The translations under genes were made by a program, and so were the position numbers. Below, piece after piece: positions 1-64,000 of a DNA stretch of 64,000 nt. Every line of letters begins with the position of its first letter. Within the stretch, counting starts at the first letter, position 1. Source of the stretch: a phage; sequence record QB031382.1; one strand, written 5' to 3'. The notes below the pieces were generated by a model. That model did not search any database. It had not been told where the DNA came from and worked only from the letters and a program-made list of their open reading frames with translations.

Positions 1-890
1 AAAACCTCCCTAATTGCGGGGAAATCTTTATTATTGACACCACCAACCTGCCATGGTAACATGATAGAGGCTTCGAAGAGAGATCGAAGGTATGGTAACA
101 GTGTGTTAATTTAGATAATCCGCAGCGAAGCATCCGAAAGGATGAACGTTCAACGACTAGTCGAAAGACGTAGAATCAAGCGATTCGAAACGGGAGGGTG
201 AATGTGTAATACTAAAAAATGTATGGATTGCCAAAGAGTTCTACCTCTTGATGATTTCTTTTTATCATCTAAGAGCAAGGATGGATACTCAGGTACATGC
301 AAGGAATGCTATATGTACTACAGGAAGAATGGATCTCGTAGAAACAAAAATATGGTTAAGAGAGATGATGCAGCATCTTTTATTCAAGACTTGCTGAAGA
401 AAGGTGAGCTTTTTGAATGTAAATCTTGTCATGAAAGTATGCTTGCTGATAGTTTTTACACAAAACGTGACTATGGTAAAGTGTATCTGGTTACGAACAG
501 GTGTAAGATGTGTGAAAAGTTTTATCAGATTGAGAAGAAATTTCACATAACAAAAGATGAATACTATCGTTTACTCTCAGATCAAGATCATAAGTGTGCC
601 ATTTGTAGAATATCTCTTGATGAGTATAGGACGCAAGGGTACAGAGATTTCTTTTGTGTTGATCATGATCATAAAACTGGTGCTGTAAGAGGGTTGCTTT
701 GTGATAAATGCAACAGAGCTTTAGGTTTCTTCCAAGAGGATGAGGAAACCATTCTTAGAGCGGCAGAGTATTTGCACATTCATAAGATATAGTCTGGTCT
801 GCATGGAGACATGCAGCTGCCTGAAAATGGCGGGGCAAGACTAGCGACCTTGCCCGAACATAAACGACGCAGTTCGAATGGGAGCAGATA
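1..890 (+). mobile_element. Probable group I intron (5' end outside window) interrupting the large-terminase gene and carrying an HNH endonuclease ORF
   Basis: 1-201 and 793-~890 have stops in all frames. 12-24 reads AATTGCGGGGAAA, resembling a conserved group I intron core element. The downstream ORF encodes only the C-terminal part of a terminase. 3' boundary uncertain (864-899). Confidence 0.4.
202..792 (+). CDS. HNH homing endonuclease (intron-encoded or free-standing)
   Basis: ATG preceded by GGGAGGG. Cys-rich; C-terminal CVDHDHKTGAVRGLLCDKCNRALG is a classic HNH motif. AT-rich codon usage unlike neighbouring virion genes. Confidence 0.8.
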   Translation: MCNTKKCMDCQRVLPLDDFFLSSKSKDGYSGTCKECYMYYRKNGSRRNKNMVKRDDAASFIQDLLKKGELFECKSCHESMLADSFYTKRDYGKVYLVTNRCKMCEKFYQIEKKFHITKDEYYRLLSDQDHKCAICRISLDEYRTQGYRDFFCVDHDHKTGAVRGLLCDKCNRALGFFQEDEETILRAAEYLHIHKI

Positions 891-899
891 GACTATCTG

Positions 900-1988
900 A
901 TGTCTCGTCTGCGATCTCAGTCAAAGTATCCATCAAGAATGGTTATTAGCTGTAACCCCGATTCAGAACACATGCTTGCCAAACTGGTTAGATGGTGGTT
1001 GGACGATGAAGGGTATCCAGATCCGGAGAAATGCGGTAAGAAAAGATATTTTATCCGACGCGACGGTGAATTTATCTGGGGAGACTCTAAAGAAGAGTTG
1101 ATAGAGAAATACACCACGGTTAACGGACTGGGTGTGGAGATCAAGCCAAGACCGTTGTCATTCTCATTTATAGGCGCAACAATATTCGATAATCCTGTCT
1201 GCTTAAGAGACAACCCCGAATATCTTGCTTTCCTTGAAGGTCTGCCGGAACTGGAAAAAGCTCAGCTTCTTCATGGTAACTGGTTTGCAAAACCTGAGGG
1301 TGCAAACTATTTTCAAAGATCTTTCCTTCGTGATGCCGATAGAGTACCCCTTGGATCAGTATCTTGTAGGGCATGGGATAAGGCAGGAACCGAGAGAACT
1401 TCCGGTAATAAATTTCCTGACTTTACCGCCAGTGTTAAGGTAAGTAAAGATAGCGACGGCTTTTATTACCTGTCCGGTGATTATTGTCCTGAGAACGTGG
1501 ATGACGGGAGATATTCCACAGGTCTGGAAGGTAAGTTCTGTAAAAAGGCTGGTGAACGAGATGTGATCATCAGGAAACAGGCGCAGTTTGATGGTGATGA
1601 TTGTATAATCGTATTCTCTGTGGACCCAGGTCAGGCAGGTAAGAGTGAGTTCTTAACCTCCTCCAGATCCTTACTCGCCGAAGGGTTCAGGGTTGAAGAA
1701 GATCCAATGCCTTCCAACAAATCTAAACTGACAAGGTTCTCACCTTTTGCCAATCTTGCCCAACAAGGAATGGTGAGGATTGTAAAATCCAGTTTCCATC
1801 CTGACACTCTGGAAGCATTTCTGACTGAACTTGAAAAGTTCAACGGGGAAAGATCAACATTTAACAGAAAAGACGACTGGGCCGACTGTGTAGCTTCTGC
1901 GATTAATTTCCTGGAGAAAGAGGAGGTAGCTCTGCCTTGTGTGATTCCATCAATCTCATCACCTTCTATGTTCAAGCGTTTTATCTAA
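900..1988 (+). CDS. terL: Terminase large subunit, C-terminal portion (end of ATPase domain plus nuclease domain); true 5' boundary is an exon junction between 864 and 900
   Basis: Motifs FIGATIFDNP, VFSVDPGQAG and C-terminal DDWADCVASAINFL match terminase patterns. Frame is open from 864. No Walker A in this ORF. Confidence 0.6.
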   Translation: MSRLRSQSKYPSRMVISCNPDSEHMLAKLVRWWLDDEGYPDPEKCGKKRYFIRRDGEFIWGDSKEELIEKYTTVNGLGVEIKPRPLSFSFIGATIFDNPVCLRDNPEYLAFLEGLPELEKAQLLHGNWFAKPEGANYFQRSFLRDADRVPLGSVSCRAWDKAGTERTSGNKFPDFTASVKVSKDSDGFYYLSGDYCPENVDDGRYSTGLEGKFCKKAGERDVIIRKQAQFDGDDCIIVFSVDPGQAGKSEFLTSSRSLLAEGFRVEEDPMPSNKSKLTRFSPFANLAQQGMVRIVKSSFHPDTLEAFLTELEKFNGERSTFNRKDDWADCVASAINFLEKEEVALPCVIPSISSPSMFKRFI

Positions 1989-2037
1989 GTGTTGCCAATC
2001 TTAATTAGATGTGGTAGAATAGAGTAATCGGAGATAC

Positions 2038-2066
2038 TAGCCCTCTGACACGAGGGCTATTTTGTT
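2038..2066 (+). terminator. Intrinsic terminator after terminase
   Basis: Perfect 8-bp stem TAGCCCTC/GAGGGCTA, 6-nt loop, then TTTTGTT. Confidence 0.5.
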
Positions 2067-2090
2067 ATACTGTTTTGAGGGGTAAAGCTT

Positions 2091-3647
2091 GTGTCCAAAA
2101 AGAACCGCAGGAAACACAACGCCACAGCCAAAACTGTGAATAAATCTGGGAACGCAGGCGCACCAACTCATAATGTTCGTATGAGTGAGATCGGTTCTGG
2201 CGCACTTTCCCAAATTATGGCAGAGTCACAATCTATGATGGTTGAGGAATTGCGTTGGCCTCAGCTGATTGCAACAGTGGAGACTATGAAATGTGATTCC
2301 ACAGTTGCTACTGCCTTAGATACAAAATATGTTTTCATCACGAAAGCATTCAATGATTTTAAGATCCTTTATAATGTTAAAAGTGAAGACTCTAAGAAAG
2401 CTGCCGAGCTTATAGAGTATTCTTTGCGTAATTTGGCAAACCAACAAACTCTTCGAGATATTGCAAGAAGCGCAGCTACCTTTAACGAGTATGGTTTTTC
2501 ACTGTTTGAGAAAGTATACCGCAGAGAGAAAGAAGGTAAATACGCCGGGATGCTTCTTATTGATAAGATTGCGTTCCGACCACAGGCCAGTTTGTCCAGA
2601 TCAGAGCCGTTTGTCTTTGACAAGAATAGTAGAACACTGACAGGTATTTATCAATCACCTAATGCATTTCTAAACACGCAGAATGCACGCTGGGCTGGCC
2701 CTCTTGCTGCAATGCCTTCAAAAGGCTTTAATGAGCCTGAAATTTTCATCCCTGCTAAAAAGCTTATGCTCATGACCCTGTCAGGAACAGAATCTAACCC
2801 TGCAGGTGTGTCACCGATGATAGGTTGCTACAGATCTTTCCGTGAGAAAGTTCTGATTGAAAACCTTGAGGTTGTTGGCTGTTCCAAAGACCTTGGTGGT
2901 GTGCTTGAGCTGAAAATTCCTTCCAATATTCTGAACAAGGCCAGTATTGACCCGAATTCAATGGAAGGGAGAATGGTTGCAGATCTTATGCTTGACGCAG
3001 CAAATGCCCATAGCGGGGAGCAAAGTTTCTTTATACTTCCGTCTGATAGAGATAAGTCTGGTAAAGAGCTTTACTCCATGACCCTGAAGGGGGTTGACGG
3101 CATGGGTAAGCAGTATTCCACTAAAGATTTGATTGATGCCCGTAAGAAGGCGATTCTTGACCGTTTCGGTGCTGGCTTTATTAACCTCGGTAACGATAAC
3201 GTTGGGTCCTTCTCTCTGTCTGAGTCAAAACAATCTATCCATGGTCATTTTGTTCAGCGTGATATAGATATTATCACTGAGGCCTTCAATAAAGATCTTA
3301 TTCCACAGCTTCTGGCATTGAATGGTATCATCCTTGAAGATGATGATATGCCTAAACTGAAACCTGGTCTGATTGAAGAAGTGGACATGGAGAGCTTCTC
3401 CAAGTTTGTCCAGAGGATCGGTGCTGTAGGTTACTTGCCAAAAACTCCTGCAGTAATTAATAAGATTCTTGAAGTAGGCGGGTTTGATGAAAGATTTGAC
3501 GAAGACATGGATCAGGAAGAGCTGATGAAGCTCTTGGGCCAAGATATCAGCAGGGCTGGTGATGGTATGGCTGCAGGATCCACTGGCAACGGCACTTCTA
3601 AGATGTCATCAACCAGAGATAATTCCATATCTAACATGGAAAATTAA
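2091..3647 (+). CDS. Portal protein (putative)
   Basis: 518-aa ORF directly after terminase; GTG start with GAGGGG RBS. Called from position and size only. Confidence 0.5.
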   Translation: MSKKNRRKHNATAKTVNKSGNAGAPTHNVRMSEIGSGALSQIMAESQSMMVEELRWPQLIATVETMKCDSTVATALDTKYVFITKAFNDFKILYNVKSEDSKKAAELIEYSLRNLANQQTLRDIARSAATFNEYGFSLFEKVYRREKEGKYAGMLLIDKIAFRPQASLSRSEPFVFDKNSRTLTGIYQSPNAFLNTQNARWAGPLAAMPSKGFNEPEIFIPAKKLMLMTLSGTESNPAGVSPMIGCYRSFREKVLIENLEVVGCSKDLGGVLELKIPSNILNKASIDPNSMEGRMVADLMLDAANAHSGEQSFFILPSDRDKSGKELYSMTLKGVDGMGKQYSTKDLIDARKKAILDRFGAGFINLGNDNVGSFSLSESKQSIHGHFVQRDIDIITEAFNKDLIPQLLALNGIILEDDDMPKLKPGLIEEVDMESFSKFVQRIGAVGYLPKTPAVINKILEVGGFDERFDEDMDQEELMKLLGQDISRAGDGMAAGSTGNGTSKMSSTRDNSISNMEN

Positions 3648-3714
3648 AAATTATCAACACAGGGGGTTGCAAAACCTCCTTTGGCGTGATAAAATAATCC
3701 ACATGGGGAATAAA

Positions 3715-4134
3715 ATGCCACAGGAAGAAATGATTTCCTACGAAATCATCTACGAACCTGACACTAAAGATGCTCACGGTGAGTGGATGAGTAAAGACAC
3801 CATCAAAAAGGCTAAAGATAACTGGGACGCAGCATACGCCGCAGGCCTAGTTTCTGAAAACCTTTTTCACTTGACCTCTACAGATGCTTTCACCATTGAA
3901 AAGACGTGGATTCAAGAAGAGTTTGATGTTGTAGTGATTGGCACTGAGCAGGTCATCAAGGCTGGCTCTTGGGTTGCTAAAGTTAAATACAATAATCCTG
4001 AATTATGGGAAGCTAAGAAGGCTGGCATTGTTGGTGGCCTAAGCATTCAGGCAACAGGTAATGTTGATGAAGAAACTGGTGAAATTACCAACGTAAACTT
4101 CGGGATCAGTGTTGTAGAAGAGGGCAATGAATGA
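3715..4134 (+). CDS. Head morphogenesis protein, possibly XkdF-like prohead protease
   Basis: ATG 3715 after GGGGA; the longer ORF from 3559 would overlap the portal. YEPDTKDAHGEWMSKD resembles XkdF-type protease N-termini. Stop overlaps next start (ATGA). Confidence 0.35.
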   Translation: MPQEEMISYEIIYEPDTKDAHGEWMSKDTIKKAKDNWDAAYAAGLVSENLFHLTSTDAFTIEKTWIQEEFDVVVIGTEQVIKAGSWVAKVKYNNPELWEAKKAGIVGGLSIQATGNVDEETGEITNVNFGISVVEEGNE

Positions 4135-5111
4135 TGTCTGAAAAAACGATTACTATTAAAGAGAAGGGGATTGCCCTGTGCCATAAGGCGCAAGGCTATA
4201 GCGCTAACAACAGACCTGTATCTCTTTTGATGAAGAGTGATCTTCAGCCTGAGCAGTTGACAGACGATATTGTTAAGGCACTTCGCCAAGTTACTGTGGA
4301 GCTTAGTTTTGAAGAATACCTGCGTCGTTTCTTCGATATGTGGTATGACGATGCCAAGGCACTTGCACACATGCTTGGTTTTGAGATTGAAGAGGAAGCT
4401 TGGGCTAAAGAGCATCCTGATTGGGAATGGGCGCAAGCTGACGCAGAGTCTTGCATTGCATGGCTGGAAGAGCGTTGTGATAACGTGACCATTCATAAAG
4501 CTGCAAAAGAAGGCAAGCAGCTTAGTGTGGTAGATCAGTACAGCCTGTTAAAAACACAACAGATTTTTGAACAAGTAACCGCTGATCTCTTCGATAAAGA
4601 AGGGAACCTGATCAAGGCGGTACAGGAACCTGCTGAGGTGGATAAAACTACCGAGGTGGATGATGTTGCAAAATCCGCAAATACCGAGGAGAATCCGGTG
4701 GACGTAACCAAAACTAAAGAGTATCTGGATCTGCTGAAGCAAGTAGAAGAGCTGAAAGCAACCCAGAGTAAAGCTGAAGAAATCATCAAGGCCCAGGTTG
4801 AAGTTGAAAAAGCTAAAATGCTGGCTAAAGCTCAAGCTTTAAGCTTTGTTGGTGAAGAAGATCATGCAACCCTTGTTGACTTCATGCTGGAAAAAGCTAA
4901 CGAACCTATCGTAGCTATGCTGGAGAAAGCTCAAGCCAAAATTAAAGAGCTGGAAGCAGAGGTGCATAAAACCAAAGAAGAGTTTGCCACCACTGAACAT
5001 GGTAATGATGGCGAACCTGTTGTGGATGATATTGCAAAATCCGCAGAAGAAATTCTTGCTGAAAACGTTGCAAAAGCGCTTGCTCGTGCACGTGCAGAAT
5101 CTAACAAATAA
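4131..5111 (+). CDS. Scaffolding protein (putative)
   Basis: Acidic, Ala/Glu/Lys-rich, predicted coiled coil; lies between portal and capsid genes. Confidence 0.5.
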   Translation: MMSEKTITIKEKGIALCHKAQGYSANNRPVSLLMKSDLQPEQLTDDIVKALRQVTVELSFEEYLRRFFDMWYDDAKALAHMLGFEIEEEAWAKEHPDWEWAQADAESCIAWLEERCDNVTIHKAAKEGKQLSVVDQYSLLKTQQIFEQVTADLFDKEGNLIKAVQEPAEVDKTTEVDDVAKSANTEENPVDVTKTKEYLDLLKQVEELKATQSKAEEIIKAQVEVEKAKMLAKAQALSFVGEEDHATLVDFMLEKANEPIVAMLEKAQAKIKELEAEVHKTKEEFATTEHGNDGEPVVDDIAKSAEEILAENVAKALARARAESNK

Positions 5112-5131
5112 GACATTAACGGGGGAAATAA

Positions 5132-5524
5132 ATGATTACCGCTCAATATTCTGATATCGTGCTCGGCAAAGTTGATTCTAGCGATGCTGGCTACAATTTT
5201 AAAGAGATGCAAATTACACTGACAGAGCATCACCACGCTGGCACGGTTGTGACCAAAAATGGTAGCATTGCCAATCAGGACGGTTCAGACGCTTACGGCG
5301 TTCTGGTGGATCGTGCTTTAATTCCCGACTCTGCTGGTAAAGTTCATCTCGCTGAGCCTCTGCAAACAGGCCAGAAATATAAACTGGTTGTCGCCGTGCG
5401 TGGTGTTACTTTTGCCAAGGATAAATTGCTGGCAACTGATGGCGCTAAAGCAGCACAGGCTGTGTTAGACAAGCTTGAGGCTCTGGGTAACAAGGTTCAA
5501 GTCCAGACCCTTGGTGATGAGTAA
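5132..5524 (+). CDS. Head decoration or accessory protein (putative)
   Basis: 130-aa ORF immediately upstream of the capsid gene; host-optimised codons (ctg, cgt, ggt). Confidence 0.35.
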   Translation: MITAQYSDIVLGKVDSSDAGYNFKEMQITLTEHHHAGTVVTKNGSIANQDGSDAYGVLVDRALIPDSAGKVHLAEPLQTGQKYKLVVAVRGVTFAKDKLLATDGAKAAQAVLDKLEALGNKVQVQTLGDE

Positions 5525-5572
5525 GCCCTAAATTGTTCGGGAAAATATTTAAGTTTTACTTTGGAGAAATAA

Positions 5573-6580
5573 ATGATTACTCGTAAAGATGAATTTGGCA
5601 TTGTTGATTTAGGTGCTACTCTGGACCTTGTTCCGCGTCAATTCCGACTGATCACTGGTATGGATCTGTTCGAAACCCGTCTCGGCACCTCAACAATTGC
5701 CCAGATCGAGCGTGTTGATGAAGTTGTAACCGACATTCCGGCACGCCGTCGTGGTGGTGAGCGTAACTACGTTGGTAGTGAACGTGCTCAGGTTAAAAAC
5801 CTGAACATCCCGTTCTTCCCTCTGGACAAAGGCATCACTGCCGCAGATGTTCAGAACTTCCGTCGTTACTTCACCCCTGATGCTCCGAAAACTGTTCAGG
5901 ACGTAGTAACCCGCGTTGTTCGCCGTATCCGTGTTTCTCATGAAGCACTGCGTGAGAAAGCGCTGTTCCAGGCTATTCTGGGTAAATCCTATGCACCTGG
6001 TGACGCTACCTGTCAGTATGATTACTACACTCTGTGGGGTGTGTCTCAGAAGTCTGTTGAGATTGACCCTGCAAAAGCAGATCAGGATCCTATGGAGGTT
6101 CTGGAAGAAGCTCGTCTGCACATCGCACTGCAAGCTGGCGATAACGCAGCTGGCTATCGTATTGTAGCTCTGTGCTCACCAGAGTTCTTCAGCGCTATTA
6201 CCCATCACCCGCTGGTAGAACTGGCATACACCTATTACGGCTCTGCTCAGGAACCTCTGCGTCGCCGTCTGGGTGCTGGCGGTCAAGACAGCGTATATCG
6301 TGTGTTTGAACATAAAGGTATCACCTTTATCGAAGATATCTCTGGTAATATTCCTAAGAAAGAAGCTCGCATTCTGCCGATGGGTATTGATCAGATGTTC
6401 CAGCTGCACTTTGCTCCGGCAGACGATGTTAACGAAGCAAACACTCCAGCACAGGAACTGTACATGTGGTATAAACACTCTGCATACCTGCGTGAAGAGA
6501 AGATTGAATCTGAAACTTCCATGCTGGCAGTTAACACCCGTCCAGAGCTGGTTGTTAAAGCAACTCTGAAAAGTGAATAA
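5573..6580 (+). CDS. Major capsid protein, lambda gpE-like family
   Basis: 335 aa with strongly host-optimised codons. C-terminal region resembles gpE-type capsid proteins. Followed by a strong terminator. Confidence 0.65.
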   Translation: MITRKDEFGIVDLGATLDLVPRQFRLITGMDLFETRLGTSTIAQIERVDEVVTDIPARRRGGERNYVGSERAQVKNLNIPFFPLDKGITAADVQNFRRYFTPDAPKTVQDVVTRVVRRIRVSHEALREKALFQAILGKSYAPGDATCQYDYYTLWGVSQKSVEIDPAKADQDPMEVLEEARLHIALQAGDNAAGYRIVALCSPEFFSAITHHPLVELAYTYYGSAQEPLRRRLGAGGQDSVYRVFEHKGITFIEDISGNIPKKEARILPMGIDQMFQLHFAPADDVNEANTPAQELYMWYKHSAYLREEKIESETSMLAVNTRPELVVKATLKSE

Positions 6581-6604
6581 TCACTAAGGTGATTCATCCC
6601 ATAT

Positions 6605-6637
6605 GGGGAGGGGGTTCTCCCCCTCCCCTTTTTATTT
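6605..6637 (+). terminator. Intrinsic terminator after capsid gene
   Basis: Perfect 10-bp stem GGGGAGGGGG/CCCCCTCCCC, TTCT loop, then TTTTTATTT. Confidence 0.7.
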
Positions 6638-6661
6638 ATTAGGGTTTAACAGGAGTGTCCC

Positions 6662-7477
6662 GTGAAGAGAGCCGTATATCCAGTTGAGTATGATCCTCTA
6701 TTAAGAGTTTTCAACAATCAGCTAAGTTTCTATCAATTTTTAGCACAATATAACCCAGAAATCAATGTTGGTTTATCAGCCCTGCTGCCACCAACAGAGT
6801 TCGTTATTGGTAGTGTTCACTACCCATGCAGAACTATTGTAGACTTCTTCGAGAAGATTGCAAAACATACAGGCCTGCCAATTGATACTGGTATTTCAAC
6901 TATCCGTATGGGTGTTATTCTTCTGTTCTTCACAGAGAGCCTTGATGAAAGCACTTTAACACTGCAAAGCGGTGATGTCAATATCACACTCACTCCGTCA
7001 GTATTTAAAGAGGTAGATGCTGCTTTCAAAGTTTCCGTGGCAGAGGGACATCTGTGGGACCCTGTAGGGATGCCTAAAAAAGTGACCATAAACGATGAGC
7101 AATGCAACATTGTTTATGAAGAAGATACCCAAACTTTTACCATCGAATGGCCTAAGAAACGCTCTCAGGTTGTAAATCTTGGGCTGACCTCTACAGTGGC
7201 CCCAGAGCCTGAACCTGAAGTTCCGGAACCACCTCTTGAGGGTGACGGTGAAGACCCTGTAGCAGATCCACAAGATGTGGCTGTAGCCTCTTTCGCACCT
7301 GCAGCTGTTGAGAATAAGGATGAAATCCTTAAACAGGCCGCAGCTCTTAACAACGAAGATGACAAAAGTGGTTCAAAAGATGCACTCCAAACCTTTGCTA
7401 AAGAGTATGGTGTTACCTTAAGCAAGGCAAAAACTTTCCAAAATATGATGAAAGATTTTGAGGCTGCACTGGCATAA
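6662..7477 (+). CDS. Hypothetical virion protein with Pro/Glu-rich linker
   Basis: GTG start after AGGAG. Contains a PEPEPEVPEPP linker. Lies between capsid and tail genes. Confidence 0.5.
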   Translation: MKRAVYPVEYDPLLRVFNNQLSFYQFLAQYNPEINVGLSALLPPTEFVIGSVHYPCRTIVDFFEKIAKHTGLPIDTGISTIRMGVILLFFTESLDESTLTLQSGDVNITLTPSVFKEVDAAFKVSVAEGHLWDPVGMPKKVTINDEQCNIVYEEDTQTFTIEWPKKRSQVVNLGLTSTVAPEPEPEVPEPPLEGDGEDPVADPQDVAVASFAPAAVENKDEILKQAAALNNEDDKSGSKDALQTFAKEYGVTLSKAKTFQNMMKDFEAALA

Positions 7478-7486
7478 TTTTGTTAA

Positions 7487-7520
7487 GGCCCCTTCCAAGT
7501 CAGGAATGGGGCTTTATTTT
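7487..7520 (+). terminator. Intrinsic terminator
   Basis: GGCCCCTTCC ... GGAATGGGGC stem followed by TTTATTTTT. Confidence 0.45.
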
Positions 7521-7536
7521 TACGAGGTATTTTCAA

Positions 7537-8157
7537 ATGGCATGGTATGAAGATGAAGAGATTATCCCGTCCCCTCCTGACCATGATGGTGTAGTCGATA
7601 CCCCAGAAGAACCACCAAAAGAAGATCCTGCACCTTCTGAACCTGATCCAGACCAACCTCTTATTGATATTATGAGGTTATTGCTTGGCAATGTTGATGA
7701 GGAAACACTCCCTGACGGGGTAATTAAAACATTCCTTGACATGGAGAAGCTGAAACTAAATTATCCGGCAGACCCTGATAAGCTGCCCCTGCTTAAATAC
7801 AATGTGCTTGTGCAGCTTGTGCGGTGGCTGATGATGCAGGAAGTGTCTAGCGGTAATGCAAGTATAACTTCCCGTCTGGAAAAAATAGGTGATGAGACCA
7901 TAGAGATTCGTGGTGGATCTTCCTACGCCCAGTGGAAAGATTTCCTTGATTGGCTGCTGGCACACCCTGACTATGTAGACTCTGAGCTAGATGCTTATAG
8001 CAGAATGATTATCATTGGTGGTGTTCGTGTAGATGAAGGAATTCGGGTTAAATTTAATGAAAACAGTAACGGCCCGTTCGATGTTCAGGGAATTACACCT
8101 ATCAGTGGTCTAAATAATCAACCTCCTCGCCACCCAAGACGCAAACGCAGTTTTTAA
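7537..8157 (+). CDS. Hypothetical acidic protein (head-tail joining region)
   Basis: ATG 7537 downstream of GAGG. The TTG-initiated extension from 7480 would include the upstream terminator. Confidence 0.5.
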   Translation: MAWYEDEEIIPSPPDHDGVVDTPEEPPKEDPAPSEPDPDQPLIDIMRLLLGNVDEETLPDGVIKTFLDMEKLKLNYPADPDKLPLLKYNVLVQLVRWLMMQEVSSGNASITSRLEKIGDETIEIRGGSSYAQWKDFLDWLLAHPDYVDSELDAYSRMIIIGGVRVDEGIRVKFNENSNGPFDVQGITPISGLNNQPPRHPRRKRSF

Positions 8158-8163
8158 AAATTG

Positions 8164-8192
8164 TTGCTTTTGATGTATCTTTGTGGTAAAAT
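8164..8192 (+). promoter_or_regulatory. Sigma70-like promoter
   Basis: TTGCTT, 17-nt spacer, TGGTAAAAT. Confidence 0.5.
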
Positions 8193-8210
8193 ACATTAGT
8201 GAGGAATATA

Positions 8211-8675
8211 ATGCTAAAGGTTAAATGTCAAACAAGGTTCAACTTAAAGCGTTTAGATCGCTTTTATAAAGACCTTGTGAAACTTGAAAGCAAAACAATA
8301 ACCTACGGCTTTTATGATGAACCTCACCCGTCAGGCTTAAATATGGCAACATTGGCAGCTATTCACAACTTCGGTTGGAACGGGCTGCCTGTTCGCAATT
8401 TCATGGAGACGGCCTTTGCATTTCACAGCACGCAACTGCAGACCTTGACAGAAAAATTGTTGAGAGCTATGGCTAGAGGATCAAGCGCAGAGGCTGTTCT
8501 TAAGCAGATGGGGGACACAGGGGCCAAAGCTATCCAGTTTGTTATTGAGGCTGGGCAGTTTAGTAACCCTACTGTTAGTGAGCAGTGGGCACAAGAGAAG
8601 GGCTTCAACGAGGCTATGCGGCATTACGATGTGCTGCTGGAATCTGCAACCTTTAAAATTGGACAGCAAAAATAA
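8211..8675 (+). CDS. Hypothetical neck or head-completion protein
   Basis: ATG 8211 after GAGG; downstream of the 8164 promoter. Confidence 0.5.
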   Translation: MLKVKCQTRFNLKRLDRFYKDLVKLESKTITYGFYDEPHPSGLNMATLAAIHNFGWNGLPVRNFMETAFAFHSTQLQTLTEKLLRAMARGSSAEAVLKQMGDTGAKAIQFVIEAGQFSNPTVSEQWAQEKGFNEAMRHYDVLLESATFKIGQQK

Positions 8676-8684
8676 GGGGGTTGA

Positions 8685-9110
8685 GTGGCAGCAGGTTATA
8701 AGCTGATAGGAAAGAACAGGCTAATACCCCGTAAAACATTCAAAGGTCGCCACAGAGTGTATAACAAAACAGTTGGTGGTCCTTTTGCTAACGAGGGGTT
8801 AGAACTTGAGTATGAAGAGTTTGATGTCTTAGAGTGTGTTGTGCAGCCGTTGACGGGAAGGGCAGCTAAAGACTACTCCTCTCAAATAAATCCTGAAGGT
8901 GACAGACAGTACGAGGCTTTTACAGTTTACTCCTCAACCAAGTTGTATAGTCCAGATGAAGGAACATATGCAATGGCTGATCAAATTCAACTGCCTGGCA
9001 TCCGGGGTGACTTGAAATGGTTTACCGTTTTAAAATGCGATGCATATGTAACGTCTGGTGGTGGAAGATATAGATTTTTTGTGGTAGAAGAGCCTGAAGG
9101 AGAAGACTGA
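8685..9110 (+). CDS. Hypothetical neck or tail-completion protein
   Basis: GTG start after AAGGGGG; 141 aa. Confidence 0.45.
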   Translation: MAAGYKLIGKNRLIPRKTFKGRHRVYNKTVGGPFANEGLELEYEEFDVLECVVQPLTGRAAKDYSSQINPEGDRQYEAFTVYSSTKLYSPDEGTYAMADQIQLPGIRGDLKWFTVLKCDAYVTSGGGRYRFFVVEEPEGED

Positions 9111-9661
9111 TGGAAGCTTTCGAAAAAGTTTTTTCTGATCTTGAAACAACCATTGCTAAGCTTGTCAAGGTTGCCACAGGAAGAACTGTAGTTCTGGCAG
9201 AAAGCTCTACCATACCGAAGCCGGAAGGTGAGTTTGTACTTTTACAAACCTTGGCGATCAATCCCGCCACTTGGGAAGATAATGAGTTTCAAGATGCGGA
9301 GGGTAATGCTTACGTAACACACAGTTACACTGTTACCTATCTGTTAACAGCTTATCGTGGCAGGGCACATGCTGCACTTAGCAGAGTATTGCAAGCAATA
9401 AATCTTCCAATGTTTTATGACAAGTATTTCCCTCTGGGATCGTGCTTTGCTTACTCTAACAATTCAACAATCTCCCCTCAAAGGGTGCCGTTGAATAAGC
9501 AGACGTATGAAAATAGAGCCACGGTAATGCTGACATTTAACGTAAGGTTTGTTGAGACAGACATTGGGGCTTTTGAGGATCTTCAGGGAATTAAGGCTGA
9601 AATAACCACGCACTTCCCTTCACCCAATTCTGATAAATCGGTTACAGACAGTGGTCAGTAA
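9110..9661 (+). CDS. Hypothetical neck or tail-completion protein
   Basis: ATG overlaps upstream stop; 183 aa. Confidence 0.45.
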   Translation: MEAFEKVFSDLETTIAKLVKVATGRTVVLAESSTIPKPEGEFVLLQTLAINPATWEDNEFQDAEGNAYVTHSYTVTYLLTAYRGRAHAALSRVLQAINLPMFYDKYFPLGSCFAYSNNSTISPQRVPLNKQTYENRATVMLTFNVRFVETDIGAFEDLQGIKAEITTHFPSPNSDKSVTDSGQ

Positions 9662-9695
9662 TCGTTATAATTGTGTAGTGTAATGATTACACTGC
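9642..9695 (+). promoter_or_regulatory. Candidate promoter plus 5'-leader palindrome upstream of sheath gene
   Basis: TTACAG, 18-nt spacer, TATAAT (9666-9671), then near-perfect palindrome AGTGTAAT-G-ATTACACT (9677-9693). Confidence 0.4.
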
Positions 9696-9733
9696 GTGTT
9701 TGATATCCGTGCACAGATATTAAGAGGAAACAA

Positions 9734-11110
9734 ATGCCATATTTAGATAAAGTGGTAGATGTTACAGTTAACCTCGGAACCCAGCCTATTGACACTGTAG
9801 GTTTCGAAACCCCGCTGTTCATCGCTATCCACAACAACTTTACTGAGCGAGCTCGCGTATATGCTGAGCTGGATCAGATGGTGGAAGACGGTTTCGCACA
9901 AGGCTCTGCAGCGTATGAGTTTGCAGCAAAAGCTTTCGGCGGTGTATTCCCTCCACAGTATGTTATGATCGGCAGACAGGCAAAAGAAAAAACCACTGTA
10001 GATTTTAAAGGTATTGCTGCCGCAGCTGATACCGATGTCGTAATGACTATTGCAAAAGGTAGCTACAATACTTCTCTGATAGTGCCTATCTCTGGTGGAA
10101 CAGGTGCAACTCAGATTGCAGAGTCAATGAAGACTAAAATTGAAGCAGATGATAGCTTGAACGATATCACTGTAGCGGCTGAAGACGGTGTTCTCACCAT
10201 CACGGGTGACTGTACTGTTGGTTATCATACTGGTAACTATACAATCAAAAATATCGCAAATGCTGAAAAACCTTCTACAGTAGTTGATAAGATCAATGCT
10301 GAGCGTGACAATTGGTACTTCCTGTGCCATGAAGACCACACCGACATTGAAGCATGTGCGAAGTGGGCTCAGGCTAACTACAAGCTGCATGTCTACTCTA
10401 CTGCAGAAGATGTTACTGGTAAAGATAATAACATCGCCACCAAACTGAAAGCTGCACAATATGACAGTGTCGGCATGTACGATCCTCGTGCAGATAAGGA
10501 CTTCCCGGAGGGTGGTATCGTAGGCGCTATGGCATCCAACGATCCGTCTTACGGTGACAGCTTGCATTTAAAACAGATGCCAGGTGTGATTGCACCGTCT
10601 CTGACTTTAACTCAGCGTATGGCGATTTGGGAAAACCACGTTAACTTCTATAGAATGATTAACGGTGTCGGCGCTTTCTGGGAAGGTAAGTGTGCTTCAG
10701 GTCAGTATGCAGACGCTATTCGTTTTGCACACTGGATCAAGTTCAGATCTGAAGAATCCATGTTCGGGTACATGCATCGCCGCTCCAATATGGGTTTAAG
10801 CATGAAGATGTCTGATGATGATCTTCCGGTTATCAAGTCTGTTCTGATGAACAACCCGATCAATACTGGCATTAAGAATGGTGCGATCCTGACAGGTTTT
10901 GACGAAGACAACAATGTGTTCTACGACCCGATCATCACAGTTCCTAAACGTGCAGAAATCCCAACCAATCAGTTGGCTGCTCGTGTTCTGGAAGGTGTGA
11001 AAGTAGAACTGGTGTATAACAACGCCCTGCACTTCGTTCGTATCCGGATCAACGTCCTCCTGGACAAAGTTGGTTCTAAATCCACCAATGCTGTTGCAAT
11101 GACTGAATAA
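9734..11110 (+). CDS. Tail sheath protein (putative)
   Basis: 458-aa ORF with host-optimised codons, followed by a ~157-aa tube-sized ORF, chaperones and tape measure (canonical contractile-tail order). Confidence 0.5.
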   Translation: MPYLDKVVDVTVNLGTQPIDTVGFETPLFIAIHNNFTERARVYAELDQMVEDGFAQGSAAYEFAAKAFGGVFPPQYVMIGRQAKEKTTVDFKGIAAAADTDVVMTIAKGSYNTSLIVPISGGTGATQIAESMKTKIEADDSLNDITVAAEDGVLTITGDCTVGYHTGNYTIKNIANAEKPSTVVDKINAERDNWYFLCHEDHTDIEACAKWAQANYKLHVYSTAEDVTGKDNNIATKLKAAQYDSVGMYDPRADKDFPEGGIVGAMASNDPSYGDSLHLKQMPGVIAPSLTLTQRMAIWENHVNFYRMINGVGAFWEGKCASGQYADAIRFAHWIKFRSEESMFGYMHRRSNMGLSMKMSDDDLPVIKSVLMNNPINTGIKNGAILTGFDEDNNVFYDPIITVPKRAEIPTNQLAARVLEGVKVELVYNNALHFVRIRINVLLDKVGSKSTNAVAMTE

Positions 11111-11120
11111 GGAAGACTAG

Positions 11121-11594
11121 ATGGAAACTCAAATTTTAACTCCTTATGCGTATGACCCTAAAAAGGTCAAACTGTATCTGATGCAGCAGCGTGTCACTGG
11201 CTTCGCTGCTGACACCAAGATCGTTGTTTCAAGAAACGAAGACAACATCTACCCTCACGTTGGTGTGGATGGTGAAATGTCTGCGGCCCTGTCTCGTAAC
11301 CAATCTGGTGTTATGACTGTATCTTTGCAGAACACTTCTGTATGGAACGCTTACCTTTCTGACTGGCAGAAACAGGCATCGATTACTGGTCTGGTATTCT
11401 TCCCGGTTCTGCTGGAAGGTAGCCAAGGCCCTGGTATTTCTACAATCGGTTGGATCCAGAAACAGCCTGACCTGACTTACGGAACCGAAGTAGGTCAACT
11501 GGACTGGGATATCGGTATTCTGGATGCATGGCTCAACCGTGACAACATCACTGGTGCTCTCACTGGCCTCGCAGGTCTTGCAGGTATTATCTAA
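11121..11594 (+). CDS. Tail tube protein (putative)
   Basis: 157 aa directly after the sheath candidate; followed by a terminator. Confidence 0.5.
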   Translation: METQILTPYAYDPKKVKLYLMQQRVTGFAADTKIVVSRNEDNIYPHVGVDGEMSAALSRNQSGVMTVSLQNTSVWNAYLSDWQKQASITGLVFFPVLLEGSQGPGISTIGWIQKQPDLTYGTEVGQLDWDIGILDAWLNRDNITGALTGLAGLAGII

Positions 11595-11611
11595 GGGCAC
11601 ACTTTAGTATA

Positions 11612-11643
11612 AGCCTCACCTTCGGGTGGGGCTTTTTGCTTTT
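11612..11643 (+). terminator. Intrinsic terminator after tube gene
   Basis: AGCCTCACC / TTCG loop / GGTGGGGCT, then TTTTTGCTTTT. Confidence 0.6.
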
Positions 11644-11649
11644 AGGGTT

Positions 11650-11678
11650 TTGACATATTTGTTTGTTTTTAGTATCCT
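11650..11678 (+). promoter_or_regulatory. Sigma70-like promoter for the endonuclease-like gene
   Basis: TTGACA, 17-nt spacer, TATCCT (weak -10). Confidence 0.35.
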
Positions 11679-11699
11679 ACAATAAAGGAGGAGACAGTT

Positions 11700-13325
11700 A
11701 TGGCTAAATTGAGTGCAGAAAGGTTTATCGAAAAAGCTCGTAGGGTTCACGGAGATAAGTACGATTATTCTCTTATAGAATACAAAACATGCAAAGATAA
11801 GGTAGAAATAGTCTGCAATACCTGCGGTAACCACTTCAACCAGACACCTGATAACCATATAAATCTAAAAAGAGGATGCCCTGTTTGTGGAGCTGAGAGA
11901 TCTGCAAAATCAAGAAAGGGTAAGAAATTCCCACATGAGCGTGGTAACAGGTGCACTACCGAGGAGTGGATCAAAAAGGTACTAAAAAGATATCCTGAAA
12001 ATGCTGAAAAGTATGATTATAGCCATGTAGTGTACAAGACCTCTGGGGATAAGGTTGAGATTCATTGCAAAACGTGCGGAAGAATAATGTATCAGAAACC
12101 CAGCAAGCATTTATCTGGGCAAGGGTGCAAGACTTGCGCAGCAAGGTCTGTTTCTGTGAAAAAAGTTCCTAGCTTCCAAGAAATAGTTGAGAGATGTGTA
12201 GAAGTTCATGGTGGGGATTATGAGTATTTTGAAGACTCTTATGTGAACGCCTCAACGCCTATGATGATGCGCCACAAAGAGTGTGGGAATATCTTCATGC
12301 AGCGTCCTGAATTCCATTACGGGAAAGGACAAGGATGCCCTCGTTGCTGTCGCAATCAGTCTAATGGTGAAAAAGAGATCCTGACGTTCATTAAAAGTGT
12401 CTATAGCGGAGATATTGAAGAGAACGTGCGGATTCTGGACAACTTTAAAGATCCTTCCAAGAAAAAGATGGAGCTGGACATTTATATCCCGGAGCTTAAG
12501 CTTGCTGTGGAATATAATGGTGCCTATTGGCACTCCGTGGATAGTAAGGGGAAATGGTACCACATCCTGAAAAGGAAGGCCTGTGAAAAACAAGGTATTC
12601 GCATGTTGTCTATATGGGATTGTGATTGGCAGGATGCTCGGAAAAGACCTATCATTGAGAGATATCTTAAGAATGCTTTAGGAGTCAAAGACGAGAAGAC
12701 CGTCTATGCCAGAAAGTGCACAGTTAGGGATGTGGACAATAAAACTTACCGTGACTTTATGGAGAAAAACCACATTCAAGGGTATGCTCCCGCCAAGGAA
12801 GTGAAGAAGGGTCTGTTTACATCTGACGGTGAGCTGGTAGCTTGTATGAGTTTTAAGGTATTGAAAAACAGAGATCAAAAGGTAACCCCTTTCGTTATGT
12901 GGGACATGGTAAGGTATGCAACAAGCTGTAACGTTCCTGGTGGGCGTAGTAAGCTGTTTAAGCATATCCAAAAAGAGTTTAAGATGGATCATGTTCAATC
13001 CTTCCTTGACAGGGATTACTTCACAGGTGTGTCCTATAAGGAGGAGGATGGCTGGATTTTGGCAGAGGACGATCAGGTATCTACCAGCTTCTGGAGCTAC
13101 CGTGGTGGCAGAATGCCAAGACAGGCTTGGTGGAAGTCAAACATCCAAGAGACACTGAAGCATTTAGGGTTGGACGAGTCCTTATACGATCCTGAGAAAA
13201 CACAAGAGTGGAATGCTAAAAATGCAGGCTGCTATATCCTTGAAAACAGCGGCAACTCTCGCTTCGAATGGCACAGCGATGAAGGTAAAAATGATCCTGC
13301 GTACTTGGATTGGTTGAAAGGTTAA
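11700..13325 (+). CDS. Homing-endonuclease-like protein: three zinc-ribbon repeats plus a PD-(D/E)XK (DUF559/Vsr-like) nuclease motif
   Basis: Three ~55-aa repeats each with C-x2-C ... GCPxC. ELDIYIPELKLAVEYNGAYWHS matches the D...E-x-(D/N)-G..WH signature. AGA/AGG-rich codons; own promoter and RBS. Confidence 0.5.
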   Translation: MAKLSAERFIEKARRVHGDKYDYSLIEYKTCKDKVEIVCNTCGNHFNQTPDNHINLKRGCPVCGAERSAKSRKGKKFPHERGNRCTTEEWIKKVLKRYPENAEKYDYSHVVYKTSGDKVEIHCKTCGRIMYQKPSKHLSGQGCKTCAARSVSVKKVPSFQEIVERCVEVHGGDYEYFEDSYVNASTPMMMRHKECGNIFMQRPEFHYGKGQGCPRCCRNQSNGEKEILTFIKSVYSGDIEENVRILDNFKDPSKKKMELDIYIPELKLAVEYNGAYWHSVDSKGKWYHILKRKACEKQGIRMLSIWDCDWQDARKRPIIERYLKNALGVKDEKTVYARKCTVRDVDNKTYRDFMEKNHIQGYAPAKEVKKGLFTSDGELVACMSFKVLKNRDQKVTPFVMWDMVRYATSCNVPGGRSKLFKHIQKEFKMDHVQSFLDRDYFTGVSYKEEDGWILAEDDQVSTSFWSYRGGRMPRQAWWKSNIQETLKHLGLDESLYDPEKTQEWNAKNAGCYILENSGNSRFEWHSDEGKNDPAYLDWLKG

Positions 13326-13326
13326 A

Positions 13327-13355
13327 TTGACAATGCGCTATAATCATGGTAAAAT
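13327..13355 (+). promoter_or_regulatory. Sigma70-like promoter
   Basis: TTGACA, 17-nt spacer, TGGTAAAAT. Confidence 0.55.
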
Positions 13356-13398
13356 ACACAAATATGGTGCACAACATGACTAATAAGGATGCTATAAA

Positions 13399-13872
13399 AT
13401 GGCTATAAACTTTAGACCTACAACAGAGATTGATTTAGCAGGGCACAACTTTGTGATCACTCACTGGGGGCCGATGAAAGCAATGAAAAACATGCCTAAA
13501 ATCGGTAAGATTGTGGCTGTCCCGCTAGGTGCTATCGGTGGATCTATTCTCTCAGGCGGTCAAAATATGGCAGAGGTCCTTCCTACAGCCCTGGCTTACC
13601 TGTTCCAAGAACTTGATGATAACTCTATTGAAGAGTTATTTAAAATCTTGTTCGAAGATATTACCGTGGATGGTGTGGATAAGCTTAACCCTGATGTTGT
13701 GTTTGCAGGGCATCTGCTGGAGATGATTAAGCTGGCAGGTAAGGTTCTGGAGGTTAACTACGGCTGTTTTTTCACACAAGACGGTTTAGGAAGCCTTCTG
13801 GAGATGTTACAGCAGATGGGTATGATCCAGCAGGTGAACAATCTGGATCAGACTCCGGAAGAGCAGGAATAA
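13399..13872 (+). CDS. Tail assembly chaperone (putative)
   Basis: 157-aa acidic protein between tube and tape measure. Confidence 0.4.
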   Translation: MAINFRPTTEIDLAGHNFVITHWGPMKAMKNMPKIGKIVAVPLGAIGGSILSGGQNMAEVLPTALAYLFQELDDNSIEELFKILFEDITVDGVDKLNPDVVFAGHLLEMIKLAGKVLEVNYGCFFTQDGLGSLLEMLQQMGMIQQVNNLDQTPEEQE

Positions 13873-13883
13873 GCAAGGTTGTT

Positions 13884-14132
13884 GTGAGGGCCAGTGAGTG
13901 GGCAGCCAAGAACAGTTCACTTAACTGGTTCGACTTTCTTTGGTGCAGGGTGCTCAAGAATTTCAAAGGGGAAAATTTTGAATCGCTAAATCTTGCAGAT
14001 ATGGCGTATTTCCTGAAGCTCTGTGAGTATCTTGATATCGAAGAATTCCTAGATACCGTCCAAAACAGGGAAATGGAGCGGGAGCAGAAGGCTGCCGCAG
14101 CTGCTGCGAAAGCTAAGCGCAGGAGAGGATAA
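13884..14132 (+). CDS. Small protein upstream of tape measure (possible second chaperone)
   Basis: GTG-initiated 82-aa ORF in the -1 frame relative to the preceding gene; no slippery heptamer found. Confidence 0.35.
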   Translation: MRASEWAAKNSSLNWFDFLWCRVLKNFKGENFESLNLADMAYFLKLCEYLDIEEFLDTVQNREMEREQKAAAAAAKAKRRRG

Positions 14133-14137
14133 TCTAA

Positions 14138-14172
14138 GGGCCGGATTCCTTTTCTGGGATCTGGCCCTTTTT
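14138..14172 (+). terminator. Intrinsic terminator or attenuator
   Basis: GGGCCGGAT ... ATCTGGCCC stem followed by TTTTT. Confidence 0.45.
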
Positions 14173-14186
14173 ATTATGAGGAAAGC

Positions 14187-16523
14187 ATGGCTACAAACAA
14201 AATAGTTGCCACAACAGTCAACAAGATTGGCTTTGAGATAGAGAACTCCTCCTACAAAAAAGCTGTAGAGAAAATTCGCAGTATTGGGAGGGAGTTCAGG
14301 AAACTTGGCGAGGATTTTAACTCAGCCAACCCGATGAGTAGATGGCAGGCAGTGGCTGTTAAAACCCAGCAAACAATGCAGCGGGTTGCCAGACAGCAAT
14401 CTCAGGCAAATGCTAAACTGCACAGGGAGAGCGTAGCACAAGCCAAGAAAGAGGCTGCAGTAAGGGCCGCAATAGAACGTAGGGAGAACGCGAGACGTAA
14501 ACAAGCTGTAGGCAATCTTACCGCTAAAAATCCAGAAATGGCTAGGATGCGTAAGTTCTACCAGCAGCAAGCTAAAGAGGCCAAAAAGGCTGCCAAATCT
14601 ACACCAGTGTCTTACGGCGGTTATAAGGCACCTAAGGCAAGAGTTTTGGCTAATGCCAAATCTTTCAAGTATATCCCTGGTAACCATAATATGGGTGGTG
14701 TGGCTTCCGACCCTAACCTTGTGAAAGCTCAGACAGCCGCTATGAATCGTTATCATAGACAGCTAAGAAGGGACAGTAAAGCTGGCATGGATAATAGGCT
14801 TATGTCGGATCGTGAGGCAAGGAGAACCCACCTCTACAACTCTGCGATAAGACTTTCTGCCAAGTATGGAGCCGGATTCCGTGGAAGCTTGCCTGGATAC
14901 TCAGAGTTAGAGTCCAGGTTTGCTCGCGGGGAGATGAAAAAGTCAACCTTTAACGCCCACCTGTCAGCTCTGCAGTCTGGATTTAAAAGCGCCACCAGCC
15001 AAACGCTTACACTTGGTGATGCCATGAGAGACTTACGTAGGTCTGTTATTAATGCAACAGCTGCGTATACGGCTTTCTCTGGATTTACTGCTGTGAACAG
15101 ATCTGGTCACATGATGGAGGGGGCAAGTGCTGCTCTTACTGCTGTTACTGGAGATCCAAACAAAGCCAACAGTGAGGTTGCGTTTGTCCAGCAAGAGGCT
15201 ATGCGTCTTGGTTTTGATCTCAAATCTGGTCTTCAAGGTTACGCCCAGATGTCGGTAAACGCCAAAAACCAGATGACAAATCAGGAAGTGCATGAGCTGT
15301 TTTCTGCATACTCACAGTATGCTGCTGCTTATGGTGCCGATGAGGTAAAATACCAGCGTGGTATCATGGCAATCCAGCAAATGCTCGGGAAAGGACAGGT
15401 AATGTCCGAAGAACTGAAGCAACAACTTGCTGAAGCATTGCCTGGTGCATATGAACCTTTTATCAAGGCCACCAAAGAGGCTTTTGGTCTTTCTGAACTA
15501 TCCATGGATCAGTTCATGGACATGATGAAGAAAGGTGAGGTTAAGACAGCCAAGATCATGAAGTATGTGGCTAAGTACATGAACGAGGCATCTGCAGCTG
15601 GTTATGAAAGAATGCAGAAGTCTAACGTACTGGCAGAAAACAGACTGAAAACCTTCATCGAACTATCTCGTCAGAAGCTGTTCACCCGTTGGGCTGATGA
15701 ATTAACAGAGTTCTATTATACACTGATTCGCACAGGTGAGACTTTGCAATTTGTGTGGGATGCCTCTGGTGATTTTGTTAGCGGGTTTGTGAGAGGCCTC
15801 AACTGGGTAGTTGGTGAACTAAACAATACCATAGTCAAGATCCGCATGTTTTTCCTTGAGTGGGGGATTAAATGGGGATTCATAACAGCTAAGACGAAGG
15901 AATATTCTGAAGAGCTTCATGACACCTTTAGCTATGCTAAATGGGCAGGGTTTGCTGCTGCCATCATGCTGGTAGTGAACGCCCTGACAAAAGGTTTTGT
16001 CATGGCATCTATGCTTGTAAAAACCTTCAAATTCCTTAGCTCTATAAGAGGTGCAGCTGGAGCAGCAGCGGGTGCAGCTACCACAGAAGGATCTGGTGGG
16101 GGTGCAGCAGGAAAAGGGGGAGGTGGCCTCAAGACACCTGGTGGTAAAGTTGGCCTGCTTGGTAAGCTTGGTATTATCGGTACAATATTAAGTGCCGGGG
16201 AGTTATTTAATGACCGTTTCAACCCACTGAGTGAGAGAAATCAGCAACTGGATACTATCAGCGATATGATTCGCAAAGATATCATATCGGGAGGTAACGG
16301 GTTTGTTGATCCTTTGGATACCTTACCGGGAGGGACTCTTCCGTTGCCGGGTGGTCCTGGTTTTGCTTCTCAATTAAGAACTATGGAAATGCTACCTTTA
16401 GAGATCAGTGATGGCAAAATCACGATTTCAATAGATGAGGGTGAGTTTAGCAAAATACTTGATGCAAAACTTGAGTGGGAGAACAACAAAGATATTAACT
16501 TTATGTCAACAGATCTTTGGTAA
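14187..16523 (+). CDS. Tape measure protein
   Basis: 778 aa, largely helical. Contains a Gly/Ala-rich hydrophobic segment (GAAGAAAGAATTEGSGGGAAGKGGGG ... GIIGTILSAG). Confidence 0.7.
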   Translation: MATNKIVATTVNKIGFEIENSSYKKAVEKIRSIGREFRKLGEDFNSANPMSRWQAVAVKTQQTMQRVARQQSQANAKLHRESVAQAKKEAAVRAAIERRENARRKQAVGNLTAKNPEMARMRKFYQQQAKEAKKAAKSTPVSYGGYKAPKARVLANAKSFKYIPGNHNMGGVASDPNLVKAQTAAMNRYHRQLRRDSKAGMDNRLMSDREARRTHLYNSAIRLSAKYGAGFRGSLPGYSELESRFARGEMKKSTFNAHLSALQSGFKSATSQTLTLGDAMRDLRRSVINATAAYTAFSGFTAVNRSGHMMEGASAALTAVTGDPNKANSEVAFVQQEAMRLGFDLKSGLQGYAQMSVNAKNQMTNQEVHELFSAYSQYAAAYGADEVKYQRGIMAIQQMLGKGQVMSEELKQQLAEALPGAYEPFIKATKEAFGLSELSMDQFMDMMKKGEVKTAKIMKYVAKYMNEASAAGYERMQKSNVLAENRLKTFIELSRQKLFTRWADELTEFYYTLIRTGETLQFVWDASGDFVSGFVRGLNWVVGELNNTIVKIRMFFLEWGIKWGFITAKTKEYSEELHDTFSYAKWAGFAAAIMLVVNALTKGFVMASMLVKTFKFLSSIRGAAGAAAGAATTEGSGGGAAGKGGGGLKTPGGKVGLLGKLGIIGTILSAGELFNDRFNPLSERNQQLDTISDMIRKDIISGGNGFVDPLDTLPGGTLPLPGGPGFASQLRTMEMLPLEISDGKITISIDEGEFSKILDAKLEWENNKDINFMSTDLW

Positions 16524-16536
16524 TAAACAGCACACA

Positions 16537-16562
16537 GGGGGCTCCGGCCCCCTTTATTTTAT
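16537..16562 (+). terminator. Intrinsic terminator after tape measure
   Basis: GGGGGC / TCCG / GCCCCC followed by TTTATTTT. Confidence 0.6.
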
Positions 16563-16567
16563 CGGTG

Positions 16568-16596
16568 TTGTAAAAACGGCTATTTTATGATACAAT
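16568..16596 (+). promoter_or_regulatory. Sigma70-like promoter
   Basis: TTGTAA, 17-nt spacer, TACAAT. Confidence 0.5.
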
Positions 16597-16629
16597 ATTT
16601 AGATGGTATCGGAGTGTCCTGGAGAGGTT

Positions 16630-17514
16630 ATGCCAAGCAATATAGTTGATGAAAAAGACCTGTACAAGCCTCAAGAGGTTAAATCTCCAAAGGCTGAAAA
16701 GGCAGAGCAGCAAACTGAAAGCGATGTAAAATACACTATGTTTGTCAGCGGTCTTAACTATGGTGGTCGCAATACGGAGATGAAGGGTAAAAACTTTACT
16801 AACGATCTTGCCATCATCTTCGATCAGATTGAGAATTACTCTTTCAAACATTCTGTTGATAAGACTGATTTTGCGGTGGAAGATAAATCTACCCTGTCAG
16901 ACCACGCTGTAATTAAAGATGGTGTATTTTCTTTTACTGGTAGGGTAAATACATCACCACATATAATCTATGAGCAAAACTACATTGACAGGAATACTGA
17001 CTCTAAAAACCCTGCAGCGTCTATGCGACCCGGCGCTGCACTGGAGGCTTTGACTGAAATCATTAATAAGCGCCAGTTGGTTTCTTTGGTTACCGAGGAG
17101 AGACTCCTTGAGAACTACATCATAACCAGCCTTTCTGCCAACAAGTCTGTTGGTGAAGGTGCTGCGATGGTGTTTGATGTAGAACTTACAGAGTTCCGCA
17201 CATTCTACTTGAACAAGGTTGTTAATGCAACTGTATACAGCAACCCTAAGAAAGTAGGCAAGACCCAGCAAAAAGGTGCTGTCAACGACTGTAAGAATGG
17301 CAGTAACGTAGGTAACAAGAGGGACACAGGGGCATTTGCAGACACTGCATCCACAAATGCTGCAGAAGAGTGGCAGCCATACAAATCTATGATGTGGACG
17401 GATGAAAACGGTGTTACCCAATCTGCTGCGGATTGGTATTATCAGGAATATGGAAGACCTTCTACCATAGTCCCATCTGAGCAGGGAAACTACAACAAAG
17501 TTAACGGAAAATAA
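16630..17514 (+). CDS. Baseplate or distal tail protein (putative)
   Basis: First ORF after tape measure. ATG 16630 after GGAG; alternative leaderless ATG at 16603. Confidence 0.45.
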   Translation: MPSNIVDEKDLYKPQEVKSPKAEKAEQQTESDVKYTMFVSGLNYGGRNTEMKGKNFTNDLAIIFDQIENYSFKHSVDKTDFAVEDKSTLSDHAVIKDGVFSFTGRVNTSPHIIYEQNYIDRNTDSKNPAASMRPGAALEALTEIINKRQLVSLVTEERLLENYIITSLSANKSVGEGAAMVFDVELTEFRTFYLNKVVNATVYSNPKKVGKTQQKGAVNDCKNGSNVGNKRDTGAFADTASTNAAEEWQPYKSMMWTDENGVTQSAADWYYQEYGRPSTIVPSEQGNYNKVNGK

Positions 17515-17526
17515 GGGGAGCGTGTA

Positions 17527-17907
17527 ATGGAGCTTAAAGATTGGTGCATAATCACCTTTGTGTGGGACATTGACGGCTTTCCTGATCAAACCATGCGTGT
17601 TGTTTTAGACAATGAGACGTATGAAATGCGTATGCAATGGAATGAGAGGGATGAGTCCTGGTGGTTATCTCTTGGTCCGGTAGGTGACAGCCCTTTAGTA
17701 ACCAGAAAAGTAACAGCTTGTCAAGATATTCTAGACGGACTGCATTACAGAGACGACTTACCGAAAGGTAGATTGATGGTGCTGTCGTTTAAAGACGATC
17801 AATATTGGGGACGGGTTGGAAGATACAACCTTGGAGCAAGATCTGAGCTGCAACTTGTATACGGTACCCCAGTTGATCTTTACAAGGAACAGCAAGGGTT
17901 AGAATAA
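17527..17907 (+). CDS. Hypothetical tail or baseplate protein
   Basis: 126 aa, RBS AAGGGGAG, tightly packed in the operon. Confidence 0.45.
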   Translation: MELKDWCIITFVWDIDGFPDQTMRVVLDNETYEMRMQWNERDESWWLSLGPVGDSPLVTRKVTACQDILDGLHYRDDLPKGRLMVLSFKDDQYWGRVGRYNLGARSELQLVYGTPVDLYKEQQGLE

Positions 17908-18905
17908 TGGCAGAGTACAGACGTAGAACATGGCGACTGTTGTTTGGTCGCCCTGTAGAGCATGGCGGTAAATCAAAAACCAATATCCCAAAATCTGTTG
18001 AAAAGAAAGGAGAGAGTGATTCCGGAGTTTATGAGATTAGCTCGGACACTGGTGCTGCCAATATAGAGTTTGACATACAAAAGGACAATACTAAAGAGCC
18101 AAACAAAGGCTATGTGACAGTTTACAATCTGTCTGACGATACAGTCAACTATCTAGATATGCATCAAGCTGATGCTCTTGCAGTTATGTTTGAGGCTGGC
18201 TATGATAATGAGAACCAGTTGATATTTTCCGGAACTGTAGAGTTTGTTGAGGACAGATGGGAAGGCCCGACCAGAAAAACTAAGTTCATCTTTGGTGATG
18301 GCACTGAGAACATCATTAAGTGCCAAAGCACAAGATCTTATCAGAAAGGCACACCTCTAAACTCTGTGCTTAATGACCTGCTGAAGGATATGAACTTGCC
18401 AAAAGGTAGGGTTGTTGGTTTTGGAAACCAGACTTTGCAATACTCTATGGCTTTCTCTGGAAACACTGCAGAGAACCTCCGCAGGTTTGCAAGGCTGACA
18501 AACTCAACATTTAGCGTTCAGGACGGTGCTTTATATTGGACCAAGGTTGGAAAAAGGTTCAAGGACTCTGTATTTGAAATAAGTGCAGAATCTGGGATGC
18601 ACGGATCACCTACTCCTAAAAACCCAGAACCTGCTAAAAAACGAAAAGCTAAAGCTGCTGCGAAAGGTGGCACAAGTAAGAAAAAGAAAAACCCGAGAGA
18701 GGATGTTGGTCTTACTGTAACAACATGCCTTAACGGAGCTATCCTCCCAGAGTCCACCATTTATCTTAAAAGTAGGCAATACACAGGCTTCTATAAGGTG
18801 ATCACGGTGCACCATAAGGGCACCATAGAAGGCGGTGATTACACTACAGAGCTTGGCCTTGGGGAAACAATAGGTGGAGTTGTTGACAAAACTGAGGAGG
18901 TATAA
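17907..18905 (+). CDS. Baseplate or tail protein (putative)
   Basis: 332 aa with a basic Lys-rich patch (KKRKAKAAAKGGTSKKKKNP). Position suggests hub or baseplate. Confidence 0.4.
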   Translation: MAEYRRRTWRLLFGRPVEHGGKSKTNIPKSVEKKGESDSGVYEISSDTGAANIEFDIQKDNTKEPNKGYVTVYNLSDDTVNYLDMHQADALAVMFEAGYDNENQLIFSGTVEFVEDRWEGPTRKTKFIFGDGTENIIKCQSTRSYQKGTPLNSVLNDLLKDMNLPKGRVVGFGNQTLQYSMAFSGNTAENLRRFARLTNSTFSVQDGALYWTKVGKRFKDSVFEISAESGMHGSPTPKNPEPAKKRKAKAAAKGGTSKKKKNPREDVGLTVTTCLNGAILPESTIYLKSRQYTGFYKVITVHHKGTIEGGDYTTELGLGETIGGVVDKTEEV

Positions 18906-19582
18906 TGGCAATAAATAGGAAAGATGCTGCCGTAAGATCCTTTATAGAAAAAATAATGAGGGACTATCACACCAGTATCAGGGCTAGAGTTGTCAGTGTA
19001 GATTACAGTATCCCCTCCGCAGCAGTGCAGCCAATAGCTGAAACTACGTTTGATGACGGAGATGTTGAGAGATACCCTCTTATCTATGATGTGCCAATAC
19101 AGGTAATGTCTGCAAACAGTGGGAAGGCAAGGTTAACACTTCCTATTAAGGCTGGAGATGTTGTAGGATTGCAGTTTTCAGAGAGAAATGAAAACAATAA
19201 TGATGATCAACAAACTCACGGCCTGTTTCCGGGGTGGGCAATAACCTCTGTTCATTCAGACTCTAACGCCCTGCAGATCGATCCTGATAATGTAGAGTTA
19301 TGGAATGATAGGGTTTATTTTAAGCTGACACCTTCTGGTGATTTTGAGCTTCAAACCCCTGGTGGGACATTACGGTGCGACAGTAGCGGGGAGTTTTCTT
19401 TCACCAACGGAGCTGCCAATTTACGAGCTGCTGTGGATGGAAATATTAGAATGAATGGTGCCACAATAGACCCATCTGGTAGAATCATAACTGCTGCTGG
19501 TGTGGATTTGGACTCATTCTATGCAGAATATAAAGGTCATACCCACTCTTGCCCTGATGGTGAGACAAGTGGACCGCACTAA
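18905..19582 (+). CDS. Baseplate central spike protein (gp5/Gp138-like, putative)
   Basis: N-terminal region resembles spike OB-domain proteins from memory; lies in baseplate block. Confidence 0.4.
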   Translation: MAINRKDAAVRSFIEKIMRDYHTSIRARVVSVDYSIPSAAVQPIAETTFDDGDVERYPLIYDVPIQVMSANSGKARLTLPIKAGDVVGLQFSERNENNNDDQQTHGLFPGWAITSVHSDSNALQIDPDNVELWNDRVYFKLTPSGDFELQTPGGTLRCDSSGEFSFTNGAANLRAAVDGNIRMNGATIDPSGRIITAAGVDLDSFYAEYKGHTHSCPDGETSGPH

Positions 19583-19594
19583 TAGAGGGCTTGC

Positions 19595-20311
19595 ATGGCT
19601 ACGCTTTATAGTGATATATTGATGGACCCACAGACAGGCGATTTGGCGATAGACAAAGGTCTTGAGTTGATAGACTCAAACCAGGTAAGTCTGCGCCAGC
19701 GCCTGTGGATGAGGTTTAATACCTGGAAAGGGAGCTGGTACTTTGACGAGTTGTTTGGCTTCCCTTATATGGACTTTCTTAGTAAGAAGGTCATGAAGAC
19801 TGTTCTTGATAACAAGATTATGGAAGTGGCAAGACAAGAGCCGGATGTGCTAAACATCATAAACTTCCAGTCTACCATGGATCGAAGATCGAGAACATAC
19901 CAAGCGTTCTTTGAGGTTGTTACCAAAGAGAACGAGATTGTAAGGCTGGCCTTCGTAGGTCTTGATCAGTTCACCTACCCACAGCCTGATTCTGGGACAA
20001 CCTCTCTTTGTGATGATGAGGGTTGGATTAAGTGGGCTAATAAACTGTACTATCTGATCAACTTCAGATTGCCTAGAACCGGAGATGCCACATGGTGGAA
20101 CCAGTATGCTGGTCCTGAGATGGAAAACCCGATCCCTGTAGGCTCTCTGTTGACTCAGGATAAAGATCTGCTGATGACTGAGGCAGAACAAACCATTAAC
20201 CGCAATACCTGGACGCTTGCTCCAGATGAGCGCGAATACTCTGGTGTTATTGCTACCTCCAATGATGAGGCTATTGCCAACCAGTCTGGTCGTGCTATTG
20301 ATGTTAACTAA
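19595..20311 (+). CDS. Baseplate wedge protein (putative)
   Basis: 238-aa ORF in baseplate block. Confidence 0.35.
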   Translation: MATLYSDILMDPQTGDLAIDKGLELIDSNQVSLRQRLWMRFNTWKGSWYFDELFGFPYMDFLSKKVMKTVLDNKIMEVARQEPDVLNIINFQSTMDRRSRTYQAFFEVVTKENEIVRLAFVGLDQFTYPQPDSGTTSLCDDEGWIKWANKLYYLINFRLPRTGDATWWNQYAGPEMENPIPVGSLLTQDKDLLMTEAEQTINRNTWTLAPDEREYSGVIATSNDEAIANQSGRAIDVN

Positions 20312-20320
20312 GGAGAAATC

Positions 20321-20989
20321 ATGGCTGTAGCTTATCCTACAATACCAATTCCAGATCTTGAAGATGCAGAAACAGTCCTGAGTGATGACTTCTTGGTTGT
20401 CAACCAGACTGATGGGACAAGAAAGGCTAAGATTGACGATGTTGTCAACGATCTTAGCATTACTAAGATAGTCTATTTCACAGAGGGTGGTTATCTTAAG
20501 GGCAAGAAGGACTTTGCTTATGATCCAGAAACTAAGCGCTACTACACGTGGAACGGGGATTATCCTAAAATAATCCTCCCAGACTCCACTGTAGAGGGTG
20601 CTGGGGGTGTGTCTGCAAATGCCTGGTCTGTTTTTGGTGAGCTTGCTGCAACTTCTTCTGGCAGAATAGTTGATTACGGATCTATCGGTGGTCAGCTTGA
20701 TATGGATCTTGAAGTTGCGGATACCTTTAAGGTTCGACTAACTTCAAATACCACAATCTCTTTTGAAAATCAAACAGAAGGTCTTGAAGGGGTGGCGAGA
20801 ACCATAACCGTATGCATTACTCAGACCTCTGGCGGCAACAAAGTCTATTGGCCTGGTAATGTTAAATGGTCCTACGGAAGAGATCCTATCCTAACATTTA
20901 CAGCTGGTGCAACAGATATTTTCAAGTTAGAAACCTACGACAACGGGTTAACTTGGTACGGGGCACTGATTATAGCAGGAGCTATCTAA
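20321..20989 (+). CDS. Fibre/spike N-terminal anchor-domain protein
   Basis: N-terminal ~105 aa parallel the N-terminus of the 23624 product (D[D/Y]xLVVxQ.D.TR..KI.DVV ... EGG.L.G..DFAY ... AW.V). Confidence 0.5.
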   Translation: MAVAYPTIPIPDLEDAETVLSDDFLVVNQTDGTRKAKIDDVVNDLSITKIVYFTEGGYLKGKKDFAYDPETKRYYTWNGDYPKIILPDSTVEGAGGVSANAWSVFGELAATSSGRIVDYGSIGGQLDMDLEVADTFKVRLTSNTTISFENQTEGLEGVARTITVCITQTSGGNKVYWPGNVKWSYGRDPILTFTAGATDIFKLETYDNGLTWYGALIIAGAI

Positions 20990-20990
20990 G

Positions 20991-23588
20991 ATGCGTATTC
21001 AACACAACATTGATAACGTATTTCAGATGATTGAGGGGCACAGGAAGTGCCTCGATAACAACACAGGCATTACCAATCTCCCCACGCAGAACAAACTGGT
21101 AAACCAGGATGGACTTATAGCGTCAGGTTGGTCAGGGAGTAAGATAAATAATGATTGGGCAATGCATGAAGCTCAGGCTGTGTTGATTCTGGGGTACATT
21201 GAGGCATACAGGGCATCAAAAAGCGATTTTTACCTAGATAGGGCCAAAGAAGCTTGGGAAGCCTACAACAGTCATCTTCTAGGTGCATATGCAGTAGAAA
21301 GTAAAATGCAAAGATTGTCCCACTACCCATTATCCACAGACGGGGTTCCATCACATGGTGGGTTTAAAGATGTAGTGGTGTCTTTTACCAATGGTAGAGG
21401 AAAAATTCCAGCCGGATCTCCGACATGGGGTGAATACCTAGACAAGGCATTCCAAGCGTATAACGGTGTGCTAGGAAGAAACACTGTAGACTCTGATGTT
21501 TACGGCGGCACAGATGCTAACCCAAATTGGACAACATCTGGATTAAGTTGGTGGGTTGAGTGGTATATAGCATGGGATGGTAACCGCTATTGGGCCAACG
21601 GTAGCATAGCCGACAGTGGTCATACGTCTGCAGAGTTCGGCACAATCCAACTGCAGGATAAGGGTGTTACAGGCAGCCACAAGGTAACCTACTGTGTGAG
21701 ATTACCACAAGAGCAGGGTGGATCAGTGATACCTGCTGGATCCCCTGTAATTGTAAATCCTATAAATGTGGTTGCGGACAACCAAGCCCCAGAGTTGGAC
21801 GGGGAAGAAATGTGGTGTGACGCTTGTTATCAACTCTACACCTTGACAGGTGAGGAAAAGTATTATACAGCGTTTAAGCAGTCTTACAACAAGCTGCTTA
21901 ATTTCAGCGATATAAATGCCTACGACAAACTGTTTAGAAAGACCACGTTAATTAAGGCACCGTTCACAGATGGTACTTGTCTCGTCGCAGGAACAGTTCC
22001 TGTCATGAGCAGGGACAGTGACGGGTATATCAATTTTAGAATGAACGCACGTCAGCCTTGCGAAATAATTCAAAAAGGGACTACATACAAGATAGGCAGA
22101 GATGCTGAAATTGTTATGAATTTCGGAGGAGAAGGGGTTCTGTTCCAGCCACACTTCATTCTTAATGATGGTAACAATAACAAAAAACAGTATAGGATAG
22201 GTGTCCCTTTTGGAGGGGCAGAGGTAACAGAGACAGTTGCCAAGGTTACCGATTTCGTAGAGGTGGTTGGTAAAGATGGTAACCCGTATCTCTTACCAAA
22301 AGAGGAAAACATTGTCGTAAGCGGTGGCGCTAGTGTTAGTATGCAGTATGATACCGACATTTATAACCACTCCGACAACTTCACCCGTTGCAACATAGCA
22401 AGAGGCAAGGTAACTTTCAATTTTGGAAGAGAGATCTCTTTAAACTCAGTAACTTATCGATCAGATGATGAGATGGTAAGGGTCAAATTTCTTGACAAAG
22501 ACCGTTGGTTATGGTATGCTGATCTATATGCCACTAATGGACAATGGATAACAGAAACTCTTACCTTAGGTGATTTTAAACTAGACCCAACACAACCTCA
22601 TCACACAGAAGATGAGATTAAACCTTTCTTTGCTAACCCTAAAGGAATTACCTCTGTAGATTTCAGTCTGAGCGACAGGCAGATAGGCAATGGCTTGTTC
22701 GATCTGTATTGCGTCAACACGCTGCCGCAATTTTATGTTGCAGACAGAGATGCTTATATGATCTGGTTTAGTGTATGGATGGCAAGCAAGACAGAATCAA
22801 CAGCTAAGGTTGGTGATTGCTATGTCAGAAACTACAAGCAAGGCGCATACAGACACACTCCAGGTGTGTTCCCTGCCGGAAAGGTGATAGATAAGGAGAA
22901 TTATCTTCTAGAGGAAAGGCCAAATTGGCCCTATCCCGGCATGCAATATCCGGTAGTCTACTGTATGGGTGCGGAAAACATAGATCGTCAAAGATTGGCA
23001 AATACAATTGGATTTATGTACGACTCCCAAGTTTGGTATAATAACACATTTAGAACAGAAGGACCAGTTGCATCCCGCTACGTATGGCAGAGGGGTAATG
23101 AGGGGTTGACTGGTTGGTGGGAGATGGTAGATAACTCTAAACTCCAATCAAGAGCCTTTGTTGCTGCGTGCCGCACACTATATGAGCTTAAGAAACATAA
23201 AGAACCTGTTGATGAAAGACTGTTCCTGTTCTGCCAGAAATGGGCATGGTTCCTCAACAGATTCCAGTCATCTCATTCCGGAAATCTTCCTACAGACTTC
23301 AACACCTCAGGAGGATATTCTTATCAAGACAGAGGAGACAGGATGTGGGTGGTAGGTGAATGGCTTGCAGGTTGCTGCTGGCTAGGCCTTTGCGGGTATT
23401 CAGAAACAATACCCCAAATAGATATTGTTGTAGAAGCCTGTGTGAAGTTACTGCAAAAGCACCACTTCATTAACGGGGATAATGTTTTAAACGGCTGCTG
23501 GGCAGTTTCTGATCCGGTAGGCTATCACTCTGGCGAAATCCTTCGCGGTCTGGGACTTTATGCTCAATACCGTGGATTGTACCTTTAA
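20991..23588 (+). CDS. Large tail-associated protein, possibly an enzymatic spike body
   Basis: 865 aa, Trp/Tyr-rich. Starts 1 nt after the anchor-domain gene's stop. Confidence 0.4.
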   Translation: MRIQHNIDNVFQMIEGHRKCLDNNTGITNLPTQNKLVNQDGLIASGWSGSKINNDWAMHEAQAVLILGYIEAYRASKSDFYLDRAKEAWEAYNSHLLGAYAVESKMQRLSHYPLSTDGVPSHGGFKDVVVSFTNGRGKIPAGSPTWGEYLDKAFQAYNGVLGRNTVDSDVYGGTDANPNWTTSGLSWWVEWYIAWDGNRYWANGSIADSGHTSAEFGTIQLQDKGVTGSHKVTYCVRLPQEQGGSVIPAGSPVIVNPINVVADNQAPELDGEEMWCDACYQLYTLTGEEKYYTAFKQSYNKLLNFSDINAYDKLFRKTTLIKAPFTDGTCLVAGTVPVMSRDSDGYINFRMNARQPCEIIQKGTTYKIGRDAEIVMNFGGEGVLFQPHFILNDGNNNKKQYRIGVPFGGAEVTETVAKVTDFVEVVGKDGNPYLLPKEENIVVSGGASVSMQYDTDIYNHSDNFTRCNIARGKVTFNFGREISLNSVTYRSDDEMVRVKFLDKDRWLWYADLYATNGQWITETLTLGDFKLDPTQPHHTEDEIKPFFANPKGITSVDFSLSDRQIGNGLFDLYCVNTLPQFYVADRDAYMIWFSVWMASKTESTAKVGDCYVRNYKQGAYRHTPGVFPAGKVIDKENYLLEERPNWPYPGMQYPVVYCMGAENIDRQRLANTIGFMYDSQVWYNNTFRTEGPVASRYVWQRGNEGLTGWWEMVDNSKLQSRAFVAACRTLYELKKHKEPVDERLFLFCQKWAWFLNRFQSSHSGNLPTDFNTSGGYSYQDRGDRMWVVGEWLAGCCWLGLCGYSETIPQIDIVVEACVKLLQKHHFINGDNVLNGCWAVSDPVGYHSGEILRGLGLYAQYRGLYL

Positions 23589-23623
23589 CATAGGGGGCTG
23601 TTTGCCCCCTTTCAGGAGAAAGA

Positions 23624-26600
23624 ATGGCTGATATTAAAGTTGTCAGAATTGAATCTCTTCCTGCCACTACCGCAGTGACAGAGGATGATTACCTGGTTGT
23701 TCAACAACCAGACCTGACCCGTCGTGTAAAAATTGGCGATGTTGTCCATGTGGATGGGACTGTTTCTCATGTAATCTCCTTTAAGGAAGGTGGTAAGTTA
23801 AACGGCCCAATGGATTTTGCCTACTTCGAAGAGGAAGACCTCTACCTGCGTTGGAAAGGCGAATTTCCACACACTGTGCCTGCACTGTCTTCACCGTACT
23901 CTGATGGTGGGATTACCGATGCTGCATGGATGGTATATACAGATCCGTCCTTAAGGGAGGAGCTGGAGTCTACCATTGGCGCATCTATGATCATGACAGC
24001 CGAAGGGCAGTCTGTCCAGGATGTAATGGATGTTACGGTTCAGACAGCCAACGATGCTAAAGCACTTGCACAGCGGGTAGATTTTGGTACAGTGCATACT
24101 GTAGGCGATGTTATTCACCTTGTCAACTTTGTTGGTCCTGCAGTTATTGAAGAGGGAAGAACTACTAACTACCCTTCTGTAGCAGCTGGTGAAAAATTTC
24201 TGAACGGTGTGGTATCTCGTCGTGATACTACGACTGTTGATGGTATTTTCCGTGGCGCTACCTCTGGAGCCATGTATACCATTGCAGTAACCAATGGTGT
24301 AGCAACAACAAAAAGAATAGCACTTCGTGATGAATTTAAACGCCTGGAGGCAAACAACCCAACAAGAACAGTTATCCGTGCTGGAGATGATTTAAACACG
24401 GCAGGGTACTTGCAGCTTGATGCAGCAGGCCGTTGGGGTATGTGGAACCAGCAAACAGCCTCGTGGCAACCTCTTGCTATAGAGCAAGGTGGTACAGGTG
24501 CCAGAGATGCCGCTGGAGTCCGTATCAATATCGGTGCTTTCTATAAGCAACGTGCAGCCCTTGAGCCAAATTTCAATATCAATAACTTGACTGGTAATCA
24601 GGATGGTGTATACTACCAGCCAATGACTGCTTATGCAACTGAGGCAAATGGTTACCCTGCAGGTTCTGGTGCTGGTCACTTGATTGTTTGGCAGAACAAT
24701 GCTAACGGCGGTACAGGTTGTCGTCAGGAATACTATCCATTCTCTAACGTAGATGTTTGGTATTTAAGAACCTATCAGGCCAACACAAACCAGTGGACTG
24801 CATGGCAGCCAATGGTCAGACCTCGTAACGATGATACCTTTAGATCGCACATCGGTCTCGGGTCTAGAAACTCCCCTACCTTCGGGCACCTTTACCTGTC
24901 TCAAAGTTCTGCTGATGTTAAGTCAGCATCCGGTATTGTTAACGGGGACAAATACAGCGCTGACGGTGTCCTTGAGCATGGATATAGGATCTACTCAGAG
25001 GTAAGAAACGACAATAAGGCTTGGTTAACAATCCACCTGCACAAAGGTGCAAAAGGATCTGAAACTCATCGGTATTTAGGATTCCGTGAAGATGGTGTGT
25101 TAGATTGTCCTAAGTACATGCAGGTTGGGGATCTTACTGGTCAGCTGACAAACTGGGGACTGGGAGAATGGATTCGTAGTTCAGGGGCAGAAAGAGGGTT
25201 CTGGGGTTCCAAGAAAGCCGCTAAGATGGTCGTCTGGGATGGCGGTATGGATGAATCCGGTAATGGTTCTCTAGAATGGGGTGTTTATAACAACCGGAAG
25301 GCCAAGTGGGAGCCTTTACCTCAAGCTGCAGGTGGTACAGGGGCTACAACCCTGGCAGATGCTCAGAGTCTGTTCAAAGTTCCTATAGCTGCGGGTGTCA
25401 AAGATTTCTTAACACTGCCAAGAACTGCAGGTATGGAAGATGGGAAATATTACCCAATCATCGTTAGAACAGATCCGTATTATGCTCCAGCAACTGGCAC
25501 CGATATTACCCTAGTCACCAGATTGTCATCTGGCGGTGACCCTATGAACTGCGCCACCTTACAGTGTCACTATAGAACTGGCGGTTGGACAGATAGAGGG
25601 GACTCTTTCTACGGGGTAGTGAATTTCTATCAAAATGAAAAAGCACTTCTTGGGATGGTTGCTCCAACAAGGGGTAAACAAGAGTATGTTGCTTTCTATG
25701 CAGAGGCTCGTGCTTTCCCTGTCAGCATATACGCAAGTAGAAATGTTGTCGAAGTGTTTACCAGAGAGCAAGATTATCAAGTCGGCTCTGTAACAAACAA
25801 TCAGGACGGTGTTAAGTTCGTTGCACCTCTCCAGTCAGCAGATTTAAATCTGGCTGTTCTCGGAGATAACAATACCAACACCAGACCTATTGTTGACTTC
25901 AAAGGTACCTCTGGGTTCTACACTGGCGGCGGCACACAGTGGCACTATATAGGCACTGCTGAACGCTATGCGGTGATGAGCAAAATGAACATGCCTAAAG
26001 TCGAACTATGGGCTGACGGTATTGACTATTTGTGCTACGGCAGTCCTAGAAAGGCGTTATTCTCTAATGCAGGATTTCAGTGTGCATCAGATGGGACAGA
26101 TGATCTGACTAACGGTACGTTTACCTCTAAATGCGGTAATGGTGCTGGACTTCAAGGTCAGGCAGAGTTCAGATCTACCCCAGAAGCTGGTCAAGTTATT
26201 GTTCGTGATGTTGTAGGTTCCGCTCACAGATTCTACAATTTCAACAAAGACGGTACTTTCTCGGCCCCTGGTGGTTTTGTATGCCACACAGGTGCAGACT
26301 GGAACAACCAGTTCGGAAATAATAATCCGTCCAAAATACTGGCTGGCAACGTCAACGGGCCTGAAGGTTCAATGGTTGTTGGCGGGTTGTCTGTGGTGTT
26401 TTCTGGAAACTTTGCTTTCCAGATGGCTGGTCGCCTTGATAGGTTGTATACCAGATCTATCGAGGGTGGTGCTCACAGACCGTGGAACAAGATCTTCTCA
26501 CACAGAGGTGCAGGTCTTGAGTCTACAGACCTAAACACTTACGATGGTACTTGTGAGGGCATCTATCACCAACATCTTGATGCCAACTCGACATCTGAAA

Positions 26601-27436
26601 GACATTACCCAGCACCGTACGCTGGTACTCTGATTGTTTACCAGAACAATGCAAACAATCCGAAAGGATGCGTACAGGAGTACATCACACGTTTTGGTGA
26701 CAGATATACTCGTGTTGGTAACATGGATAGAACTGGGACCACTTATATGTGGGAAGTTTGGCGGCACGATTCTGGTAAAGCTATTCAGTTACGCCCGAAT
26801 CGTAATGTTGATGAAACAGATAAAGAGCTGTGTATTCATGTTGGTGGTTCTGATAACCCCAGAAACAACACCAGCCTACCTGCTGATAATGCCAGATTAT
26901 TCTATTGGGGTAATGGCGCGGATAGGAAGAATGTGCTGGAGCTTCAGATAAGTGATAACTCAACAGCCGCCAGCTGGGTATTCCACTGTGGAGCTAAGGC
27001 AGATGAGGCTAAATCAAGATATTTTGCTGTCAACGGCACGGTAGAATGCACCACTGTTAGTCAAAGTTCTGACCGTGACCTGAAGGATAATATAGAGGTA
27101 ATACCTAACGCTCTGGAAGCAATTAGAAAGATGAAAGGCTATACCTACACCTTGAAAGAGAATGGTATGCCTTATGCAGGCGTGATTGCTCAAGAGGTTA
27201 TGGAAGCATTGCCAGAGGCAGTAGGGTCTTTCGTGAAAAGGAAGGAAATAGAAGGTCCTACTCAAGACGGTATTCCTCTGATGACCGAGGAAAGGTTCTA
27301 TAACGTTGACTACGCAGCTGTTACAGGCTTGCTTGTCCAGGTTTGCAGGGAACAGGATGATAAAATAACCGCCCTTGAGGAGCAGGTTAAAAAATTGACA
27401 GAGGTTGTTACTGGGTTGCAAGAGAAACTGAAGTAA
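23624..27436 (+). CDS. Tail fibre/spike with C-terminal intramolecular chaperone (peptidase S74-like) domain
   Basis: 1270 aa; N-terminal anchor shared with 20321. C-terminal DRDLKDNIEV ... YNVDYAAVTGLLVQVCREQDDKITALEEQVKKL matches the auto-cleaving chaperone domain pattern. Confidence 0.65.
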   Translation: MADIKVVRIESLPATTAVTEDDYLVVQQPDLTRRVKIGDVVHVDGTVSHVISFKEGGKLNGPMDFAYFEEEDLYLRWKGEFPHTVPALSSPYSDGGITDAAWMVYTDPSLREELESTIGASMIMTAEGQSVQDVMDVTVQTANDAKALAQRVDFGTVHTVGDVIHLVNFVGPAVIEEGRTTNYPSVAAGEKFLNGVVSRRDTTTVDGIFRGATSGAMYTIAVTNGVATTKRIALRDEFKRLEANNPTRTVIRAGDDLNTAGYLQLDAAGRWGMWNQQTASWQPLAIEQGGTGARDAAGVRINIGAFYKQRAALEPNFNINNLTGNQDGVYYQPMTAYATEANGYPAGSGAGHLIVWQNNANGGTGCRQEYYPFSNVDVWYLRTYQANTNQWTAWQPMVRPRNDDTFRSHIGLGSRNSPTFGHLYLSQSSADVKSASGIVNGDKYSADGVLEHGYRIYSEVRNDNKAWLTIHLHKGAKGSETHRYLGFREDGVLDCPKYMQVGDLTGQLTNWGLGEWIRSSGAERGFWGSKKAAKMVVWDGGMDESGNGSLEWGVYNNRKAKWEPLPQAAGGTGATTLADAQSLFKVPIAAGVKDFLTLPRTAGMEDGKYYPIIVRTDPYYAPATGTDITLVTRLSSGGDPMNCATLQCHYRTGGWTDRGDSFYGVVNFYQNEKALLGMVAPTRGKQEYVAFYAEARAFPVSIYASRNVVEVFTREQDYQVGSVTNNQDGVKFVAPLQSADLNLAVLGDNNTNTRPIVDFKGTSGFYTGGGTQWHYIGTAERYAVMSKMNMPKVELWADGIDYLCYGSPRKALFSNAGFQCASDGTDDLTNGTFTSKCGNGAGLQGQAEFRSTPEAGQVIVRDVVGSAHRFYNFNKDGTFSAPGGFVCHTGADWNNQFGNNNPSKILAGNVNGPEGSMVVGGLSVVFSGNFAFQMAGRLDRLYTRSIEGGAHRPWNKIFSHRGAGLESTDLNTYDGTCEGIYHQHLDANSTSERHYPAPYAGTLIVYQNNANNPKGCVQEYITRFGDRYTRVGNMDRTGTTYMWEVWRHDSGKAIQLRPNRNVDETDKELCIHVGGSDNPRNNTSLPADNARLFYWGNGADRKNVLELQISDNSTAASWVFHCGAKADEAKSRYFAVNGTVECTTVSQSSDRDLKDNIEVIPNALEAIRKMKGYTYTLKENGMPYAGVIAQEVMEALPEAVGSFVKRKEIEGPTQDGIPLMTEERFYNVDYAAVTGLLVQVCREQDDKITALEEQVKKLTEVVTGLQEKLK

Positions 27437-27443
27437 CTGTTTT

Positions 27444-27472
27444 GCCCTCGCTTCAGCGGGGGCTTTTTGTTT
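27444..27472 (+). terminator. Intrinsic terminator
   Basis: GCCCTCGC / TTCA / GCGGGGGC followed by TTTTTGTTTG. Confidence 0.6.
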
Positions 27473-27475
27473 GTA

Positions 27476-27504
27476 TTGCGTATTAACTCAAAATCTGGTA
27501 AAAT
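27476..27504 (+). promoter_or_regulatory. Sigma70-like promoter
   Basis: TTGCGT, 17-nt spacer, TGGTAAAAT. Confidence 0.45.
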
Positions 27505-27535
27505 AACTATCATGATTGTTTAACCTGGAGGCACA

Positions 27536-28126
27536 ATGTTTTTATGGGAAAGGCCTAGATACCTTCCAGATATTAGATTGGAGCTGCTGGCAGATATTGT
27601 TACGTTTAAAAGTCCGTTTACAGGTAAAACGCAAAAAGTAACCTATGCCACACCTAACTGGAAAGGCACTTTGACGGTTTCCAATATCAGCGAGTCACAG
27701 TTGCTAGAGCTTAAGAGCTTTGTTGATCAGGTGTATAAAGATGGAAACATCTTTCTTATTAAAACTTACGGTCACTCAGTTACAGCTAATGAGCCAATCG
27801 CCCTTGGGCCTACTGGTAACGACGATTTTTTGAAGACGGTTGGGTGGGAGCCAAACAGAGACATAGCCAGAGCTGGGGATAAAATATCTGTCAATGATGA
27901 ATTGAAAGTGGTAACAGCTCCAGTGCGTAGCGATGGTGTTGGGTCTGCTGTTATAGGCATATCTCCAAGACTTAGAAAACCTATTGCCGCAGGGGACACC
28001 ATGAAGATAATAACTCAATCTCCGAAGGGTAGGTTTCATATCAGAGATATTTATAAAATTAAGCAAAAAGTCGATGCTATGCAAAAAGGTGATAATATAG
28101 TTATCAACTTCTTTGAGGATTTCTAA
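27536..28126 (+). CDS. Tail tip assembly protein (lambda gpL/gpM-like or GTA-like module, putative)
   Basis: 196 aa; first gene of a four-gene block ending in the J-like protein. Confidence 0.35.
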   Translation: MFLWERPRYLPDIRLELLADIVTFKSPFTGKTQKVTYATPNWKGTLTVSNISESQLLELKSFVDQVYKDGNIFLIKTYGHSVTANEPIALGPTGNDDFLKTVGWEPNRDIARAGDKISVNDELKVVTAPVRSDGVGSAVIGISPRLRKPIAAGDTMKIITQSPKGRFHIRDIYKIKQKVDAMQKGDNIVINFFEDF

Positions 28127-28127
28127 G

Positions 28128-28679
28128 ATGATCAGAGCGCCATTAGATAATTTATTTCTTGAAAAGCTGGAGCTTGATGGTGTTGAGATCTTAATTGCTG
28201 CAAAGCTGGAGCTACCGACAGGAACTGTCAGGGTGTGCTCAGGCACTGGTGTTGTAGTAATTGAGGGGCAACATTTTATAGGGATAGGTGGATCAGCAAC
28301 ATTGACTGCTGTGTCTGAGAAAGATGCCACCAACTTCGGATCTGTGGTAGCAACATTGAACGGGTTTGATCCTAAATATGTTGGCGATCTGCTGAAGACG
28401 GAGTATTCTGGTTGCCGTGCCACACTGTATATCACCGCTATGGAGAGTGGTTTACCTGTTACAACTAATGGCTTGTTTGACGGCCTTATAACAGACATGG
28501 CTATTCAGACAGGGGAGAATAGTGCTTTGTCCATATCCATCTCTTCCATCTTCAACAGCTGGTTAAGAGGTTTTCCTTATCGATACACAGAGGAAAGCCA
28601 TAGCTCAAGAAACGATAATGACAGATTTTTTAAATATGTGGATCAGGTGGCAAGCCGCCCGATCATTTGGGAGGTTTAA
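28128..28679 (+). CDS. Tail tip assembly protein (putative)
   Basis: ATG 28128 after GAGGA; a TTG-initiated extension to 28113 is less likely. Confidence 0.35.
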   Translation: MIRAPLDNLFLEKLELDGVEILIAAKLELPTGTVRVCSGTGVVVIEGQHFIGIGGSATLTAVSEKDATNFGSVVATLNGFDPKYVGDLLKTEYSGCRATLYITAMESGLPVTTNGLFDGLITDMAIQTGENSALSISISSIFNSWLRGFPYRYTEESHSSRNDNDRFFKYVDQVASRPIIWEV

Positions 28680-29104
28680 TGAGCACACACCCTCGTTTAG
28701 TAGACTGGCAAGAAAGATTGTGGAAAGTGTTTGACGAAGAAGCCACCGTCCCGTTTGAATGGGGATTCCACGATTGCTGCACTTTTGCGGCTAAGTGTGT
28801 TGATGCCCAATACGGAACAGATTTTCTTTCTAACTTTGAAGGAACTTATAAAACAGAGTTGGAAAGCAAGAGATGGTGTATGCTTCGTTTCAAAACCACA
28901 CACCTGCCTACTGTTTTTGATCTCTTTTTGACTCGACTGGATACTCCTAAACAGGTTCAGCGTGGTGATATTGTTATTTTCGAAGGTCTGAACGGCCTCA
29001 CCGCTGGTGTGTTCTGGAACAACCAGATTTGGGCGAAAGGTGATAAAGGGATCTTTACGTTCGATATGAAAGATTCTATCGTTGTTGATGTCTGGAGGTA
29101 TTAA
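28679..29104 (+). CDS. NlpC/P60-family peptidase-like tail protein (lambda gpK C-domain-like)
   Basis: ATG 28679 after GGGAGG. FHDCCTF matches the catalytic-Cys region of NlpC/P60 tail-tip proteins. Immediately upstream of the J-like gene. Confidence 0.5.
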   Translation: MSTHPRLVDWQERLWKVFDEEATVPFEWGFHDCCTFAAKCVDAQYGTDFLSNFEGTYKTELESKRWCMLRFKTTHLPTVFDLFLTRLDTPKQVQRGDIVIFEGLNGLTAGVFWNNQIWAKGDKGIFTFDMKDSIVVDVWRY

Positions 29105-32100
29105 TGCCAATTGCAATGATTGATAACATCGTTGCTTCTGCAAGATCTTCAAGTTATGACTGGAACGCATCCAAGGCAGCTCTGGCTGACAGCCTGAACA
29201 CTGTTACCACCAGAACTCTGGATAAGATTTTCGAGGGCAACAAATCTTACAGAAGTCAGCAAGATAGACAAAAGCTTCTCAGATCTTCTGCTGCACCTTG
29301 CTCTGTAGTATATGGAAAGACACGCACATCTGGATTGCTTGCGTTTTTGGAGCAGGACAGGGACAGAACCCTTCATTGTGCTATTGTTCTTGCTAATCAT
29401 CCCTTGGAAGGCATAGAAGATATACTTATCGACGGTAATCCTATTTCTTCGTATGGTGATTTGGTATCATGGGAGTTACATAACGACAGGAAAACCTCTG
29501 ATCCTTTCATGGGCACACACTGCCCTTCATGGTCACCAGACATGATAGGTAGAGGGATCAGTTGGCTACGTGCCAGCTTCAAGTTCGACCCTAACAAGTT
29601 TCCTTTTGGGTTGCCAAACGTTACACTCGTTAAGGTTGGTAAAAAATGCTATGATCCTCGTATCAGTAAAGAGGTGTACACCAATAACGCATCCTTGGTG
29701 ATCCTGGACTATTTAAGAACGTACCTTAAATGTCCTGACGAAACCATCAACTGGGAGTCCTTTAAGGAGGCTGCCAACATATGCGACGAGGCGGTAAAAA
29801 ACGCTGACGGAACCAGTGAGCGACGTTACACCATTAACGGTGAGTTTGACATGGATGAGGCCCCAGCAAGTATTATGGCAGAAATGCTGAAAGCTTGCGG
29901 TGCAGACCTTAGTTATGTTGCTGGTAAGTATGGTTTGCTGGTTGGTGCATACTATGGTCCGGCAACAATGACATTGAGTGAGGACTGTGTCTGTGGTGAG
30001 GTTAAGATCTATCCGGAAGCCTCATTTGACAAAAGATCTAACACAATAACTGGCAGATTCACTAGTCCGACCAAAGGGTATTCTGAAACAGATTTCCCAT
30101 CAGTGTTTGTCCCAGAGTGGATAGAGAAGGATGGAGAAAGAAAGATAATCGATATAGACTATCGCTTTGTTACCAGTCCTTATCAAGCTCAACGTGTTTC
30201 TGCAATCTTCTTAAGACGTGCTAGAGCTGGCAGGATTATTGAAGTCACCTGCAATATGCGAGGTTTTAAATTTAAGCCTGGCCGTTACGTTACAATGAAT
30301 CTCCCAAGTATTGGTATAGTAGGCCAAGAAATGAGGGTTCTTGAATGGGAGTTCACCAAAAAGGGTGGTGTCAAGGTAAAACTTCGTCAAGATGCTAAAG
30401 AGTGGAATGATGCCACAGGGCAACTTCCGGATTCTGGTGATGTAGATATTCCGATATCTCCATCTGGTGTAGCTCAACCGCAAAACTTCAGATACTCCGT
30501 CCTCCAAGCTGGGGAAATAACTCACGGTGTTCTGGCTTGGGACAACGTTGGGACTTACGCTCAAAATATTGTGCAGGTAAGAAAGAACGGAGAGATTGTT
30601 TGGACAGCACAGACAGTTGAGCAGTTTGTCCGAGTAGAAGGCTTGACCAAAGGGTCATACACAGCAACCGTGGTTGCAACATCTTATAAAGGTGGTGTAT
30701 CTCCAGAAGCGTACTGCGAGTTTAACATTCAGGCACCTGAAGCTCCTGTTTCTGTAGAGGTTAAGCAGGGATACTTTGCTATCACCTTGATTCCACACAG
30801 CAGGGATTTAGCAAGTGTAAGCACCCAGTATGACTTTTGGACATCTGGTATGACAAGGTTGCCCGACACCAGCGATGCAACCGTTACTTCAAACGCCACC
30901 CGTATGGGTGTTGGTTCAACTTGGACATCCGAAGGTCTGCAGAACGATAAGGTTTATTATTGGTATATTCGAACCACAAACGCTTTTGGTAGCTCTCAGT
31001 TTGTAGAGTGTGCTGCACGCTGCTATACCTCCATTGAGGATTTGATGCCTCAGATAGATGCTGAATTCAAAAAGACAGAAACTTATAAAGAGTTGATGAG
31101 CACTTTGGATTCCTCTATTGAAGAGGTTGAAAATCGTGTCACAGAACTTAACAGGTACATGGATGGTAGAGTTGACGAGGCTTTTGACCACATGGAAGGT
31201 GAGTTCTCTAGAGTAGACAAGCTGTATGCTCAGTTGGGAGATAGGGTTGGAATATTCATCCAAGAAACCCACGACAACTTCCAGGACGTTAATGGAACGC
31301 TTACCACTCTAGATCAGAAACTGGTAGCCACTCAGAACAAGTTTGCAGATGATCTTTCTAAAGAAAGTGGCAAGCTTGCTTCTCTAATCCAGACCACTAA
31401 CAAAGCTACAACCGATCTGTTAAATCAGAAAACTGAAGCTTTGGACGAGAAGATTGTTTCAACCAGGGGTGAGTTGGAAGATGCTTTAGCGCAGGAAAGC
31501 TCTGAGCTGAACTCCCTGATTGTATCAACCAATAAAACGACTACAGATCTCCTTAATCGGAAAACCGAGGCTTTAGACAATAAGCTGACGGCAACGAAAG
31601 GTGAGTTGACCAACAATCTGCAGAATGAGAGTGCTAAACTATCGTCCTTGATTGAGTCAACCAACAAATCCACCACTGATCTTCTTAATAAGAAAACAGA
31701 GGCGTTGGATGAAAAACTGGTTGCTGCACAGGGCGAGTTGACTGAGCAGATCGGAGATGTTGAAAAAGGCTATCTGGCTGGTGATAAGAGCCTAGAGGGC
31801 AAGTTGAATACTCAAAGATCTGAGTTGGATGCGAGCATTCTGAGCACTAACCAGGCCACTGTGGACTTGCTGAACAGAACTTCTGAGACTCTTGACCAGA
31901 AGATTAGCCAGACCAACGCCACAGTGTCCAAAAACTACACCACGCTTGATGGTAAGATAAACACCGCCAAGTCTGATCTTAATACGTTGATTTCTACCAC
32001 CAACAAGGCCACAACTGACCTGTTGAATCAGAAAACGGCAGCTTTGACTGAGCAGTTAACCACTGCTAAAGGGCAGATTACAACCAACACCAATAATATT

Positions 32101-33249
32101 ACTGGGTTGGACAATAAGCTGACTCAGACGAAGAAAGACTTGTCTGCGAATATTTCTGAAACTAATAACGCCACTGTTGATCTGATTAACGGCACAGCGT
32201 CAGCTATTCGTCAAGAACTTGCTGTTGCTAAGCAGGAGATCATTGATGGTGTTGGCGATGTGTCCGAGATCAGGGCTGCAGTAGCTACAACAGCTAAGGC
32301 TGTGACCGACTTAGAGGGTAAAGTAAATGCTCAGTGGGGTACAAAAATACAGGTAGACTCCGCAGGGAATAAATATGTTGCAGGTATCCAGTTGGGGATG
32401 GAAGGGTCTGGGGGCCAAGTTCAATCCTACTTCATGGTTAGTGCAAACAATTTTGCGGTATACAATCCTGGCAATGGAACAGCAACCCTTGCTTTCGCAA
32501 TCAAGAACAACCAAGCGTTCTTGAAAGACGCTTTTATAGAGAATGGCACGATCTCCTCTGCCAAGATCGCACAAGAAATTTCGTCAAACAACTACGATGG
32601 CAACGGGTACCATAAATACGGTTGGTATATTAACAAGAACGGGCACGCCCAATTTATGGATGTGTGGGTGAAAGGCAACATCAACGCCAGTTCTGGTAAC
32701 TTCACAGGGGCAGTTAACGCCACTAGTGGTACCTTCCGTGGGGATGTTTATGCCAATAATGGTAGCTTTAGAGGCACCATAGATGCAACCGGAGGTACCT
32801 TCCGTGGTCGTGTAGAAGCTTCTGTTATCCGTGCCAACCAGTTCGAAGGTGCAATTGTTGCACACAGGACTTACGGGGATTGTGCTCCAGTATATAACTC
32901 TCAGCAAAGGGTTTGCCGTTGGAGGTGGAGATACGTAGATAACGTTTCAGGTCAGGGTAAGAACGTAACATTCTTCTTTAAACTGAACGGTACTCTTGCC
33001 AGCTCCCAACTGAATGCATGGATAGCTGGTCATCAGATCCTTGCTGGCAAGAAGTATTTTAACGACAACAACGGCATGTGTGCGGTAGGGATAACAGGTC
33101 TGGGTGAACAAACTATAGACATTGTTATCGAGATTTACACACCGTGGTCAACGTCGAGCGTGACAGGTGTCACAATCTCCTGTCCCACTGTGATAGTAAG
33201 TCGTTCAAACTCTAGCTTCCAGGGACCTTGGAACGAGTCTCACAACTAA
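29104..33249 (+). CDS. Host specificity / central tail fibre protein, lambda gpJ-like, with expanded coiled-coil repeats
   Basis: Segments parallel lambda J as recalled: APEAPVSVEVKQGYFAITLIPH, YYWYIRTTNAFGSSQFVE, KYVAGIQLGMEGSGGQVQSYFMVSANNFAVYNP, NINASSGNFTGAVNATSGTFRG. Confidence 0.7.
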   Translation: MPIAMIDNIVASARSSSYDWNASKAALADSLNTVTTRTLDKIFEGNKSYRSQQDRQKLLRSSAAPCSVVYGKTRTSGLLAFLEQDRDRTLHCAIVLANHPLEGIEDILIDGNPISSYGDLVSWELHNDRKTSDPFMGTHCPSWSPDMIGRGISWLRASFKFDPNKFPFGLPNVTLVKVGKKCYDPRISKEVYTNNASLVILDYLRTYLKCPDETINWESFKEAANICDEAVKNADGTSERRYTINGEFDMDEAPASIMAEMLKACGADLSYVAGKYGLLVGAYYGPATMTLSEDCVCGEVKIYPEASFDKRSNTITGRFTSPTKGYSETDFPSVFVPEWIEKDGERKIIDIDYRFVTSPYQAQRVSAIFLRRARAGRIIEVTCNMRGFKFKPGRYVTMNLPSIGIVGQEMRVLEWEFTKKGGVKVKLRQDAKEWNDATGQLPDSGDVDIPISPSGVAQPQNFRYSVLQAGEITHGVLAWDNVGTYAQNIVQVRKNGEIVWTAQTVEQFVRVEGLTKGSYTATVVATSYKGGVSPEAYCEFNIQAPEAPVSVEVKQGYFAITLIPHSRDLASVSTQYDFWTSGMTRLPDTSDATVTSNATRMGVGSTWTSEGLQNDKVYYWYIRTTNAFGSSQFVECAARCYTSIEDLMPQIDAEFKKTETYKELMSTLDSSIEEVENRVTELNRYMDGRVDEAFDHMEGEFSRVDKLYAQLGDRVGIFIQETHDNFQDVNGTLTTLDQKLVATQNKFADDLSKESGKLASLIQTTNKATTDLLNQKTEALDEKIVSTRGELEDALAQESSELNSLIVSTNKTTTDLLNRKTEALDNKLTATKGELTNNLQNESAKLSSLIESTNKSTTDLLNKKTEALDEKLVAAQGELTEQIGDVEKGYLAGDKSLEGKLNTQRSELDASILSTNQATVDLLNRTSETLDQKISQTNATVSKNYTTLDGKINTAKSDLNTLISTTNKATTDLLNQKTAALTEQLTTAKGQITTNTNNITGLDNKLTQTKKDLSANISETNNATVDLINGTASAIRQELAVAKQEIIDGVGDVSEIRAAVATTAKAVTDLEGKVNAQWGTKIQVDSAGNKYVAGIQLGMEGSGGQVQSYFMVSANNFAVYNPGNGTATLAFAIKNNQAFLKDAFIENGTISSAKIAQEISSNNYDGNGYHKYGWYINKNGHAQFMDVWVKGNINASSGNFTGAVNATSGTFRGDVYANNGSFRGTIDATGGTFRGRVEASVIRANQFEGAIVAHRTYGDCAPVYNSQQRVCRWRWRYVDNVSGQGKNVTFFFKLNGTLASSQLNAWIAGHQILAGKKYFNDNNGMCAVGITGLGEQTIDIVIEIYTPWSTSSVTGVTISCPTVIVSRSNSSFQGPWNESHN
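31351..32240 (+). repeat. In-frame tandem repeats (period ~123 nt) encoding coiled-coil modules in the J-like protein
   Basis: At least three clear copies (from 31351, 31474, 31597) of L..SLI.STNK.TTDLLN.KTEALD.KL..T.GEL, then degenerate copies. Confidence 0.7.
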
Positions 33250-33257
33250 CCTTTAAA

Positions 33258-33284
33258 GCCCCGCTTCGGCGGGGTTTATTTTTA
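33258..33284 (+). terminator. Intrinsic terminator
   Basis: CCCCGC / TTCG / GCGGGG followed by TTTATTTTTA. The 16-mer is identical to that at 59420-59435. Confidence 0.65.
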
Positions 33285-33292
33285 TGCTCAGA

Positions 33293-33321
33293 TTGACTAT
33301 TGTTACAAAATTTGGTAAAAT
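33293..33321 (+). promoter_or_regulatory. Sigma70-like promoter
   Basis: TTGACT, 17-nt spacer, TGGTAAAAT. Confidence 0.55.
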
Positions 33322-33354
33322 ACCTTGTAGAGATTTTCATACCGGAGGAGTGAC

Positions 33355-34845
33355 GTGGCTAAGTATGGATTGACAGAGGCTGGTTTCGTTATACCAACCC
33401 TAAATGACCTAATCGTTGAAACTAAGCAAAGCCTGATCCGTGCTTTTGGCGAAAACTTCAACGTACAGAGTAACTCCGTTGCAGATAAGCTGACCACTAT
33501 CTTCAACGAGCGAGAGTATCAACTTATTCTTATGGCAGCATCTGTATACGCATCACAGACGCTGTATGGGGCAGAAGGTATTTACCTAGATGAGCTTCTT
33601 GGAAGACAGGGTATTTACCGAAGAGGCCGTTCTAAATCATCAGGTACCTGCCAGTTGACAATCAACACAACTGTGCCGTACAATATGATTTATGATTCCA
33701 AAACTTATACGCTGGACAGTGGCAACTTTGTTCTTAGCAACGATGTGCAAGTAGCAGGGAATCTTATTGCTCACAGAATAAATGCTCCAGACCTAAGGAT
33801 TGGGAAATACAACTTCCAAATTACCAACCAGACAGATGGAAGTATCAAAACAAAAAGCCTGGTTTTAACAGATAAGTCTCTGGACTCTTCTGATTTGCCA
33901 AGCTTTTACGGAGAGATTAAGCAATTCATTGTCGATAATACAACCCTGTTGAACGACGATTTGATTCAGATCGATATGTTGACAGGGACGTTGTGGATAG
34001 GGTACAATTCAAATCTTGATCAAGTTGGACTTAATAGCAGAGTAGATTTCAGAGTATCCCCGATTGTAGGGGAAAGAACTATCACACTGGATGTTATCGC
34101 TAACGAGGCTGGTGAGCTGTCAAGAGAAGCAGAAACCGTGACAACAATGTCGCCTACTCCTAGTGGATTTATCAAGCTTACCAACCGAGAAAGATTCAAT
34201 GAGGGCAGGGATGTTGAGAAGGACTCAGAGTATCGCTTAAGAGCTTCCAGCACTAAACAGTTAACATCTAAAGCTACCCGTCCTGCAATCCTTAGCGCTG
34301 TAAGCGAGGTGAAAGGTGTTGAGAAAGTAAGAGTGTTCTCTAACAACACCGATAAAACGGATGCGAAAGGTATACCACCTTATAAGTTTCAAGTGGTGGT
34401 GTTCGGTGGTGCAACAGAGGATATCTGTCAGGCGCTGTATCAAACCATAGCTTGCACAAACAGAACTTATGGGAATATCTTCTACGATATTACCACATCA
34501 GACGGTCAGACTGAAAGGATTTATTATTCTAAGGCAAACACTTACCGCCTGGATATGAGAATTACCTACTCAGGTGCTGCGCTTTCTACTACCGAAAAAG
34601 ATGCCATTACAGAGGCTCTTTTGCAGGTTGTTAACGGCTTGGATGTTGCCGATACGTTGTACAATATCCAATTGGTCGGTGCTGCATCTGCTGCTGTGTC
34701 GATAGGCAGATTTAATAGACTGGTAATTCAAGTTAAACCTGTGGGAGCTTCTGATGAAGCTTACACTACAAACGACATTGTTGCGAACATGACCGAGGTG
34801 TTTGACCTCGATGAAAGTAATATAACTTTCCAACAAACTATTTAA
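33355..34845 (+). CDS. Baseplate J-like protein (P2 gpJ / T4 gp6 family, putative)
   Basis: GTG start after GGAGGAG. AEGIYLDELLGRQGIYRRGRSKSSGTCQL resembles the Baseplate_J N-terminal signature. Confidence 0.45.
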   Translation: MAKYGLTEAGFVIPTLNDLIVETKQSLIRAFGENFNVQSNSVADKLTTIFNEREYQLILMAASVYASQTLYGAEGIYLDELLGRQGIYRRGRSKSSGTCQLTINTTVPYNMIYDSKTYTLDSGNFVLSNDVQVAGNLIAHRINAPDLRIGKYNFQITNQTDGSIKTKSLVLTDKSLDSSDLPSFYGEIKQFIVDNTTLLNDDLIQIDMLTGTLWIGYNSNLDQVGLNSRVDFRVSPIVGERTITLDVIANEAGELSREAETVTTMSPTPSGFIKLTNRERFNEGRDVEKDSEYRLRASSTKQLTSKATRPAILSAVSEVKGVEKVRVFSNNTDKTDAKGIPPYKFQVVVFGGATEDICQALYQTIACTNRTYGNIFYDITTSDGQTERIYYSKANTYRLDMRITYSGAALSTTEKDAITEALLQVVNGLDVADTLYNIQLVGAASAAVSIGRFNRLVIQVKPVGASDEAYTTNDIVANMTEVFDLDESNITFQQTI

Positions 34846-34856
34846 GGTGGCGGGAT

Positions 34857-35543
34857 ATGGCAGAGATTAAGTCGGATGTTAACCACATCCACACTCTGCC
34901 AGATTTTGTTCAGGGGGGTCTTGACTACCTGCCTGGAGATTTTCTGGCTGAGAAGGTTAATTTAGTCACATTCTTAACCGTGTACCTTAAAAGGTTGGAG
35001 GATGTTGATAAGATGCTGGTAGGTTTGGCTGAAGGAAGATTGCTTAACAATGCCAGCGGAAGATACCTTGACGAAGTTGGTAATCAACTTGGTATTCTTA
35101 GGAATGGACTTTCAGATGCTGATTTTCGTGCCACACTAATTATTCAGCAGGCCGCAGCATCAAGGGGCGGGACTCGCGAAGATGTCATCTCCACCTTGCG
35201 ACAATTGTTCGGAAGAGACAATTTCGATACGTGGAAAGGAGACAACTTCAGGCTTGACATAAATATTAGAAAAACTTGCTTTGACATATTGCAGTCTATT
35301 GATCAGATCTTAGACATGCTACCATTGCCTTGTCATTTGCGTCTTACAGAATCGCAAGGGCAAGCTTTTGGTTTTGAAGGGGACTCTACAGCTCTTGGCT
35401 TCGGATCGGTGTGGGAAGAAAACCAATTCGGAGTTGGTGGGCTGGCTACTTTGTTGTATGTTCCTGACGTAAGACCTGACTGGGACACCACAACCATTTA
35501 TTGTGAAAGTATTACAGTAAACGCAACTAGACAGGAGGGTTAA
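34857..35543 (+). CDS. Baseplate or tail protein (P2 gpI-like, putative)
   Basis: 228-aa ORF directly after the baseplate-J-like gene. Confidence 0.35.
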   Translation: MAEIKSDVNHIHTLPDFVQGGLDYLPGDFLAEKVNLVTFLTVYLKRLEDVDKMLVGLAEGRLLNNASGRYLDEVGNQLGILRNGLSDADFRATLIIQQAAASRGGTREDVISTLRQLFGRDNFDTWKGDNFRLDINIRKTCFDILQSIDQILDMLPLPCHLRLTESQGQAFGFEGDSTALGFGSVWEENQFGVGGLATLLYVPDVRPDWDTTTIYCESITVNATRQEG

Positions 35544-37615
35544 TGGCAACAGCTGTTTTTAAACCTTACCGTGATTACTCTACAATGGCTGCACAGTTTC
35601 ATTACCGAACAGTTCAGGATACTGCTGTTCCTGGGAGGGATTATAATCATGTTGAGGGCGATGTAACTATCCCGGTTGGGGCAACCAGTATCGAGATCCC
35701 TGTAGAAATTGTTGACAAATTGCCAAACAGGTTGCCAAGAAGCTTCTTTATGGAGTTTTCATCAAACTCACAAGGGGTTATGATTGGAACACAAAGAGCG
35801 AAATGTACAATAGTTTCAGATGAGAATCTTGACAGAATATCTTGGGATACCGTTGAGGAGAGAATGTTTCACCCAAGATATTGGGTTACAACCACACAGC
35901 AGACTGAAAGCACCTGTATTGTTGCGGATAATAACTGCTGTATTAACCGTTTAGTGTCAAGAACATATGGAGGCATGGCTGGGTGCATTTGGGAAACAGT
36001 TGACAAGTATGACCATTTCGGCATTGGATTTGATGATCACTACGAGATGAGAAACACCAAGCTTTGGTTCAGAATGTCAATAACCAATGCCAGCAACTTC
36101 TCCACCCCTGAAAAGATGATTATGACTGTAGACCTTGTTGATGGCACAATCATCTATGTTCCTTTAGCTCAATATGCTGTCAGCATCTCAGAGGATAAGA
36201 ATGTTGCAGAAATTCATATTGATTTCGAGGACTGCGTCGGGATGGACCAGAACAACAACATGATGGGTGTTGATCCTCGGCAGGTGAGAAGGATTTTAAT
36301 ACCACTTATGCCTAAAGATTGGGTAAGTAATAGCACAGACCCAAGAACGGAAAATGTAGAGTGCGAGTTGCGTCTAGATCTGCTTCAGCCGGACACAGGC
36401 TGGAAAATGATGCAACTTAACAATATCCAGGTGAAAGAGCACGACGTCGGGATCTGCACAGCATATGACGATATGTGGAACGTATCTCCTTTAAGGGTGT
36501 TGAGCAATATCAAGCGTCTAGGCTATACCGGAACCATAAACCATTATGTTGGTATGAGCCATTATTATGATTACACATGGTCCGGAACTCAATGGTCTAT
36601 AAACAGAACAGGAGCTCTAAACGCTGCAGCTTACAAATGGCACGATGATTTTATGTACAATGCCAAACGACATGACTTTGATGTTATGCAGTCTGTAAGC
36701 TTTGAGCTTTACAGTGATGCCTGTCCGTTGGAATGGACCCAAAGGGATTGGAACGATAACTATGCTAAAACAGGCTATACACCTTGTAGTTACCTCCTGT
36801 CTCCAACCATTGAAGAGGGTATGAATTTCCTTACTGCAGTATTTAAGAATTTTGCATCAGCCGCTATGAGGAACAGCCTGCCAGTGATCATGCAGATTGG
36901 TGAACCGTGGTGGTGGTTCAATACCGATACTCGTAAGCCTTGTATTTATGACTACCCTACAAAACAGGCGTTTTATGATGAAACTGGTGAATATGCCCTA
37001 GACATTGGGACTATTGACGATCCTAAAACTGGTGGTGTTTATGACAAGTATGTAGCATTTTGTCGTGGTAAGCTTGGCGCTCGTATTGCAGCTATTTCAA
37101 AGGCAATAAAAGCACACGCTGCATCGGCTCAGATGACAGCCTTGCTGTTTTTCCCAACCATTATGGAAACCGAGCTTACGCAAAAACTGAACCTTGCCGA
37201 CCAATATAAAAAGGAAGCAGGCGCTCTTGATTTCTTCTGCACTGAGTGCTACGATTGGGTGATGCAGGGTGGTATTGAAAAGGCAAAAGAGTCTGTAAAC
37301 ATACCTATCGTTAAGTTAGGTTGGCAACCGTCTGAAATACAATACCTTGCAGGGTTCGTTCCTAGTAAAGAGCTTGCTCCAGTATATGGCTACGACCCAA
37401 CCAGGAATTACCAAGAATTTTTATGGAGATGTATTTGCGGAAACATGGCAACCATAGAGTATAGATACCCTGAGGTAAAACAGTATGTGTGGGCATACCC
37501 GCAAGTAATGTCTGACAGCATCACTGTTACCGCCAGAGATTCTACCGTGCTTCATATGGGGCAGGTTGCTCTGAAAGGGTATGTAGAAGATGTTGTCCCG
37601 CCAGACTTCTCATAA
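35543..37615 (+). CDS. Tail fibre/spike protein with N-terminal Calx-beta-like module
   Basis: 690 aa. N-terminus (VPGRDYNHVEGDVTIPVGATSIEIPVEIVD) resembles a Calx-beta/Ig-like module; remainder Trp/Cys-rich. Confidence 0.4.
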   Translation: MATAVFKPYRDYSTMAAQFHYRTVQDTAVPGRDYNHVEGDVTIPVGATSIEIPVEIVDKLPNRLPRSFFMEFSSNSQGVMIGTQRAKCTIVSDENLDRISWDTVEERMFHPRYWVTTTQQTESTCIVADNNCCINRLVSRTYGGMAGCIWETVDKYDHFGIGFDDHYEMRNTKLWFRMSITNASNFSTPEKMIMTVDLVDGTIIYVPLAQYAVSISEDKNVAEIHIDFEDCVGMDQNNNMMGVDPRQVRRILIPLMPKDWVSNSTDPRTENVECELRLDLLQPDTGWKMMQLNNIQVKEHDVGICTAYDDMWNVSPLRVLSNIKRLGYTGTINHYVGMSHYYDYTWSGTQWSINRTGALNAAAYKWHDDFMYNAKRHDFDVMQSVSFELYSDACPLEWTQRDWNDNYAKTGYTPCSYLLSPTIEEGMNFLTAVFKNFASAAMRNSLPVIMQIGEPWWWFNTDTRKPCIYDYPTKQAFYDETGEYALDIGTIDDPKTGGVYDKYVAFCRGKLGARIAAISKAIKAHAASAQMTALLFFPTIMETELTQKLNLADQYKKEAGALDFFCTECYDWVMQGGIEKAKESVNIPIVKLGWQPSEIQYLAGFVPSKELAPVYGYDPTRNYQEFLWRCICGNMATIEYRYPEVKQYVWAYPQVMSDSITVTARDSTVLHMGQVALKGYVEDVVPPDFS

Positions 37616-37627
37616 TCAGGAGATAAA

Positions 37628-38668
37628 ATGTCAAAACCTAGTTTTCCATTAGAGATTTGGGCAGAGGAGGATCAGGTTCTGCCTAACACCCACAGACAGA
37701 ACAGGCTACGCCCGATTGATGATTTGTGGAGAAAAGGTTGGGATCTTGGTCAAAAGCCATCCTGTGAAGAACTTAACTATATTTTCAATATGCTCGGGAC
37801 TTGGGCAAAATACATTGCTGACGAGCAGATCCCCGCTCAAGAAGGCCGCTATCTGGTACGTGATAATAACTTGAGTGATCTTTTGAACATCCCTGTTGCC
37901 CGTAGAAACCTTGGAATTATTACTAAGGAAGAGGCAGACGCCAGGTATGTAAAAGTTACAGGTGATACAATGACAGGCCCATTGGGTTTGCAACGTATCA
38001 ACTTTAAAGCTGCCGAGACAGATAAGGCTTGGATAGAGACAACTATTGGCCCAGATAAGACAACTCTTGACTTTGGGTTAAGTGATAATATTGGAGCGTT
38101 CGATGATGGTGGCACATCTACAGTGGATGCGTTCCGTTGGAGATTCCAGCCAACTCAGCCGGACATTAACCCAGAGTTCACTTTAATGTACCTGAACGCA
38201 ATCACGGCTAATCGTGCGTTGTTGAAAGTGGTGGGCAATGTTGAAGTTGTTGATAACATGCGGTGTAATAACCTCACCATTAGTAGCACAGCAACATTCA
38301 CCAACTGCAATGTAGCCAGTCAGTTGACAGCTGGGTCAGTATATGTCAATGGCGGTGCAAGTTGTGATAGTATGGTTGTAAGAAGCCAGCATTGTGTTGT
38401 CGGTAACAGAAATGTGGTGCGCTCTGTGAATGGAGTGACGGCTAACGGCAACGGCGATGTAACGATCACCATCCTACAGACAGGTGTACAGGATATCAGA
38501 ATCGGTGCAAGACTTGTTGATGGTGTTTCTGAATCTCCAGTTCGCAACGGCTACGTTGTCACAGGTTGGCATTTTGGTGATAAAAAAGAGATGCGTGGTT
38601 CAACCTACTGGGCAGGGCCTTTACAAAAACTTGTAAATGGTCAATGGATCACTGTTAATTATGCGTAG
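37628..38668 (+). CDS. Tail fibre protein (paralog A)
   Basis: Shares PLEIWA..D, LKGWD, GDTMTG, LQRI, FRWRFQP, LNAITANRA, RNVVR.VNG and VNGQWIT with the 39684 product. Confidence 0.65.
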   Translation: MSKPSFPLEIWAEEDQVLPNTHRQNRLRPIDDLWRKGWDLGQKPSCEELNYIFNMLGTWAKYIADEQIPAQEGRYLVRDNNLSDLLNIPVARRNLGIITKEEADARYVKVTGDTMTGPLGLQRINFKAAETDKAWIETTIGPDKTTLDFGLSDNIGAFDDGGTSTVDAFRWRFQPTQPDINPEFTLMYLNAITANRALLKVVGNVEVVDNMRCNNLTISSTATFTNCNVASQLTAGSVYVNGGASCDSMVVRSQHCVVGNRNVVRSVNGVTANGNGDVTITILQTGVQDIRIGARLVDGVSESPVRNGYVVTGWHFGDKKEMRGSTYWAGPLQKLVNGQWITVNYA

Positions 38669-38682
38669 ATCGGAGGACTAGC

Positions 38683-39267
38683 ATGAAAATACTTCAAGAG
38701 TTTAAGCTTTACCAGCCGGGATCTGGCGAATACCACACCAACAAAGGTACCAAGGAGCTGACTCCTCAGGAGGTTGAGGATTACACGGCATACACTGGAT
38801 ATTTTTTACGTAATGATGATGGTGATTGGTATGTGCAATCACGAACACTACGACAAGAAAATCCAGGCTGTATCTTCCTACTTGTTGACGAGAAGGGTAT
38901 TCTTAAGACATCTACAGAAGAACCTGATGCCTTGTGGCCTGCTCCAGGTCTTCGTGTGGTTATCGCCAAAAAAGAAGAGGTACCAGAAAACATTATGCTC
39001 CACCACGACGCTTTGCGTTTAGTTGGTGATGAATTTGTCACAGACAATGAATTCTTTGTTCAACAGGCAGAGGGTGTCATAGAGACAGAACTTGCTTGGG
39101 CTACTGCTAGAATTGGTGCCTATCAAGACATGATTGACCTTGAATACGATCTCACTGATGACCAAAAACGCAACATCAGAGATTTGAAAATGTACAGGGT
39201 AAAACTTCTTGAAATAGATACATCTAAAGCCCCTGACATTTTCTTCCCGGAACGACCTACCCTCTAA
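38683..39267 (+). CDS. Tail fibre assembly chaperone (Tfa-like)
   Basis: C-terminus DQKRNIRDLKMYRVKLLEIDTSKAPDIFFPERP matches the conserved Tfa C-terminal motif. Directly downstream of a fibre gene. Confidence 0.55.
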   Translation: MKILQEFKLYQPGSGEYHTNKGTKELTPQEVEDYTAYTGYFLRNDDGDWYVQSRTLRQENPGCIFLLVDEKGILKTSTEEPDALWPAPGLRVVIAKKEEVPENIMLHHDALRLVGDEFVTDNEFFVQQAEGVIETELAWATARIGAYQDMIDLEYDLTDDQKRNIRDLKMYRVKLLEIDTSKAPDIFFPERPTL

Positions 39268-39278
39268 GAGGAGGTGTT

Positions 39279-39593
39279 GTGGAGTTGGATTTGGCGGCAT
39301 TGTACGGTATCTGCATGGGTACCGTTGTCCCGATCTGTGTATGGGCTTTCAACCAGTGGCACACCAAATGGAAAGGCATTTCCAAGAGGCTGGATGAGCT
39401 GGAGAAAGACCTCATTTTAGTGAAAAATAGCATGGTTACAAAAGATAGACTTGATTCCATTATTGAGACCCGGTTAAGTAAGCTAGAGGCCGATATTAAC
39501 GACCTTAAGCAAGATGTCAGGACAGATGTCTCCGGTATCAGAGCCGATGTGCAAAAGATTTTACACATGCTTGTAGAGCACAGTAAAAGGTAA
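39279..39593 (+). CDS. Small membrane protein with N-terminal TM helix and coiled coil (holin, spanin-like or other)
   Basis: GTG start after AAGAGGAGG. LAALYGICMGTVVPICVWAF hydrophobic helix, then heptad-like coiled coil. Followed by a terminator. Confidence 0.45.
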   Translation: MELDLAALYGICMGTVVPICVWAFNQWHTKWKGISKRLDELEKDLILVKNSMVTKDRLDSIIETRLSKLEADINDLKQDVRTDVSGIRADVQKILHMLVEHSKR

Positions 39594-39603
39594 ACAAAGG
39601 TCA

Positions 39604-39623
39604 GAACGGCAAGGATGCCGTTC
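39604..39623 (+). terminator. Intrinsic terminator overlapping next promoter
   Basis: GAACGGCA / AGGA / TGCCGTTC followed by TTGCATTTTGTT. Confidence 0.5.
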
Positions 39624-39652
39624 TTGCATTTTGTTCTCTAAAGTGTTAAAAT
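39624..39652 (+). promoter_or_regulatory. Sigma70-like promoter
   Basis: TTGCAT, 17-nt spacer, TGTTAAAAT. Confidence 0.45.
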
Positions 39653-39683
39653 AGTCCTTAAGGAATTTTCTCAGGAGAACGTG

Positions 39684-40727
39684 ATGACTAAACCAGTTAT
39701 CCCTCTTGATATTTGGGCCAATCAGGATGTTGTGCTTGAAAATACAGGAGAGTTGAACAAATCTCAACCGAACAAAGAAGAGAGATTGAAAGGTTGGGAT
39801 ATGACACAAAGGATAGCATGTGAAGTTGTTAACTTTGAACTCCACATGCTCTCTGCGTGGCTAAAGCATTTAACAGAAGATGTTGTCCCAGGATGGGATA
39901 ATAGATTCTTAAGGGTCACTAATAATCTGGCAGACGTTCCAGACAAAGCTGCTGCACGTCAAGTTCTCAATGTATACTCGCCTGAAGAAATGGATGACCT
40001 TTATGTTGACAAGGCTGGAGACACAATGATCCAGACTCAAACTTTAGGTCTTCAAAGAATCGAGTTTGCATCCGCGTCAACAGATAGTGCGGCGATATAC
40101 ACCACTATAACTCCAGACAAGACGATGATGGATTTCTGGATTATGGACAACATCGGTGGTGCTGACGGCACAGACCTTGATGATCCCTCTCACCAAATAG
40201 ACGGTTTCCGTTGGAGATTTCAACCTTCTGGTGGGCAGCCTGTGTTTTCGGCTATGAAGCTCAATGCTATAACTGCCAACCGTGCAAGACTGGCTATCCA
40301 AGGAAATCTTGAATGCAATGATGCAAAAAGCTCCTCTGCAAATGCTAATGCGGTAACGATACCTAGAGCCACTGTTAATGGACAACAATCCTGCGGCAGC
40401 GCTCAAATAGATGGAAGAGTAGATTGTAACGATAAAACCGCCAGGGGTCAATATGCAACAGTTGGTGGAAGAAACGTGGTCCGCAGGGTAAATGGTAGTA
40501 GCGCAGACAGTAGTGGTAACCTTACTATTCCTATGCCTAGTAGGGGTGTTGAAGATGTAAGGATAGCAAACCGTTTCAGAACCACCTACAGAGAATCAAG
40601 AGTATACCCTGGGCATGTAATGTGCTCCGGCAATTACGCCTATAAACACCCGTATCAGGGCGACTATTGGACTGGAGCTATTCAAAAATTTGTAAACGGT
40701 CAATGGATCACCATATCTTATGCTTAA
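39684..40727 (+). CDS. Tail fibre protein (paralog B)
   Basis: ATG 39684 after AGGAG (GTG 39681 alternative). Shares the motif set with paralog A but diverges in the central and C-terminal regions. Confidence 0.65.
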   Translation: MTKPVIPLDIWANQDVVLENTGELNKSQPNKEERLKGWDMTQRIACEVVNFELHMLSAWLKHLTEDVVPGWDNRFLRVTNNLADVPDKAAARQVLNVYSPEEMDDLYVDKAGDTMIQTQTLGLQRIEFASASTDSAAIYTTITPDKTMMDFWIMDNIGGADGTDLDDPSHQIDGFRWRFQPSGGQPVFSAMKLNAITANRARLAIQGNLECNDAKSSSANANAVTIPRATVNGQQSCGSAQIDGRVDCNDKTARGQYATVGGRNVVRRVNGSSADSSGNLTIPMPSRGVEDVRIANRFRTTYRESRVYPGHVMCSGNYAYKHPYQGDYWTGAIQKFVNGQWITISYA

Positions 40728-40736
40728 AGAGGGTAA

Positions 40737-41003
40737 ATGAAATTAACTCAGTTTTTATGGGGACTGGTTGCAGCATCTGATGACCCTACAAAAGTGTCCC
40801 AATCTAAGCTATGGTCAAACATAGGCATGGCAGTGATGACTGGGGTGTTTATTCATATGGGGTACAATGATACGCTTCCTGAATGGTATGCGTGGATATA
40901 CGCACCTTCAGTAGCCTGCCCCCAGCTTATTAGCAAATTCATCTCGCTCCGGTGGGGTTGCCAGCACCCTGACCACGTTAAAAACGAAGAGCAAAAAGCT
41001 TAA
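40737..41003 (+). CDS. Small membrane protein (holin-like candidate)
   Basis: 88 aa with two or three hydrophobic segments and a charged C-terminus (HPDHVKNEEQKA). Confidence 0.4.
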   Translation: MKLTQFLWGLVAASDDPTKVSQSKLWSNIGMAVMTGVFIHMGYNDTLPEWYAWIYAPSVACPQLISKFISLRWGCQHPDHVKNEEQKA

Positions 41004-41012
41004 GGAGAAATC

Positions 41013-42758
41013 ATGGCGCAAGACATGACAAGCTTCGAGCAGGCGGTAGATCAAGTAATTGTTGATTCTGAACGTTTGCACTTGATTGTCAACGGTAACG
41101 CTGTGGATGAAGTTGTCGTAGAGGATGGGACCACCATCCCTACGGTACGAAAAGCCATGCTTGACACCCTTTATTTTAAAACGCCACCAATCCCTTGGGC
41201 GTATGGTGCATCCACAACAGTTTTTAACCAGTTATATGAGTTTAAAGGGGACACAGGCCCTCAGTGGTGGTACGCTCCCGCAGCATCAAAATCTAACCCG
41301 GTTAGAATGCCAGCAGATCCTTCACAATCTCCGAACTGGAGATTATATACCGATTCTGCAGTAATGGCAAAATACTACGCAAAACTTAACAGCCCAAGAT
41401 TCGAAGGTGACCCGCGAGTACCTACACCTCCAATGGACGATAAGTCCGAGTCTATAGCAAACACAGAGTTTGTTGTGGACTATGTGGATAGCATATTTAA
41501 AGCCATGGAGGGGATGAAAGTTACTGTAGGGTCTTTGGTGGTAAAAGGTCTTACAGAACTTGCTAACACCATAGTTGGTGGCACCCTTACCTTACATGGG
41601 CCTGTTAATGGAGCGGATTCTACTGCACGCTTCAGGAACCTAATCCTTACTGCAAATACTTCTACACTGACTTTTGCGTGGAGCGATCCTAAGCATGCAG
41701 ACTGGAGAAGCACAGAGCTGCAACCTCATGAAGTAGCCACCCACAGAGTTATAGCTGACACTATAACTTCTGGGAAACCAGTGGCTAATAACAACGATGT
41801 GCATTTTGATGGTCTAGGTAATAACTTTTTTGACTACGTGTACATTCGTGGTAATGCCATGAAGGCAGCAACCGAACCGACATTGCAGGTCGATGGGACC
41901 ACCAGGGTTAAGAACCTTGAGGTGACAGGCACCGTTACAGGAATAACCTACTCTGTAGATGGCACCATGATCTACCCTAGCTATATTGAAAGCACAGGAG
42001 ATGCACTGATCAATGGAGATTTAGAGGTTGGCGGATCTATAGTCATTCGTGGCACAGCATCTGTCCAGAACATATCTTTAAATACTCTGAGGGTGAATGA
42101 GCGTGCCACTTTTGAAGGAGAAGGGCTTACAGCCAACAAAGGTGCAATTACCGAGCTGACAACCACTACTCTAACTGCAACAACTGCAAACTCTGAAAAC
42201 TGCAACGTTACCCGCAACTTGCAGGTAAATGGAGATGTTAGTTTAAACGCAGCAGGTACGGGAACCACTTATCTTCACAACCTTGGAATATCCGGCACGG
42301 TGACTGGGTGGCTGCCAGACTTCTCTAATGTTAACTTTGTCTGCAACGGCATTAACTCCAGTGGTAAGATAACCACCTCTCAAGAAATTGAGGCTGGTAA
42401 AACCATTACTGCCCCTACTTTCCACGCAGGAAAGGTAGATTTTGATTTAGAGGAGGTTGACGCATCTAGTGGGACATGGACACCTAACGGGCAGGCCAGC
42501 ATGTATGTTGTCCACGCGAAAGGGGATTTTACAATAGGCCAATGGCCTGGAACATCGGCTGAAGATAAACCTTACCCGTTTACTGCAATCATCTATGTCA
42601 TTCAAGATGCTGTAGGTCACAACGTGACTTTGCACGATAAGTATGCTATCCTGTCGGCAACACCTGTTATTAACAACAAGGCTAACAGTGTTACCTTGCT
42701 GCAATTAACGTATTGTGGTGTTGGTGATATCGTAGACGTAGTAATTGCACAACGTTAA
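41013..42758 (+). CDS. Tail fibre protein (putative)
   Basis: 581 aa, Thr/Gly/Asn/Val-rich beta-type composition; lies in the fibre cluster. Confidence 0.45.
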   Translation: MAQDMTSFEQAVDQVIVDSERLHLIVNGNAVDEVVVEDGTTIPTVRKAMLDTLYFKTPPIPWAYGASTTVFNQLYEFKGDTGPQWWYAPAASKSNPVRMPADPSQSPNWRLYTDSAVMAKYYAKLNSPRFEGDPRVPTPPMDDKSESIANTEFVVDYVDSIFKAMEGMKVTVGSLVVKGLTELANTIVGGTLTLHGPVNGADSTARFRNLILTANTSTLTFAWSDPKHADWRSTELQPHEVATHRVIADTITSGKPVANNNDVHFDGLGNNFFDYVYIRGNAMKAATEPTLQVDGTTRVKNLEVTGTVTGITYSVDGTMIYPSYIESTGDALINGDLEVGGSIVIRGTASVQNISLNTLRVNERATFEGEGLTANKGAITELTTTTLTATTANSENCNVTRNLQVNGDVSLNAAGTGTTYLHNLGISGTVTGWLPDFSNVNFVCNGINSSGKITTSQEIEAGKTITAPTFHAGKVDFDLEEVDASSGTWTPNGQASMYVVHAKGDFTIGQWPGTSAEDKPYPFTAIIYVIQDAVGHNVTLHDKYAILSATPVINNKANSVTLLQLTYCGVGDIVDVVIAQR

Positions 42759-42766
42759 TATATCTA

Positions 42767-42793
42767 ACCGCTCCTGACGGGGCGGTTTTCTTA
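42767..42793 (+). terminator. Intrinsic terminator
   Basis: ACCGCTCC / TGAC / GGGGCGGT followed by TTTCTT. Confidence 0.45.
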
Positions 42794-42806
42794 TCTGGAG
42801 AACACA

Positions 42807-45800
42807 ATGCTTCCAATCCCTTTGCTAAAACTTGGTCGTCATTTCCTCGATAAGAGGGGTGGAATTAAGGAACTTGCTGTTCTGTCATACCCAATAGACA
42901 ACAGTGATGGCACAAGCACTACAGTACCCTATGTAAATAGCTTAGCTATACTTTTTGATGATGGTCAACTTAATATCACGGGCTATAACAGGTTCGGAGA
43001 GTGCCGTACTGGGGATCTTGACACGATAAACTATCCCAACGAGGCTGCCTGGAACGTTGATCATGTGTGGAGAGCAGACCGTGCGTTTGTAATCCGAACT
43101 TTTGATAATCAGTTTTTCTACATCGGCTGCACTGCAGGGCTTATTGGGTCTGATGCCGCAGGCGGTAATGATGTTTGTGTAAGAGAGTGGACACCTCTTC
43201 CTGAACAGATCGTTAAAGGGTTGCACCTTGACACCCACCCAGAGCGCCTTATTGAGGTGATGGGTGGTATTAACAACACTGTCTGGGTTATTGCAGAGGC
43301 AGAAGGCACTGGTATACTGAACCTGTACGGGTCTGGTAACAACACCTACGGATCTTTGCATGTAGATAAAAATCAGCATGCAACCCCTGTAAAGATCGGT
43401 GAGACATCGGAAAATCCTGAAACAGGCCCTTGGAAAAACCCAAGCATTAACTGCGAGGTGCATGACAACTCTGTTATTTTCGGCGGTCCTAGAGGTTTCT
43501 GGATTGCTGGATACGATTTTCTGAGAAACAACAGTAGAAACGACCTTGTTTGGCCTCCTGTGCAGATTACTCGTAACGATTTGAGGGGCATTCCTGCAGA
43601 TGAGGAGTGGAAAGGGTTTATGTGCGGTCCTAACGGGGCAATAATTGCCACGCAGAGGATGCACACACCCAATGACCAGCAGCTTGTTAACGTATTCTAC
43701 GGGCAAAACGTCTGGGGAGATGACACATGGCGTTCCTTAAATATCACCTACACCCATGAGGTGATAATGGCTCGTGGATACGGCACAAGTGGCATTTTCT
43801 TCAATAATGGCACTAAGCAGTATCGTGGATTCTCTCGCAACTTGTGTAATGATATTGGCGCACAATCTGCAAACAATAGCCCTAGGGCCAATTTTATCCA
43901 CTATCAAGCTCTTGCCACAGCCAAATACGTTGAGCAACGCCTCCCAGTTAGCTGGACAGAGAGTGTTTATTTCCAAGGCATCCACAGGGAAGGTTTCTTA
44001 GGAACCTTTACTGTTGTTAATGGTAAACTTTGGTGGTCAGGCATCCCAAGGGGAAATTTTGCAGGATCTAATAACCTGTTTGGCGGCAGACTTAATAGCC
44101 AAGGGTTCACAGAGGTCCCCGAGAATTGGTATAAAAATGTCCCAGTAGACAGTTGGGGTGTTGAGGATATTTTCGACGTTAACGGTGTTAGCAGCGTTAG
44201 CAATATTTACATTGGTGATACGGTCAAGATGAAATTGAAGCCTCAGCCAGAAGGGGCCACGTTCATTATTGACAAGATTGAACTGGTAAATGCTGCAGGT
44301 ACGGTTGTTACAGATGCAAATTACCAATTCTCTACCAACTGGAACCACGGCGGGGCCAACGAAGTTATTGTTACCCAGTATAACAGGAATGTTAACAGGC
44401 GTGGCCTGTACTCTGTAAAAATAACCTATCATGACAAACATGGCACAGGAAGAACCCACACAACAAGGAATTTGAACTGGAACACTATCGTCCCAGCGTA
44501 TCCGTCTGATGGTAAATGGCATACTGTAGGTAGAAACAAACAGTTCCATGTTAACGACACTGTATACTTTGGACTAAATGCGGCCCAGCCTGCAGTAGAA
44601 GGGGATACATCGTATATGGTCAGACTCCATAGAATGGATGCTGGATCAGTAACTTATGATGTTACCCAAGAGATTTATAATCAGCGACGAAATACCTATG
44701 ATAACTTGGTGCAGACACAGGCCCTATGGGAGTTCAACCCAAACGGAAGGGGTGGTAAAATGTTGCAGGTCAACGAACAAAACGGGACATCGTTGACTGT
44801 TCACGAACACCCAAACCCTTGGCCTGATCCTGGGAAACCGAATTCAGGTGCTCGTACACTAAAAATTGTCAGCCATGACGTAGGATATTTCGGAATACGT
44901 TGGGAAGCCACAGTAAGATATGCCGACGGGACAACAAACAATATTGGGATTACCCTTGGCGGCACCAGTGAGGATAACTCACTGAAAATTGCCTACACTC
45001 CTAGAGGTATTTCTATTGATAATATGGATGTTGTTCGCAATGGTTACGGCGATGTGAATGTCAAAGTTACTCTTGGCGAGCACCTTGGTGGGGAAAGGAT
45101 TATCATGTATGCTTTTGATCATGATCCGCGCACCAATGGAACTTATGCAAATCAGGCATGGAGTTACCTAATAAATGCACCTGAGCCGAATACTAAAGAG
45201 TTCTACTATGGTATGAAGCGAGATGTGTGCAAGAAAACAGGAACACATGACTGGATTGCTATCTGCGTTAAAGATGAGCGCACAGCTTGGGATGAGCCTG
45301 TTAACAGATGGTTCATAGGTATTCCTACCAGAAGTGATAAGTATGTCGCAGAGTATATTGTATGCATGGGCGGTACCAACCTGAACATGTGTTGGAACGA
45401 AGATGTAAACAAATACTCTACTTATGACTATATGAGGGATTATGCTTGTAATCTGTGGTTTAGCCAAACTACAGGTTACCCTCCGCGTCAGGCGAGAGTA
45501 AATCCTGCAATCTTCACAGATACGCAGGTTTTCTTGACAAAACAGGCTAACGAGGTTCAGACCTTTAAGAACAAATACGACCCTAACAAGTGGTTCTACA
45601 ACTGTTCCGGAGCAATATTCTGGGGACCTGCTGAACTGCCTGATACAGGTTCTTGCTTAGGGGCTGCAACCTATGGCAGTGACTATATTATGGGTCAGGT
45701 CAAGAAGTACAAGATAATTCCTGGACCTGCAATTCTAGGTAATGCTGTTGACCCGTACATAAATTTCGCAGCTATACATGCTAATATGGATGGAGGGAGA

Positions 45801-48434
45801 TATCCGTTTGTTGTTCCGTTAAACTGGGGGTACAAACGTGTCGTGATGATTATTAAATGCGATCTGATCGGGAAGCAAGTTCTTGCAGAAAACGGAACCT
45901 CAACACATTTATTCGAGACTGCTCTGCACTACCAGTTTGCAGACTCACCATATGCAGGGGATAAAAGAATATCCGACACAGACTCTAAGCGCTGTAAGAA
46001 AGTTTTACTTGGAGCTGGGTGGTGGTGGTACGAGTTTGATTTGACAGATAAGTTCACAGATGATACCAAAACTCTCACAGGTATCCGTCTGAACCTTGGT
46101 GAGAACATGCATAAAAGTGTTTGTGATGGTACCTACGGTGACCCTACGGTATATCTAAAGTATGTTTCTCTTGAGCATCGCGAAGAGGATGTTTATGGTC
46201 CAAAACTGAGATTGTTTGGCTCATGGATTGCTAAAGACAGAGTAGGTATGGGTAAGAAGGTGAGAGGCTTCTTGATAGATGCAGGGACAGAAGACATGCT
46301 GGTTAATGCAGTATGGCCTGAATTACCAGGAACTCAGTGGGACAACTCTGCCAAATCTATAAACTGGTACAACATTCACAGAGCCATGTGGACCACCAAC
46401 TGCTACTTGTGGAGAGAGCTTAACGATCAGGCTTTCGGCTTCAGTAACGGTAGAAGGATGGCAATCATCTGCTGGACAACGCTGCAAAGATGTTATGACC
46501 ATGACTACGAGATTGGCGGTAGGGCATGGAAAGATATTAGGGATAGAATCATATACAATTTTGCAGATGATAATGGTGGCGGGGCGTATAACTTCGGCAC
46601 AAGCAGGCTCATCCATTTGAACGGATCCTTGGCCTACAAGAAAGAAGGCTACTCTGGGTCCATGATTGAGTGGGGTCTGGTGAAAGATGCTCGCGTATTG
46701 ATGGGTCAACAACTTGCTGCTGCAATAGGACCTAACGCAGTGCAGTCTGTCAAACCAGCGTGGTTCGATATCCCAATATGGTCACCGGGAACTGCGGCAA
46801 TCAACCCTACCACTGGGGATCTGGAAATCTCTTGGGAGGACTTAAAGCAGGTCGGTGGCTGGGATAAGACAGGCTACCAGGTGCAATGGTGGAGATCTGA
46901 CGGATCGTTAGCGGCTGATGAGTTTGTTAAGGACAATTTCTACACCATGTCCTCTGCAAAAGCACAGCAATTGTTTGGTCAGGCCACTCCGTCAACGATC
47001 ACCATGTCCATGTGCTGTAAAGACACCAGGACTGGAGCTCTGGGGCCAAGGGTTGCTAAAGTTTTCTCAGGTATTAAATGGAATCTCCCTGTTCAAGGTG
47101 TTTCATGGAAGCAAATAGGCGATAACAAGCTACTGGTTACTCCTGCCTGCCAGTTCGATGCAACTCTTGACGTTGATCCAGCTGTTGCAGCAAACTCAGC
47201 CAGAGCTTCTGACTTCTCTGTGTCTAACACTGCTATGGCAGATGTGAGAAAGATTGACACACTGAATGCCAGAATTACCTGTAAAAACACTTATGGCACA
47301 TTCCAAATCATCAACAACTTCACAGATACTGATTCTAAGGTGGTGAGGACAGCAAGCCAGACTATGCAGTTGGGTACTCTGGCATACTCTGCCCTGATCA
47401 CTGAACAGTCCTCCACTCTCCAGGGTGGTGGTGTTGGTAAGTTGATCACAACCCCTGTGTGGAAGCCAAACGAGTGGGTTGTGTTTGATTTGACTGTGGA
47501 CTTCTCCAGCGATAATAACTGGACATGGGTGAGGAATTGCTTGTCACAGCTGATGGGTGGCCCAAACTCCATTAGTGATAGCCATGACTCTACTGACCCG
47601 AGTGTGTTCCAGGTTGGTAAAACTCACCCAGAGACTGGGGCACTGTTGCCTGACAGGAAGTATGCTTTGGTTTGCATCTCCAACGGCAAGGCAGATGTAA
47701 CCTTCTCAGGGACACACACATATAACGGCACTTACAACTTCTCTAAAAAGTACAGCCTCAAGGCAGGTAACATTGTAGACGAGGTTGGTGCGTTGTATAA
47801 TCCAGGGAACGGGATAGGGATTGTGGGTGGTAAGCTGCAGATGCAGGAACCTTCTATTACCCCTTCCAATGTGCCAGGAATTAGGAAGACTTGGGAAAGT
47901 AGTGATACCAACATTGCAACAGTGGATGCTACCACAGGGCTGGTAACATTTAAAGCTACTGGGAATGTTACTATAAGGTTTGTAGTTACAGATGATGCAG
48001 GACGCAAAACGTCTTCAACATCGTTTACTGTCAAACAGATGGCACCACAGTGGAGAATGTGGATAGGTACAGCAACAAACGGGGCATATCCTAATCCGGC
48101 AGGGACTTCTGGTATGAAGACTTTCTCTACAAGCAAGCCGATGGAGTACGGCAGCGGTCCTAAGGTAGGGCAGATGGTGTACTTTGGTGCATATATTCCT
48201 GAAATTATAGGGCTTCCGAGAAGTCAGCTTCAGTTGCTGTTTGGGGCTGGTGTTGACGATCTTGCCACTTTCGGGTATAGCGACAACATCGAGGCTGCAA
48301 GGAGTTCAGGATGGGTAGGGTTCAGAATGGAGTCTGGAAAGGAAGGCAGGATTCTAGGGACAGCCTCTATAGGTGTTATGTTCCCTGGTGACCAGCAGTA
48401 TCGTCTGGGAGCCTACGCAACCTTTTCTCGTTAA
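42807..48434 (+). CDS. Giant tail fibre or host-recognition protein with C-terminal Ig-like (Big_2-like) domain
   Basis: 1875 aa, aromatic-rich. Residues encoded ~47855-48035 (TWESSDTNIATVDATTGLVTFKATGNVTIRFVVTDDAGRKTSSTSFTV) fit a Big_2-type Ig-like domain. Confidence 0.5.
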   Translation: MLPIPLLKLGRHFLDKRGGIKELAVLSYPIDNSDGTSTTVPYVNSLAILFDDGQLNITGYNRFGECRTGDLDTINYPNEAAWNVDHVWRADRAFVIRTFDNQFFYIGCTAGLIGSDAAGGNDVCVREWTPLPEQIVKGLHLDTHPERLIEVMGGINNTVWVIAEAEGTGILNLYGSGNNTYGSLHVDKNQHATPVKIGETSENPETGPWKNPSINCEVHDNSVIFGGPRGFWIAGYDFLRNNSRNDLVWPPVQITRNDLRGIPADEEWKGFMCGPNGAIIATQRMHTPNDQQLVNVFYGQNVWGDDTWRSLNITYTHEVIMARGYGTSGIFFNNGTKQYRGFSRNLCNDIGAQSANNSPRANFIHYQALATAKYVEQRLPVSWTESVYFQGIHREGFLGTFTVVNGKLWWSGIPRGNFAGSNNLFGGRLNSQGFTEVPENWYKNVPVDSWGVEDIFDVNGVSSVSNIYIGDTVKMKLKPQPEGATFIIDKIELVNAAGTVVTDANYQFSTNWNHGGANEVIVTQYNRNVNRRGLYSVKITYHDKHGTGRTHTTRNLNWNTIVPAYPSDGKWHTVGRNKQFHVNDTVYFGLNAAQPAVEGDTSYMVRLHRMDAGSVTYDVTQEIYNQRRNTYDNLVQTQALWEFNPNGRGGKMLQVNEQNGTSLTVHEHPNPWPDPGKPNSGARTLKIVSHDVGYFGIRWEATVRYADGTTNNIGITLGGTSEDNSLKIAYTPRGISIDNMDVVRNGYGDVNVKVTLGEHLGGERIIMYAFDHDPRTNGTYANQAWSYLINAPEPNTKEFYYGMKRDVCKKTGTHDWIAICVKDERTAWDEPVNRWFIGIPTRSDKYVAEYIVCMGGTNLNMCWNEDVNKYSTYDYMRDYACNLWFSQTTGYPPRQARVNPAIFTDTQVFLTKQANEVQTFKNKYDPNKWFYNCSGAIFWGPAELPDTGSCLGAATYGSDYIMGQVKKYKIIPGPAILGNAVDPYINFAAIHANMDGGRYPFVVPLNWGYKRVVMIIKCDLIGKQVLAENGTSTHLFETALHYQFADSPYAGDKRISDTDSKRCKKVLLGAGWWWYEFDLTDKFTDDTKTLTGIRLNLGENMHKSVCDGTYGDPTVYLKYVSLEHREEDVYGPKLRLFGSWIAKDRVGMGKKVRGFLIDAGTEDMLVNAVWPELPGTQWDNSAKSINWYNIHRAMWTTNCYLWRELNDQAFGFSNGRRMAIICWTTLQRCYDHDYEIGGRAWKDIRDRIIYNFADDNGGGAYNFGTSRLIHLNGSLAYKKEGYSGSMIEWGLVKDARVLMGQQLAAAIGPNAVQSVKPAWFDIPIWSPGTAAINPTTGDLEISWEDLKQVGGWDKTGYQVQWWRSDGSLAADEFVKDNFYTMSSAKAQQLFGQATPSTITMSMCCKDTRTGALGPRVAKVFSGIKWNLPVQGVSWKQIGDNKLLVTPACQFDATLDVDPAVAANSARASDFSVSNTAMADVRKIDTLNARITCKNTYGTFQIINNFTDTDSKVVRTASQTMQLGTLAYSALITEQSSTLQGGGVGKLITTPVWKPNEWVVFDLTVDFSSDNNWTWVRNCLSQLMGGPNSISDSHDSTDPSVFQVGKTHPETGALLPDRKYALVCISNGKADVTFSGTHTYNGTYNFSKKYSLKAGNIVDEVGALYNPGNGIGIVGGKLQMQEPSITPSNVPGIRKTWESSDTNIATVDATTGLVTFKATGNVTIRFVVTDDAGRKTSSTSFTVKQMAPQWRMWIGTATNGAYPNPAGTSGMKTFSTSKPMEYGSGPKVGQMVYFGAYIPEIIGLPRSQLQLLFGAGVDDLATFGYSDNIEAARSSGWVGFRMESGKEGRILGTASIGVMFPGDQQYRLGAYATFSR

Positions 48435-48443
48435 CAAGGGGTA

Positions 48444-48476
48444 AATAAAAAGGGGCCAAACGGCCCCTTTCTTTTT
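48444..48476. terminator. Bidirectional intrinsic terminator at convergent junction
   Basis: AGGGGCC / AAAC / GGCCCCT flanked by an A-run upstream and T-run downstream. Confidence 0.65.
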
Positions 48477-48480
48477 ATAG

Positions 48481-48681
48481 TTAGTAATACTCCCAACATG
48501 CCCCATCTTCAGACGGCTTGACGCGCTTACCTTTATGGTCAACATAGGTATAGCCACAACCTTCACAAATAACAGGTGCTGCATAGCCTTCCTTCCACTG
48601 ATCCTCAGTGATCAGACCTTCCAAATCTTTGCAGTCAAAGCCAAACAACTCTTCAGAGCAATCTTTACAAAAATCAGCCAT
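48481..48681 (-). CDS. Small zinc-ribbon-like protein
   Basis: 66 aa with CKDC and CEGCG pairs; RBS GAGG; start overlaps upstream stop. Confidence 0.45.
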   Translation of the reverse strand: MADFCKDCSEELFGFDCKDLEGLITEDQWKEGYAAPVICEGCGYTYVDHKGKRVKPSEDGACWEYY

Positions 48682-48684
48682 TTC

Positions 48685-49092
48685 TCAGTCCTCGCATTTA
48701 ACAAATTTTTCTACAGATCCGCCAAGCACAGCTTGTTGCTTGATGGCACTTCCTTCATCATAGTGGATAGATTTATGCTCCGTTCCACCAAACTTCCCTG
48801 TGTGGAAAGTATGCACCCAAATCTCTTTGGGAAGGGATTTATTCTCTTCCTCCACCAACTCCCACATACCCCACAAGTGATCTGTGATATCTCTGATGAA
48901 ATATCCCTCACCAAGATTTGTATTCACACTGTAGGTGGATTTGTGATCTCCGCAAATATAACGGAAGGCAGTGTACTCTTTTCCCGGTGTGAAGTGGGTA
49001 TCCATCAGTATGGCTGTTAGAGAATAAGGGTCTCGAAAGCCCAAGAATTTTAGTTTAACAATTTCGACGTTCACACTTGCAAGATTATCCAT
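48685..49092 (-). CDS. Hypothetical early protein
   Basis: ATG 49092 preceded by AGAGGAGA; the longer ORF to 49167 would start at TTG. Candidate promoter TTGACA-15-TATGAT at 49125-49151. Confidence 0.45.
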   Translation of the reverse strand: MDNLASVNVEIVKLKFLGFRDPYSLTAILMDTHFTPGKEYTAFRYICGDHKSTYSVNTNLGEGYFIRDITDHLWGMWELVEEENKSLPKEIWVHTFHTGKFGGTEHKSIHYDEGSAIKQQAVLGGSVEKFVKCED

Positions 49093-49255
49093 GACAATCT
49101 CCTCTGTTTGGTTGGTGAGATAATCATATATAAGTCTGGTGTTAGTGTCAAGCTTAATTTTAAGCAATTTGAGAAGGTATTTTATTCAGAAGGGTAATCA
49201 CACAGAGGTAGGCAGTTTATGAAGGCACAGGCCTCTTTTGAGGCCTTAAAATCGA

Positions 49256-49636
49256 TTATGACACTTTGACGTAGCGCTCTGACAAAGCTGGAAAGCCAAC
49301 AGAAGTACCTATGCTGCCGTATGCTATCCACCATTGAAGTTCATCGTGACACCATTTTCCGATCAGAAAGGTGCTGGGGTAGCGAGTCAGTATTTTGGCA
49401 TAAGCTTTAGGATCTGCATCCTCTGGGATAATGATGCTTGGAGCATCTTTGTTATGACCACAGCAGCAGTTTAGAGTTTTCAATCCTGCCGCCCATAGAC
49501 TCATGATAGGCTTAACCATGCACTTATCAAGGCACACACGTTTTTTGCCGTCACGGAGCTTTTTAGGCACATCAACGATAACATTTTGATGCTTGGCACC
49601 TTTCACTTTCCAATTATAGGATTTACACTTGCACAT
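49256..49636 (-). CDS. Hypothetical Cys-rich protein
   Basis: 126 aa; RBS GGAG. Confidence 0.45.
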   Translation of the reverse strand: MCKCKSYNWKVKGAKHQNVIVDVPKKLRDGKKRVCLDKCMVKPIMSLWAAGLKTLNCCCGHNKDAPSIIIPEDADPKAYAKILTRYPSTFLIGKWCHDELQWWIAYGSIGTSVGFPALSERYVKVS

Positions 49637-49687
49637 TTAATCAGTCTCCATTTAGAAGTACACACTATTACGTTTTTGAGGCATACC

Positions 49688-49858
49688 TTACTTAAAGTCT
49701 TTATCACCTGTTACGATTGCACGAATCCACTCATTGTGATGCTTAATGGCGGTAAGGTGTAACATAATGTAGTGATTGTCATTACCAAACACGGCGCGAC
49801 AAGCTTTAGCAGCACCATGGTGTAACTTCCACATCAAGTAATGGTATCTTCGTTTCAT
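49688..49858 (-). CDS. Small basic His-rich ORF (56 aa), not in the supplied ORF track
   Basis: MKRRYHYLMWKLHHGAAKACRAVFGNDNHYIMLHLTAIKHHNEWIRAIVTGDKDFK. Start overlaps the upstream stop (ATGA); fills an otherwise empty 218-nt gap. Confidence 0.3.
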   Translation of the reverse strand: MKRRYHYLMWKLHHGAAKACRAVFGNDNHYIMLHLTAIKHHNEWIRAIVTGDKDFK

Positions 49859-50328
49859 GGCTCTTTCTCCGGTTCAGGATCTGGGTAATCTTCAATAATA
49901 AAGGGCCATCCGTTACGCTTAGCGTCAGACTTATACTCAATTTCCTTCATTGCAAACTCTAGCTGATTCTTGGCTGGAATGCAAGCTGGAGAATCATCAA
50001 CCCAGATGTCCGGGTAGATATCAAACTGCGCCAGATAAGCGGCCTTTTGAACACCTCCAGTATAAAACACTCCAACATCAAGTTCCTTGCGCCAGTATTC
50101 AATGTCCACATTATCTTGAGTGATGAATCGAAAAGTCACAAGGTAGACTGTCCACCCTTCCTTCTTCAGGTCCTTAATCAAGCGGGAGAAGATGAAAGGG
50201 CTCGCATTAAACGTTCCATCAAAGTCAATGGCTATGATATGTGTGCCGTGGCGAGTCTCATATGGATTGCTCGTGGTAAGATTGCTGTAGTTAAAAGGCA
50301 CTTCTTCCCCGCAGTAGCTGTAGTCCAT
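49855..50328 (-). CDS. HAD-superfamily phosphatase-like protein (possible nucleotidase)
   Basis: IIAIDFDGTF (DxDGT motif I) and VWVDDSP (motif IV-like). ATG 50328 with GAAGGTG RBS; GTG 50334 alternative. Confidence 0.45.
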   Translation of the reverse strand: MDYSYCGEEVPFNYSNLTTSNPYETRHGTHIIAIDFDGTFNASPFIFSRLIKDLKKEGWTVYLVTFRFITQDNVDIEYWRKELDVGVFYTGGVQKAAYLAQFDIYPDIWVDDSPACIPAKNQLEFAMKEIEYKSDAKRNGWPFIIEDYPDPEPEKEP

Positions 50329-50330
50329 AT

Positions 50331-50606
50331 TCACACCTTCTCGTTAATAAATTTACGGGCGGTTTGGTGAGTTGTTTCTGCTGTCTTCAGAATGATATTA
50401 ATTTTATTGTCAAGATCATTCATCTCAGCAGTTAATTCAGGAATCTCTCCAGCATGCATGGTGAAATCATACATAGACATGCCTAGAATCTCGTTAATGC
50501 GGCGGTTGCATTCTGCAGCACGCTGGTTCATTTTCCACGCTAACACCAAAGCCTCCTGTGTGGCTTCTAATGCAAAGTCTAATACGTCGGCCTCTTCTTT
50601 CGTCAT
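50331..50606 (-). CDS. Hypothetical helical protein
   Basis: 91 aa; RBS AGGAGAG. Confidence 0.45.
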   Translation of the reverse strand: MTKEEADVLDFALEATQEALVLAWKMNQRAAECNRRINEILGMSMYDFTMHAGEIPELTAEMNDLDNKINIILKTAETTHQTARKFINEKV

Positions 50607-50661
50607 CTCAGTCTCTCCTGTTTATTGTTGATAGGTGCATGAATGCCTTATAACTAACTCT

Positions 50662-51228
50662 TTATTCAAATTGCAATAGCAAGTCCACCACCGCGCTAGG
50701 TCTGTCAACAAACTCCCCAGGCCCACATGCCCATAGAGGGTATCCGTCCACATACCTCCATATCCAACCTGAAGTGTGGAGCTCAAGAAGGGCAGTACCG
50801 TCCTCACTGTCAACCACTCTTTCCCACAGTGTTGGGCAGCGAAGCTTGAGGATCGGATCCCCGCCCTTATACCCATCCATGTAGATACCCATTGCAAAGT
50901 TCAGCATCATCTTTTTGTGCACTGACCTCTTACTGAGGGTGCTCATCACTTCCTCCTTGTGGATGTTTGTAAGCTTCTCCTTGGCTACCTGCAGATCGTT
51001 GCAGCCATTGTTCAGGAGATCTTCCAGACACTTTACCCTAAGGTCGTGGATATCTTTGTCGTGCACCGTTGGTACAGGGTCGTAGCGATATAGCACTGTT
51101 GATACAAGGTTGCTAGGGTGTGGGTCTGACAGCAGCCCATAACCCCAATACTCTTCTGTATCTGAAAGGACAAGACACCCAATATCTCTGTCAAGCTTTC
51201 CTGTGTTGTACGCCACATTGACCGCCAT
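50662..51228 (-). CDS. Hypothetical protein
   Basis: 188 aa; RBS GGAG 8 nt upstream. Confidence 0.45.
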   Translation of the reverse strand: MAVNVAYNTGKLDRDIGCLVLSDTEEYWGYGLLSDPHPSNLVSTVLYRYDPVPTVHDKDIHDLRVKCLEDLLNNGCNDLQVAKEKLTNIHKEEVMSTLSKRSVHKKMMLNFAMGIYMDGYKGGDPILKLRCPTLWERVVDSEDGTALLELHTSGWIWRYVDGYPLWACGPGEFVDRPSAVVDLLLQFE

Positions 51229-51230
51229 GA

Positions 51231-51476
51231 TTATAGCTCCACTAACAAAGTGCTTTCAAAATGCCTCTCATGCAGACCGCTATAAGGAACCACTTCCACA
51301 ACACCGTCTCGGATATATGGAGTCATCATGGCAACATAATCACCGAATGGGTTGGCATTATCACTAACCACAACCACATGCTGCCCCTCCTTGGCAGAGT
51401 GCCAGATAGATCTGCATTTCATCATGTGTTCGAGAGCTCCAGGTAAAATCTTGTTACGTTCTTTACGGGTCTTCAT
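51231..51476 (-). CDS. Hypothetical protein
   Basis: 81 aa; start overlaps upstream stop (ATGA). Confidence 0.45.
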   Translation of the reverse strand: MKTRKERNKILPGALEHMMKCRSIWHSAKEGQHVVVVSDNANPFGDYVAMMTPYIRDGVVEVVPYSGLHERHFESTLLVEL

Positions 51477-51922
51477 AACAGGTATAGCTCCTTATGAAAG
51501 TGGGCTTTCAATTTCTCACCGAGAAACTTCTTGATACCTTCCTCTAAGGTGTTTTCGATGTAGTCCAGCTTAACTGCTTCTATGGACATATCATAGATCG
51601 CCAGCTCTAAGCTGTCAAGTCCCATCATAGCATGAACCATAAGATTTTCATCTTCAGATACATTCAGGGGGCTGCCTATAACATCCGGGGGCAGAATAGT
51701 TTCCCAATTATTCTGGGTGGTAGATCTCTCGCCATCCACCTTACGTCGCAGCTCGAAGGTGTTTTTAGTGTAAAACACTTCATAAGAAACGATACGACTG
51801 TCGCTCTCGTAATAAACGAAGTTCAGGTAGGAGCCGAGCCGTAGTCGGCAAACTTCTACTCCAAACCATTGTTTCTTATAAGAATTCAGGCTAATGCTTT
51901 CGCATTCGCGTTTGCTCAACAC
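51473..51922 (-). CDS. Hypothetical protein
   Basis: 149 aa; GTG start after AAGGAG. Confidence 0.45.
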   Translation of the reverse strand: MLSKRECESISLNSYKKQWFGVEVCRLRLGSYLNFVYYESDSRIVSYEVFYTKNTFELRRKVDGERSTTQNNWETILPPDVIGSPLNVSEDENLMVHAMMGLDSLELAIYDMSIEAVKLDYIENTLEEGIKKFLGEKLKAHFHKELYLL

Positions 51923-51937
51923 GGCTCTCTCCTTTTG

Positions 51938-52171
51938 TTAATCTTCGTAAATCAGGATCTCTGCTTTAGGTTTTCGTGCTTTCAGGTCCAGCTCTATCCA
52001 GTGCACCACAGATGTTTCAAGAAAAACAGCCTGTATGCATCCGTCTTCAGCGTGTCCTACTAGCATAACAAGATCTTCACCTTCGTCATCTGCATCACGA
52101 ACATACAGAATCTCTCCAGATTCAAAGTCTTTCACAACCTGGTTGCTGGATAATTTACGAATTTTTGCCAT
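51938..52171 (-). CDS. Hypothetical acidic protein
   Basis: 77 aa; tightly packed in operon. Confidence 0.4.
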   Translation of the reverse strand: MAKIRKLSSNQVVKDFESGEILYVRDADDEGEDLVMLVGHAEDGCIQAVFLETSVVHWIELDLKARKPKAEILIYED

Positions 52172-52172
52172 A

Positions 52173-52436
52173 TCAGAAACCCTCTAAAAAGCTCTTGTAG
52201 AAAATAATCTCAGTATCCACACCAGTCACGATCTTATCGTTCCTGATTTCATCTGTAAGATAGGTGTCAAAACGCAGAACCTGTGTGGTGTTGTCACACA
52301 TCCACTCGGCTGTGACCATGGCGAAAATCTTAGCATCTTCATTGTCAGGTGTGAATGTTACCACCTCACCGCATTTAAACTTTTCGATAGGCTGCGTGTT
52401 AGCTTTCGGTTCTGCAATGGTTATTTTTGTGGTCAT
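52173..52436 (-). CDS. Hypothetical protein
   Basis: 87 aa; start overlaps upstream stop. Confidence 0.4.
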   Translation of the reverse strand: MTTKITIAEPKANTQPIEKFKCGEVVTFTPDNEDAKIFAMVTAEWMCDNTTQVLRFDTYLTDEIRNDKIVTGVDTEIIFYKSFLEGF

Positions 52437-52693
52437 TGTTCTTCCTCCATAGTTTCACCAAATACTTCGATACGAGCGTCAAGCTCTGTTGCTTTCAGCT
52501 CTCCAACAAAATCTTTCAGTTCTTTCTCGTCAAGATCATATGCCCACACACAAGATGAGCACGCAGATTTCACGATTAGCAGTGTAGATACACGACCTGA
52601 CTCTGTAATCATGCTCACAATAGTTCCTACAGGAAACGTGTTGATAGCTTTTTTAACTGGGCGTTCAGCTTTAATTACTACTTCTGTTGCCAT
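52433..52693 (-). CDS. Hypothetical protein
   Basis: ATG 52693 lies 9 nt after AGAGAGG; ATG 52702 abuts the RBS. Confidence 0.4.
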   Translation of the reverse strand: MATEVVIKAERPVKKAINTFPVGTIVSMITESGRVSTLLIVKSACSSCVWAYDLDEKELKDFVGELKATELDARIEVFGETMEEEQ

Positions 52694-52708
52694 AAATAAC
52701 ATCCTCTC

Positions 52709-54169
52709 TTATTTAGCGTACTCGATCAATTCTACAGTTTTCCCAAAGCTTGGGATATAATTTTTATTATACCCTTCGGTGAGAACCCATAAAGTATCGT
52801 ACTTTTTCCACTTGTTGTCAACAGCCTTTTGTTCAAAGTTATGCTCAAAGTATAGGTCGGTCAGGACGATGACATCTTTTGCATTTGGTATGTTAGCGTC
52901 CAGATACTCGAACACGCAAGCGGCTGTTGTTCCCCATGTTGAGTGGACCTCATAGTTGATCATCTCGTCGATGTTCCCACGAGTGTATACTTTAACCTCT
53001 CCAACCTCGGTTGACCAGCAGAACATCGTAACCTTGAACTCTTTATACAGATTGCACAACCCAGTGATCTCATTGAACATTTTCTTTAAAGTTCTTTGGG
53101 AGATCGATCCAGAAACGTCTAGAGCCACCACAATATCTATAGTGTTTTCCGGATTACGACCTGGAACAACAACGTGCTGATTCTTGTTTATAGCCCCAAC
53201 TTTTCGCATTGTGCTGGTCAAAGACCCAGATCGGCGACCGGGTTTTCTATAGGTTAGTTCAGCCTTTCGTTTAGACAGCATACGTTGCTTAATGATGTCT
53301 ATATAATTGATTACAGGCTTACCTCTGTTCTTGACAAACTCACGCACAGCCTCAGGGCAACGACCTCCGGAAGCCTGCATTGCTGCTTCCAACATGTCAC
53401 CAGAGTCCTGCATGGCTTGATCTTTATCAGATTGACTGATCACTGGTTGTGGCTGATCATACCCCATCGCCTTTCCAAGATCATCACTAGTGCCACCGTT
53501 ACCACTCATGTGATCATCGGTTTGTCGTTTATCTCCTTGAGAGTTCTCTCCTTTACCGTTCTTACTTTTACCGCTATTCTGATCTCTTTGCTTATCAAGA
53601 ACCGCATAGACGTTCTCAGCAATCCATCCATGGAACCTCATGTCACAGTAGCAACTAGCTAAGAAGCCAAAAGGCTTACCTTTTACAAACGTAGTGCTTT
53701 TCCCCTTCGGGAAGAAAACACAAGGTGGCTTGCTAAAGTCAACCACAAGACCTGTGTTGATAACATGATCACAGGCAATATTGAACAGCTCCGGCTCAAA
53801 GCTTTTACCACGGACCAGATGATCACAGATAATATGTCCCACCTCATGCGATAGAAGAAATGCCACCTCTTTCACAGATTTGGGGGAATAGAAAACCTCA
53901 GCCATCTCAAACTGCTTGTCAGTCAAAGATGCCTTAAGAATGGTTTTGCGCTCATCGGCCAATCCCATAACGAACTCAGGACTGTAATAAATGCGTTTAT
54001 GATCTGTTGCCATGGTGGAGCACCATGTGTGGTTTTCTACGAACTGCAACCCTGATAACAGTGTGCCATAAAACGGCAGTTTTTCAAGAAGATACATACG
54101 TGCTGCCTGCAGCATTCGCAAGGCGTCATCTTTTTGTGCGGCAATGATTTCTGAACTTCTGCTATCCAT
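52709..54169 (-). CDS. VWA-domain protein with N-terminal HExxH metallopeptidase-like region
   Basis: HEVGHIICDH (HExxH) in the N-terminal third. C-terminal DVSGSIS fits a MIDAS DxSxS motif. Gln/Asp/Ser-rich linker between. Confidence 0.55.
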   Translation of the reverse strand: MDSRSSEIIAAQKDDALRMLQAARMYLLEKLPFYGTLLSGLQFVENHTWCSTMATDHKRIYYSPEFVMGLADERKTILKASLTDKQFEMAEVFYSPKSVKEVAFLLSHEVGHIICDHLVRGKSFEPELFNIACDHVINTGLVVDFSKPPCVFFPKGKSTTFVKGKPFGFLASCYCDMRFHGWIAENVYAVLDKQRDQNSGKSKNGKGENSQGDKRQTDDHMSGNGGTSDDLGKAMGYDQPQPVISQSDKDQAMQDSGDMLEAAMQASGGRCPEAVREFVKNRGKPVINYIDIIKQRMLSKRKAELTYRKPGRRSGSLTSTMRKVGAINKNQHVVVPGRNPENTIDIVVALDVSGSISQRTLKKMFNEITGLCNLYKEFKVTMFCWSTEVGEVKVYTRGNIDEMINYEVHSTWGTTAACVFEYLDANIPNAKDVIVLTDLYFEHNFEQKAVDNKWKKYDTLWVLTEGYNKNYIPSFGKTVELIEYAK

Positions 54170-54181
54170 TAAAACTCCAGA

Positions 54182-54198
54182 AGGGGCCTTTGGCCCCT
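54182..54198 (-). other. Intercistronic hairpin between two leftward genes
   Basis: GGGGCC / loop / GGCCCC between stop at 54203 and start at 54169. Confidence 0.35.
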
Positions 54199-54202
54199 GT
54201 CA

Positions 54203-55192
54203 TTATTTAACGTGCTTGAAAATACCAGCCAACTCGGTCATTGTCATGCGGGTGGTCTTCATGAGGTCTGTCATAGCCTTCTCCATAATTGGAGATACTA
54301 CCATAAAGTTACCTTTGGTGAAACCTTTATTCCAGTCGGTAACTAATAGTGGTTTAAGTCCGGACCCGAGACGCTCACCAGTTAAAGCACAACATTTTCG
54401 AATGTATGTGCTCTTAAACTGGCTGAATGACAGATCAACTTTCATACCTGCATCGTAGAACGTCTGGCAATAGAAAGTGTAAGCTTTGGCAATCTCAACA
54501 TCGTCAGGCAGTGCAGGAACCTCTTCTGTAAGCTCTTCTTCGCCCCCTTGAGGCTCTTTTTCCTCTTCGTGGTCTTGTTGTATCATTTCTTCAATCTCTT
54601 CTGTTACAGGCTCGTTTACAATGTCAGAAATGTGCTTGTTGGCTCCACGATTAGCCATGAAGTTTTTAAAATCCTGCATTGGTGACATATCTTCCTCCCA
54701 TTCTTCGTCAAAGAGTGCTAGTTTATCCTCTTCCGTTCCATATTGCAAGATGAAATCTTCAAAAGTGTAATCACCTTTCAATTTCTCCATACGCTCTTCG
54801 CTCAGGTGGAGCATCATCTGCTGGACAATTTTTCGATCAGTTTTGTCTTTAATCAAGATTGCGGTCTTTTTATCTACCAGGCAGTCTTTCAGAGAGTTAC
54901 ACCTCAATCCTACCACACAACAGTTATCAATTGCGTAAGGACCTTCATCATCTATCCGCTCCAGAGATGGGTAGAAAGGATTCCCCAGCCCGTTTTCATC
55001 TGTGTGCATGTCGAAAGGTATAAGGGTATAGTCGCATACCCCCTCTCCTAAAAGTTTTTTACCAAATAGGAGGTATTCTTCCCATGACAGGTTGAACTCT
55101 ATATCTCGTTTCCGTGCATTATTTTGTTTGCGTCTGTATTTTTTGAGCAGGCGCTCTAACTCTTCTGGTGTATAATATTTTTCAAGATTCAT
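54203..55192 (-). CDS. Early protein with degenerate HNH_3-like segment and acidic linker
   Basis: ATG 55192 chosen because a promoter (TTGACA-17-TAAGAT) sits inside the TTG-initiated extension to 55258. LERIDDEGPYAIDNCCVVGLRCNSLK resembles an HNH_3 core lacking the catalytic His. Confidence 0.4.
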   Translation of the reverse strand: MNLEKYYTPEELERLLKKYRRKQNNARKRDIEFNLSWEEYLLFGKKLLGEGVCDYTLIPFDMHTDENGLGNPFYPSLERIDDEGPYAIDNCCVVGLRCNSLKDCLVDKKTAILIKDKTDRKIVQQMMLHLSEERMEKLKGDYTFEDFILQYGTEEDKLALFDEEWEEDMSPMQDFKNFMANRGANKHISDIVNEPVTEEIEEMIQQDHEEEKEPQGGEEELTEEVPALPDDVEIAKAYTFYCQTFYDAGMKVDLSFSQFKSTYIRKCCALTGERLGSGLKPLLVTDWNKGFTKGNFMVVSPIMEKAMTDLMKTTRMTMTELAGIFKHVK

Positions 55193-55223
55193 GAGTTGTC
55201 TCTTGTGCTCTGTAGGTGGAGAA

Positions 55224-55252
55224 ATCTTATCAAGTGCCTGGGAATATGTCAA
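55224..55252 (-). promoter_or_regulatory. Leftward sigma70-like promoter
   Basis: On the minus strand: TTGACA, 17-nt spacer, TAAGAT. Confidence 0.5.
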
Positions 55253-55265
55253 CCTCAAAAACGTG

Positions 55266-55294
55266 TTGACTTTACTCTAAATCCACGATATAGT
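55266..55294 (+). promoter_or_regulatory. Rightward sigma70-like promoter
   Basis: TTGACT, 17-nt spacer, TATAGT; divergent from the leftward promoter. Confidence 0.5.
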
Positions 55295-55334
55295 TCACCC
55301 ATTCGAAAGAAAACGAACACAGGAGTACTTAATC

Positions 55335-56234
55335 ATGGCAAATCTTAACAGCTTTAGCACTCGATGGAAACAAGATATCACAACTAATCTCTCTGCAGGC
55401 GATATCCTTTCTGCAATTTACGAGGCTTTGGATGATAAAGCTACTTCAAAATCGGTTTGTACCAACCCGTTAATTCCTATGGTAATGAAGGTGATTGAGC
55501 GTAGGTTGGTATCCGGATCTGATAAGTGGACATATCTGGATAATGGAGGCCACACTTACTCCAACGGCTATGTAGATATAAAAGTAGAATATGCGGTATC
55601 ATATCGCCGGAGCGGCTCTGTAACTTTCAACTTCTCTGGTGGTTTCCGATCTCTGGCAACTTCACCTTTTGTTTCCTCAGAGCAGAAGTTTGAACTTCCG
55701 TTCCTTTGGATGATGGCTAACGCGACAGGCAAAACCCCTGTAAGCATTCGCGTAAAATACAACTACAACGGATCTAGTAAGATCTATGCCGAGAGTGTCT
55801 CAGCAAGTTTTTATTTTGTGATGGGGGATGGAATCCTCAAACATATAAAGATGTGCGATATGCATGATGTTATAAATGAAGTGACTGATAAGAATGTTCT
55901 GGTGAAGGATCTCAACAATTTTTATACACCGGGAGACTATTACGTCAACCGTCCACTGTGCATCTTTAATGCTGCACACCCTTTAGGTGAGTATTTGATT
56001 GCCAATAGTGATATTGCCAATAACCGCTTCGAGGTAGCAAGAGTACAGAATGAGGTGTTGACATCTTGCAAGAGCGGTGATAAGTTTACCGAAGAAGAGA
56101 TGGGTGTTTTAGAAATGATGGGATATAAGTGTAGCCTTTGGGTAGATGAGGTGTTTAATGACGGCATCTATGGACAGGATATTTACCCGTTAAAGAAGTA
56201 TACTGATTCCAGTTTAATTTACGCGGAGATTTGA
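55335..56234 (+). CDS. Hypothetical protein
   Basis: 299 aa; RBS AGGAG; first gene of the rightward operon. Confidence 0.5.
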   Translation: MANLNSFSTRWKQDITTNLSAGDILSAIYEALDDKATSKSVCTNPLIPMVMKVIERRLVSGSDKWTYLDNGGHTYSNGYVDIKVEYAVSYRRSGSVTFNFSGGFRSLATSPFVSSEQKFELPFLWMMANATGKTPVSIRVKYNYNGSSKIYAESVSASFYFVMGDGILKHIKMCDMHDVINEVTDKNVLVKDLNNFYTPGDYYVNRPLCIFNAAHPLGEYLIANSDIANNRFEVARVQNEVLTSCKSGDKFTEEEMGVLEMMGYKCSLWVDEVFNDGIYGQDIYPLKKYTDSSLIYAEI

Positions 56235-56236
56235 CT

Positions 56237-56509
56237 ATGATGAAGGCATGTGGTAGTGTATACTATGTGGGTGAAAATGTTCAGGCAGACAGTGTGTGGA
56301 AATCCATTAAGTCCACCACCGATGATGCCTTCTTGAGCGGGCTATGTTTCCCCAATCCTGGAGACATTCTCCCTCACCCTGGGGATTTTGTTGTTAACAA
56401 GACAGATGGTTATACTGTGTGCCTGATGGTTGAAAAAATCTTTTTAGACACTAGACACAATCACCGTCTTGTGTTAAAATTTCAAGAATGTAAAATGACA
56501 GTTGCCTAA
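56237..56509 (+). CDS. Hypothetical protein
   Basis: ATG 56237 after GGAG; TTG 56231 alternative. Confidence 0.4.
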   Translation: MMKACGSVYYVGENVQADSVWKSIKSTTDDAFLSGLCFPNPGDILPHPGDFVVNKTDGYTVCLMVEKIFLDTRHNHRLVLKFQECKMTVA

Positions 56510-56521
56510 GGAGGCCTACCA

Positions 56522-56881
56522 ATGTCTAAAGTTACTTATCGTGCAGCTATTTACTGCAATGAGCAACCAATCAATAGTGATGGTCACTGCTTTTTTAAAG
56601 AAAATCAGTTGGGCTGTATTGCCCTCCTTGATGAAGGGGAAGGTTATATGATTGCATTGACAGGGTTTGAGCCTGAAGCCTTGGAAGCCAATCTGGACTA
56701 CCTGGTAGAGAAGGGTGCTGCAGACTTGGTTGCCAATGGCCTCTCCATAAGCCTTGAAGAAGTGGAGCGCTTCATGGGCAATTACCGTGTAGTGCGTGAG
56801 TTTACTGTCGAGGTGGAAACTCCAGAGTGGGGTAGCACTGAAACTAATGCTGAAGAAAAAGAAGAGGGGGTAGAAGAATGA
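56522..56881 (+). CDS. Hypothetical acidic protein
   Basis: RBS AGGAGG; 119 aa. Confidence 0.45.
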   Translation: MSKVTYRAAIYCNEQPINSDGHCFFKENQLGCIALLDEGEGYMIALTGFEPEALEANLDYLVEKGAADLVANGLSISLEEVERFMGNYRVVREFTVEVETPEWGSTETNAEEKEEGVEE

Positions 56882-57135
56882 AAGTGCAGATCTTGACTAA
56901 TGCCGAGAAGATGTTTATCGAAGATACGCCTTTTGAAACTGGTGAGCTACAGTTTGTATATTTTGTTGACTTAGATAAGGTTTTTCCTGCGCTGAATCTG
57001 GGTTTGGAGAAAGTACCTTATAAAACTCTATGCCAGGTTGTCCGTGCCTTAGCTGCAGATGGGGAGTTCCACACCCTTGAAGATATCCAGACCTATGGGT
57101 ATCTTGAACTGCAACGAGAAGAAGAGGTAGACTGA
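56878..57135 (+). CDS. Hypothetical protein
   Basis: 85 aa; start overlaps upstream stop. Confidence 0.45.
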   Translation: MKVQILTNAEKMFIEDTPFETGELQFVYFVDLDKVFPALNLGLEKVPYKTLCQVVRALAADGEFHTLEDIQTYGYLELQREEEVD

Positions 57136-57137
57136 TA

Positions 57138-57518
57138 ATGGCCCAGTGGAAGACAACAGTTGACCTTCATGATCAGTGGTTAGGACGCATAACTGAAGAC
57201 GGGAAACTGGTAGAGTGGGACAACAAGCATGTTAGCGAGTTGGCAAGTATTGTGGCTGGCAAGTTACGCTCCAAGTTCCCTGAACAACTGGATCCTGATA
57301 GTTCAAAGTTCGATCCTGAGTTGGAGGATGTTGTATACTACTTCGACACCGTGGATGACTACGATGCGTGGTTTGCAGCACTGGAGTTATACCCACAAGG
57401 ATCCGCTATGCGCCGGATGGAAGAAGATTACCCTCCGTGTGAGCAATTCAATAGTGCAATGACTTGCCTTTATGATTGGGCAGATAAGAACCTTGTCTGG
57501 ATTCGGACTGCATTTTAG
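57138..57518 (+). CDS. Hypothetical acidic protein
   Basis: 126 aa. Confidence 0.45.
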   Translation: MAQWKTTVDLHDQWLGRITEDGKLVEWDNKHVSELASIVAGKLRSKFPEQLDPDSSKFDPELEDVVYYFDTVDDYDAWFAALELYPQGSAMRRMEEDYPPCEQFNSAMTCLYDWADKNLVWIRTAF

Positions 57519-57562
57519 TGGGTAGGGATGGCGGCAAGGATGCTGCTTAAGGAGCAGTAGAG

Positions 57563-57832
57563 ATGTTATACCAGCAGTACGAACTTCGTGCAGAAAAAGA
57601 ATTAAATTTTGACAAAGATATTCACAGATATTATTATGGGAAAGTTAGAGGACAAGCAAGAAAGTGTACTCCAACACTCTTTCATGCCAGCAGACGACTA
57701 GCTCCAGAAGAGGCAACAGCAGAAAGGGTTGCATATGGCTGGAGAGTTGCGTATGATATTGACAGATCCGATGTGATGTCTGTTTTGGAAAACTTTGAAA
57801 ACACTTACACACAAGTAGAGGACTTTTACTAA
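57563..57832 (+). CDS. Hypothetical protein
   Basis: 89 aa; RBS GGAG. Confidence 0.45.
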   Translation: MLYQQYELRAEKELNFDKDIHRYYYGKVRGQARKCTPTLFHASRRLAPEEATAERVAYGWRVAYDIDRSDVMSVLENFENTYTQVEDFY

Positions 57833-59016
57833 TGTCAAGAAACGTATTCGAAAGTGGTCAAATCACTGTCCGCGAGTTGCCAGCTATTATTCAATTTGCC
57901 CAGCGTCATAACCGATCTGTCCTGATTTTAGGACCGATGGGTGTGGGGAAGAGCCAGGTGATGAAGCAGATTGCTGATAATATGTTCGGTGAGCGAGATG
58001 ACAACCTGGTTGACGTGCGGCTGTCAGATAAAGATCCTGCTGACTTATCTGGACTACCTATCCCTGTAGAGGCAGATGGAACTACACGCACAGTGTTTGC
58101 AATTCCAGAATTTTGGCCTGCAGACTCGGACTGGAGCGGAATTATCTTTCTGGATGAGCTTACTCATGCAGATAACTACCTGCAGAAGGTTGCAATGCAA
58201 ATTATGCTCGACCACAAGTGCGGCACCTATGCATTTCCTAAGGGCTCTGTTTTTGTAGCTGCAGGTAACCGTGCTACAGATGGTGCTGTTCTTTCGGCGC
58301 TCGAAGCTCCTCTGGCTAACCGCTTTATCATTGTAGAAGTTACAAGCAATGCAGAGGTATTTATTGAGGACTACGCATTCCTTAATGGTGTACATTCCTC
58401 TGTAATTGGATATCTGAAAAGAGTTCCATCAGCTATCGATAATTATGAGGCTATGGCTGAGATTAATTGTCCGTCTTTTGCCACACCGCGATCTTGGGTT
58501 GCTGCATCTGACATCCTGCACGATTTTGACAGCGGTATTATTTCTGACGCTATGGCTCGTGTTCTTCTGCAAGGTGCTATTGGTCACACTGCAGCGGTAG
58601 AAATCTGGACCTACCACACCAAGAAACGAAACTTGCCAGAAATCGGTCGGATTATGGCAGGGGGTTGCAAAGAGTATGTAGGTCCTAAGCAGCCAGACAT
58701 CTTGTGGATTCTGGGGTCTGAAGGTTGTATCGCTATTCGTAACATGATGGAAAATGCAAGTATCTCCGACGAAGATCTTGTCAGCTGTGTGGCAAACTTC
58801 CTTGATTTCCTTTGGGAAAATTTCAAAGATGAAAACCGAGACTTTGTATTCTCAGTCTTTATGGCGATGATGAAACCCAACGCCCTAGGGAATGCCTTAC
58901 TTATTGGTAAAGGCCGGGACAAGATCGTTGCTCAGCTGATCAAAGCATACCCAAACCTGATGAAGATTGTAAAAGAGTTTGGTGAAGAGTTTAGCGCCAT
59001 TTTAGCTAAAGCTTGA
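57832..59016 (+). CDS. AAA+ ATPase, MoxR/CobS-like (AAA_5-type)
   Basis: Walker A GPMGVGKS, Walker B IIFLDELTHA, then VFVAAGNRATDG. Single-module length typical of MoxR-type ATPases. Confidence 0.6.
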   Translation: MSRNVFESGQITVRELPAIIQFAQRHNRSVLILGPMGVGKSQVMKQIADNMFGERDDNLVDVRLSDKDPADLSGLPIPVEADGTTRTVFAIPEFWPADSDWSGIIFLDELTHADNYLQKVAMQIMLDHKCGTYAFPKGSVFVAAGNRATDGAVLSALEAPLANRFIIVEVTSNAEVFIEDYAFLNGVHSSVIGYLKRVPSAIDNYEAMAEINCPSFATPRSWVAASDILHDFDSGIISDAMARVLLQGAIGHTAAVEIWTYHTKKRNLPEIGRIMAGGCKEYVGPKQPDILWILGSEGCIAIRNMMENASISDEDLVSCVANFLDFLWENFKDENRDFVFSVFMAMMKPNALGNALLIGKGRDKIVAQLIKAYPNLMKIVKEFGEEFSAILAKA

Positions 59017-59025
59017 GGAGGTTGT

Positions 59026-59406
59026 ATGGCTAAAGTAGGTAAGCGGGGAAACTACCTGGTGGTATTGACAGAGGAGCCGGAGAAGGAGTACGAATGCAGC
59101 TCCACCTGCGTGATCGATATCCGAGAAAAAGATGTAGATGAAATCTGGTTTAAAATACTGGACGCTTGCGACAGTAGTGATTATTTCTTCATCTATGTCA
59201 ACGATAAAGCTGGGTTCTTCCATGACGATGGAGAGTTACCGTATGAAATCTATGAACTTGTAGAGGCTTGCCATCGTGGAGATGCGGAGTTGTTTGGTCT
59301 ACGGCTGAAAAGCGGTAAATTTTTCTACCAAGATGAGTGCATGAATCTTCACAACTTCGTAGAGGGGACTTGCAATGATGGAGAGATTTTGGCACACTAC
59401 GACTAA
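59026..59406 (+). CDS. Hypothetical acidic protein
   Basis: 126 aa; RBS GAGGAGG. Confidence 0.45.
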   Translation: MAKVGKRGNYLVVLTEEPEKEYECSSTCVIDIREKDVDEIWFKILDACDSSDYFFIYVNDKAGFFHDDGELPYEIYELVEACHRGDAELFGLRLKSGKFFYQDECMNLHNFVEGTCNDGEILAHYD

Positions 59407-59418
59407 TTTCTAAGACCA

Positions 59419-59446
59419 CCCCCGCTTCGGCGGGGATTTTCTATTT
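59419..59446 (+). terminator. Intrinsic terminator
   Basis: CCCCGC / TTCG / GCGGGG followed by ATTTTCTATTT. Confidence 0.55.
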
Positions 59447-59455
59447 GGAGTTATT

Positions 59456-59956
59456 GTGAAAATTAAGATCTTTGCTATTATTTTGAGCGCATTTTTATCG
59501 CTGCCTGTTGTTGCAGCACCAAAACAAAAAGTATATCACACCTGCAAGCCATCGGATACTAAGGAAAACATTCTAGCATGTAATATCTACAGGGAGGCTA
59601 GAGGGGATGGCACGATGGGTATGCTGGCATCAGGGTTTGCCACACTAAACAGGAAATCTCACCCCAAATACCCGGACACCATAAGAAAGATTGTCTACCA
59701 ACCTAACCAGTTTTCGTGGACAAACCACGGCAAAACTTTTAAGGTGACAGAAAAAGATTCATGGGATCACGCTAAAAGTCTTGCAAAGATGCTTCTAAAG
59801 GTCTATAATAACAACCATGTTGCATACATGGCTATGGATATAACAGGTGGAGCAACACACTATCATACAACAAAAGTACGACCGAAATGGGCAAAAAAGA
59901 TGCAGAGGACAGCTCAATTCGGGAGTCATATCTACTACAAGGAGCGCAATAAATGA
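59456..59956 (+). CDS. Secreted cell-wall hydrolase (SleB/CwlJ Hydrolase_2-like), candidate endolysin
   Basis: GTG start after GGAG. N-terminal signal-peptide-like MKIKIFAIILSAFLSLPVVAAP. Domain motifs NIYREARGDG ... GGATHYHT ... RPKWA. Confidence 0.6.
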   Translation: MKIKIFAIILSAFLSLPVVAAPKQKVYHTCKPSDTKENILACNIYREARGDGTMGMLASGFATLNRKSHPKYPDTIRKIVYQPNQFSWTNHGKTFKVTEKDSWDHAKSLAKMLLKVYNNNHVAYMAMDITGGATHYHTTKVRPKWAKKMQRTAQFGSHIYYKERNK

Positions 59957-61935
59957 TTGTAAACAGTAATGAAACTAAAGCAGTGCTAACTGGGAATTTG
60001 GAGGTAACAAGGGGATCAATTTCTCTGAACAAAGAAACTTTTGGGTTAATCATTAAAGGGATTTATGAAGATAAGGTGCTGGCAAGCTGCCGTGAACCAA
60101 TCTTCAATGCTGTGGACTCTCATGTTGAGTCTGGACGTGGTGATGTTCCGATCATCATTCACTCCCCTACAGATCTTGAACCATACTTCTTTGTGCAGGA
60201 CGTTGGCCTCGGTATGTCAGAAGAGATGGTCCGCAACACTTTCATGAACCTCGGCGAGTCAACCAAGCGCGACAGCAACGATCTGGTAGGCAATAAAGGT
60301 GTTGGTTCAAAGGCCCCGTTCAGCATGGTGGACACTTTCGATGTAATCAGTGTGCACAATGGTGTGGAAAGCACATACCTATTGTTCTTGGACCAGGGTA
60401 TCCCAAATGTCACCAAGATCCGTGAGCGGAAGACTGAAGAGCACAATGGAGTAAAAGTTCAGTTTCATGTTAAGAAAGAGCATGTTCTGAAATATCGCAC
60501 CGCTATTGCATCATGTCTGCGCTATGCAAAATTTCCGTTCACTGTCACCGATCCGATGACGAGCAAGATGCTGGAGGGAGACAAAGTAGAGGCGCAGTAT
60601 TATTATGAAAAAGATGGTTGGAAGATGACCATCCTGAAGGGCTATACCAGCTCTGACGAGAGTCGTGTGGTAATGGGTCACCAACCTTACCGTTCTAAGT
60701 TCCTGGAAACACTAACAGATTATCCTGCAATTTGTGTAGAGATCCCTATCGGAGATTGCAATATTAACCCAGGGCGTGAATGGACCATAGAAGGTCACGA
60801 CGATGGTGGATTCCAAGAGCGTTTGGAAGCTTTTGTCAAAGAAGGCATTCGCCTTCGTGGAGCAGAAGTTGTTGCAGAACTGGAGACAGCAAAAACATCC
60901 TCAGAAGCACGCGAGATGATGAAGAACAGTGGAGTGTTCGGGCACATCTTCGGTAAGAATTTTATGTATAACCGTTGGGAAGAAACAGGACTAGGGAATT
61001 TGGGGGACTGCGAGATCTTCGCGGGTGGCTTAAATAAAGGCCGCATAGGCTACGCTTGTTACGGAAAGGTAGAATTCTTACGAGGAGTCTATTTAGTATT
61101 TAACGACGGAGACGGTAAATATAACCGAAATAAGTGTAACTACTTAAGCGAGATCACCGGACGCAACGTTTTCTATTGCCGGAACACGGATCTGGTAAAA
61201 GAGTTTAAAGAGGCGGCACACCATCCGTTTTTTGCAGATACGGTCAAATTGTTATCAGAGCTTCCTCGCCGACCTGTGAAGAAAGGTGAAACCAAAACTC
61301 GTTACGAGCCAGGCTATTGGGTTAAAAAACTTGAGAAGGATGGTTACTTCCGTCGTGAGCGTATTACTAAGGCAGAGTTCAGGAAGATTAAGCACTGCAT
61401 TCCTTATGAGGGTGATATCCAACGTGGAAGTTGTTGGCTGGGACAGCTGAGTAACATCTACCAGCAAAATTATGACCGTGTGCGTGCGGCACTCCAGATT
61501 CCTGAAGGGGAAGATCTGTACCTAGTATCAGAATCTCGTCTGCTTTGGACTGATCCTGATTGCCAGTATGTTACAGAGAAGAATGTGGAACATTTGTTGA
61601 AAGAGGACGCCTGGAAATTCTTACTGACTCGCGCAGCAAATGAAACTTCATATGACAGCCTGTATAGACAATTAGGGAAAATTATTCCCATGCAAGATTT
61701 TGGAAATTATCGGCCACATTTCCACAAGTGGGAAGGTAACACCGCGTGGAAGCACAGTGAGCTAAATCATCGTGCCAAAATCTTAATCGCCAACCGAGTT
61801 AAATGCGGGAAGGCCTATATTGCAAGATTGGAAAAGAAATACCCACTTTTGAAGCATGTAGGCTTGAAATATTGGGACACTCCTGCTATGATTGAATACC
61901 GTGAACTGATCGATACAAAGAATAACATCAAATAA
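59953..61935 (+). CDS. rIIA: rIIA-like protein with N-terminal GHKL ATPase fold
   Basis: GHKL motifs in order: EPIFNAVDSH, VQDVGLGMSEEMV, GNKGVGSKAPF. Closely parallels the T4 rIIA N-terminus as recalled. Confidence 0.6.
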   Translation: MIVNSNETKAVLTGNLEVTRGSISLNKETFGLIIKGIYEDKVLASCREPIFNAVDSHVESGRGDVPIIIHSPTDLEPYFFVQDVGLGMSEEMVRNTFMNLGESTKRDSNDLVGNKGVGSKAPFSMVDTFDVISVHNGVESTYLLFLDQGIPNVTKIRERKTEEHNGVKVQFHVKKEHVLKYRTAIASCLRYAKFPFTVTDPMTSKMLEGDKVEAQYYYEKDGWKMTILKGYTSSDESRVVMGHQPYRSKFLETLTDYPAICVEIPIGDCNINPGREWTIEGHDDGGFQERLEAFVKEGIRLRGAEVVAELETAKTSSEAREMMKNSGVFGHIFGKNFMYNRWEETGLGNLGDCEIFAGGLNKGRIGYACYGKVEFLRGVYLVFNDGDGKYNRNKCNYLSEITGRNVFYCRNTDLVKEFKEAAHHPFFADTVKLLSELPRRPVKKGETKTRYEPGYWVKKLEKDGYFRRERITKAEFRKIKHCIPYEGDIQRGSCWLGQLSNIYQQNYDRVRAALQIPEGEDLYLVSESRLLWTDPDCQYVTEKNVEHLLKEDAWKFLLTRAANETSYDSLYRQLGKIIPMQDFGNYRPHFHKWEGNTAWKHSELNHRAKILIANRVKCGKAYIARLEKKYPLLKHVGLKYWDTPAMIEYRELIDTKNNIK

Positions 61936-61945
61936 GGAGACCAAG

Positions 61946-63151
61946 ATGATTTTCATCTACGAACATTTCAAAACCCGTAAAGAAGCAAGAGACCGCCGTG
62001 CAGAACTTGAGAAGAAGGGTTTCATATGTGCCATTGAGAAAGGCGACACAACCTGGACACTGGCAGTTGGTGCCCCAGAGTTGTTCGATCCTGACCGTGA
62101 CAGCGTCTGCTACACCCGTGAAGATTTTGAAACCCGCGAAGAGGCCCGTTTATTTCGATACGGTCTGGAAGATAACGGTAAGTACGCCATGATCTTAGAT
62201 TTAGGCGAAGGGTCCGTTAAACGTTGGGGCGTGGTATACCCACTGTGTGTTGTTCATGGTGTGGGGTTCACTGGGGTAGCAATCAAGTCAGAAGAACCTT
62301 TAGTAGAAGTCAAAGATCCGGTGCTGGAGGTGGTGAGCAGTGTATCTCAGCAACAGACTCGAAGTATTGAGCCTTTGGTAGTTATTTGTGGGGAACTCCT
62401 CCAGATCACCTGCAACGAAGGCATTTTTGAAATTCGCCGCAGTGAAAGTGAGGAAGTTTACCAGAAAGTCTTCGACCATATCTCTGCCCAGAAATATGAC
62501 GAGGCAATTGGTGAAATCCTTGTCTGGTTGGAACGCAAGAATGAGTTCACTACACTTGCAGACAACCTGATCATGAAAGATGGTAAGCTCTACTACTACG
62601 GTGTAGAGATGCGATCCACCATTGCAAAGAAAATTGAGAAAGATTATGCAGACGGAACACTAGATGACCGCTATGTGAAATTCCTAGTTCGCCTGCTACG
62701 CAATCCTTCTGCAAAATCTGTAAACATGCTCTACGATTTTATGCAGGCCAACGATATCCAGGTTGCAGAAGATGGTCGAATCATTTGCTACAAAGGGGTT
62801 CAGTTTAACGGCAGCAAGTGGGTGGATTGGCACAGTGGTAAAGTTCCACAATACCAGGGTGCTTTTGTATCCATGCCTCGTAACTTTGTAGAGGATGATC
62901 CTGAAGCTGCTTGCTCCTATGGCTTACACTGCGCCAGCAAAGAGTATGCAAAGAGCTACGGCACTGTAATGACTGTTATGGTTGATCCTGCAGATGTGGT
63001 CAGTGTGCCATACCAACACAATAGCGCTAAGTGCCGTGCATGCCGCTATGAGATTGTGGTAGCTCCGGAAGCACGCAAAGACGGAGACCCTATTGAATAT
63101 GTAGTTGATCGTGACGGTAACACTATCGACATTCTTTACGAGGAGGCGTAA
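61946..63151 (+). CDS. rIIB: rIIB-like protein
   Basis: C-terminal NPSAKSVNMLYDFMQANDIQVAEDGRIICYKGV ... GLHCASKEYAKSYG ... VDPADVVSVPYQHNSAKCRACRYEIV parallels T4 rIIB as recalled; adjacent to rIIA-like gene. Confidence 0.6.
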   Translation: MIFIYEHFKTRKEARDRRAELEKKGFICAIEKGDTTWTLAVGAPELFDPDRDSVCYTREDFETREEARLFRYGLEDNGKYAMILDLGEGSVKRWGVVYPLCVVHGVGFTGVAIKSEEPLVEVKDPVLEVVSSVSQQQTRSIEPLVVICGELLQITCNEGIFEIRRSESEEVYQKVFDHISAQKYDEAIGEILVWLERKNEFTTLADNLIMKDGKLYYYGVEMRSTIAKKIEKDYADGTLDDRYVKFLVRLLRNPSAKSVNMLYDFMQANDIQVAEDGRIICYKGVQFNGSKWVDWHSGKVPQYQGAFVSMPRNFVEDDPEAACSYGLHCASKEYAKSYGTVMTVMVDPADVVSVPYQHNSAKCRACRYEIVVAPEARKDGDPIEYVVDRDGNTIDILYEEA

Positions 63152-64000
63152 TGGAAAAAGGGCAGTATGATGTAGGCACAGATGCTGCCCTCGTTGCAAT
63201 CATGAGCGGTGAGAATGTCTTCGTTTCAGGACCTGCAGGTTGTGGGAAGACGTATCTCATCAACATGATCCAGTCAATGTATGGAGACTCTTGCATAACG
63301 GTTGCCCCGACAGGGGTAGCCGCTTTAAACGTTAATGGAGCAACAGCACACCGAACCTTCGATCTTGCAGCAGGTGTGAGCATGGAGTCAGACTGGACCG
63401 CAATAAGGGCAAAAACAGCAAAGCCTTTGAAAAGCAAGGCATTTACCATCCTAATTATCGATGAAATCTCTATGATCCGTGCTGATAAGTTTATAGAGAT
63501 GGATAGGAAACTCCGCTTCCTTCGAAAAAATGACAAACCTTTCGGAGACATACAGGTCATATTGTTTGGCGATTTTTACCAGGCACCTCCTGTTGTCTCT
63601 TCTATGGAGAAGGAAGCCTACTTCAACTTCTACCATACGGACCTGTGTTGCTATACCGAATCTTGGAAAGAGCTTGACCTCCACAACATAGCCCTAGTAG
63701 ATCAGTTCCGACAGGAGTCTATTCGATTTGCCACAATGCTCAACTGTGTTCGTGAGGGTCGTCGCATAAAAGAGGTTGTAGCAGAACTTAATGCTCGCTG
63801 TTACAAAGGCGGTGTACCAACAGACGCTCTCACAATTTGCGCCACCAACAAACAAGCGGAGGAAGTGAACAGAAGGTTCTATGATGCCATCAACGCCCCA
63901 GAGAAGGTATACACTGGTGAAATGAAGGGTAAGTTTCCCTCCACCCTGCCAGTTGAGCAGGAGATGAAGTTGAAAATTGGCATGAAAGTTATGATAACCG
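63151..64000 (+). CDS. Pif1/RecD/Dda-like SF1 helicase (3' end outside window)
   Basis: ATG overlaps upstream stop (TAATG). Walker A GPAGCGKT, APTGVAA, IIDEISM, ILFGDFYQAPPV. ORF runs to window end. Confidence 0.65.
   Translation, partial: MEKGQYDVGTDAALVAIMSGENVFVSGPAGCGKTYLINMIQSMYGDSCITVAPTGVAALNVNGATAHRTFDLAAGVSMESDWTAIRAKTAKPLKSKAFTILIIDEISMIRADKFIEMDRKLRFLRKNDKPFGDIQVILFGDFYQAPPVVSSMEKEAYFNFYHTDLCCYTESWKELDLHNIALVDQFRQESIRFATMLNCVREGRRIKEVVAELNARCYKGGVPTDALTICATNKQAEEVNRRFYDAINAPEKVYTGEMKGKFPSTLPVEQEMKLKIGMKVMIT

Follow-up and report, generated by a model that had tools for sequence, protein, structure and literature searches.

The evidence presented here supports the start of a 64-kb stretch of phage DNA (hereafter the window, at its full length) being a self-splicing group I intron which carries its own endonuclease gene and interrupts terL, the gene for the large terminase subunit. 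We give a probability of roughly 0.9 to the reading in which this is a mobile intron of 883 nt, with a DHHRN endonuclease encoded in the loop of its helix P8, interrupting the terL gene of a Vequintavirus; its splicing, target cleavage, and homing are deduced from sequence comparison and predicted RNA structure. An earlier note on this DNA had proposed that terL is split by an intron-like element with an endonuclease, and that proposal is borne out by the Rfam group I intron model RF00028, by the predicted fold, by covariation, and by the existence of intron-less terL alleles of 1548 nt.

The window comes from an rV5-like Escherichia coli phage of the genus Vequintavirus, with positions 1-2100 being 97-98% identical to about 30 such coliphages. 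Window position 1 corresponds to position 3001 of the closest relative locus, OR062943, and the 5' end of the intron is cut off by the window start: the first 17 nt are missing, so the 5' splice site, helix P1, and exon 1 all lie outside. As such, these three elements were read from 98%-identical relatives and not from the window itself. Exon 1 was also looked for elsewhere in the window (the case of a circularly permuted sequence) and was not found, and neither were further copies of the intron or the endonuclease within the window, nor tRNAs in its 64 kb. The features discussed below are collected in Table 1. The terminator-like hairpin listed there lies at a site which carries a terminator annotation in the rV5 and HdK5 records.

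Table 1. Features at the start of the window, with their positions and the observations that define them.
Feature	Position	Strand	Details
Group I intron	1..866	+	All but the first 17 nt (UAAUUUGUAGCUCUCGU) of 883 nt; ends at omega G866
P3 5' strand CCUCCC	5..10	+	Pairs with GGGAGG at 192-197; RF00028 alignment, MFE fold, two compensatory pairs
J3/4 and P4 5' strand (UAAU-UGCGGG-GAAA)	11..24	+	RF00028 alignment; P4 pairs 15-20 with 119-124
P5 and its extension	25..115	+	25-27 pair with 113-115; MFE fold
P6/P6a (GC…GU; CAUCC-GAAA-GGAUG at 131-144)	125..149	+	RF00028 alignment, MFE fold, covariation
P7 5' strand GACUA (guanosine-binding helix)	155..159	+	Pairs with UAGUC at 790-794; pseudoknot with P3
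P7.1 (GUC-GAAA-GAC, 160-169) and P7.2 (GAAUC-AAGC-GAUUC, 173-186)	160..186	+	MFE fold, covariation
P3 3' strand GGGAGG	192..197	+	Also the ORF's Shine-Dalgarno sequence
P8 5' strand GUGAAUGUG	198..206	+	AUG of the ORF at 202-204; partner strand is CACAUUCAU at 775-783
Intron-encoded endonuclease gene, 196 aa	202..792	+	In the P8 loop; preceded by GGGAGGG; Endo VII-motif / DHHRN His-Me-finger type
J8/7 (AAGAUA) and P7 3' strand UAGUC	784..794	+	ORF stop UAG (790-792) within P7
P9 (799-816, GAGA loop), P9.1 (818-832), and P9.2 (833-855)	799..855	+	RF00028 alignment, MFE fold
terL exon 2	867..1988	+	373 codons plus stop; second half of the ATPase domain and RNase H-like nuclease domain
Terminator-like hairpin	2038..2059	+	Between terL and the portal gene
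Portal gene (Mu-type, Pfam)	2091-3647		Next gene after terL

Ribozyme structure and extent of the intron

Stop codons occur in all three forward frames at 1-201, as the earlier note had observed for the roughly 200 nt upstream of the endonuclease ORF, and again at 793-866. The latter 74 nt are non-coding intron, which upholds part of the interval of about 100 non-coding nt that had been described downstream of the ORF, but 867-899 is already exon. An intein was considered and rejected, given the stops in all three frames over both intervals and the lack of an in-frame insertion.

The covariance-model search that the earlier note had suggested was carried out with RF00028, including upstream extension into a relative. 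When positions 1-1200 were searched, 5-197 matched the model with 41.9 bits (E 5e-9), spanning both strands of P3, P4, P5, P6, and the GACUA strand of P7, and a second matching segment, 579-816, consists of AAGAUAUAGUCU (J8/7 and P7') together with P9. The E value was 2.7e-7 when all 64 kb were searched, and this was the sole RNA family match at E <= 1e-3; a search of the whole window with Rfam at the gathering threshold returned no matches. The full-length ORF-containing copy in OR062943 scored 48.6 bits (E 7e-10), and the ORF-less alleles of naam and rV5 scored 84.0 and 84.9 bits, against a curated RF00028 cut-off of 50. The window fragment and the full ORF-containing copy are formally under this cut-off because of the truncation in the case of the former and because of the 590-nt insertion in P8.

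The core helices are supported by several lines of evidence. The unconstrained MFE fold of the 319-nt ORF-less intron recovers P3, P4, P5 and its extension, P6, P7.2, P8, P9, and P9.2. For covariation, six introns (three from Vequintavirus, the site A intron of the Avunavirus Av-05, one from a phiKZ-like Pseudomonas phage, and one from the nrdE gene of a Bacillus phage) were aligned with MAFFT, and a P1-P9.2 structure in which P7 was treated as a pseudoknot was drawn on the alignment by hand. Av-05 was usable for the 5' two-thirds only, its record having an inverted middle exon across the origin. In this alignment 93.6% of cells are paired, compared with 36-45% when the partners are slid, and changes on both sides of a pair are seen at 25 of 79 pairs versus 4-11 in the slid controls, with none of 500 shuffles reaching the observed values; three of the six introns are close relatives, which limits the number of independent compensatory events behind these figures. 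With the covariance model, the unconstrained fold, and the covariation all giving a group I structure, the case that the earlier note had named as counting against an intron, i.e., that none could be folded, did not arise.

At the level of single helices, P4 is 100% paired, with a G-C pair swapped to U-A in the phiKZ-like and Bacillus relatives. The sequence AATTGCGGGGAAA at 12-24, which had been picked out as resembling a group I core element, is aligned by RF00028 with J3/4 and the P4 5' strand. The P5 extension forms a GUAA-capped hairpin at 48-67, in which four of eight pairs are compensated, and another at 71-89, in which all six are compensated in Av-05. The GACUA strand of P7 is invariant and 100% paired in all six aligned introns, and GACUA and AUAGUC are conserved in the RF00028 consensus. 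Among the several GACTA motifs to which attention had been drawn, the one at 155-159 is a P7 strand, as is its partner TAGTC at 790-794, but those at 469, 839, and 891 are incidental. The two strands of P8, GUGAAUGUG and CACAUUCAU, form a nine-pair duplex of -9.7 kcal/mol, and compensatory pairs are present in both P9 and P9.2.

The 5' splice site was read from six loci including OR062943, and additionally from Av-05, where GAGGGU pairs with GCUCUC over six pairs and places a U•G pair at the junction. In OR062943, GCUCUC is located nine bases downstream of GAGGGU, and in the relatives the 17 nt immediately upstream of the window, UAAUUUGUAGCUCUCGU, include this internal guide sequence of P1. 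We infer from these relatives that the P1 and 5' splice-site pairing of the window lies in the same way 1-17 nt upstream of its first position. At the other end, G866 directly precedes the first base which aligns to intron-less terL, as is the rule for the terminal omega G, and removal of the element leaves an uninterrupted host ORF, which is what intron-less terL is. P10 is weak, with about three pairs.

The intron probably belongs to subgroup IA2, like the T4 introns, with the assignment resting on the P7.1/P7.2 hairpins and on a core sharing 71.6% identity with the T4 nrdB intron across 109 nt. Extra helices of this kind between P7 and the 3' strand of P3 are typical of subgroup IA introns.

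The endonuclease gene and occupancy of its insertion site

The ORF in P8 had been described in the earlier note as a complete HNH gene with its own ribosome-binding site. The ORF is complete at 196 aa and is preceded by GGGAGGG, but it is not a classical HNH gene: its only Pfam match at E <= 0.01 is Endonuclease_7 (PF02945, E 2e-21, residues 110-192), with the classical HNH Pfam model giving no match to the product at this threshold. Searches of PHROG likewise retrieved endonuclease VII families, and a match to 'HNH endonuclease' (E 1.8e-8) is confined to the N-terminal Cys-rich residues 3-68. The Endo VII motif (CX2-4C … DHDH … R … CX2C-N) is situated toward the C-terminus of the protein. All of the DHHRN residues are present (D154, H155, H157, R163, and N171, with DHDH being D154 H155 D156 H157), a zinc site is formed by C132/C135/C167/C170 (CX2C at 132 and 167), and two more four-Cys clusters are found in the N-terminal part. 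The closest solved structures are those of the restriction enzyme Hpy99I and T4 endonuclease VII. By its motif, then, the predicted product is a member of the DHHRN (Endo VII-motif) family, which is in the same His-Me-finger fold class as HNH but is treated as a separate family in PMC6083498.

The ORF replaces the loop of P8: the ORF-less allele has a short AAGCG…CGCUU hairpin at exactly this place. Its expression signals are likewise part of the ribozyme, with the Shine-Dalgarno sequence being the 3' strand of P3, the AUG lying in P8, and the last seven codons running through P8', J8/7, and P7' to the UAG in P7. Because the initiation and stop signals lie in P3, P8, and P7, a given RNA molecule should be able either to have its ORF translated or to fold as the ribozyme, but not both. 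A site inside the intron that resembles a sigma-70 promoter, at 34-62, might supply a separate, non-foldable transcript for the endonuclease.

The embedding of the Shine-Dalgarno sequence and AUG in helices is also what favors regarding the element as an immobile relic, i.e., an intron which still splices but whose endonuclease is inactive or unexpressed, with the ribosome-binding site and start locked in P3 and P8, and which is only inherited vertically. The fact that ORF-less derivatives are common, and that loss of the ORF does therefore happen, also favors such a reading. Against it, all four copies that were compared have an intact ORF with conserved catalytic and zinc residues, and comparison with three relatives gives synonymous to non-synonymous counts of 11:5, 11:6, and 8:4; being mostly synonymous, these differences argue for a maintained endonuclease gene. 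The distribution of the element also speaks against purely vertical descent, with occupancy being patchy among genomes that are at least 96% identical, with synonymous markers in the flanks tracking the intron, and with the same site being occupied in a second genus, Avunavirus. As such, we consider an immobile relic rather improbable.

This distribution was assessed over about 117 Vequintavirus records. At the insertion site interrupting DEG|TQF (site A), about 30 of them have the 883-nt ORF-containing intron, about 23 have a 319-nt ORF-less intron, and about 64 are empty. The carriers of the ORF-less form, which is nearly identical to the ORF form outside P8, include rV5, naam, and A135, and copies of the ORF at 95% identity or more were found only in about 30 Vequintavirus records. 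Vequintavirus terL has a second insertion site (site B, window 1180/1184), which is empty here and is occupied elsewhere by a 979-nt intron with a classical HNH gene (rV5 and HdK5) or by an ORF-less intron of about 270 nt (C9 and A135).

The sequences bordering site A differ with its occupancy: GGC|ACG was found in each of the eight empty alleles sampled, and GGT|ACA in each of the six occupied ones. The T at position -1 must travel with the intron because the U•G pair needs that T. The pattern of flanking markers fits co-conversion of the flanks during homing. In the window, the downstream flank is ACG CAG, as in empty alleles, which points to a conversion tract that was short on the 3' side or to recombination at a later time. 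Taken together, patchy occupancy and linked flanking markers are as expected for an element that is still homing.

It is very unlikely that the intron splices but that its ORF encodes something other than a homing enzyme, either a terminase-associated packaging factor of HNH type, as HK97 gp74 is in cos cleavage, or, like T4 gp49, a resolvase of Holliday junctions. The location inside a packaging gene and the name 'recombination endonuclease VII' given by Pfam and PHROG would suit such functions, and the authors of the CB7 paper (PMC7344957) raise the idea of a packaging helper for terminase-linked HNH genes. However, about three quarters of viable Vequintavirus isolates have no ORF at this site, which is either empty or holds the ORF-less form, so the ORF is not required for packaging or recombination. 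In addition, resolvases have the Endo VII motif at the N-terminus, whereas here it is found at the C-terminus, as in F-CphI and its endonuclease clade, and the orthologue from JES2013 falls in the endonuclease clade (PMC6083498). T4 endonuclease VII moreover aligns over its residues 8-68 only, its C-terminal dimerization part being absent here.

The terminase exons and a predicted pathway of splicing and homing

The earlier note had remarked that the ORF at 900-1988 holds only C-terminal terminase motifs, with a frame open from 864 and no Walker A, and Pfam agrees: exon 2 matches profile positions 110-211 of Terminase_6N, the ATPase domain of T4-type terminases, together with Terminase_6C and has no Walker A. 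A TAA at 861-863 precedes the open frame, and ATG 900 is an internal Met codon. The whole of exon 2 is one ungapped match to nt 427-1548 of the terL of the intron-less phage FFH2. In FFH2, Murica, FV3, JeffSchatz, and others, terL is a single gene of 1548 nt, annotated as one CDS, which equals exon 1 plus exon 2.

Alignment to these intron-less terminases, another check that had been proposed, placed the junction. Pairwise BLAST breaks between reference nt 426 and 427, with window position 867 corresponding to nt 427, and the insertion point falls after the Gly codon following Walker B, VCFDEG|TQFEW, exon 2 beginning with ACG CAG TTC (T-Q-F). From the empty alleles by themselves, the junction could be placed with an uncertainty of 1 nt, as GAGGG|…C|GACG would yield the same protein; the choice between the two was made because group I rules call for a U at -1 and a terminal omega G.

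Exon 1 was examined in OR062943, where a 142-aa ORF stops 15 nt short of the window start. This ORF encodes Walker A (GGAAGSGKS), Walker B (MVCFDE), and the Gly, and is then terminated by a TAA which, in the relatives, is formed by the first three nucleotides of the intron. For an in-silico splice, positions 2558-2983 of the OR062943 locus were joined to window positions 867-1988, and a search of a phage collection with the product retrieved the one-piece 1548-nt matches in FFH2 and the other intron-less phages. Terminase_6N matches over profile positions 2-104 in exon 1 and 110-211 in exon 2, and the spliced protein matches contiguously over 2-211 with 72 bits. Because of this split and its repair by splicing, the upstream ORF is not an independent ATPase; a complete ATPase protein upstream, which the earlier note had listed as a finding that would count against an intron, is not there, the ORF holding only positions 2-104 of the profile.

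We find it barely plausible that the terminase is split without any splicing, with the 142-aa N-terminal ATPase piece and the 900-1988 product assembling and a free-standing endonuclease cassette lying between their genes: many GenBank records do list two CDSs ('DNA packaging protein' and 'terminase large subunit') and a stop codon does end exon 1 right at the junction, but Terminase_6N is cut mid-domain with neither half complete, no Shine-Dalgarno-like sequence was found ahead of ATG 900, the conserved codons at 867-899 show synonymous changes only, the intervening RNA is a complete and covarying group I structure with the U•G pair and omega G exactly at its borders, and the empty alleles are one ORF.

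Under the preferred reading of a mobile, self-splicing intron, a late transcript covering terL along with the spanin and portal genes would adopt the P1-P9.2 ribozyme fold. An exogenous guanosine, held in P7, would attack after the U of GAGGGU, which is held in the U•G pair with GCUCUC, and the freed exon 1 would then attack after omega G866. Ligation of …GAU GAG GGU to ACG CAG UUC… would yield a TerL of 515 aa, the same length as in intron-less relatives. The predicted spliced junction reads GAUGAGGGU-ACGCAGUUC, in a product which would be 883 nt shorter than the genomic DNA. Base pairing of its initiation region would keep translation of the endonuclease low, and in mixed infections the enzyme would most likely cut intron-less terL near GATGAGGGC|ACGCAG, in the Walker B region. 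Recombinational repair from the intron-plus genome would then copy the intron together with its flanking synonymous markers, i.e., homing.

A further and tentative suggestion, which we hold to be possible but doubtful, is that the signals embedded in P3, P8, and P7 are a real switch coupling the output of terminase to that of endonuclease, with the enzyme also serving as a weapon against the packaging gene of co-infecting intron-less Vequintaviruses. If so, the intron would take part in interference competition between phages, which has reportedly been described in a study of a jumbo-phage intron endonuclease.

For annotation, the predicted splicing would mean that many records divide one spliced gene into a 142-aa 'DNA packaging protein' and a 'terminase large subunit', and that the 'recombination endonuclease VII' between them is the gene of a mobile element and not a phage recombination function. 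The element would also be a further example of a homing element at a catalytic-site codon (here Walker B) of an essential phage gene. The presence/absence polymorphism at this site, in a group of phages used for biocontrol and therapy, makes for a convenient natural system for studies of intron homing.

Relation to known introns

The arrangement is already published and annotated in public genomes, so nothing is new in the existence or nature of the element. The rV5 genome paper (Kropinski et al. 2013, Virol J 10:76, PMC3606486) has a section titled 'Introns in terminase', and its authors thank D. Shub, who located the intron. The rV5 locus (DQ832317, 'ORF64ABC') shares the gene, the genus, site A (DEG|TQF), and a ribozyme core that is nearly identical outside P8; it differs in that site A holds the 319-nt ORF-less form and that the 979-nt intron with its classical HNH gene is present at site B. 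The arrangement is identical in the BASEL phages Bas58 HeinrichReichert, MaxBurger, DrSchubert, and WalterGehring, and also in JES2013, APECc02, and 241Ecol014PP, which are 97-98% identical to window positions 1-2100. Their 883-nt intron with its Endo VII-type ORF shows only point differences, and their downstream flank is ACA CAA or ACA CAG, in contrast to ACG CAG in the window. In the BASEL records, terL is annotated as a joined CDS accompanied by a 'putative homing endonuclease', and the announcement of the LL12 genome mentions a terL intron.

The endonuclease has been placed as well. Fang et al. 2018 (Mob DNA 9:27, PMC6083498) defined the DHHRN family on F-CphI and listed the JES2013 orthologue as intron-encoded; the genome of 'Escherichia phage 2 JES-2013' is 97.2% identical to the window over 1-2100. 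F-CphI and the ORF described here share the C-terminal CX2C-DHDH-R-CX2C-N motif. However, F-CphI is free-standing beside its intron ('collaborative homing'), whereas the ORF here is inside the intron, in the P8 loop, and its activity is predicted.

Group I introns in terL are known from other phage lineages, too. Pectobacterium phage CB7, a related Certrevirus, has a terL group I intron whose splicing was shown by RT-PCR (PMC7344957), with an HNH endonuclease. For Lactobacillus phage LL-H, again a different lineage, a terL group I intron is attributed in PMC3606486 to Mikkonen and Alatossava 1995, the source through which we cite it. In the literature searched, we did not find a description of ORF signals embedded in P3, P8, and P7 or of the flanking-marker pattern, both of which are typical of phage introns. 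Papers on retrons and defense systems that name Vequintavirinae together with 'intron' were set aside, as they concern group II introns or unrelated triggers.

The closest well-known parallels in architecture are the IA2 introns of T4 td, nrdB, and nrdD (sunY), which encode I-TevI, I-TevII, and I-TevIII. They share with the present intron the P7.1/P7.2 hairpins, a looped-out endonuclease ORF, and a location at a critical site of an essential gene. The T4 introns carry their ORFs in loops other than P8. They differ from the present intron in interrupting other host genes and in encoding GIY-YIG or HNH enzymes, in contrast to the DHHRN enzyme predicted here.

Insertion sites and exon junctions in terL

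A second intron insertion point in terL, site B, lies at window 1180-1184 (…GGCGCAAC|AAT|ATTCGAT…, protein IGAT-IFDNP) and is unoccupied in the window. Site B of the phages rV5 and HdK5 holds a 979-nt intron carrying a classical HNH gene, and that of C9 and A135 holds an ORF-less group I intron of ~270 nt that scores 87.5 bits with RF00028, the Rfam group I intron model.

At site A, the position of the window's own intron, the first two codons of exon 2 (867-872) read ACG CAG, matching all eight of the intron-less alleles sampled; in the six further alleles that contain an intron, these codons are ACA CAA or ACA CAG. The ACG CAG codons in the window may derive from a short co-conversion tract or from later recombination.

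The terL gene of Escherichia phage Av-05 (NC_025830) also has an intron at site A. The middle exon of this gene is encoded on the other strand, across the origin of the record (the junction of L009 and L012, both from this phage), and an inverted copy of intron sequence flanks it; this arrangement reflects either an error of assembly or a genuine inversion. Separately, a ~700-nt in-frame insertion within the Walker A codons (GGAAG…SGKS; L009 1470-2170) was observed in this gene, and it could be an intein.

Promoter- and terminator-like signals

The positions of these signals are given in the table. The sigma-70-like match lies within the P5 extension of the intron, 5' of the endonuclease ORF. 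Because its -35 part is not kept in the Av-05 intron, and because the promoter scan of the region returned 9 sites against 4.1 expected, this match may be due to chance. The records of rV5 and HdK5 carry a terminator annotation for the terminator-like hairpin.

Coordinates of signals, separately annotated exons and distant intron matches
Feature	Sequence	Position	Details
Sigma-70-like promoter match	window	34-62	TTGACA-17-TAACAT with upstream TG, 10/12
Promoter-like site	window	1992-2020	between terL and portal gene
Terminator-like hairpin	window	2038-2059	between terL and portal gene
terL exons annotated separately	L001 (closest relative, OR062943)	2558-2986 and 3939-4988	
terL exons annotated separately	L006 (another intron-containing locus)	301-729 and 1079-2167	
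Distant intron match	L010	1467-1706	Pseudomonas phage fnug, phiKZ-like
Distant intron match	L013	1468-1669	Bacillus phage TimeGriffin, nrdE

Labels in public records

Many GenBank records present the terL exons as two genes, a 'DNA packaging protein' and a 'terminase large subunit' whose annotated start is an internal ATG, and name the product of the intron ORF 'recombination endonuclease VII'; both the split annotation and this name are misleading. Eighteen records titled 'UNVERIFIED: Campylobacter phage' (MG0656xx; C15, A12a, A116, C9, A135 and others) share ~97% identity with rV5-like phages of E. coli in the terL region, so that their host labels look doubtful.

Relatives of the intron core

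Over its 3' two-thirds, from P4' to P9.2, the intron core shares 69-73% identity with introns that interrupt unrelated genes in very distant phages. This likeness at the sequence level points to a widely shared lineage of phage introns.

Follow-up and report, generated by a model that had tools for sequence, protein, structure and literature searches.

A putative Hef-like homing endonuclease gene with a Mom-like GNAT domain in the tail tube-chaperone spacer of an rV5-like Escherichia coli phage

Hef, the homing endonuclease of phage U5, was defined at the nrdA-nrdB locus, and in the account given in PMC2988022 it is the only enzyme of its kind for which homing has been experimentally shown. 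Hef-like proteins of T4-like, ViI-like (LIMEstone) and Campylobacter CP8/CP220-like phages are, like Hef, encoded by free-standing genes lodged between conserved genes. Hef-type enzymes have been assigned by Taylor et al. (PMC3239194) to the Vsr-like family. The prototype of the EDxHD enzymes, I-Bth0305I (PDB 3R3P), is intron-encoded; its DNA binding is N-terminal, of the NUMOD/HTH type, and its nuclease domain comes last (PMC3239194). The T5orf172/CapR-type homing endonucleases also sit at boundaries between conserved phage genes, and carry tandem CapR/DUF723/DUF4379 modules in variable number; in phage homing endonucleases such zinc fingers serve as modules for DNA binding (Barth et al., 2023; PMC10448857). 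Catalysis in these enzymes falls to a T5orf172 domain, which is GIY-YIG-related. A different line of work concerns Mom of phage Mu (PF25680; 8BV8), a DNA adenine N6 modifier that stands alone, and whose chemistry was recently solved as Gly-tRNA-dependent (PMC13219725). Fusions of an REase with Mom have already been noted in jumbo phages such as PA5oct, where Iyer et al. (2021; PMC7824862) read them as a restriction-plus-protection pair and not as a homing endonuclease. Our literature search found no experiments on either the restriction or the homing reading of these fusions.

The locus described here shares features with each of these systems. The window, 64,000 nucleotides of phage DNA (sequence record QB031382.1), belongs to an rV5-like E. 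coli phage (Vequintavirus), and the gene of interest occupies the intergenic region between the tail tube and tail assembly chaperone genes. It is a 541-aa ORF running from ATG to TAA at 11700..13325 (+ strand, as are all features below), and was confirmed to be real. From sequence comparison, it is very probably a free-standing Hef-like (Vsr-like, 'EDxHD') homing endonuclease gene, a selfish element resident in the tube-chaperone spacer. The gene order, in agreement with an earlier note on this DNA, is sheath, tube (KPP10_Orf10/phrog_280), the 541-aa ORF, chaperone (Phage_TAC_15) and tape measure. Most relatives join tube directly to chaperone.

The gene comes with its own signals. An intrinsic terminator 3' of the tail-tube gene (11611..11634; 10-bp stem with 6 GC pairs and a T-run) marks the upstream boundary of the cassette; it is also found in alleles without the gene (empty alleles) and is conserved in 13 of 13 aligned alleles. 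A predicted sigma-70-like promoter, TTGACA-17-TATCCT (11650..11678; 10/12 consensus match), follows, and then an AGGAGG Shine-Dalgarno sequence (11686-11691). The -35 box, where the earlier note began the feature (11650), lies in DNA common to the empty alleles, and the -10 box lies within the insert. The promoter match alone is not above chance, seven such sites being found in the region against 5.7 expected, but a longer allele of the gene has TTGACA-17-TATCAT at the same place, and a terminator, TTGAC(A/T)-N17-TAxxxT and a strong Shine-Dalgarno sequence occur in the same order upstream of homologs in three other genomic contexts. The downstream boundary is the promoter of the tail assembly chaperone gene (13327..13355; 11/12 match with a TG extension), which is annotated as P51 in rV5 and begins 2 nt past the endonuclease stop codon. 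In the window the 3' end of the gene abuts this promoter; in diverged relatives it overlaps it. The terminator, promoter-like site, strong Shine-Dalgarno sequence and ORF make up an autonomous cassette, and neither neighbour is disrupted. A search for paralogs within the window found none.

The N-terminal part of the protein holds three tandem treble-clef zinc-finger modules of the DUF723/DUF4379/CapR type, which had been recognized from the sequence as zinc ribbons and whose ligands could be identified. Module 1 spans residues ~5-66 (11712..11897; C39/C42/C60/C63), module 2 residues ~86-149 (11955..12146; C123/C126/C143/C146), and module 3 residues ~158-217 (12171..12350; H192/C195/C213/C216). 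The modules align with each other as a repeat of ~60 aa with two CxxC (or HxxC) knuckles and a KYDYS..V.Y...KV.I.C motif. The window protein itself falls short of the Pfam cut-offs (DUF4379, 20.0 against 24.5; DUF723, 15.3 against 20.9), and 50 and 44 of 53 homologs match DUF4379 and DUF723, respectively. By analogy with the enzymes of Barth et al. (PMC10448857), the modules are presumed to bind DNA. As in those enzymes, module number varies: two intact alleles exist, one with three modules (window) and one with four (long), and compared with the long allele, that of the window has undergone the loss of a module.

Next to the zinc fingers lies a Vsr-like PD-(D/E)XK nuclease domain of the EDxHD type (residues 218-330; 12351..12689). 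A search of the PDB with the single sequence (phmmer) gave only noise-level matches (E~0.3), 3R3P among them; a profile search resolved this outcome, with 3R3P (I-Bth0305I) as the only significant match (E 1.3e-8). The conserved residues are E224, D260, E271, N273, H278, H288 and K291, and this EDENHHK signature is retained in 44 of 53 homologs. The positions equivalent to E170, D196, N208 and H213 of I-Bth0305I are kept in 51 (E224), 53 (D260), 47 (N273) and 53 (H278) of the 53; for D222 of I-Bth0305I (Vsr D97) there is no clear counterpart, since it aligns to the variable position 290, near which H288 and K291 are conserved. The motif D260...E271-Y-N-G-x-Y-W-H278, on which a PD-(D/E)XK assignment had been based, was confirmed; among its residues, D260, E271, G274 and H278 do not vary across the 53 homologs. 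The catalytic domain is a Vsr-fold nuclease with all of its conserved residues in place, which bears out the proposal of a free-standing endonuclease gene. Unlike this protein, the T5orf172/CapR-type enzymes have a different catalytic domain and no Mom-like domain, and I-Bth0305I has neither the zinc fingers nor the extra C-terminal domain.

The protein belongs to an already known Hef-like/EDxHD homing-endonuclease family, PHROG 559/3339, which also holds the Hef-like proteins. It matches phrog_559 (E 9e-112) and phrog_3339 (E 1e-66) end to end; a search of NCBIfam with the 541-aa protein gave no match. The label 'HNH endonuclease' carried by phrog_559 is a misnomer for the Hef-like family: an HNH identity was rejected, the fold being PD-(D/E)XK and neither the protein nor its homologs having an HNH Pfam match. 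The architecture is, as had been noted, not of the HNH, GIY-YIG or LAGLIDADG type, but neither is it a novelty. The relation to Hef was assessed by proxy, with a 530-aa Hef-like protein encoded between nrdA and nrdB of Tequatrovirus N2 in place of the U5 Hef sequence itself: identity is 39% over 171 aa (E 1e-29), covering the Vsr-like core and the first half of the Mom-like domain. The N2 protein has no DUF723-type zinc modules by Pfam, unlike the window protein with its three, and its gene lies at nrdA-nrdB and not at the tail tube-chaperone spacer. A 49%-identical relative is named 'Hef-like homing endonuclease' in UniRef. The 541-aa protein has 1392 homologs at E<=1e-5, its nuclease plus Mom-like part is found in 416 phage records, and the family numbers 8,329 cluster representatives. 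It is multi-copy in Campylobacter and jumbo phages, a Campylobacter phage genome holding 10-12 copies, all at different sites. The PA5oct fusions probably belong to the same family: the PA5oct-like phages MIJ3 and Paride have five matches each to the nuclease plus Mom-like part, in keeping with the report of 'five momylating enzymes' in PA5oct (PMC7824862).

The C-terminal part had been described as ~250 aa of unknown function. It is ~210 aa (residues 331-541; 12690..13322) and, judged from its modelled fold and from profile-profile comparison, is a GNAT domain related to Mom of phage Mu. With a full-length model of pLDDT 88.9, the top PDB matches in Foldseek are chains A and B of 8BV8 (Mu Mom; probability 1.00, E 3e-5), which outrank generic GNATs, the alignment covering 206 columns of the 222-residue chain. 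In hhalign, the profile of the domain matches a 28-protein Mom profile (90.7% probability, E 1.3e-6, 117 columns), superseding a comparison with the single Mu Mom sequence that had given 7.5% probability. This alignment ends at Mom residue 170, and the HTH-like insertion required for activity is Mom 175-209. Sequence-only detection of the likeness is marginal: an HMM of the C-terminal region searched against PDB sequences found only glyphosate N-acetyltransferase (E 0.008) and not Mom, and the window protein does not match Pfam Mom (PF25680) at E<=0.1. Pfam Mom or GNAT matches do occur in relatives; six of 53 homologs match Pfam Mom at E<=0.01 (best P0118, 36.3 bits against a cut-off of 27.1), and a standalone relative, P0268, scores 30.6 bits.

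Mu Mom and the window domain are only ~14-15% identical. Of seven Mom active-site positions, the window protein retains five: H358 (H58 of Mom), R405 (R111), S417 (S124), D437 (D149) and Y446 (Y159). In Mom, R111 and S124 are essential and H58, D149 and Y159 are also catalytic residues (PMC13219725); R111 is specific to Mom and not general among GNATs (PMC7261163). Conservation in the 53 homologs is complete for H358, R405 and Y446, and is 42/53 for S417 and 43/53 for D437, a pattern indicating that the Mom-type active-site positions are under purifying selection. Other positions are replaced: D439, adjacent to R438, stands for R151, which is essential in vivo, K348 for W48, which serves dimerisation (PMC13219725), and I359 for Y59. 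An R stands at position 439 in 17 of the 53 homologs, and the full set H, R, S, D, R, Y (six positions, Y59 left out) is kept in 10. The window domain also differs from Mu Mom in that it is fused to a nuclease and has retained a GG-x-S loop that is nearer to canonical GNAT motif A.

For the Mom-like domain we lean, weakly, towards a role in DNA binding, perhaps with base flipping, that would aid target recognition or self-protection. It could instead be a working DNA-adenine acyl- or aminoacyl-transferase within the homing endonuclease, whose marks would protect cognate sites in the carrier genome, or the product of repair, from the nuclease. We regard this as unlikely, although it is compatible with the retention of five active-site positions, the equivalent of the Mom-specific R111 among them, and of the whole set of six in 10 of 53 homologs. 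A full-text literature search found no paper joining Mom, homing endonuclease and GNAT in phage, and no test of the role of a Mom-like domain in such nucleases was found in the literature searched. The solution of Mom chemistry as Gly-tRNA-dependent (PMC13219725) makes this role directly testable.

Presence of the gene is sporadic. It is found in 5 of 138 related phage records, and thus in few of these nearly identical phages, and invariably at one and the same junction; as the earlier note had anticipated, an empty site exists. Occupied and empty junctions are identical in the 6 occupied and 7 empty alleles compared, a small sample, and the seven empty alleles (FV3, rV5 and five others) are one common allele. 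Multiple alignment delimits a segment of 1,644 bp (11656..13299; BLASTN breakpoints 11655 and 13300) that is present in the occupied and absent from the empty alleles. What the empty allele retains is an orphan -35 box (11650-11655) and the last ~26-27 nt of the ORF (13300..13325), encoding ..YLDWLKG*. The DWLKG tail (GACTGGTTGAAAGG) also ends a 51%-identical paralog that adjoins a fragmented nrdD, and is therefore part of the gene rather than of the site. The orphan box and the retained ORF end thus form a deletion scar.

The gene had been proposed to be a recent mobile insertion. The scar, with both ends of the cassette, and the finding in diverged relatives of intact homologs of 62-66% identity at the same site argue instead that it is old here and was deleted in most relatives. 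We infer from the scar that the cassette is ancestral at the tube-chaperone locus and that most E. coli Vequintaviruses carry one common deletion allele. Loss, and not gain through homing, therefore accounts for at least part of the presence/absence pattern. Fixed differences between occupied and empty alleles are confined to the junction: all five SNPs lie within ~45 bp of it and none in the other ~6 kb, divergence in the junction bin being 5.3% for occupied against empty alleles and 1.0% among the empty ones. The flanks are mosaic, and no extended co-conversion tract was seen in them. The SNPs at the junction may be no more than markers of the deletion haplotype. A search of the empty allele for an I-Bth0305I-like target gave a best pseudopalindrome of 6/7, reached by 41% of shuffles, and none near the junction exceeded shuffles.

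Behaviour expected of a mobile element is seen in the sporadic presence at one junction, the SNPs linked to it, the paralog next to the fragmented nrdD and the multiple copies in Campylobacter and jumbo phages. For the reading as a homing endonuclease, the following steps are envisaged. In a mixed infection, the zinc-finger array would direct the protein to a specific target within or close to the tube-chaperone spacer of a genome that lacks the gene. The Vsr-like domain would then cut both strands, probably as a dimer like I-Bth0305I, and recombinational repair from the carrier genome would bring a copy of the cassette, along with adjacent markers, into the genome that was cut.

A rival view takes the protein as a single-chain exclusion system, akin to restriction-modification: the Mom-like domain would acylate the phage's own adenines, and the zinc-finger-guided nuclease would destroy unmodified DNA of the host or of a co-infecting phage, the spread of the gene being a by-product and not its function. 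This is how Iyer et al. (2021; PMC7824862) read the jumbo-phage fusions, and the invariance of the H58, R111 and Y159 equivalents, along with the frequencies given above for S124, D149 and the full set, speaks for it. So does the nuclease, which is always of the Vsr/DUF559/MTES_1575 type in the sampled multi-domain relatives with a nuclease Pfam match; a nuclease type that is constant beside the Mom-like domain argues for tight coupling, as in restriction-modification pairs. However, the window protein has D439 at the essential R151 and I359 at Y59, 11 of the 53 homologs lack an S124 equivalent, most Vequintaviruses do without the gene, and no evidence was found for momylated Vequintavirus DNA. 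The copy number in Campylobacter phages and the polymorphism at one precise site also fit selfish elements better than defence. We consider exclusion distinctly improbable as the main function, though it can overlap with homing: modification could be the self-immunity of a homing endonuclease.

The deletion scar bears on a further alternative, a decaying or domesticated remnant that no longer homes and is either hitch-hiking in a few lineages or put to a new use, such as DNA-binding regulation of the adjacent chaperone/tape-measure operon; CapR, a domesticated nuclease, is invoked as a parallel. Deletion is the majority state of the locus, in keeping with the loss phase in the life cycle of homing endonucleases, the window allele is one zinc module short, and the contact or overlap of the gene's 3' end with the chaperone promoter would suit a regulator. 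Against this, the ORF is intact in 6 of 6 occupied genomes, in both allele types, with all conserved nuclease residues present. The diverged same-site homologs are also still intact, which argues for selection on the protein and not for decay. Little weight can be given to a remnant on these grounds, and the homing endonuclease remains the preferred reading. A function in tail assembly was rejected because most relatives are without the gene.

The gene is at present annotated 'hypothetical protein' in HMD-6 and JEP1; we propose the annotation Hef-like (Vsr-like/EDxHD) homing endonuclease with Mom-like GNAT domain. 'Hef-like homing endonucleases' and 'REase-Mom fusions' appear to be two literatures on one very large family. 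If the transferase reading were true, Hef-like elements would combine, in a single chain, a selfish restriction-modification system with a homing endonuclease, and their immunity would come from tRNA- or CoA-dependent modification of DNA. The common empty allele, as a deletion scar, gives a concrete instance of the loss phase in the homing-endonuclease cycle. The locus is also a case of presence/absence polymorphism within the tail-morphogenesis block, otherwise rigid, of the Vequintaviruses, which are used in phage therapy and are part of the BASEL collection.

Codon usage had been cited as a mark of recent arrival. The difference from the neighbours is real, the value for the ORF (0.064) being below those of four flanking virion genes (0.093-0.152), but it carries no signal of foreignness. 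Codon usage and GC were rejected as signs of foreign origin because the gene is average for the window, with z = -0.1 over 48 genes for codon usage and z = +0.63 for GC3.

The gene between the tail-tube and tail-chaperone genes is a 541-aa ORF on the + strand, from an ATG start to a TAA stop (11700-13325), and the anatomy of its cassette is directly visible. Upstream lie an intrinsic terminator (11611-11634), a sigma-70-like site, TTGACA-17-TATCCT (11650-11678), at which an earlier note on this DNA had begun the feature, and a Shine-Dalgarno sequence, AGGAGG (11686-11691). Two nt past the stop codon starts the strong (11/12 match) chaperone-gene promoter P51, which is annotated in rV5. The neighbours are those the note had named: the tail sheath gene (9734-11110; phrog_205), a tube-like protein gene (11121-11594; KPP10_Orf10/phrog_280), the tail assembly chaperone gene (13399-13872; Phage_TAC_15) and the tape measure gene (14187-16523; TMP_3). 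An open -1 frame (13758-14132) overlaps the chaperone gene, which contains a slippery TTTTTTC at 13767; judged from sequence, the layout is the one typical of G/GT programmed frameshifting in tail assembly chaperones, and rV5 has an overlapping ORF50 annotated there. A tail-assembly role for the endonuclease gene itself is excluded, since most relatives lack it.

The ORF is likely to be a free-standing homing endonuclease gene of the Hef-like type; the earlier idea of a free-standing mobile endonuclease was right in kind. The three tandem zinc modules proposed in residues 1-217 can be aligned with one another, with ligands C39/C42/C60/C63, C123/C126/C143/C146 and H192/C195/C213/C216. Pfam DUF4379 and DUF723 fall below threshold on the window protein and match 50/53 and 44/53 of the homologs used for residue conservation (CapR, 19/53). 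Barth et al. (PMC10448857) describe such zinc fingers in phage homing endonucleases as DNA-binding modules that occur in tandem and in variable number. The nuclease domain follows (residues 218-330), its profile having a sole significant match among PDB sequences, the catalytic domain of I-Bth0305I (3R3P; E 1.3e-8). The PD-(D/E)XK-type motif also held up: D260...E271-Y-N-G-x-Y-W-H278 is present, with D260, E271, G274 and H278 invariant in the 53 homologs, and the signature E224, D260, E271, N273, H278, H288, K291 is retained in 44/53, although D222 of I-Bth0305I is without a clear counterpart in the window protein. I-Bth0305I, a homodimer with a ~60 bp footprint, is the prototype of the Vsr-like 'EDxHD' family, to which Taylor et al. 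assigned Hef-type enzymes (PMC3239194). The architecture, which is no HNH, GIY-YIG or LAGLIDADG type, as the note had said, is not unclassified: it belongs to the Hef-like/EDxHD family, with a Mom-like GNAT domain as its C-terminal part. On a gene-less allele the protein would be positioned by its zinc fingers, the Vsr-like domain, probably dimeric, would make the break, and the cassette would be copied through recombinational repair.

The Mom-like domain (residues 331-541) was identified by Foldseek and profile-profile comparison. With the full-length model (pLDDT 88.9), the top matches in the whole PDB are two chains of Mom, the DNA-adenine modifier of phage Mu (8BV8; E 3e-5, probability 1.00), and generic GNATs rank behind. 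The domain profile matches a 28-sequence Mom profile with 90.7% probability (E 1.3e-6). Pfam Mom and GNAT match 6/53 and 5/53 homologs (best 36.3 bits) and do not match the window protein. An exhaustive search with this domain alone gave 8,329 cluster representatives (E<=1e-3), nearly all 430-680 aa long and carrying it C-terminally; a few relatives of ~200-250 aa stand alone and score with Pfam Mom. H58, R111 and Y159 of Mom correspond to H358, R405 and Y446, present in 53/53 homologs, and S124 and D149 to S417 (42/53) and D437 (43/53). Y59 is replaced by I359 (I/V/L in homologs) and R151 by D439, next to R438; at position 439, 17/53 homologs have R and 31/53 have D. The complete H,R,S,D,R,Y set is retained in 10/53 homologs, the signature of the window protein being HIRSDRDY. 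R111 is a Mom-specific residue, not one that GNATs share in general, and its presumed task is recognition of the substrate adenine (PMC7261163). With R151 and Y59 replaced in the window protein, and the catalytic serine missing from 11/53 homologs, we lean towards a role in binding DNA or a flipped base, which may aid recognition or self-protection. The role of a Mom-type domain inside a homing endonuclease is now a testable question.

Phage U5 supplied the definition of Hef ('homing endonuclease-like function'), which reportedly cuts nrdB there (PMC2988022), and genome annotations of T4-like, LIMEstone and Campylobacter phages routinely include Hef-like genes (PMC3296691). A 530-aa 'Hef-like' gene of Tequatrovirus N2, between nrdA and nrdB, aligns with the window protein at 39% identity over 171 aa (E 1e-29), from the nuclease core to halfway through the Mom-like domain, and has a different N-terminal region. 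The nuclease plus Mom-like part matches 416 phage records, 248 at >=80% coverage, under annotations as different as 'Hef-like homing endonuclease' and 'putative nuclease/acetyltransferase protein'; CP8-like Campylobacter phages carry 10-12 copies and PA5oct-like jumbo phages 5. REase-Mom fusions, five of them cited in PA5oct, have been interpreted as restriction plus self-protection (Iyer et al., 2021, PMC7824862). The Hef-like and REase-Mom literatures seem to deal with a single family; a full-text literature search found no paper joining Mom/GNAT with homing endonucleases, and the profile in the Mom mechanism paper was made from sequences 'only containing Mom domains' (PMC13219725). A restriction-modification-like exclusion system, as in that interpretation of the fusions, would need an active Mom-like modifier; with two Mom residues replaced here we regard it as unlikely, and it could also give a homing element its immunity. 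A remnant, decaying or domesticated, is somewhat less likely still; the nuclease site is intact and conserved.

The gene is distributed sporadically and at a specific site. E. coli Vequintaviruses (rV5, FV3, HMD-6, JEP1) match the region at 96-98% identity, and the ORF is covered in only 5/138 matching records (HMD-6, JEP1, PDX, 'UNVERIFIED Campylobacter' A147 and A135), most others having 76% query coverage in two pieces; homology to FV3 and rV5 ends at 11655 and restarts at 13300. Junctions are identical across all aligned alleles, six occupied and seven empty: the empty junction reads ...GGTTTTGACACA|CGTTCTTGAATTGCTTGAAAGGTTAAATTGACA... and the occupied one ...GGTTTTGACATA[insert]...CCTGCGTACTTGGATTGGTTGAAAGGTTAAATTGACA... 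Left in the empty allele are the endonuclease promoter's -35 hexamer and ~27 nt at the 3' end of the ORF, ending ..T-F-L-N-C-L-K-G* as against ..A-Y-L-D-W-L-K-G* in the window. Homologs with as little as ~50% identity share the ending DP.Y..WLKG, and in a 51%-identical paralog next to a broken-up nrdD it reads ...DPVYQDWLKG, encoded by GACTGGTTGAAAGG; the retained tail is therefore part of the gene and not of the site. Between the tube and chaperone genes, more diverged Vequintavirinae-like contigs also have homologs, of 62% and 66% identity. From these alignments we read the cassette as a long-standing resident of this locus, and the common 'empty' allele as one deletion sparing the chaperone promoter. 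The 'recent insertion' suggested earlier does not stand, as the empty allele holds both cassette ends and diverged relatives carry those homologs at the same site. At two relatives' loci (L014 5610-5700, L017 5820-5910) the last endonuclease codons (..TGGATTGACAAACATGGTAAGTAA TGTTAAAAT) include the -35 TTGACA of the chaperone promoter, so that selfish gene and essential promoter overlap, which may be why the 3' end of the gene survives in the deletion allele.

Two intact alleles at the site differ in zinc modules and length: a short one of 541 aa with three modules (window, HMD-6, JEP1), and a long one of 611-616 aa with a GTG start and a fourth, N-terminal C..HG...C..C module (PDX, A147, A135). 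The five fixed differences between 541-aa-type occupied and empty alleles (11645, 11656, 13308, 13313, 13339) all lie within ~45 bp of the junction, with none in the remaining ~6 kb of shared flank. In the 150 shared columns flanking the junction, the two groups diverge by 5.3% and the empty alleles among themselves by 1.0%; these values are about equal elsewhere, and the flanks are therefore mosaic. In this small sample, the junction-linked differences fit a recognition site at or near the junction and could equally reflect linkage to the deletion haplotype. No I-Bth0305I-like pseudopalindrome in the empty spacer exceeded shuffles. One in the P51 spacer of empty alleles, ACCATAA|TCATGGT (window 13333-13346; centre 2503 in FV3, L001), scores 6/7, not above shuffles; the fixed C>T at 13339 falls within it in 541-aa-type occupied alleles and is absent from long-allele phages.

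No paralog of the endonuclease was found within the window. The 51%-identical paralog (P0040) directly follows nrdD (anaerobic ribonucleotide reductase), broken into five ORFs, and precedes a DUF723+MUG113 ORF and then a radical-SAM (nrdG-like) gene; the whole locus (L015 589-8354) has the look of a hot spot for mobile endonucleases. In a 145-kb metagenomic relative (L017 6695-9866), TMP_3 (414 aa), HNH_3 (174 aa) and a 365-aa ORF follow in order, and the tape measure gene appears split by the HNH_3 endonuclease ORF. The records 'UNVERIFIED: Campylobacter phage A147/A135/A140' (L007, L008, L013; MG065644, MG065690, MG065674) match E. coli Vequintaviruses at 92-96% identity in this region and are placed in Vequintavirus by NCBI; their host label looks doubtful.

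Codon usage of the ORF does differ from that of the four flanking virion genes, as the earlier note had it (score 0.064 versus 0.093-0.152), but fails as a sign of foreign origin: among 48 window genes the ORF is average (codon usage z = -0.1, GC3 z = +0.63, GC z = -0.69), so codon usage is uninformative on origin. A genuine compositional outlier, unlike the 541-aa ORF, is a 196-aa ORF at 202-792 (+) that encodes a Recombination endonuclease VII domain (PF02945, E 2e-21), probably another free-standing endonuclease gene, which deviates strongly (GC 35.4% and GC3 32.5% versus window means of 44.5% and 43.2%). Unrelated to the endonuclease gene, a 486-aa ORF at 52709-54169 (-) combines a DUF2201_N putative metallopeptidase with a VWA-like DUF2201 domain (E 5e-28).

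Follow-up and report, generated by a model that had tools for sequence, protein, structure and literature searches.

The DNA analysed here, a window of 64,000 nucleotides from a phage (sequence record QB031382.1), contains the tail module of a Vequintavirus, an rV5/FV3-like E. coli phage. Three genes of this module follow each other on the plus strand. Gene A (positions 20321–20989) is an ORF of 222 aa that is a separate CDS in the annotations of relatives, gene B (20991–23588) is an ORF of 865 aa, and gene C (23624–27436) is an ORF of 1270 aa that the annotations of relatives list as a tail fibre. The homolog of C is the long tail fibre gp41 of rV5. Residues 1149–1200 of C (27068–27223, plus strand) form a Peptidase_S74 intramolecular chaperone domain (PF13884; 55.4 bits, above the cut-off, E = 7.6e-15).

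A and B meet in the sequence TAA-G-ATG (20987–20993, plus strand). The stop codon TAA of A occupies 20987–20989, a single G at 20990 serves as spacer, and the ATG of B starts at 20991, in the +1 frame relative to A. These ORF coordinates agree with the initial annotation, in which A ends 1 nt before B in another frame. A Shine-Dalgarno-like AGGAG for B, read from the sequence, lies within the 3' end of A (20977–20981, plus strand) at a distance of 9 nt from the B ATG. In most other lineages, a GGAG or AGGAG likewise precedes the start of B, and in phi92 it is an annotated RBS. The junction is of the translational-coupling type, and A and B are translationally coupled genes.

The N-terminal parts of A and C share an attachment module of 105 residues (20321–20635 in A, 23624–23938 in C, both plus strand). 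In A, it consists of an N-terminal motif of about 45 aa followed by a Tail_spike_N domain; in C, it is delimited by BLASTP against A and by the Pfam match. In a single BLASTP comparison, residues 8–105 of A and 7–105 of C share 39 identities over 99 positions (39%, E = 6e-19). Both proteins match PF18668 (Tail_spike_N, the TSP1/Gp66 N-terminal domain) above its curated gathering cut-off of 25 bits, A with 38.5 bits (aa 51–105) and C with 41 bits (aa 46–103). Searched by phmmer against every window ORF of 60 aa or more, each of the two N-termini returns the other one at E of about 1e-18 and no further ORF with this likeness (next best E > 0.05). Taken together, the BLASTP, Pfam and phmmer scores place the similarity far beyond chance and confine it to A and C. 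The two modules are paralogous, and the alignment of the first ~105 aa described initially is significant.

The second part of A is a conserved, beta-rich C-terminal domain with an Asp-box-like motif TYDNGLTW (aa 109–222; 20645–20986, plus strand). A has homologs in rV5 (gp43), FV3 (gp43), phi92 (gp140) and PVP-SE1 (gp51) as well as in bas49_0024, and it is matched by phrog_7760, 'tail fiber protein', at E = 8e-119. The homologous-protein search, profile included, returns 4 relatives of A. Across phage lineages, the C-domain is the sole conserved part of the protein. It is present in 511 phage records by tblastn, and the full-library search finds it in 4033 protein clusters at E ≤ 1e-3, mostly in C-terminal position. 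For each B homolog examined, the upstream gene is matched by an HMM of the domain. Some C-domain proteins, for example P0012 and P0080, have no B gene after them. With a C-domain family far larger than the B family and some members without B, the domain is not exclusively a dock for B. P0080, a distant relative, has a precomputed match to PF26209 (Phage_phiTE_241_C), which makes this Pfam entry a candidate family for the C-domain; our local Pfam scan gives no PF26209 match for A or for P0080, and the local copy probably lacks this model. Searching the PDB sequences with a profile built from A together with relatives of its C-domain gives no match.

In BASEL, A is labelled 'sialidase domain protein'. 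This label is probably wrong. A sialidase would be a beta-propeller that has several Asp-boxes along with the catalytic residues. The C-domain comprises only about 105 aa with a single Asp-box-like motif, and its structural model is a small beta domain (pLDDT about 85–90). The BNR profile gives only a sub-threshold hit on an A homolog, reaching 13.5 bits where the cut-off is 27.

For B, homologs are rV5 gp42, bas49_0025, phi92 gp141 and PVP-SE1 gp50, and the homologous-protein search, profile included, finds 5–6 relatives. Given these few relatives, the structure was predicted from an alignment of 7 sequences and is of moderate confidence (pLDDT 64.8, pTM 0.55). The model is an (alpha/alpha)6 glycoside-hydrolase-like barrel of the six-hairpin type with large beta-sandwich insertions. 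The initial annotation had suggested a check of B for depolymerase folds; the classic tailspike depolymerase, a trimeric right-handed parallel beta-helix, is not borne out by this fold. B matches no Pfam family at E ≤ 0.1, including the glycoside hydrolase families, and B alone has no match among PDB sequences at E ≤ 1. The B family profile weakly matches cellobiose 2-epimerase, and a BFVD fold search with B returns nothing beyond proteins that are unnamed or called 'tail fiber'. Several helices begin with invariant acidic residues; the invariant E60, D270 and E272 are no more than candidates for catalytic residues. The N-terminus of B, which includes a conserved helix at aa 2–23, is conserved throughout the lineages and has no extension specific to any one of them. 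The description of B as Trp-rich holds in direction, with 27 Trp in 865 aa (3.1%) compared to 2.0% in C, but the enrichment is only mild. We also considered whether B might be the 'deacetylase' fibre of the N4 gp64 type, to which BASEL links the NGR glycan, and rejected this assignment; the tblastn match of N4 gp64 is at 36593–37522 of the window (E = 8e-28) and not in B. Based on the model, B is most likely an accessory subunit that would cleave or bind glycans on a conserved surface polysaccharide, with activity and substrate both predicted.

The abutting ORFs and the change of frame raise the question of whether A and B are two genes at all. The initial annotation had considered a single spike gene that is frameshifted or decayed, and a sequencing error would have the same appearance. 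The only point in favour is the 1-nt gap with the frame change at 20989–20991. The region is covered by 118 Vequintavirus records at 94–98% identity, near-identical and independently sequenced relatives that carry the same split, and every annotated relative examined has two CDS. In a wider set of distant loci, a small gene ending in the A C-domain lies directly upstream of a B homolog at 17 of 17. These comprise the window, EmilHeitz, FV3, phi92, PVP-SE1, SPN3US, a FelixO1-like Erwinia phage, a Rosemountvirus, GAP52, a Vibrio phage, the autographivirus Kaonashi, the lambda-like KLB28, an Asteriusvirus, a Burkholderia prophage, a P2-like contig and two metagenome contigs, so that myo-, sipho- and podoviruses as well as prophages are represented. 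At all of them A and B are separate ORFs, with gaps from −8 to +3 nt and in all three relative frames. No fused A-B homolog occurs among the 17 loci or among the B relatives in the database matches; the longer proteins P0004 (1157 aa) and P0010 (1633 aa) were inspected as fusions and rejected, as their extra length is internal or C-terminal and they have no N-terminal A-like part. The frame of A meets 73 stop codons within B, and the frame of B, followed upstream from its ATG, stays open for only 5 codons; this ATG has its own Shine-Dalgarno sequence. Purifying selection on both ORFs is strong, with dN/dS against EmilHeitz and FV3 of 0.03–0.05 for A and 0.02–0.04 for B (0.02–0.05 across both). 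In addition, virions of rV5 contain both homologous products (PMC3606486) and the knockout phenotypes of A and B differ in Bas54. No abundant A-B fusion polypeptide of ~120 kDa has been reported from virions. A split single gene is refuted, and we regard this reading as almost certainly wrong. Production of an A-B fusion besides A by programmed ribosomal frameshifting or stop read-through, on the model of the tail chaperone G/GT, is scarcely more credible and extremely improbable. It would fit the abutting ORFs as well as the pairs of SPN3US and KLB28, which are in-frame with a stop and 3 nt between the two ORFs. Against it, the 15-nt interval that would allow a +1 shift from the frame of A into that of B (20976–20990) contains no slippery heptamer, and a Shine-Dalgarno sequence precedes the ATG of B. 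The relative frames among lineages are 0, +1 and +2 and some pairs overlap by 4–8 nt, which means that no single recoding mechanism is conserved.

From one lineage to another, the N-domains of A show no relationship; each corresponds to the attachment domain in local use. In the window this is PF18668, in Kaonashi it is the T7 tail fibre N-terminal domain PF03906 and in KLB28 the prophage tail fibre N-terminal domain PF08400. The Burkholderia A homolog has 473 aa and contains SPRY, and the homolog on one metagenome contig is a bare C-domain of 107 aa. In Kaonashi, the pair occupies the position of T7 gp17, between a gp16-like transglycosylase and the holin, and this stretch contains no other fibre gene. 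The A/B pair appears to be an old two-gene cassette of many unrelated phages rather than a broken gene.

Published experiments bear on the role of both proteins. The proteomics check proposed in the initial annotation is available for rV5, where virion mass spectrometry found gp43 together with gp42 and gp41 (PMC3606486). In the Bas54 transposon screen, the A homolog was hit at 7 of 47 TA sites and called Essential; B (94/189) and C (154/238) were both called Intermediate, with disruption tolerated (bioRxiv 10.1101/2025.11.20.689424). In the HIDEN-SEQ data, tolerated insertions in B begin 29 nt into the gene, whereas A does not tolerate them, and on K-12 A is essential and B dispensable (bioRxiv 10.1101/2025.11.20.689424). 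The HIDEN-SEQ data imply that particles without B keep A and C. Since A is essential and B dispensable on K-12, carrying B cannot be the sole role of A. The earlier view of A as an anchor is right for its N-terminal attachment module and falls short of the whole protein, which has a separate, widespread C-domain and is essential. Likewise, the proposal of a two-protein spike stands in outline, with two genes that are intact, separately initiated, under selection and strictly syntenic across unrelated phages and with both products in rV5 virions, except that B is not a beta-helix spike.

We consider it likely, though well short of certain, that A is an adaptor fibre which carries B, an anchorless, accessory and enzyme-like protein; both are genuine genes. 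A would be a short and presumably trimeric fibre. The first ~105 aa would be the attachment module paralogous to that of C, and given this paralogy we propose that both modules plug into equivalent tail sites. Its last ~105 aa would hold B, which has no attachment domain of its own and would ride on A. C-domain and B would together form a portable cassette, in which phage families swap only the N-terminal attachment domain of A. A more far-reaching version seems possible to us and is offered tentatively. The C-domain knob and an anchorless, probably non-trimeric (alpha/alpha)6 glycanase B would be a universal plug-in cassette directed at a Proteobacteria-wide rather than serotype-specific glycan. 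Myo-, sipho-, podo- and jumbo phages and prophages would need only to join the knob to a tail-attachment domain of their own in order to acquire it, the Vequintavirus adaptor would additionally be essential, and the class would be distinct from trimeric beta-helix spikes.

Two other arrangements of the same proteins have to be weighed against the adaptor. A and B could be independent virion proteins, with A a self-contained short fibre or baseplate component, B on another partner and their adjacency a matter of co-transfer or co-regulation. The different essentiality in Bas54, the thousands of C-domain proteins of which some have no B after them, and the treatment of gp140 as a fibre candidate by itself in the phi92 study (PMC13450770) all point in this direction. 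So does the mirror-tree test, in which pairwise identities of the C-domain and of B are not significantly correlated (Mantel r = 0.25, p = 0.07). However, B occurs on myo-, sipho- and podovirus tails without any lineage-specific attachment domain, the upstream gene supplies such a domain fused to the C-domain at all 17 loci, and the Kaonashi pair stands alone at a tail-fibre position. We therefore judge independence unlikely, if worth serious consideration. The polarity could also be reversed, with B as a structural 'arm' to which A and C attach through their shared N-terminal anchors. Here, fibre I of phi92 offers a parallel, as an L-shaped, arm-like scaffold with gp143 at the tip (PMC13450770), and the N-terminus of gp143 resembles that of gp140. 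Attachment of A via B would, however, require B to be at least as essential as A, and it is B that tolerates insertions. Across lineages, moreover, B is conserved together with the C-domain of A and not with the N-terminal anchor. With the essentiality data against it, we reject B as a scaffold for A and C as very improbable.

Taken singly, the genes A and B are ordinary and were annotated before; the A/B module itself is uncharacterised. For annotation, abutting out-of-frame ORFs of this kind should remain two genes. The BASEL authors state that many fibre genes of Vequintavirinae have no structure assignment. In the 2026 cryo-EM study of phi92, fibre II has no gene assigned, gp140 fits no fibre density and gp141 is not mentioned (PMC13450770). 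The phiTE and RBPseg cryo-EM papers identify no A or B homolog; in the RBPseg TC8 fibre, the head contacts density that carries no assignment. A as adaptor of an anchorless glycosidase-like B is a concrete hypothesis for fitting the BASEL and phi92 maps; EMD-51868 and EMD-51869 (Bas49, Bas54) contain density without an assignment. If C-domain and B are portable between tail types, they would be a ready module to engineer phages with added glycan degradation.

Several known systems resemble this locus in part. TSP1–4 of Ackermannviridae CBA120 and gp66/gp63.1 of G7C carry Tail_spike_N in their N-terminal parts, as A and C do, and likewise combine several receptor-binding proteins with common N-terminal attachment modules into multi-protein appendages. 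Their enzymatic subunits, however, are trimeric beta-helix spikes that bear the attachment modules themselves; here, in an arrangement known from sequence, B has another predicted fold and no module, which is borne by the separate 222-aa A. According to the phi92 authors, AF3 models of gp140 resemble the capsid spike gp52 of Pseudomonas phage Pa223 (PDB 9ny6), a modest similarity (PMC13450770). That homotrimeric spike consists of a short attachment region at the N-terminus, a body of beta-helix and a knob at the C-terminus; unlike A, it decorates the capsid and has no B-like downstream partner described. The B model is closest to (alpha/alpha)6 enzymes (GH48, GH9, GH8, GH105, GH88, GH76 and the AGE superfamily) at only 9–13% identity, and B differs from these by about 500 aa of beta-sandwich insertions and by being virion-borne.

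The podoviruses K1E, K1-5 and SP6 have adaptor-plus-tailspike systems with a gp37-type adaptor. These systems are cited in the phi92 study (PMC13450770). In them, as we infer for A and B, the enzymatic receptor-binding protein has a gene of its own and is presented by a small protein whose N-domain binds the tail. They differ in that the putative docking domain of the A/B pair is the C-domain of about 105 aa, and in that the cargo B is of the (alpha/alpha)6 type rather than an endosialidase, lyase or beta-helix spike. The likeness extends to Kaonashi, where the A homolog combines a T7 fibre N-terminal domain with the gp17 position.

ORF calling reproduces the limits of three plus-strand genes proposed in the initial annotation: the 222-aa product A (20321-20989), the 865-aa product B (20991-23588) and the 1270-aa long tail fibre C (23624-27436). 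The A/B junction is likewise as described, with one nt between the ORFs; in order, it consists of AGGAG at 20977-20981, 5 nt, the TAA of A at 20987-20989, a single G and the ATG of B at 20991. Left undecided there was whether A and B form a two-protein spike or a single spike gene split by frameshift or decay. B's frame is open for just 5 codons 5' of its ATG, and A's frame, continued through B, meets 73 stops. In comparisons with two relatives, A has a dN/dS of 0.03-0.05 and B one of 0.02-0.04; B differs from its EmilHeitz homolog by 161 synonymous and 27 non-synonymous changes.

The same arrangement recurs far beyond this phage. The tblastn hits for B come from 525 phage records, those for the C-terminal half of A from 511. 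We inspected 17 loci: the window, EmilHeitz, FV3, phi92 gp140/gp141, PVP-SE1 gp51/gp50, SPN3US, a FelixO1-like Erwinia phage and a near-identical metagenome contig, Rosemountvirus UPF_BP2, the 7-11-like podovirus GAP52, a 157-kb Vibrio phage, the autographivirus Kaonashi, lambda-like KLB28, an Asteriusvirus jumbo phage, a Burkholderia prophage, a P2-like contig and a second metagenome contig. In all 17, a small gene ending in the same C-domain of ~105 aa lies immediately 5' of a separate B-homolog ORF, and no fused A-B form was found among them. The gaps are -8, -4, -1, +1 or +3 nt, all three relative frames occur, and GGAG or AGGAG is usually found among the final codons of the preceding gene; in phi92 this motif is annotated as an RBS. 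Separate ORFs at every locus, low dN/dS and the lack of a fused form refute the split-gene reading. The pattern is that of an ancient pair of genes with translational coupling, neither decay nor a conserved recoding signal. We conclude with near certainty that A and B are two real genes. In UPF_BP2 (L008 4225-7805) and GAP52 (L009 3982-7657) the cassette follows directly on head/connector genes and is not beside baseplate genes, and some lineages may carry the module at the neck or elsewhere. In metagenome contig ERR11172694_13567 (L015 5001-9902), a bare 107-aa C-domain protein without attachment domain precedes a 1633-aa B homolog with a weak Gly_rich_2 (PF21722) extension.

A consists of two parts. 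Residues 1-105 are an attachment module, and the proposed sharing of this anchor with C is borne out by BLASTP (39% identity over 99 aa, E=6e-19) and by Pfam Tail_spike_N, above threshold in both; a search of the window ORFs found the module in no others. The first ~45 aa are common to phi92 gp143 (endosialidase) and gp140, and the full ~103 aa also occur in PVP-SE1 gp49, at 48.5% identity to gp51, so that an adaptor and neighbouring fibre sharing an anchor are conserved in three genera. The shared anchor in PVP-SE1 was already remarked by its depositors, and a P22-tailspike-like N-terminus was noted for rV5 (PMC3606486). Between lineages the N-parts are unrelated, each matching a local attachment domain: the T7 fibre N-terminal domain PF03906 in Kaonashi, the prophage tail-fibre N-terminal domain PF08400 in KLB28 and a SPRY-containing form in Burkholderia, while one metagenome contig has no N-part at all. 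Residues ~110-222 form a separate beta-rich domain (AF2 pLDDT 85-90, 75 for all of A). A full-library search with this C-domain (20645-20986, aa 109-222) returned 4033 protein clusters at E<=1e-3, of which 106 reach E<=1e-10; the proteins have 86-2036 aa, and in nearly all of them the domain forms the very C-terminal end. FV3 gp43 and bas49_0024, the homologs of A, are labelled 'sialidase domain protein'. A single Asp-box-like motif in the C-domain, TYDNGLTW, probably accounts for this BASEL label; we rejected a sialidase assignment given this lone motif and the sub-threshold BNR match of a homolog, which scores 13.5 bits where the cut-off is 27.

B, described as Trp-rich and indeed 3.1% Trp, matches neither a Pfam family nor any PDB sequence. 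Its AF2 model (7-sequence alignment, pLDDT 64.8) has helices at 59-96, 269-320 and 655-860, with beta-sandwich stretches between them at 125-236 and 329-613, and the family profile weakly matches cellobiose 2-epimerases (E=0.0015). In homologs from 14 lineages (25-77% identity) 61 residues do not vary; E60, D270 and E272, where predicted barrel helices begin, are among them. These residues suggest that an active or binding site is conserved, which would imply a conserved rather than serotype-variable ligand. The S144 authors described ORF17, with an HHpred hydrolase signal, as unlike a fibre or spike in shape; judging by relatedness to SE4, it is probably a relative of B. B was rejected as the NGR-linked N4 gp64-type 'deacetylase' fibre, since the N4 gp64 homolog maps to 36593-37522 (tblastn, 27% identity, 332 aa, E=8e-28). 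The ORF there (35543-37615, plus strand) is probably the 'glycan deacetylase' fibre for which the BASEL and mBio papers give a link with the N4 glycan receptor (NGR); N4 gp65 weakly matches just upstream. In a further product, of 1381 aa (29104-33249, plus strand), a coiled-coil-like unit of ~36 aa, …STNK(A/T/S)TTDLLN(Q/R/K)KTEALD(E/N)KL…, is repeated about seven times at the protein level, with no DNA-level array seen by Tandem Repeats Finder; the annotation in relatives is 'central tail fiber J' or 'lateral tail fiber with fibronectin type III domain'.

A-B-C lies directly downstream of the baseplate hub, the central spike and a homolog of the phi92 sheath initiator (gp139). By megablast, 118 phage records cover 20321-23950 at 94-98% identity, all Vequintavirus (rV5/FV3-like) myophages of E. 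coli. FV3 and EmilHeitz (Bas49) have all three ORFs annotated as distinct CDS, C being gp41 and bas49_0026. Between 18 and 23 'Campylobacter phage' records (MG0656xx, host C. jejuni) are 94-99% identical to this segment; several are unannotated and odd in length (58-150 kb), and the records appear to be mislabelled or contaminant assemblies, not true Campylobacter phages. Gene C encodes 1270 aa here, 1266 aa in FV3 and 1478 aa in EmilHeitz (L001 12304-16740), where an additional 333-nt ORF follows; the length differences fit the allelic variation of this fibre reported by BASEL. Absence of the 222-aa protein from virions, one of the refuting outcomes named in the initial annotation, does not hold: rV5 proteomics detected gp41, gp42 and gp43 (PMC3606486), so the protein is present in virions. 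The initial finding as stated is thus essentially known, because >100 genomes carry annotated genes 97-99% identical to A, B and C, and the shared N-terminus and virion presence are published. In the literature we found the cross-family cassette of C-domain plus B, and its (alpha/alpha)6 nature, only in annotation-level remarks.

HIDEN-SEQ, a transposon screen of Bas54 (bioRxiv 10.1101/2025.11.20.689424), classes bas54_0025 (A; 'sialidase domain protein', 19834-20502) as Essential with 7/47 TA sites hit, versus Intermediate for bas54_0026 (B; 94/189, insertions from 29 nt into the gene) and bas54_0027 (C; 154/238). The two genes can thus be separated by function, and carrying B cannot be the whole role of A. 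That A carries B is somewhat favoured, and the strongest argument is a comparative one: the C-domain and B form a conserved unit on tails of completely different architecture, the N-domain of A is the only lineage-specific element, and in Kaonashi the pair stands alone at the tail-fibre locus. A Mantel test of co-variation between the C-domain and B was not significant. A, a trimer by analogy, would attach through the module common to A and C and present B, which has no attachment domain of its own, on its C-domain. B would then be an accessory glycan-processing or glycan-binding subunit, dispensable on K-12, and A would have an additional essential structural or triggering role. In the 2026 phi92 cryo-EM paper gp140 is among the unplaced fibre candidates and fibre II is without assignment; BASEL calls it unclear which genes build which fibre.

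The proposed A-B complex resembles in function the adaptor or branched receptor-binding complexes of the CBA120 TSPs, G7C gp66/gp63.1 and the K1-5/SP6 adaptors, with which it shares an N-terminal domain family. Here the putative docking domain, the C-domain of A, is uncharacterised, and the cargo is an (alpha/alpha)6-type protein, in contrast to the beta-helix trimer of those systems.
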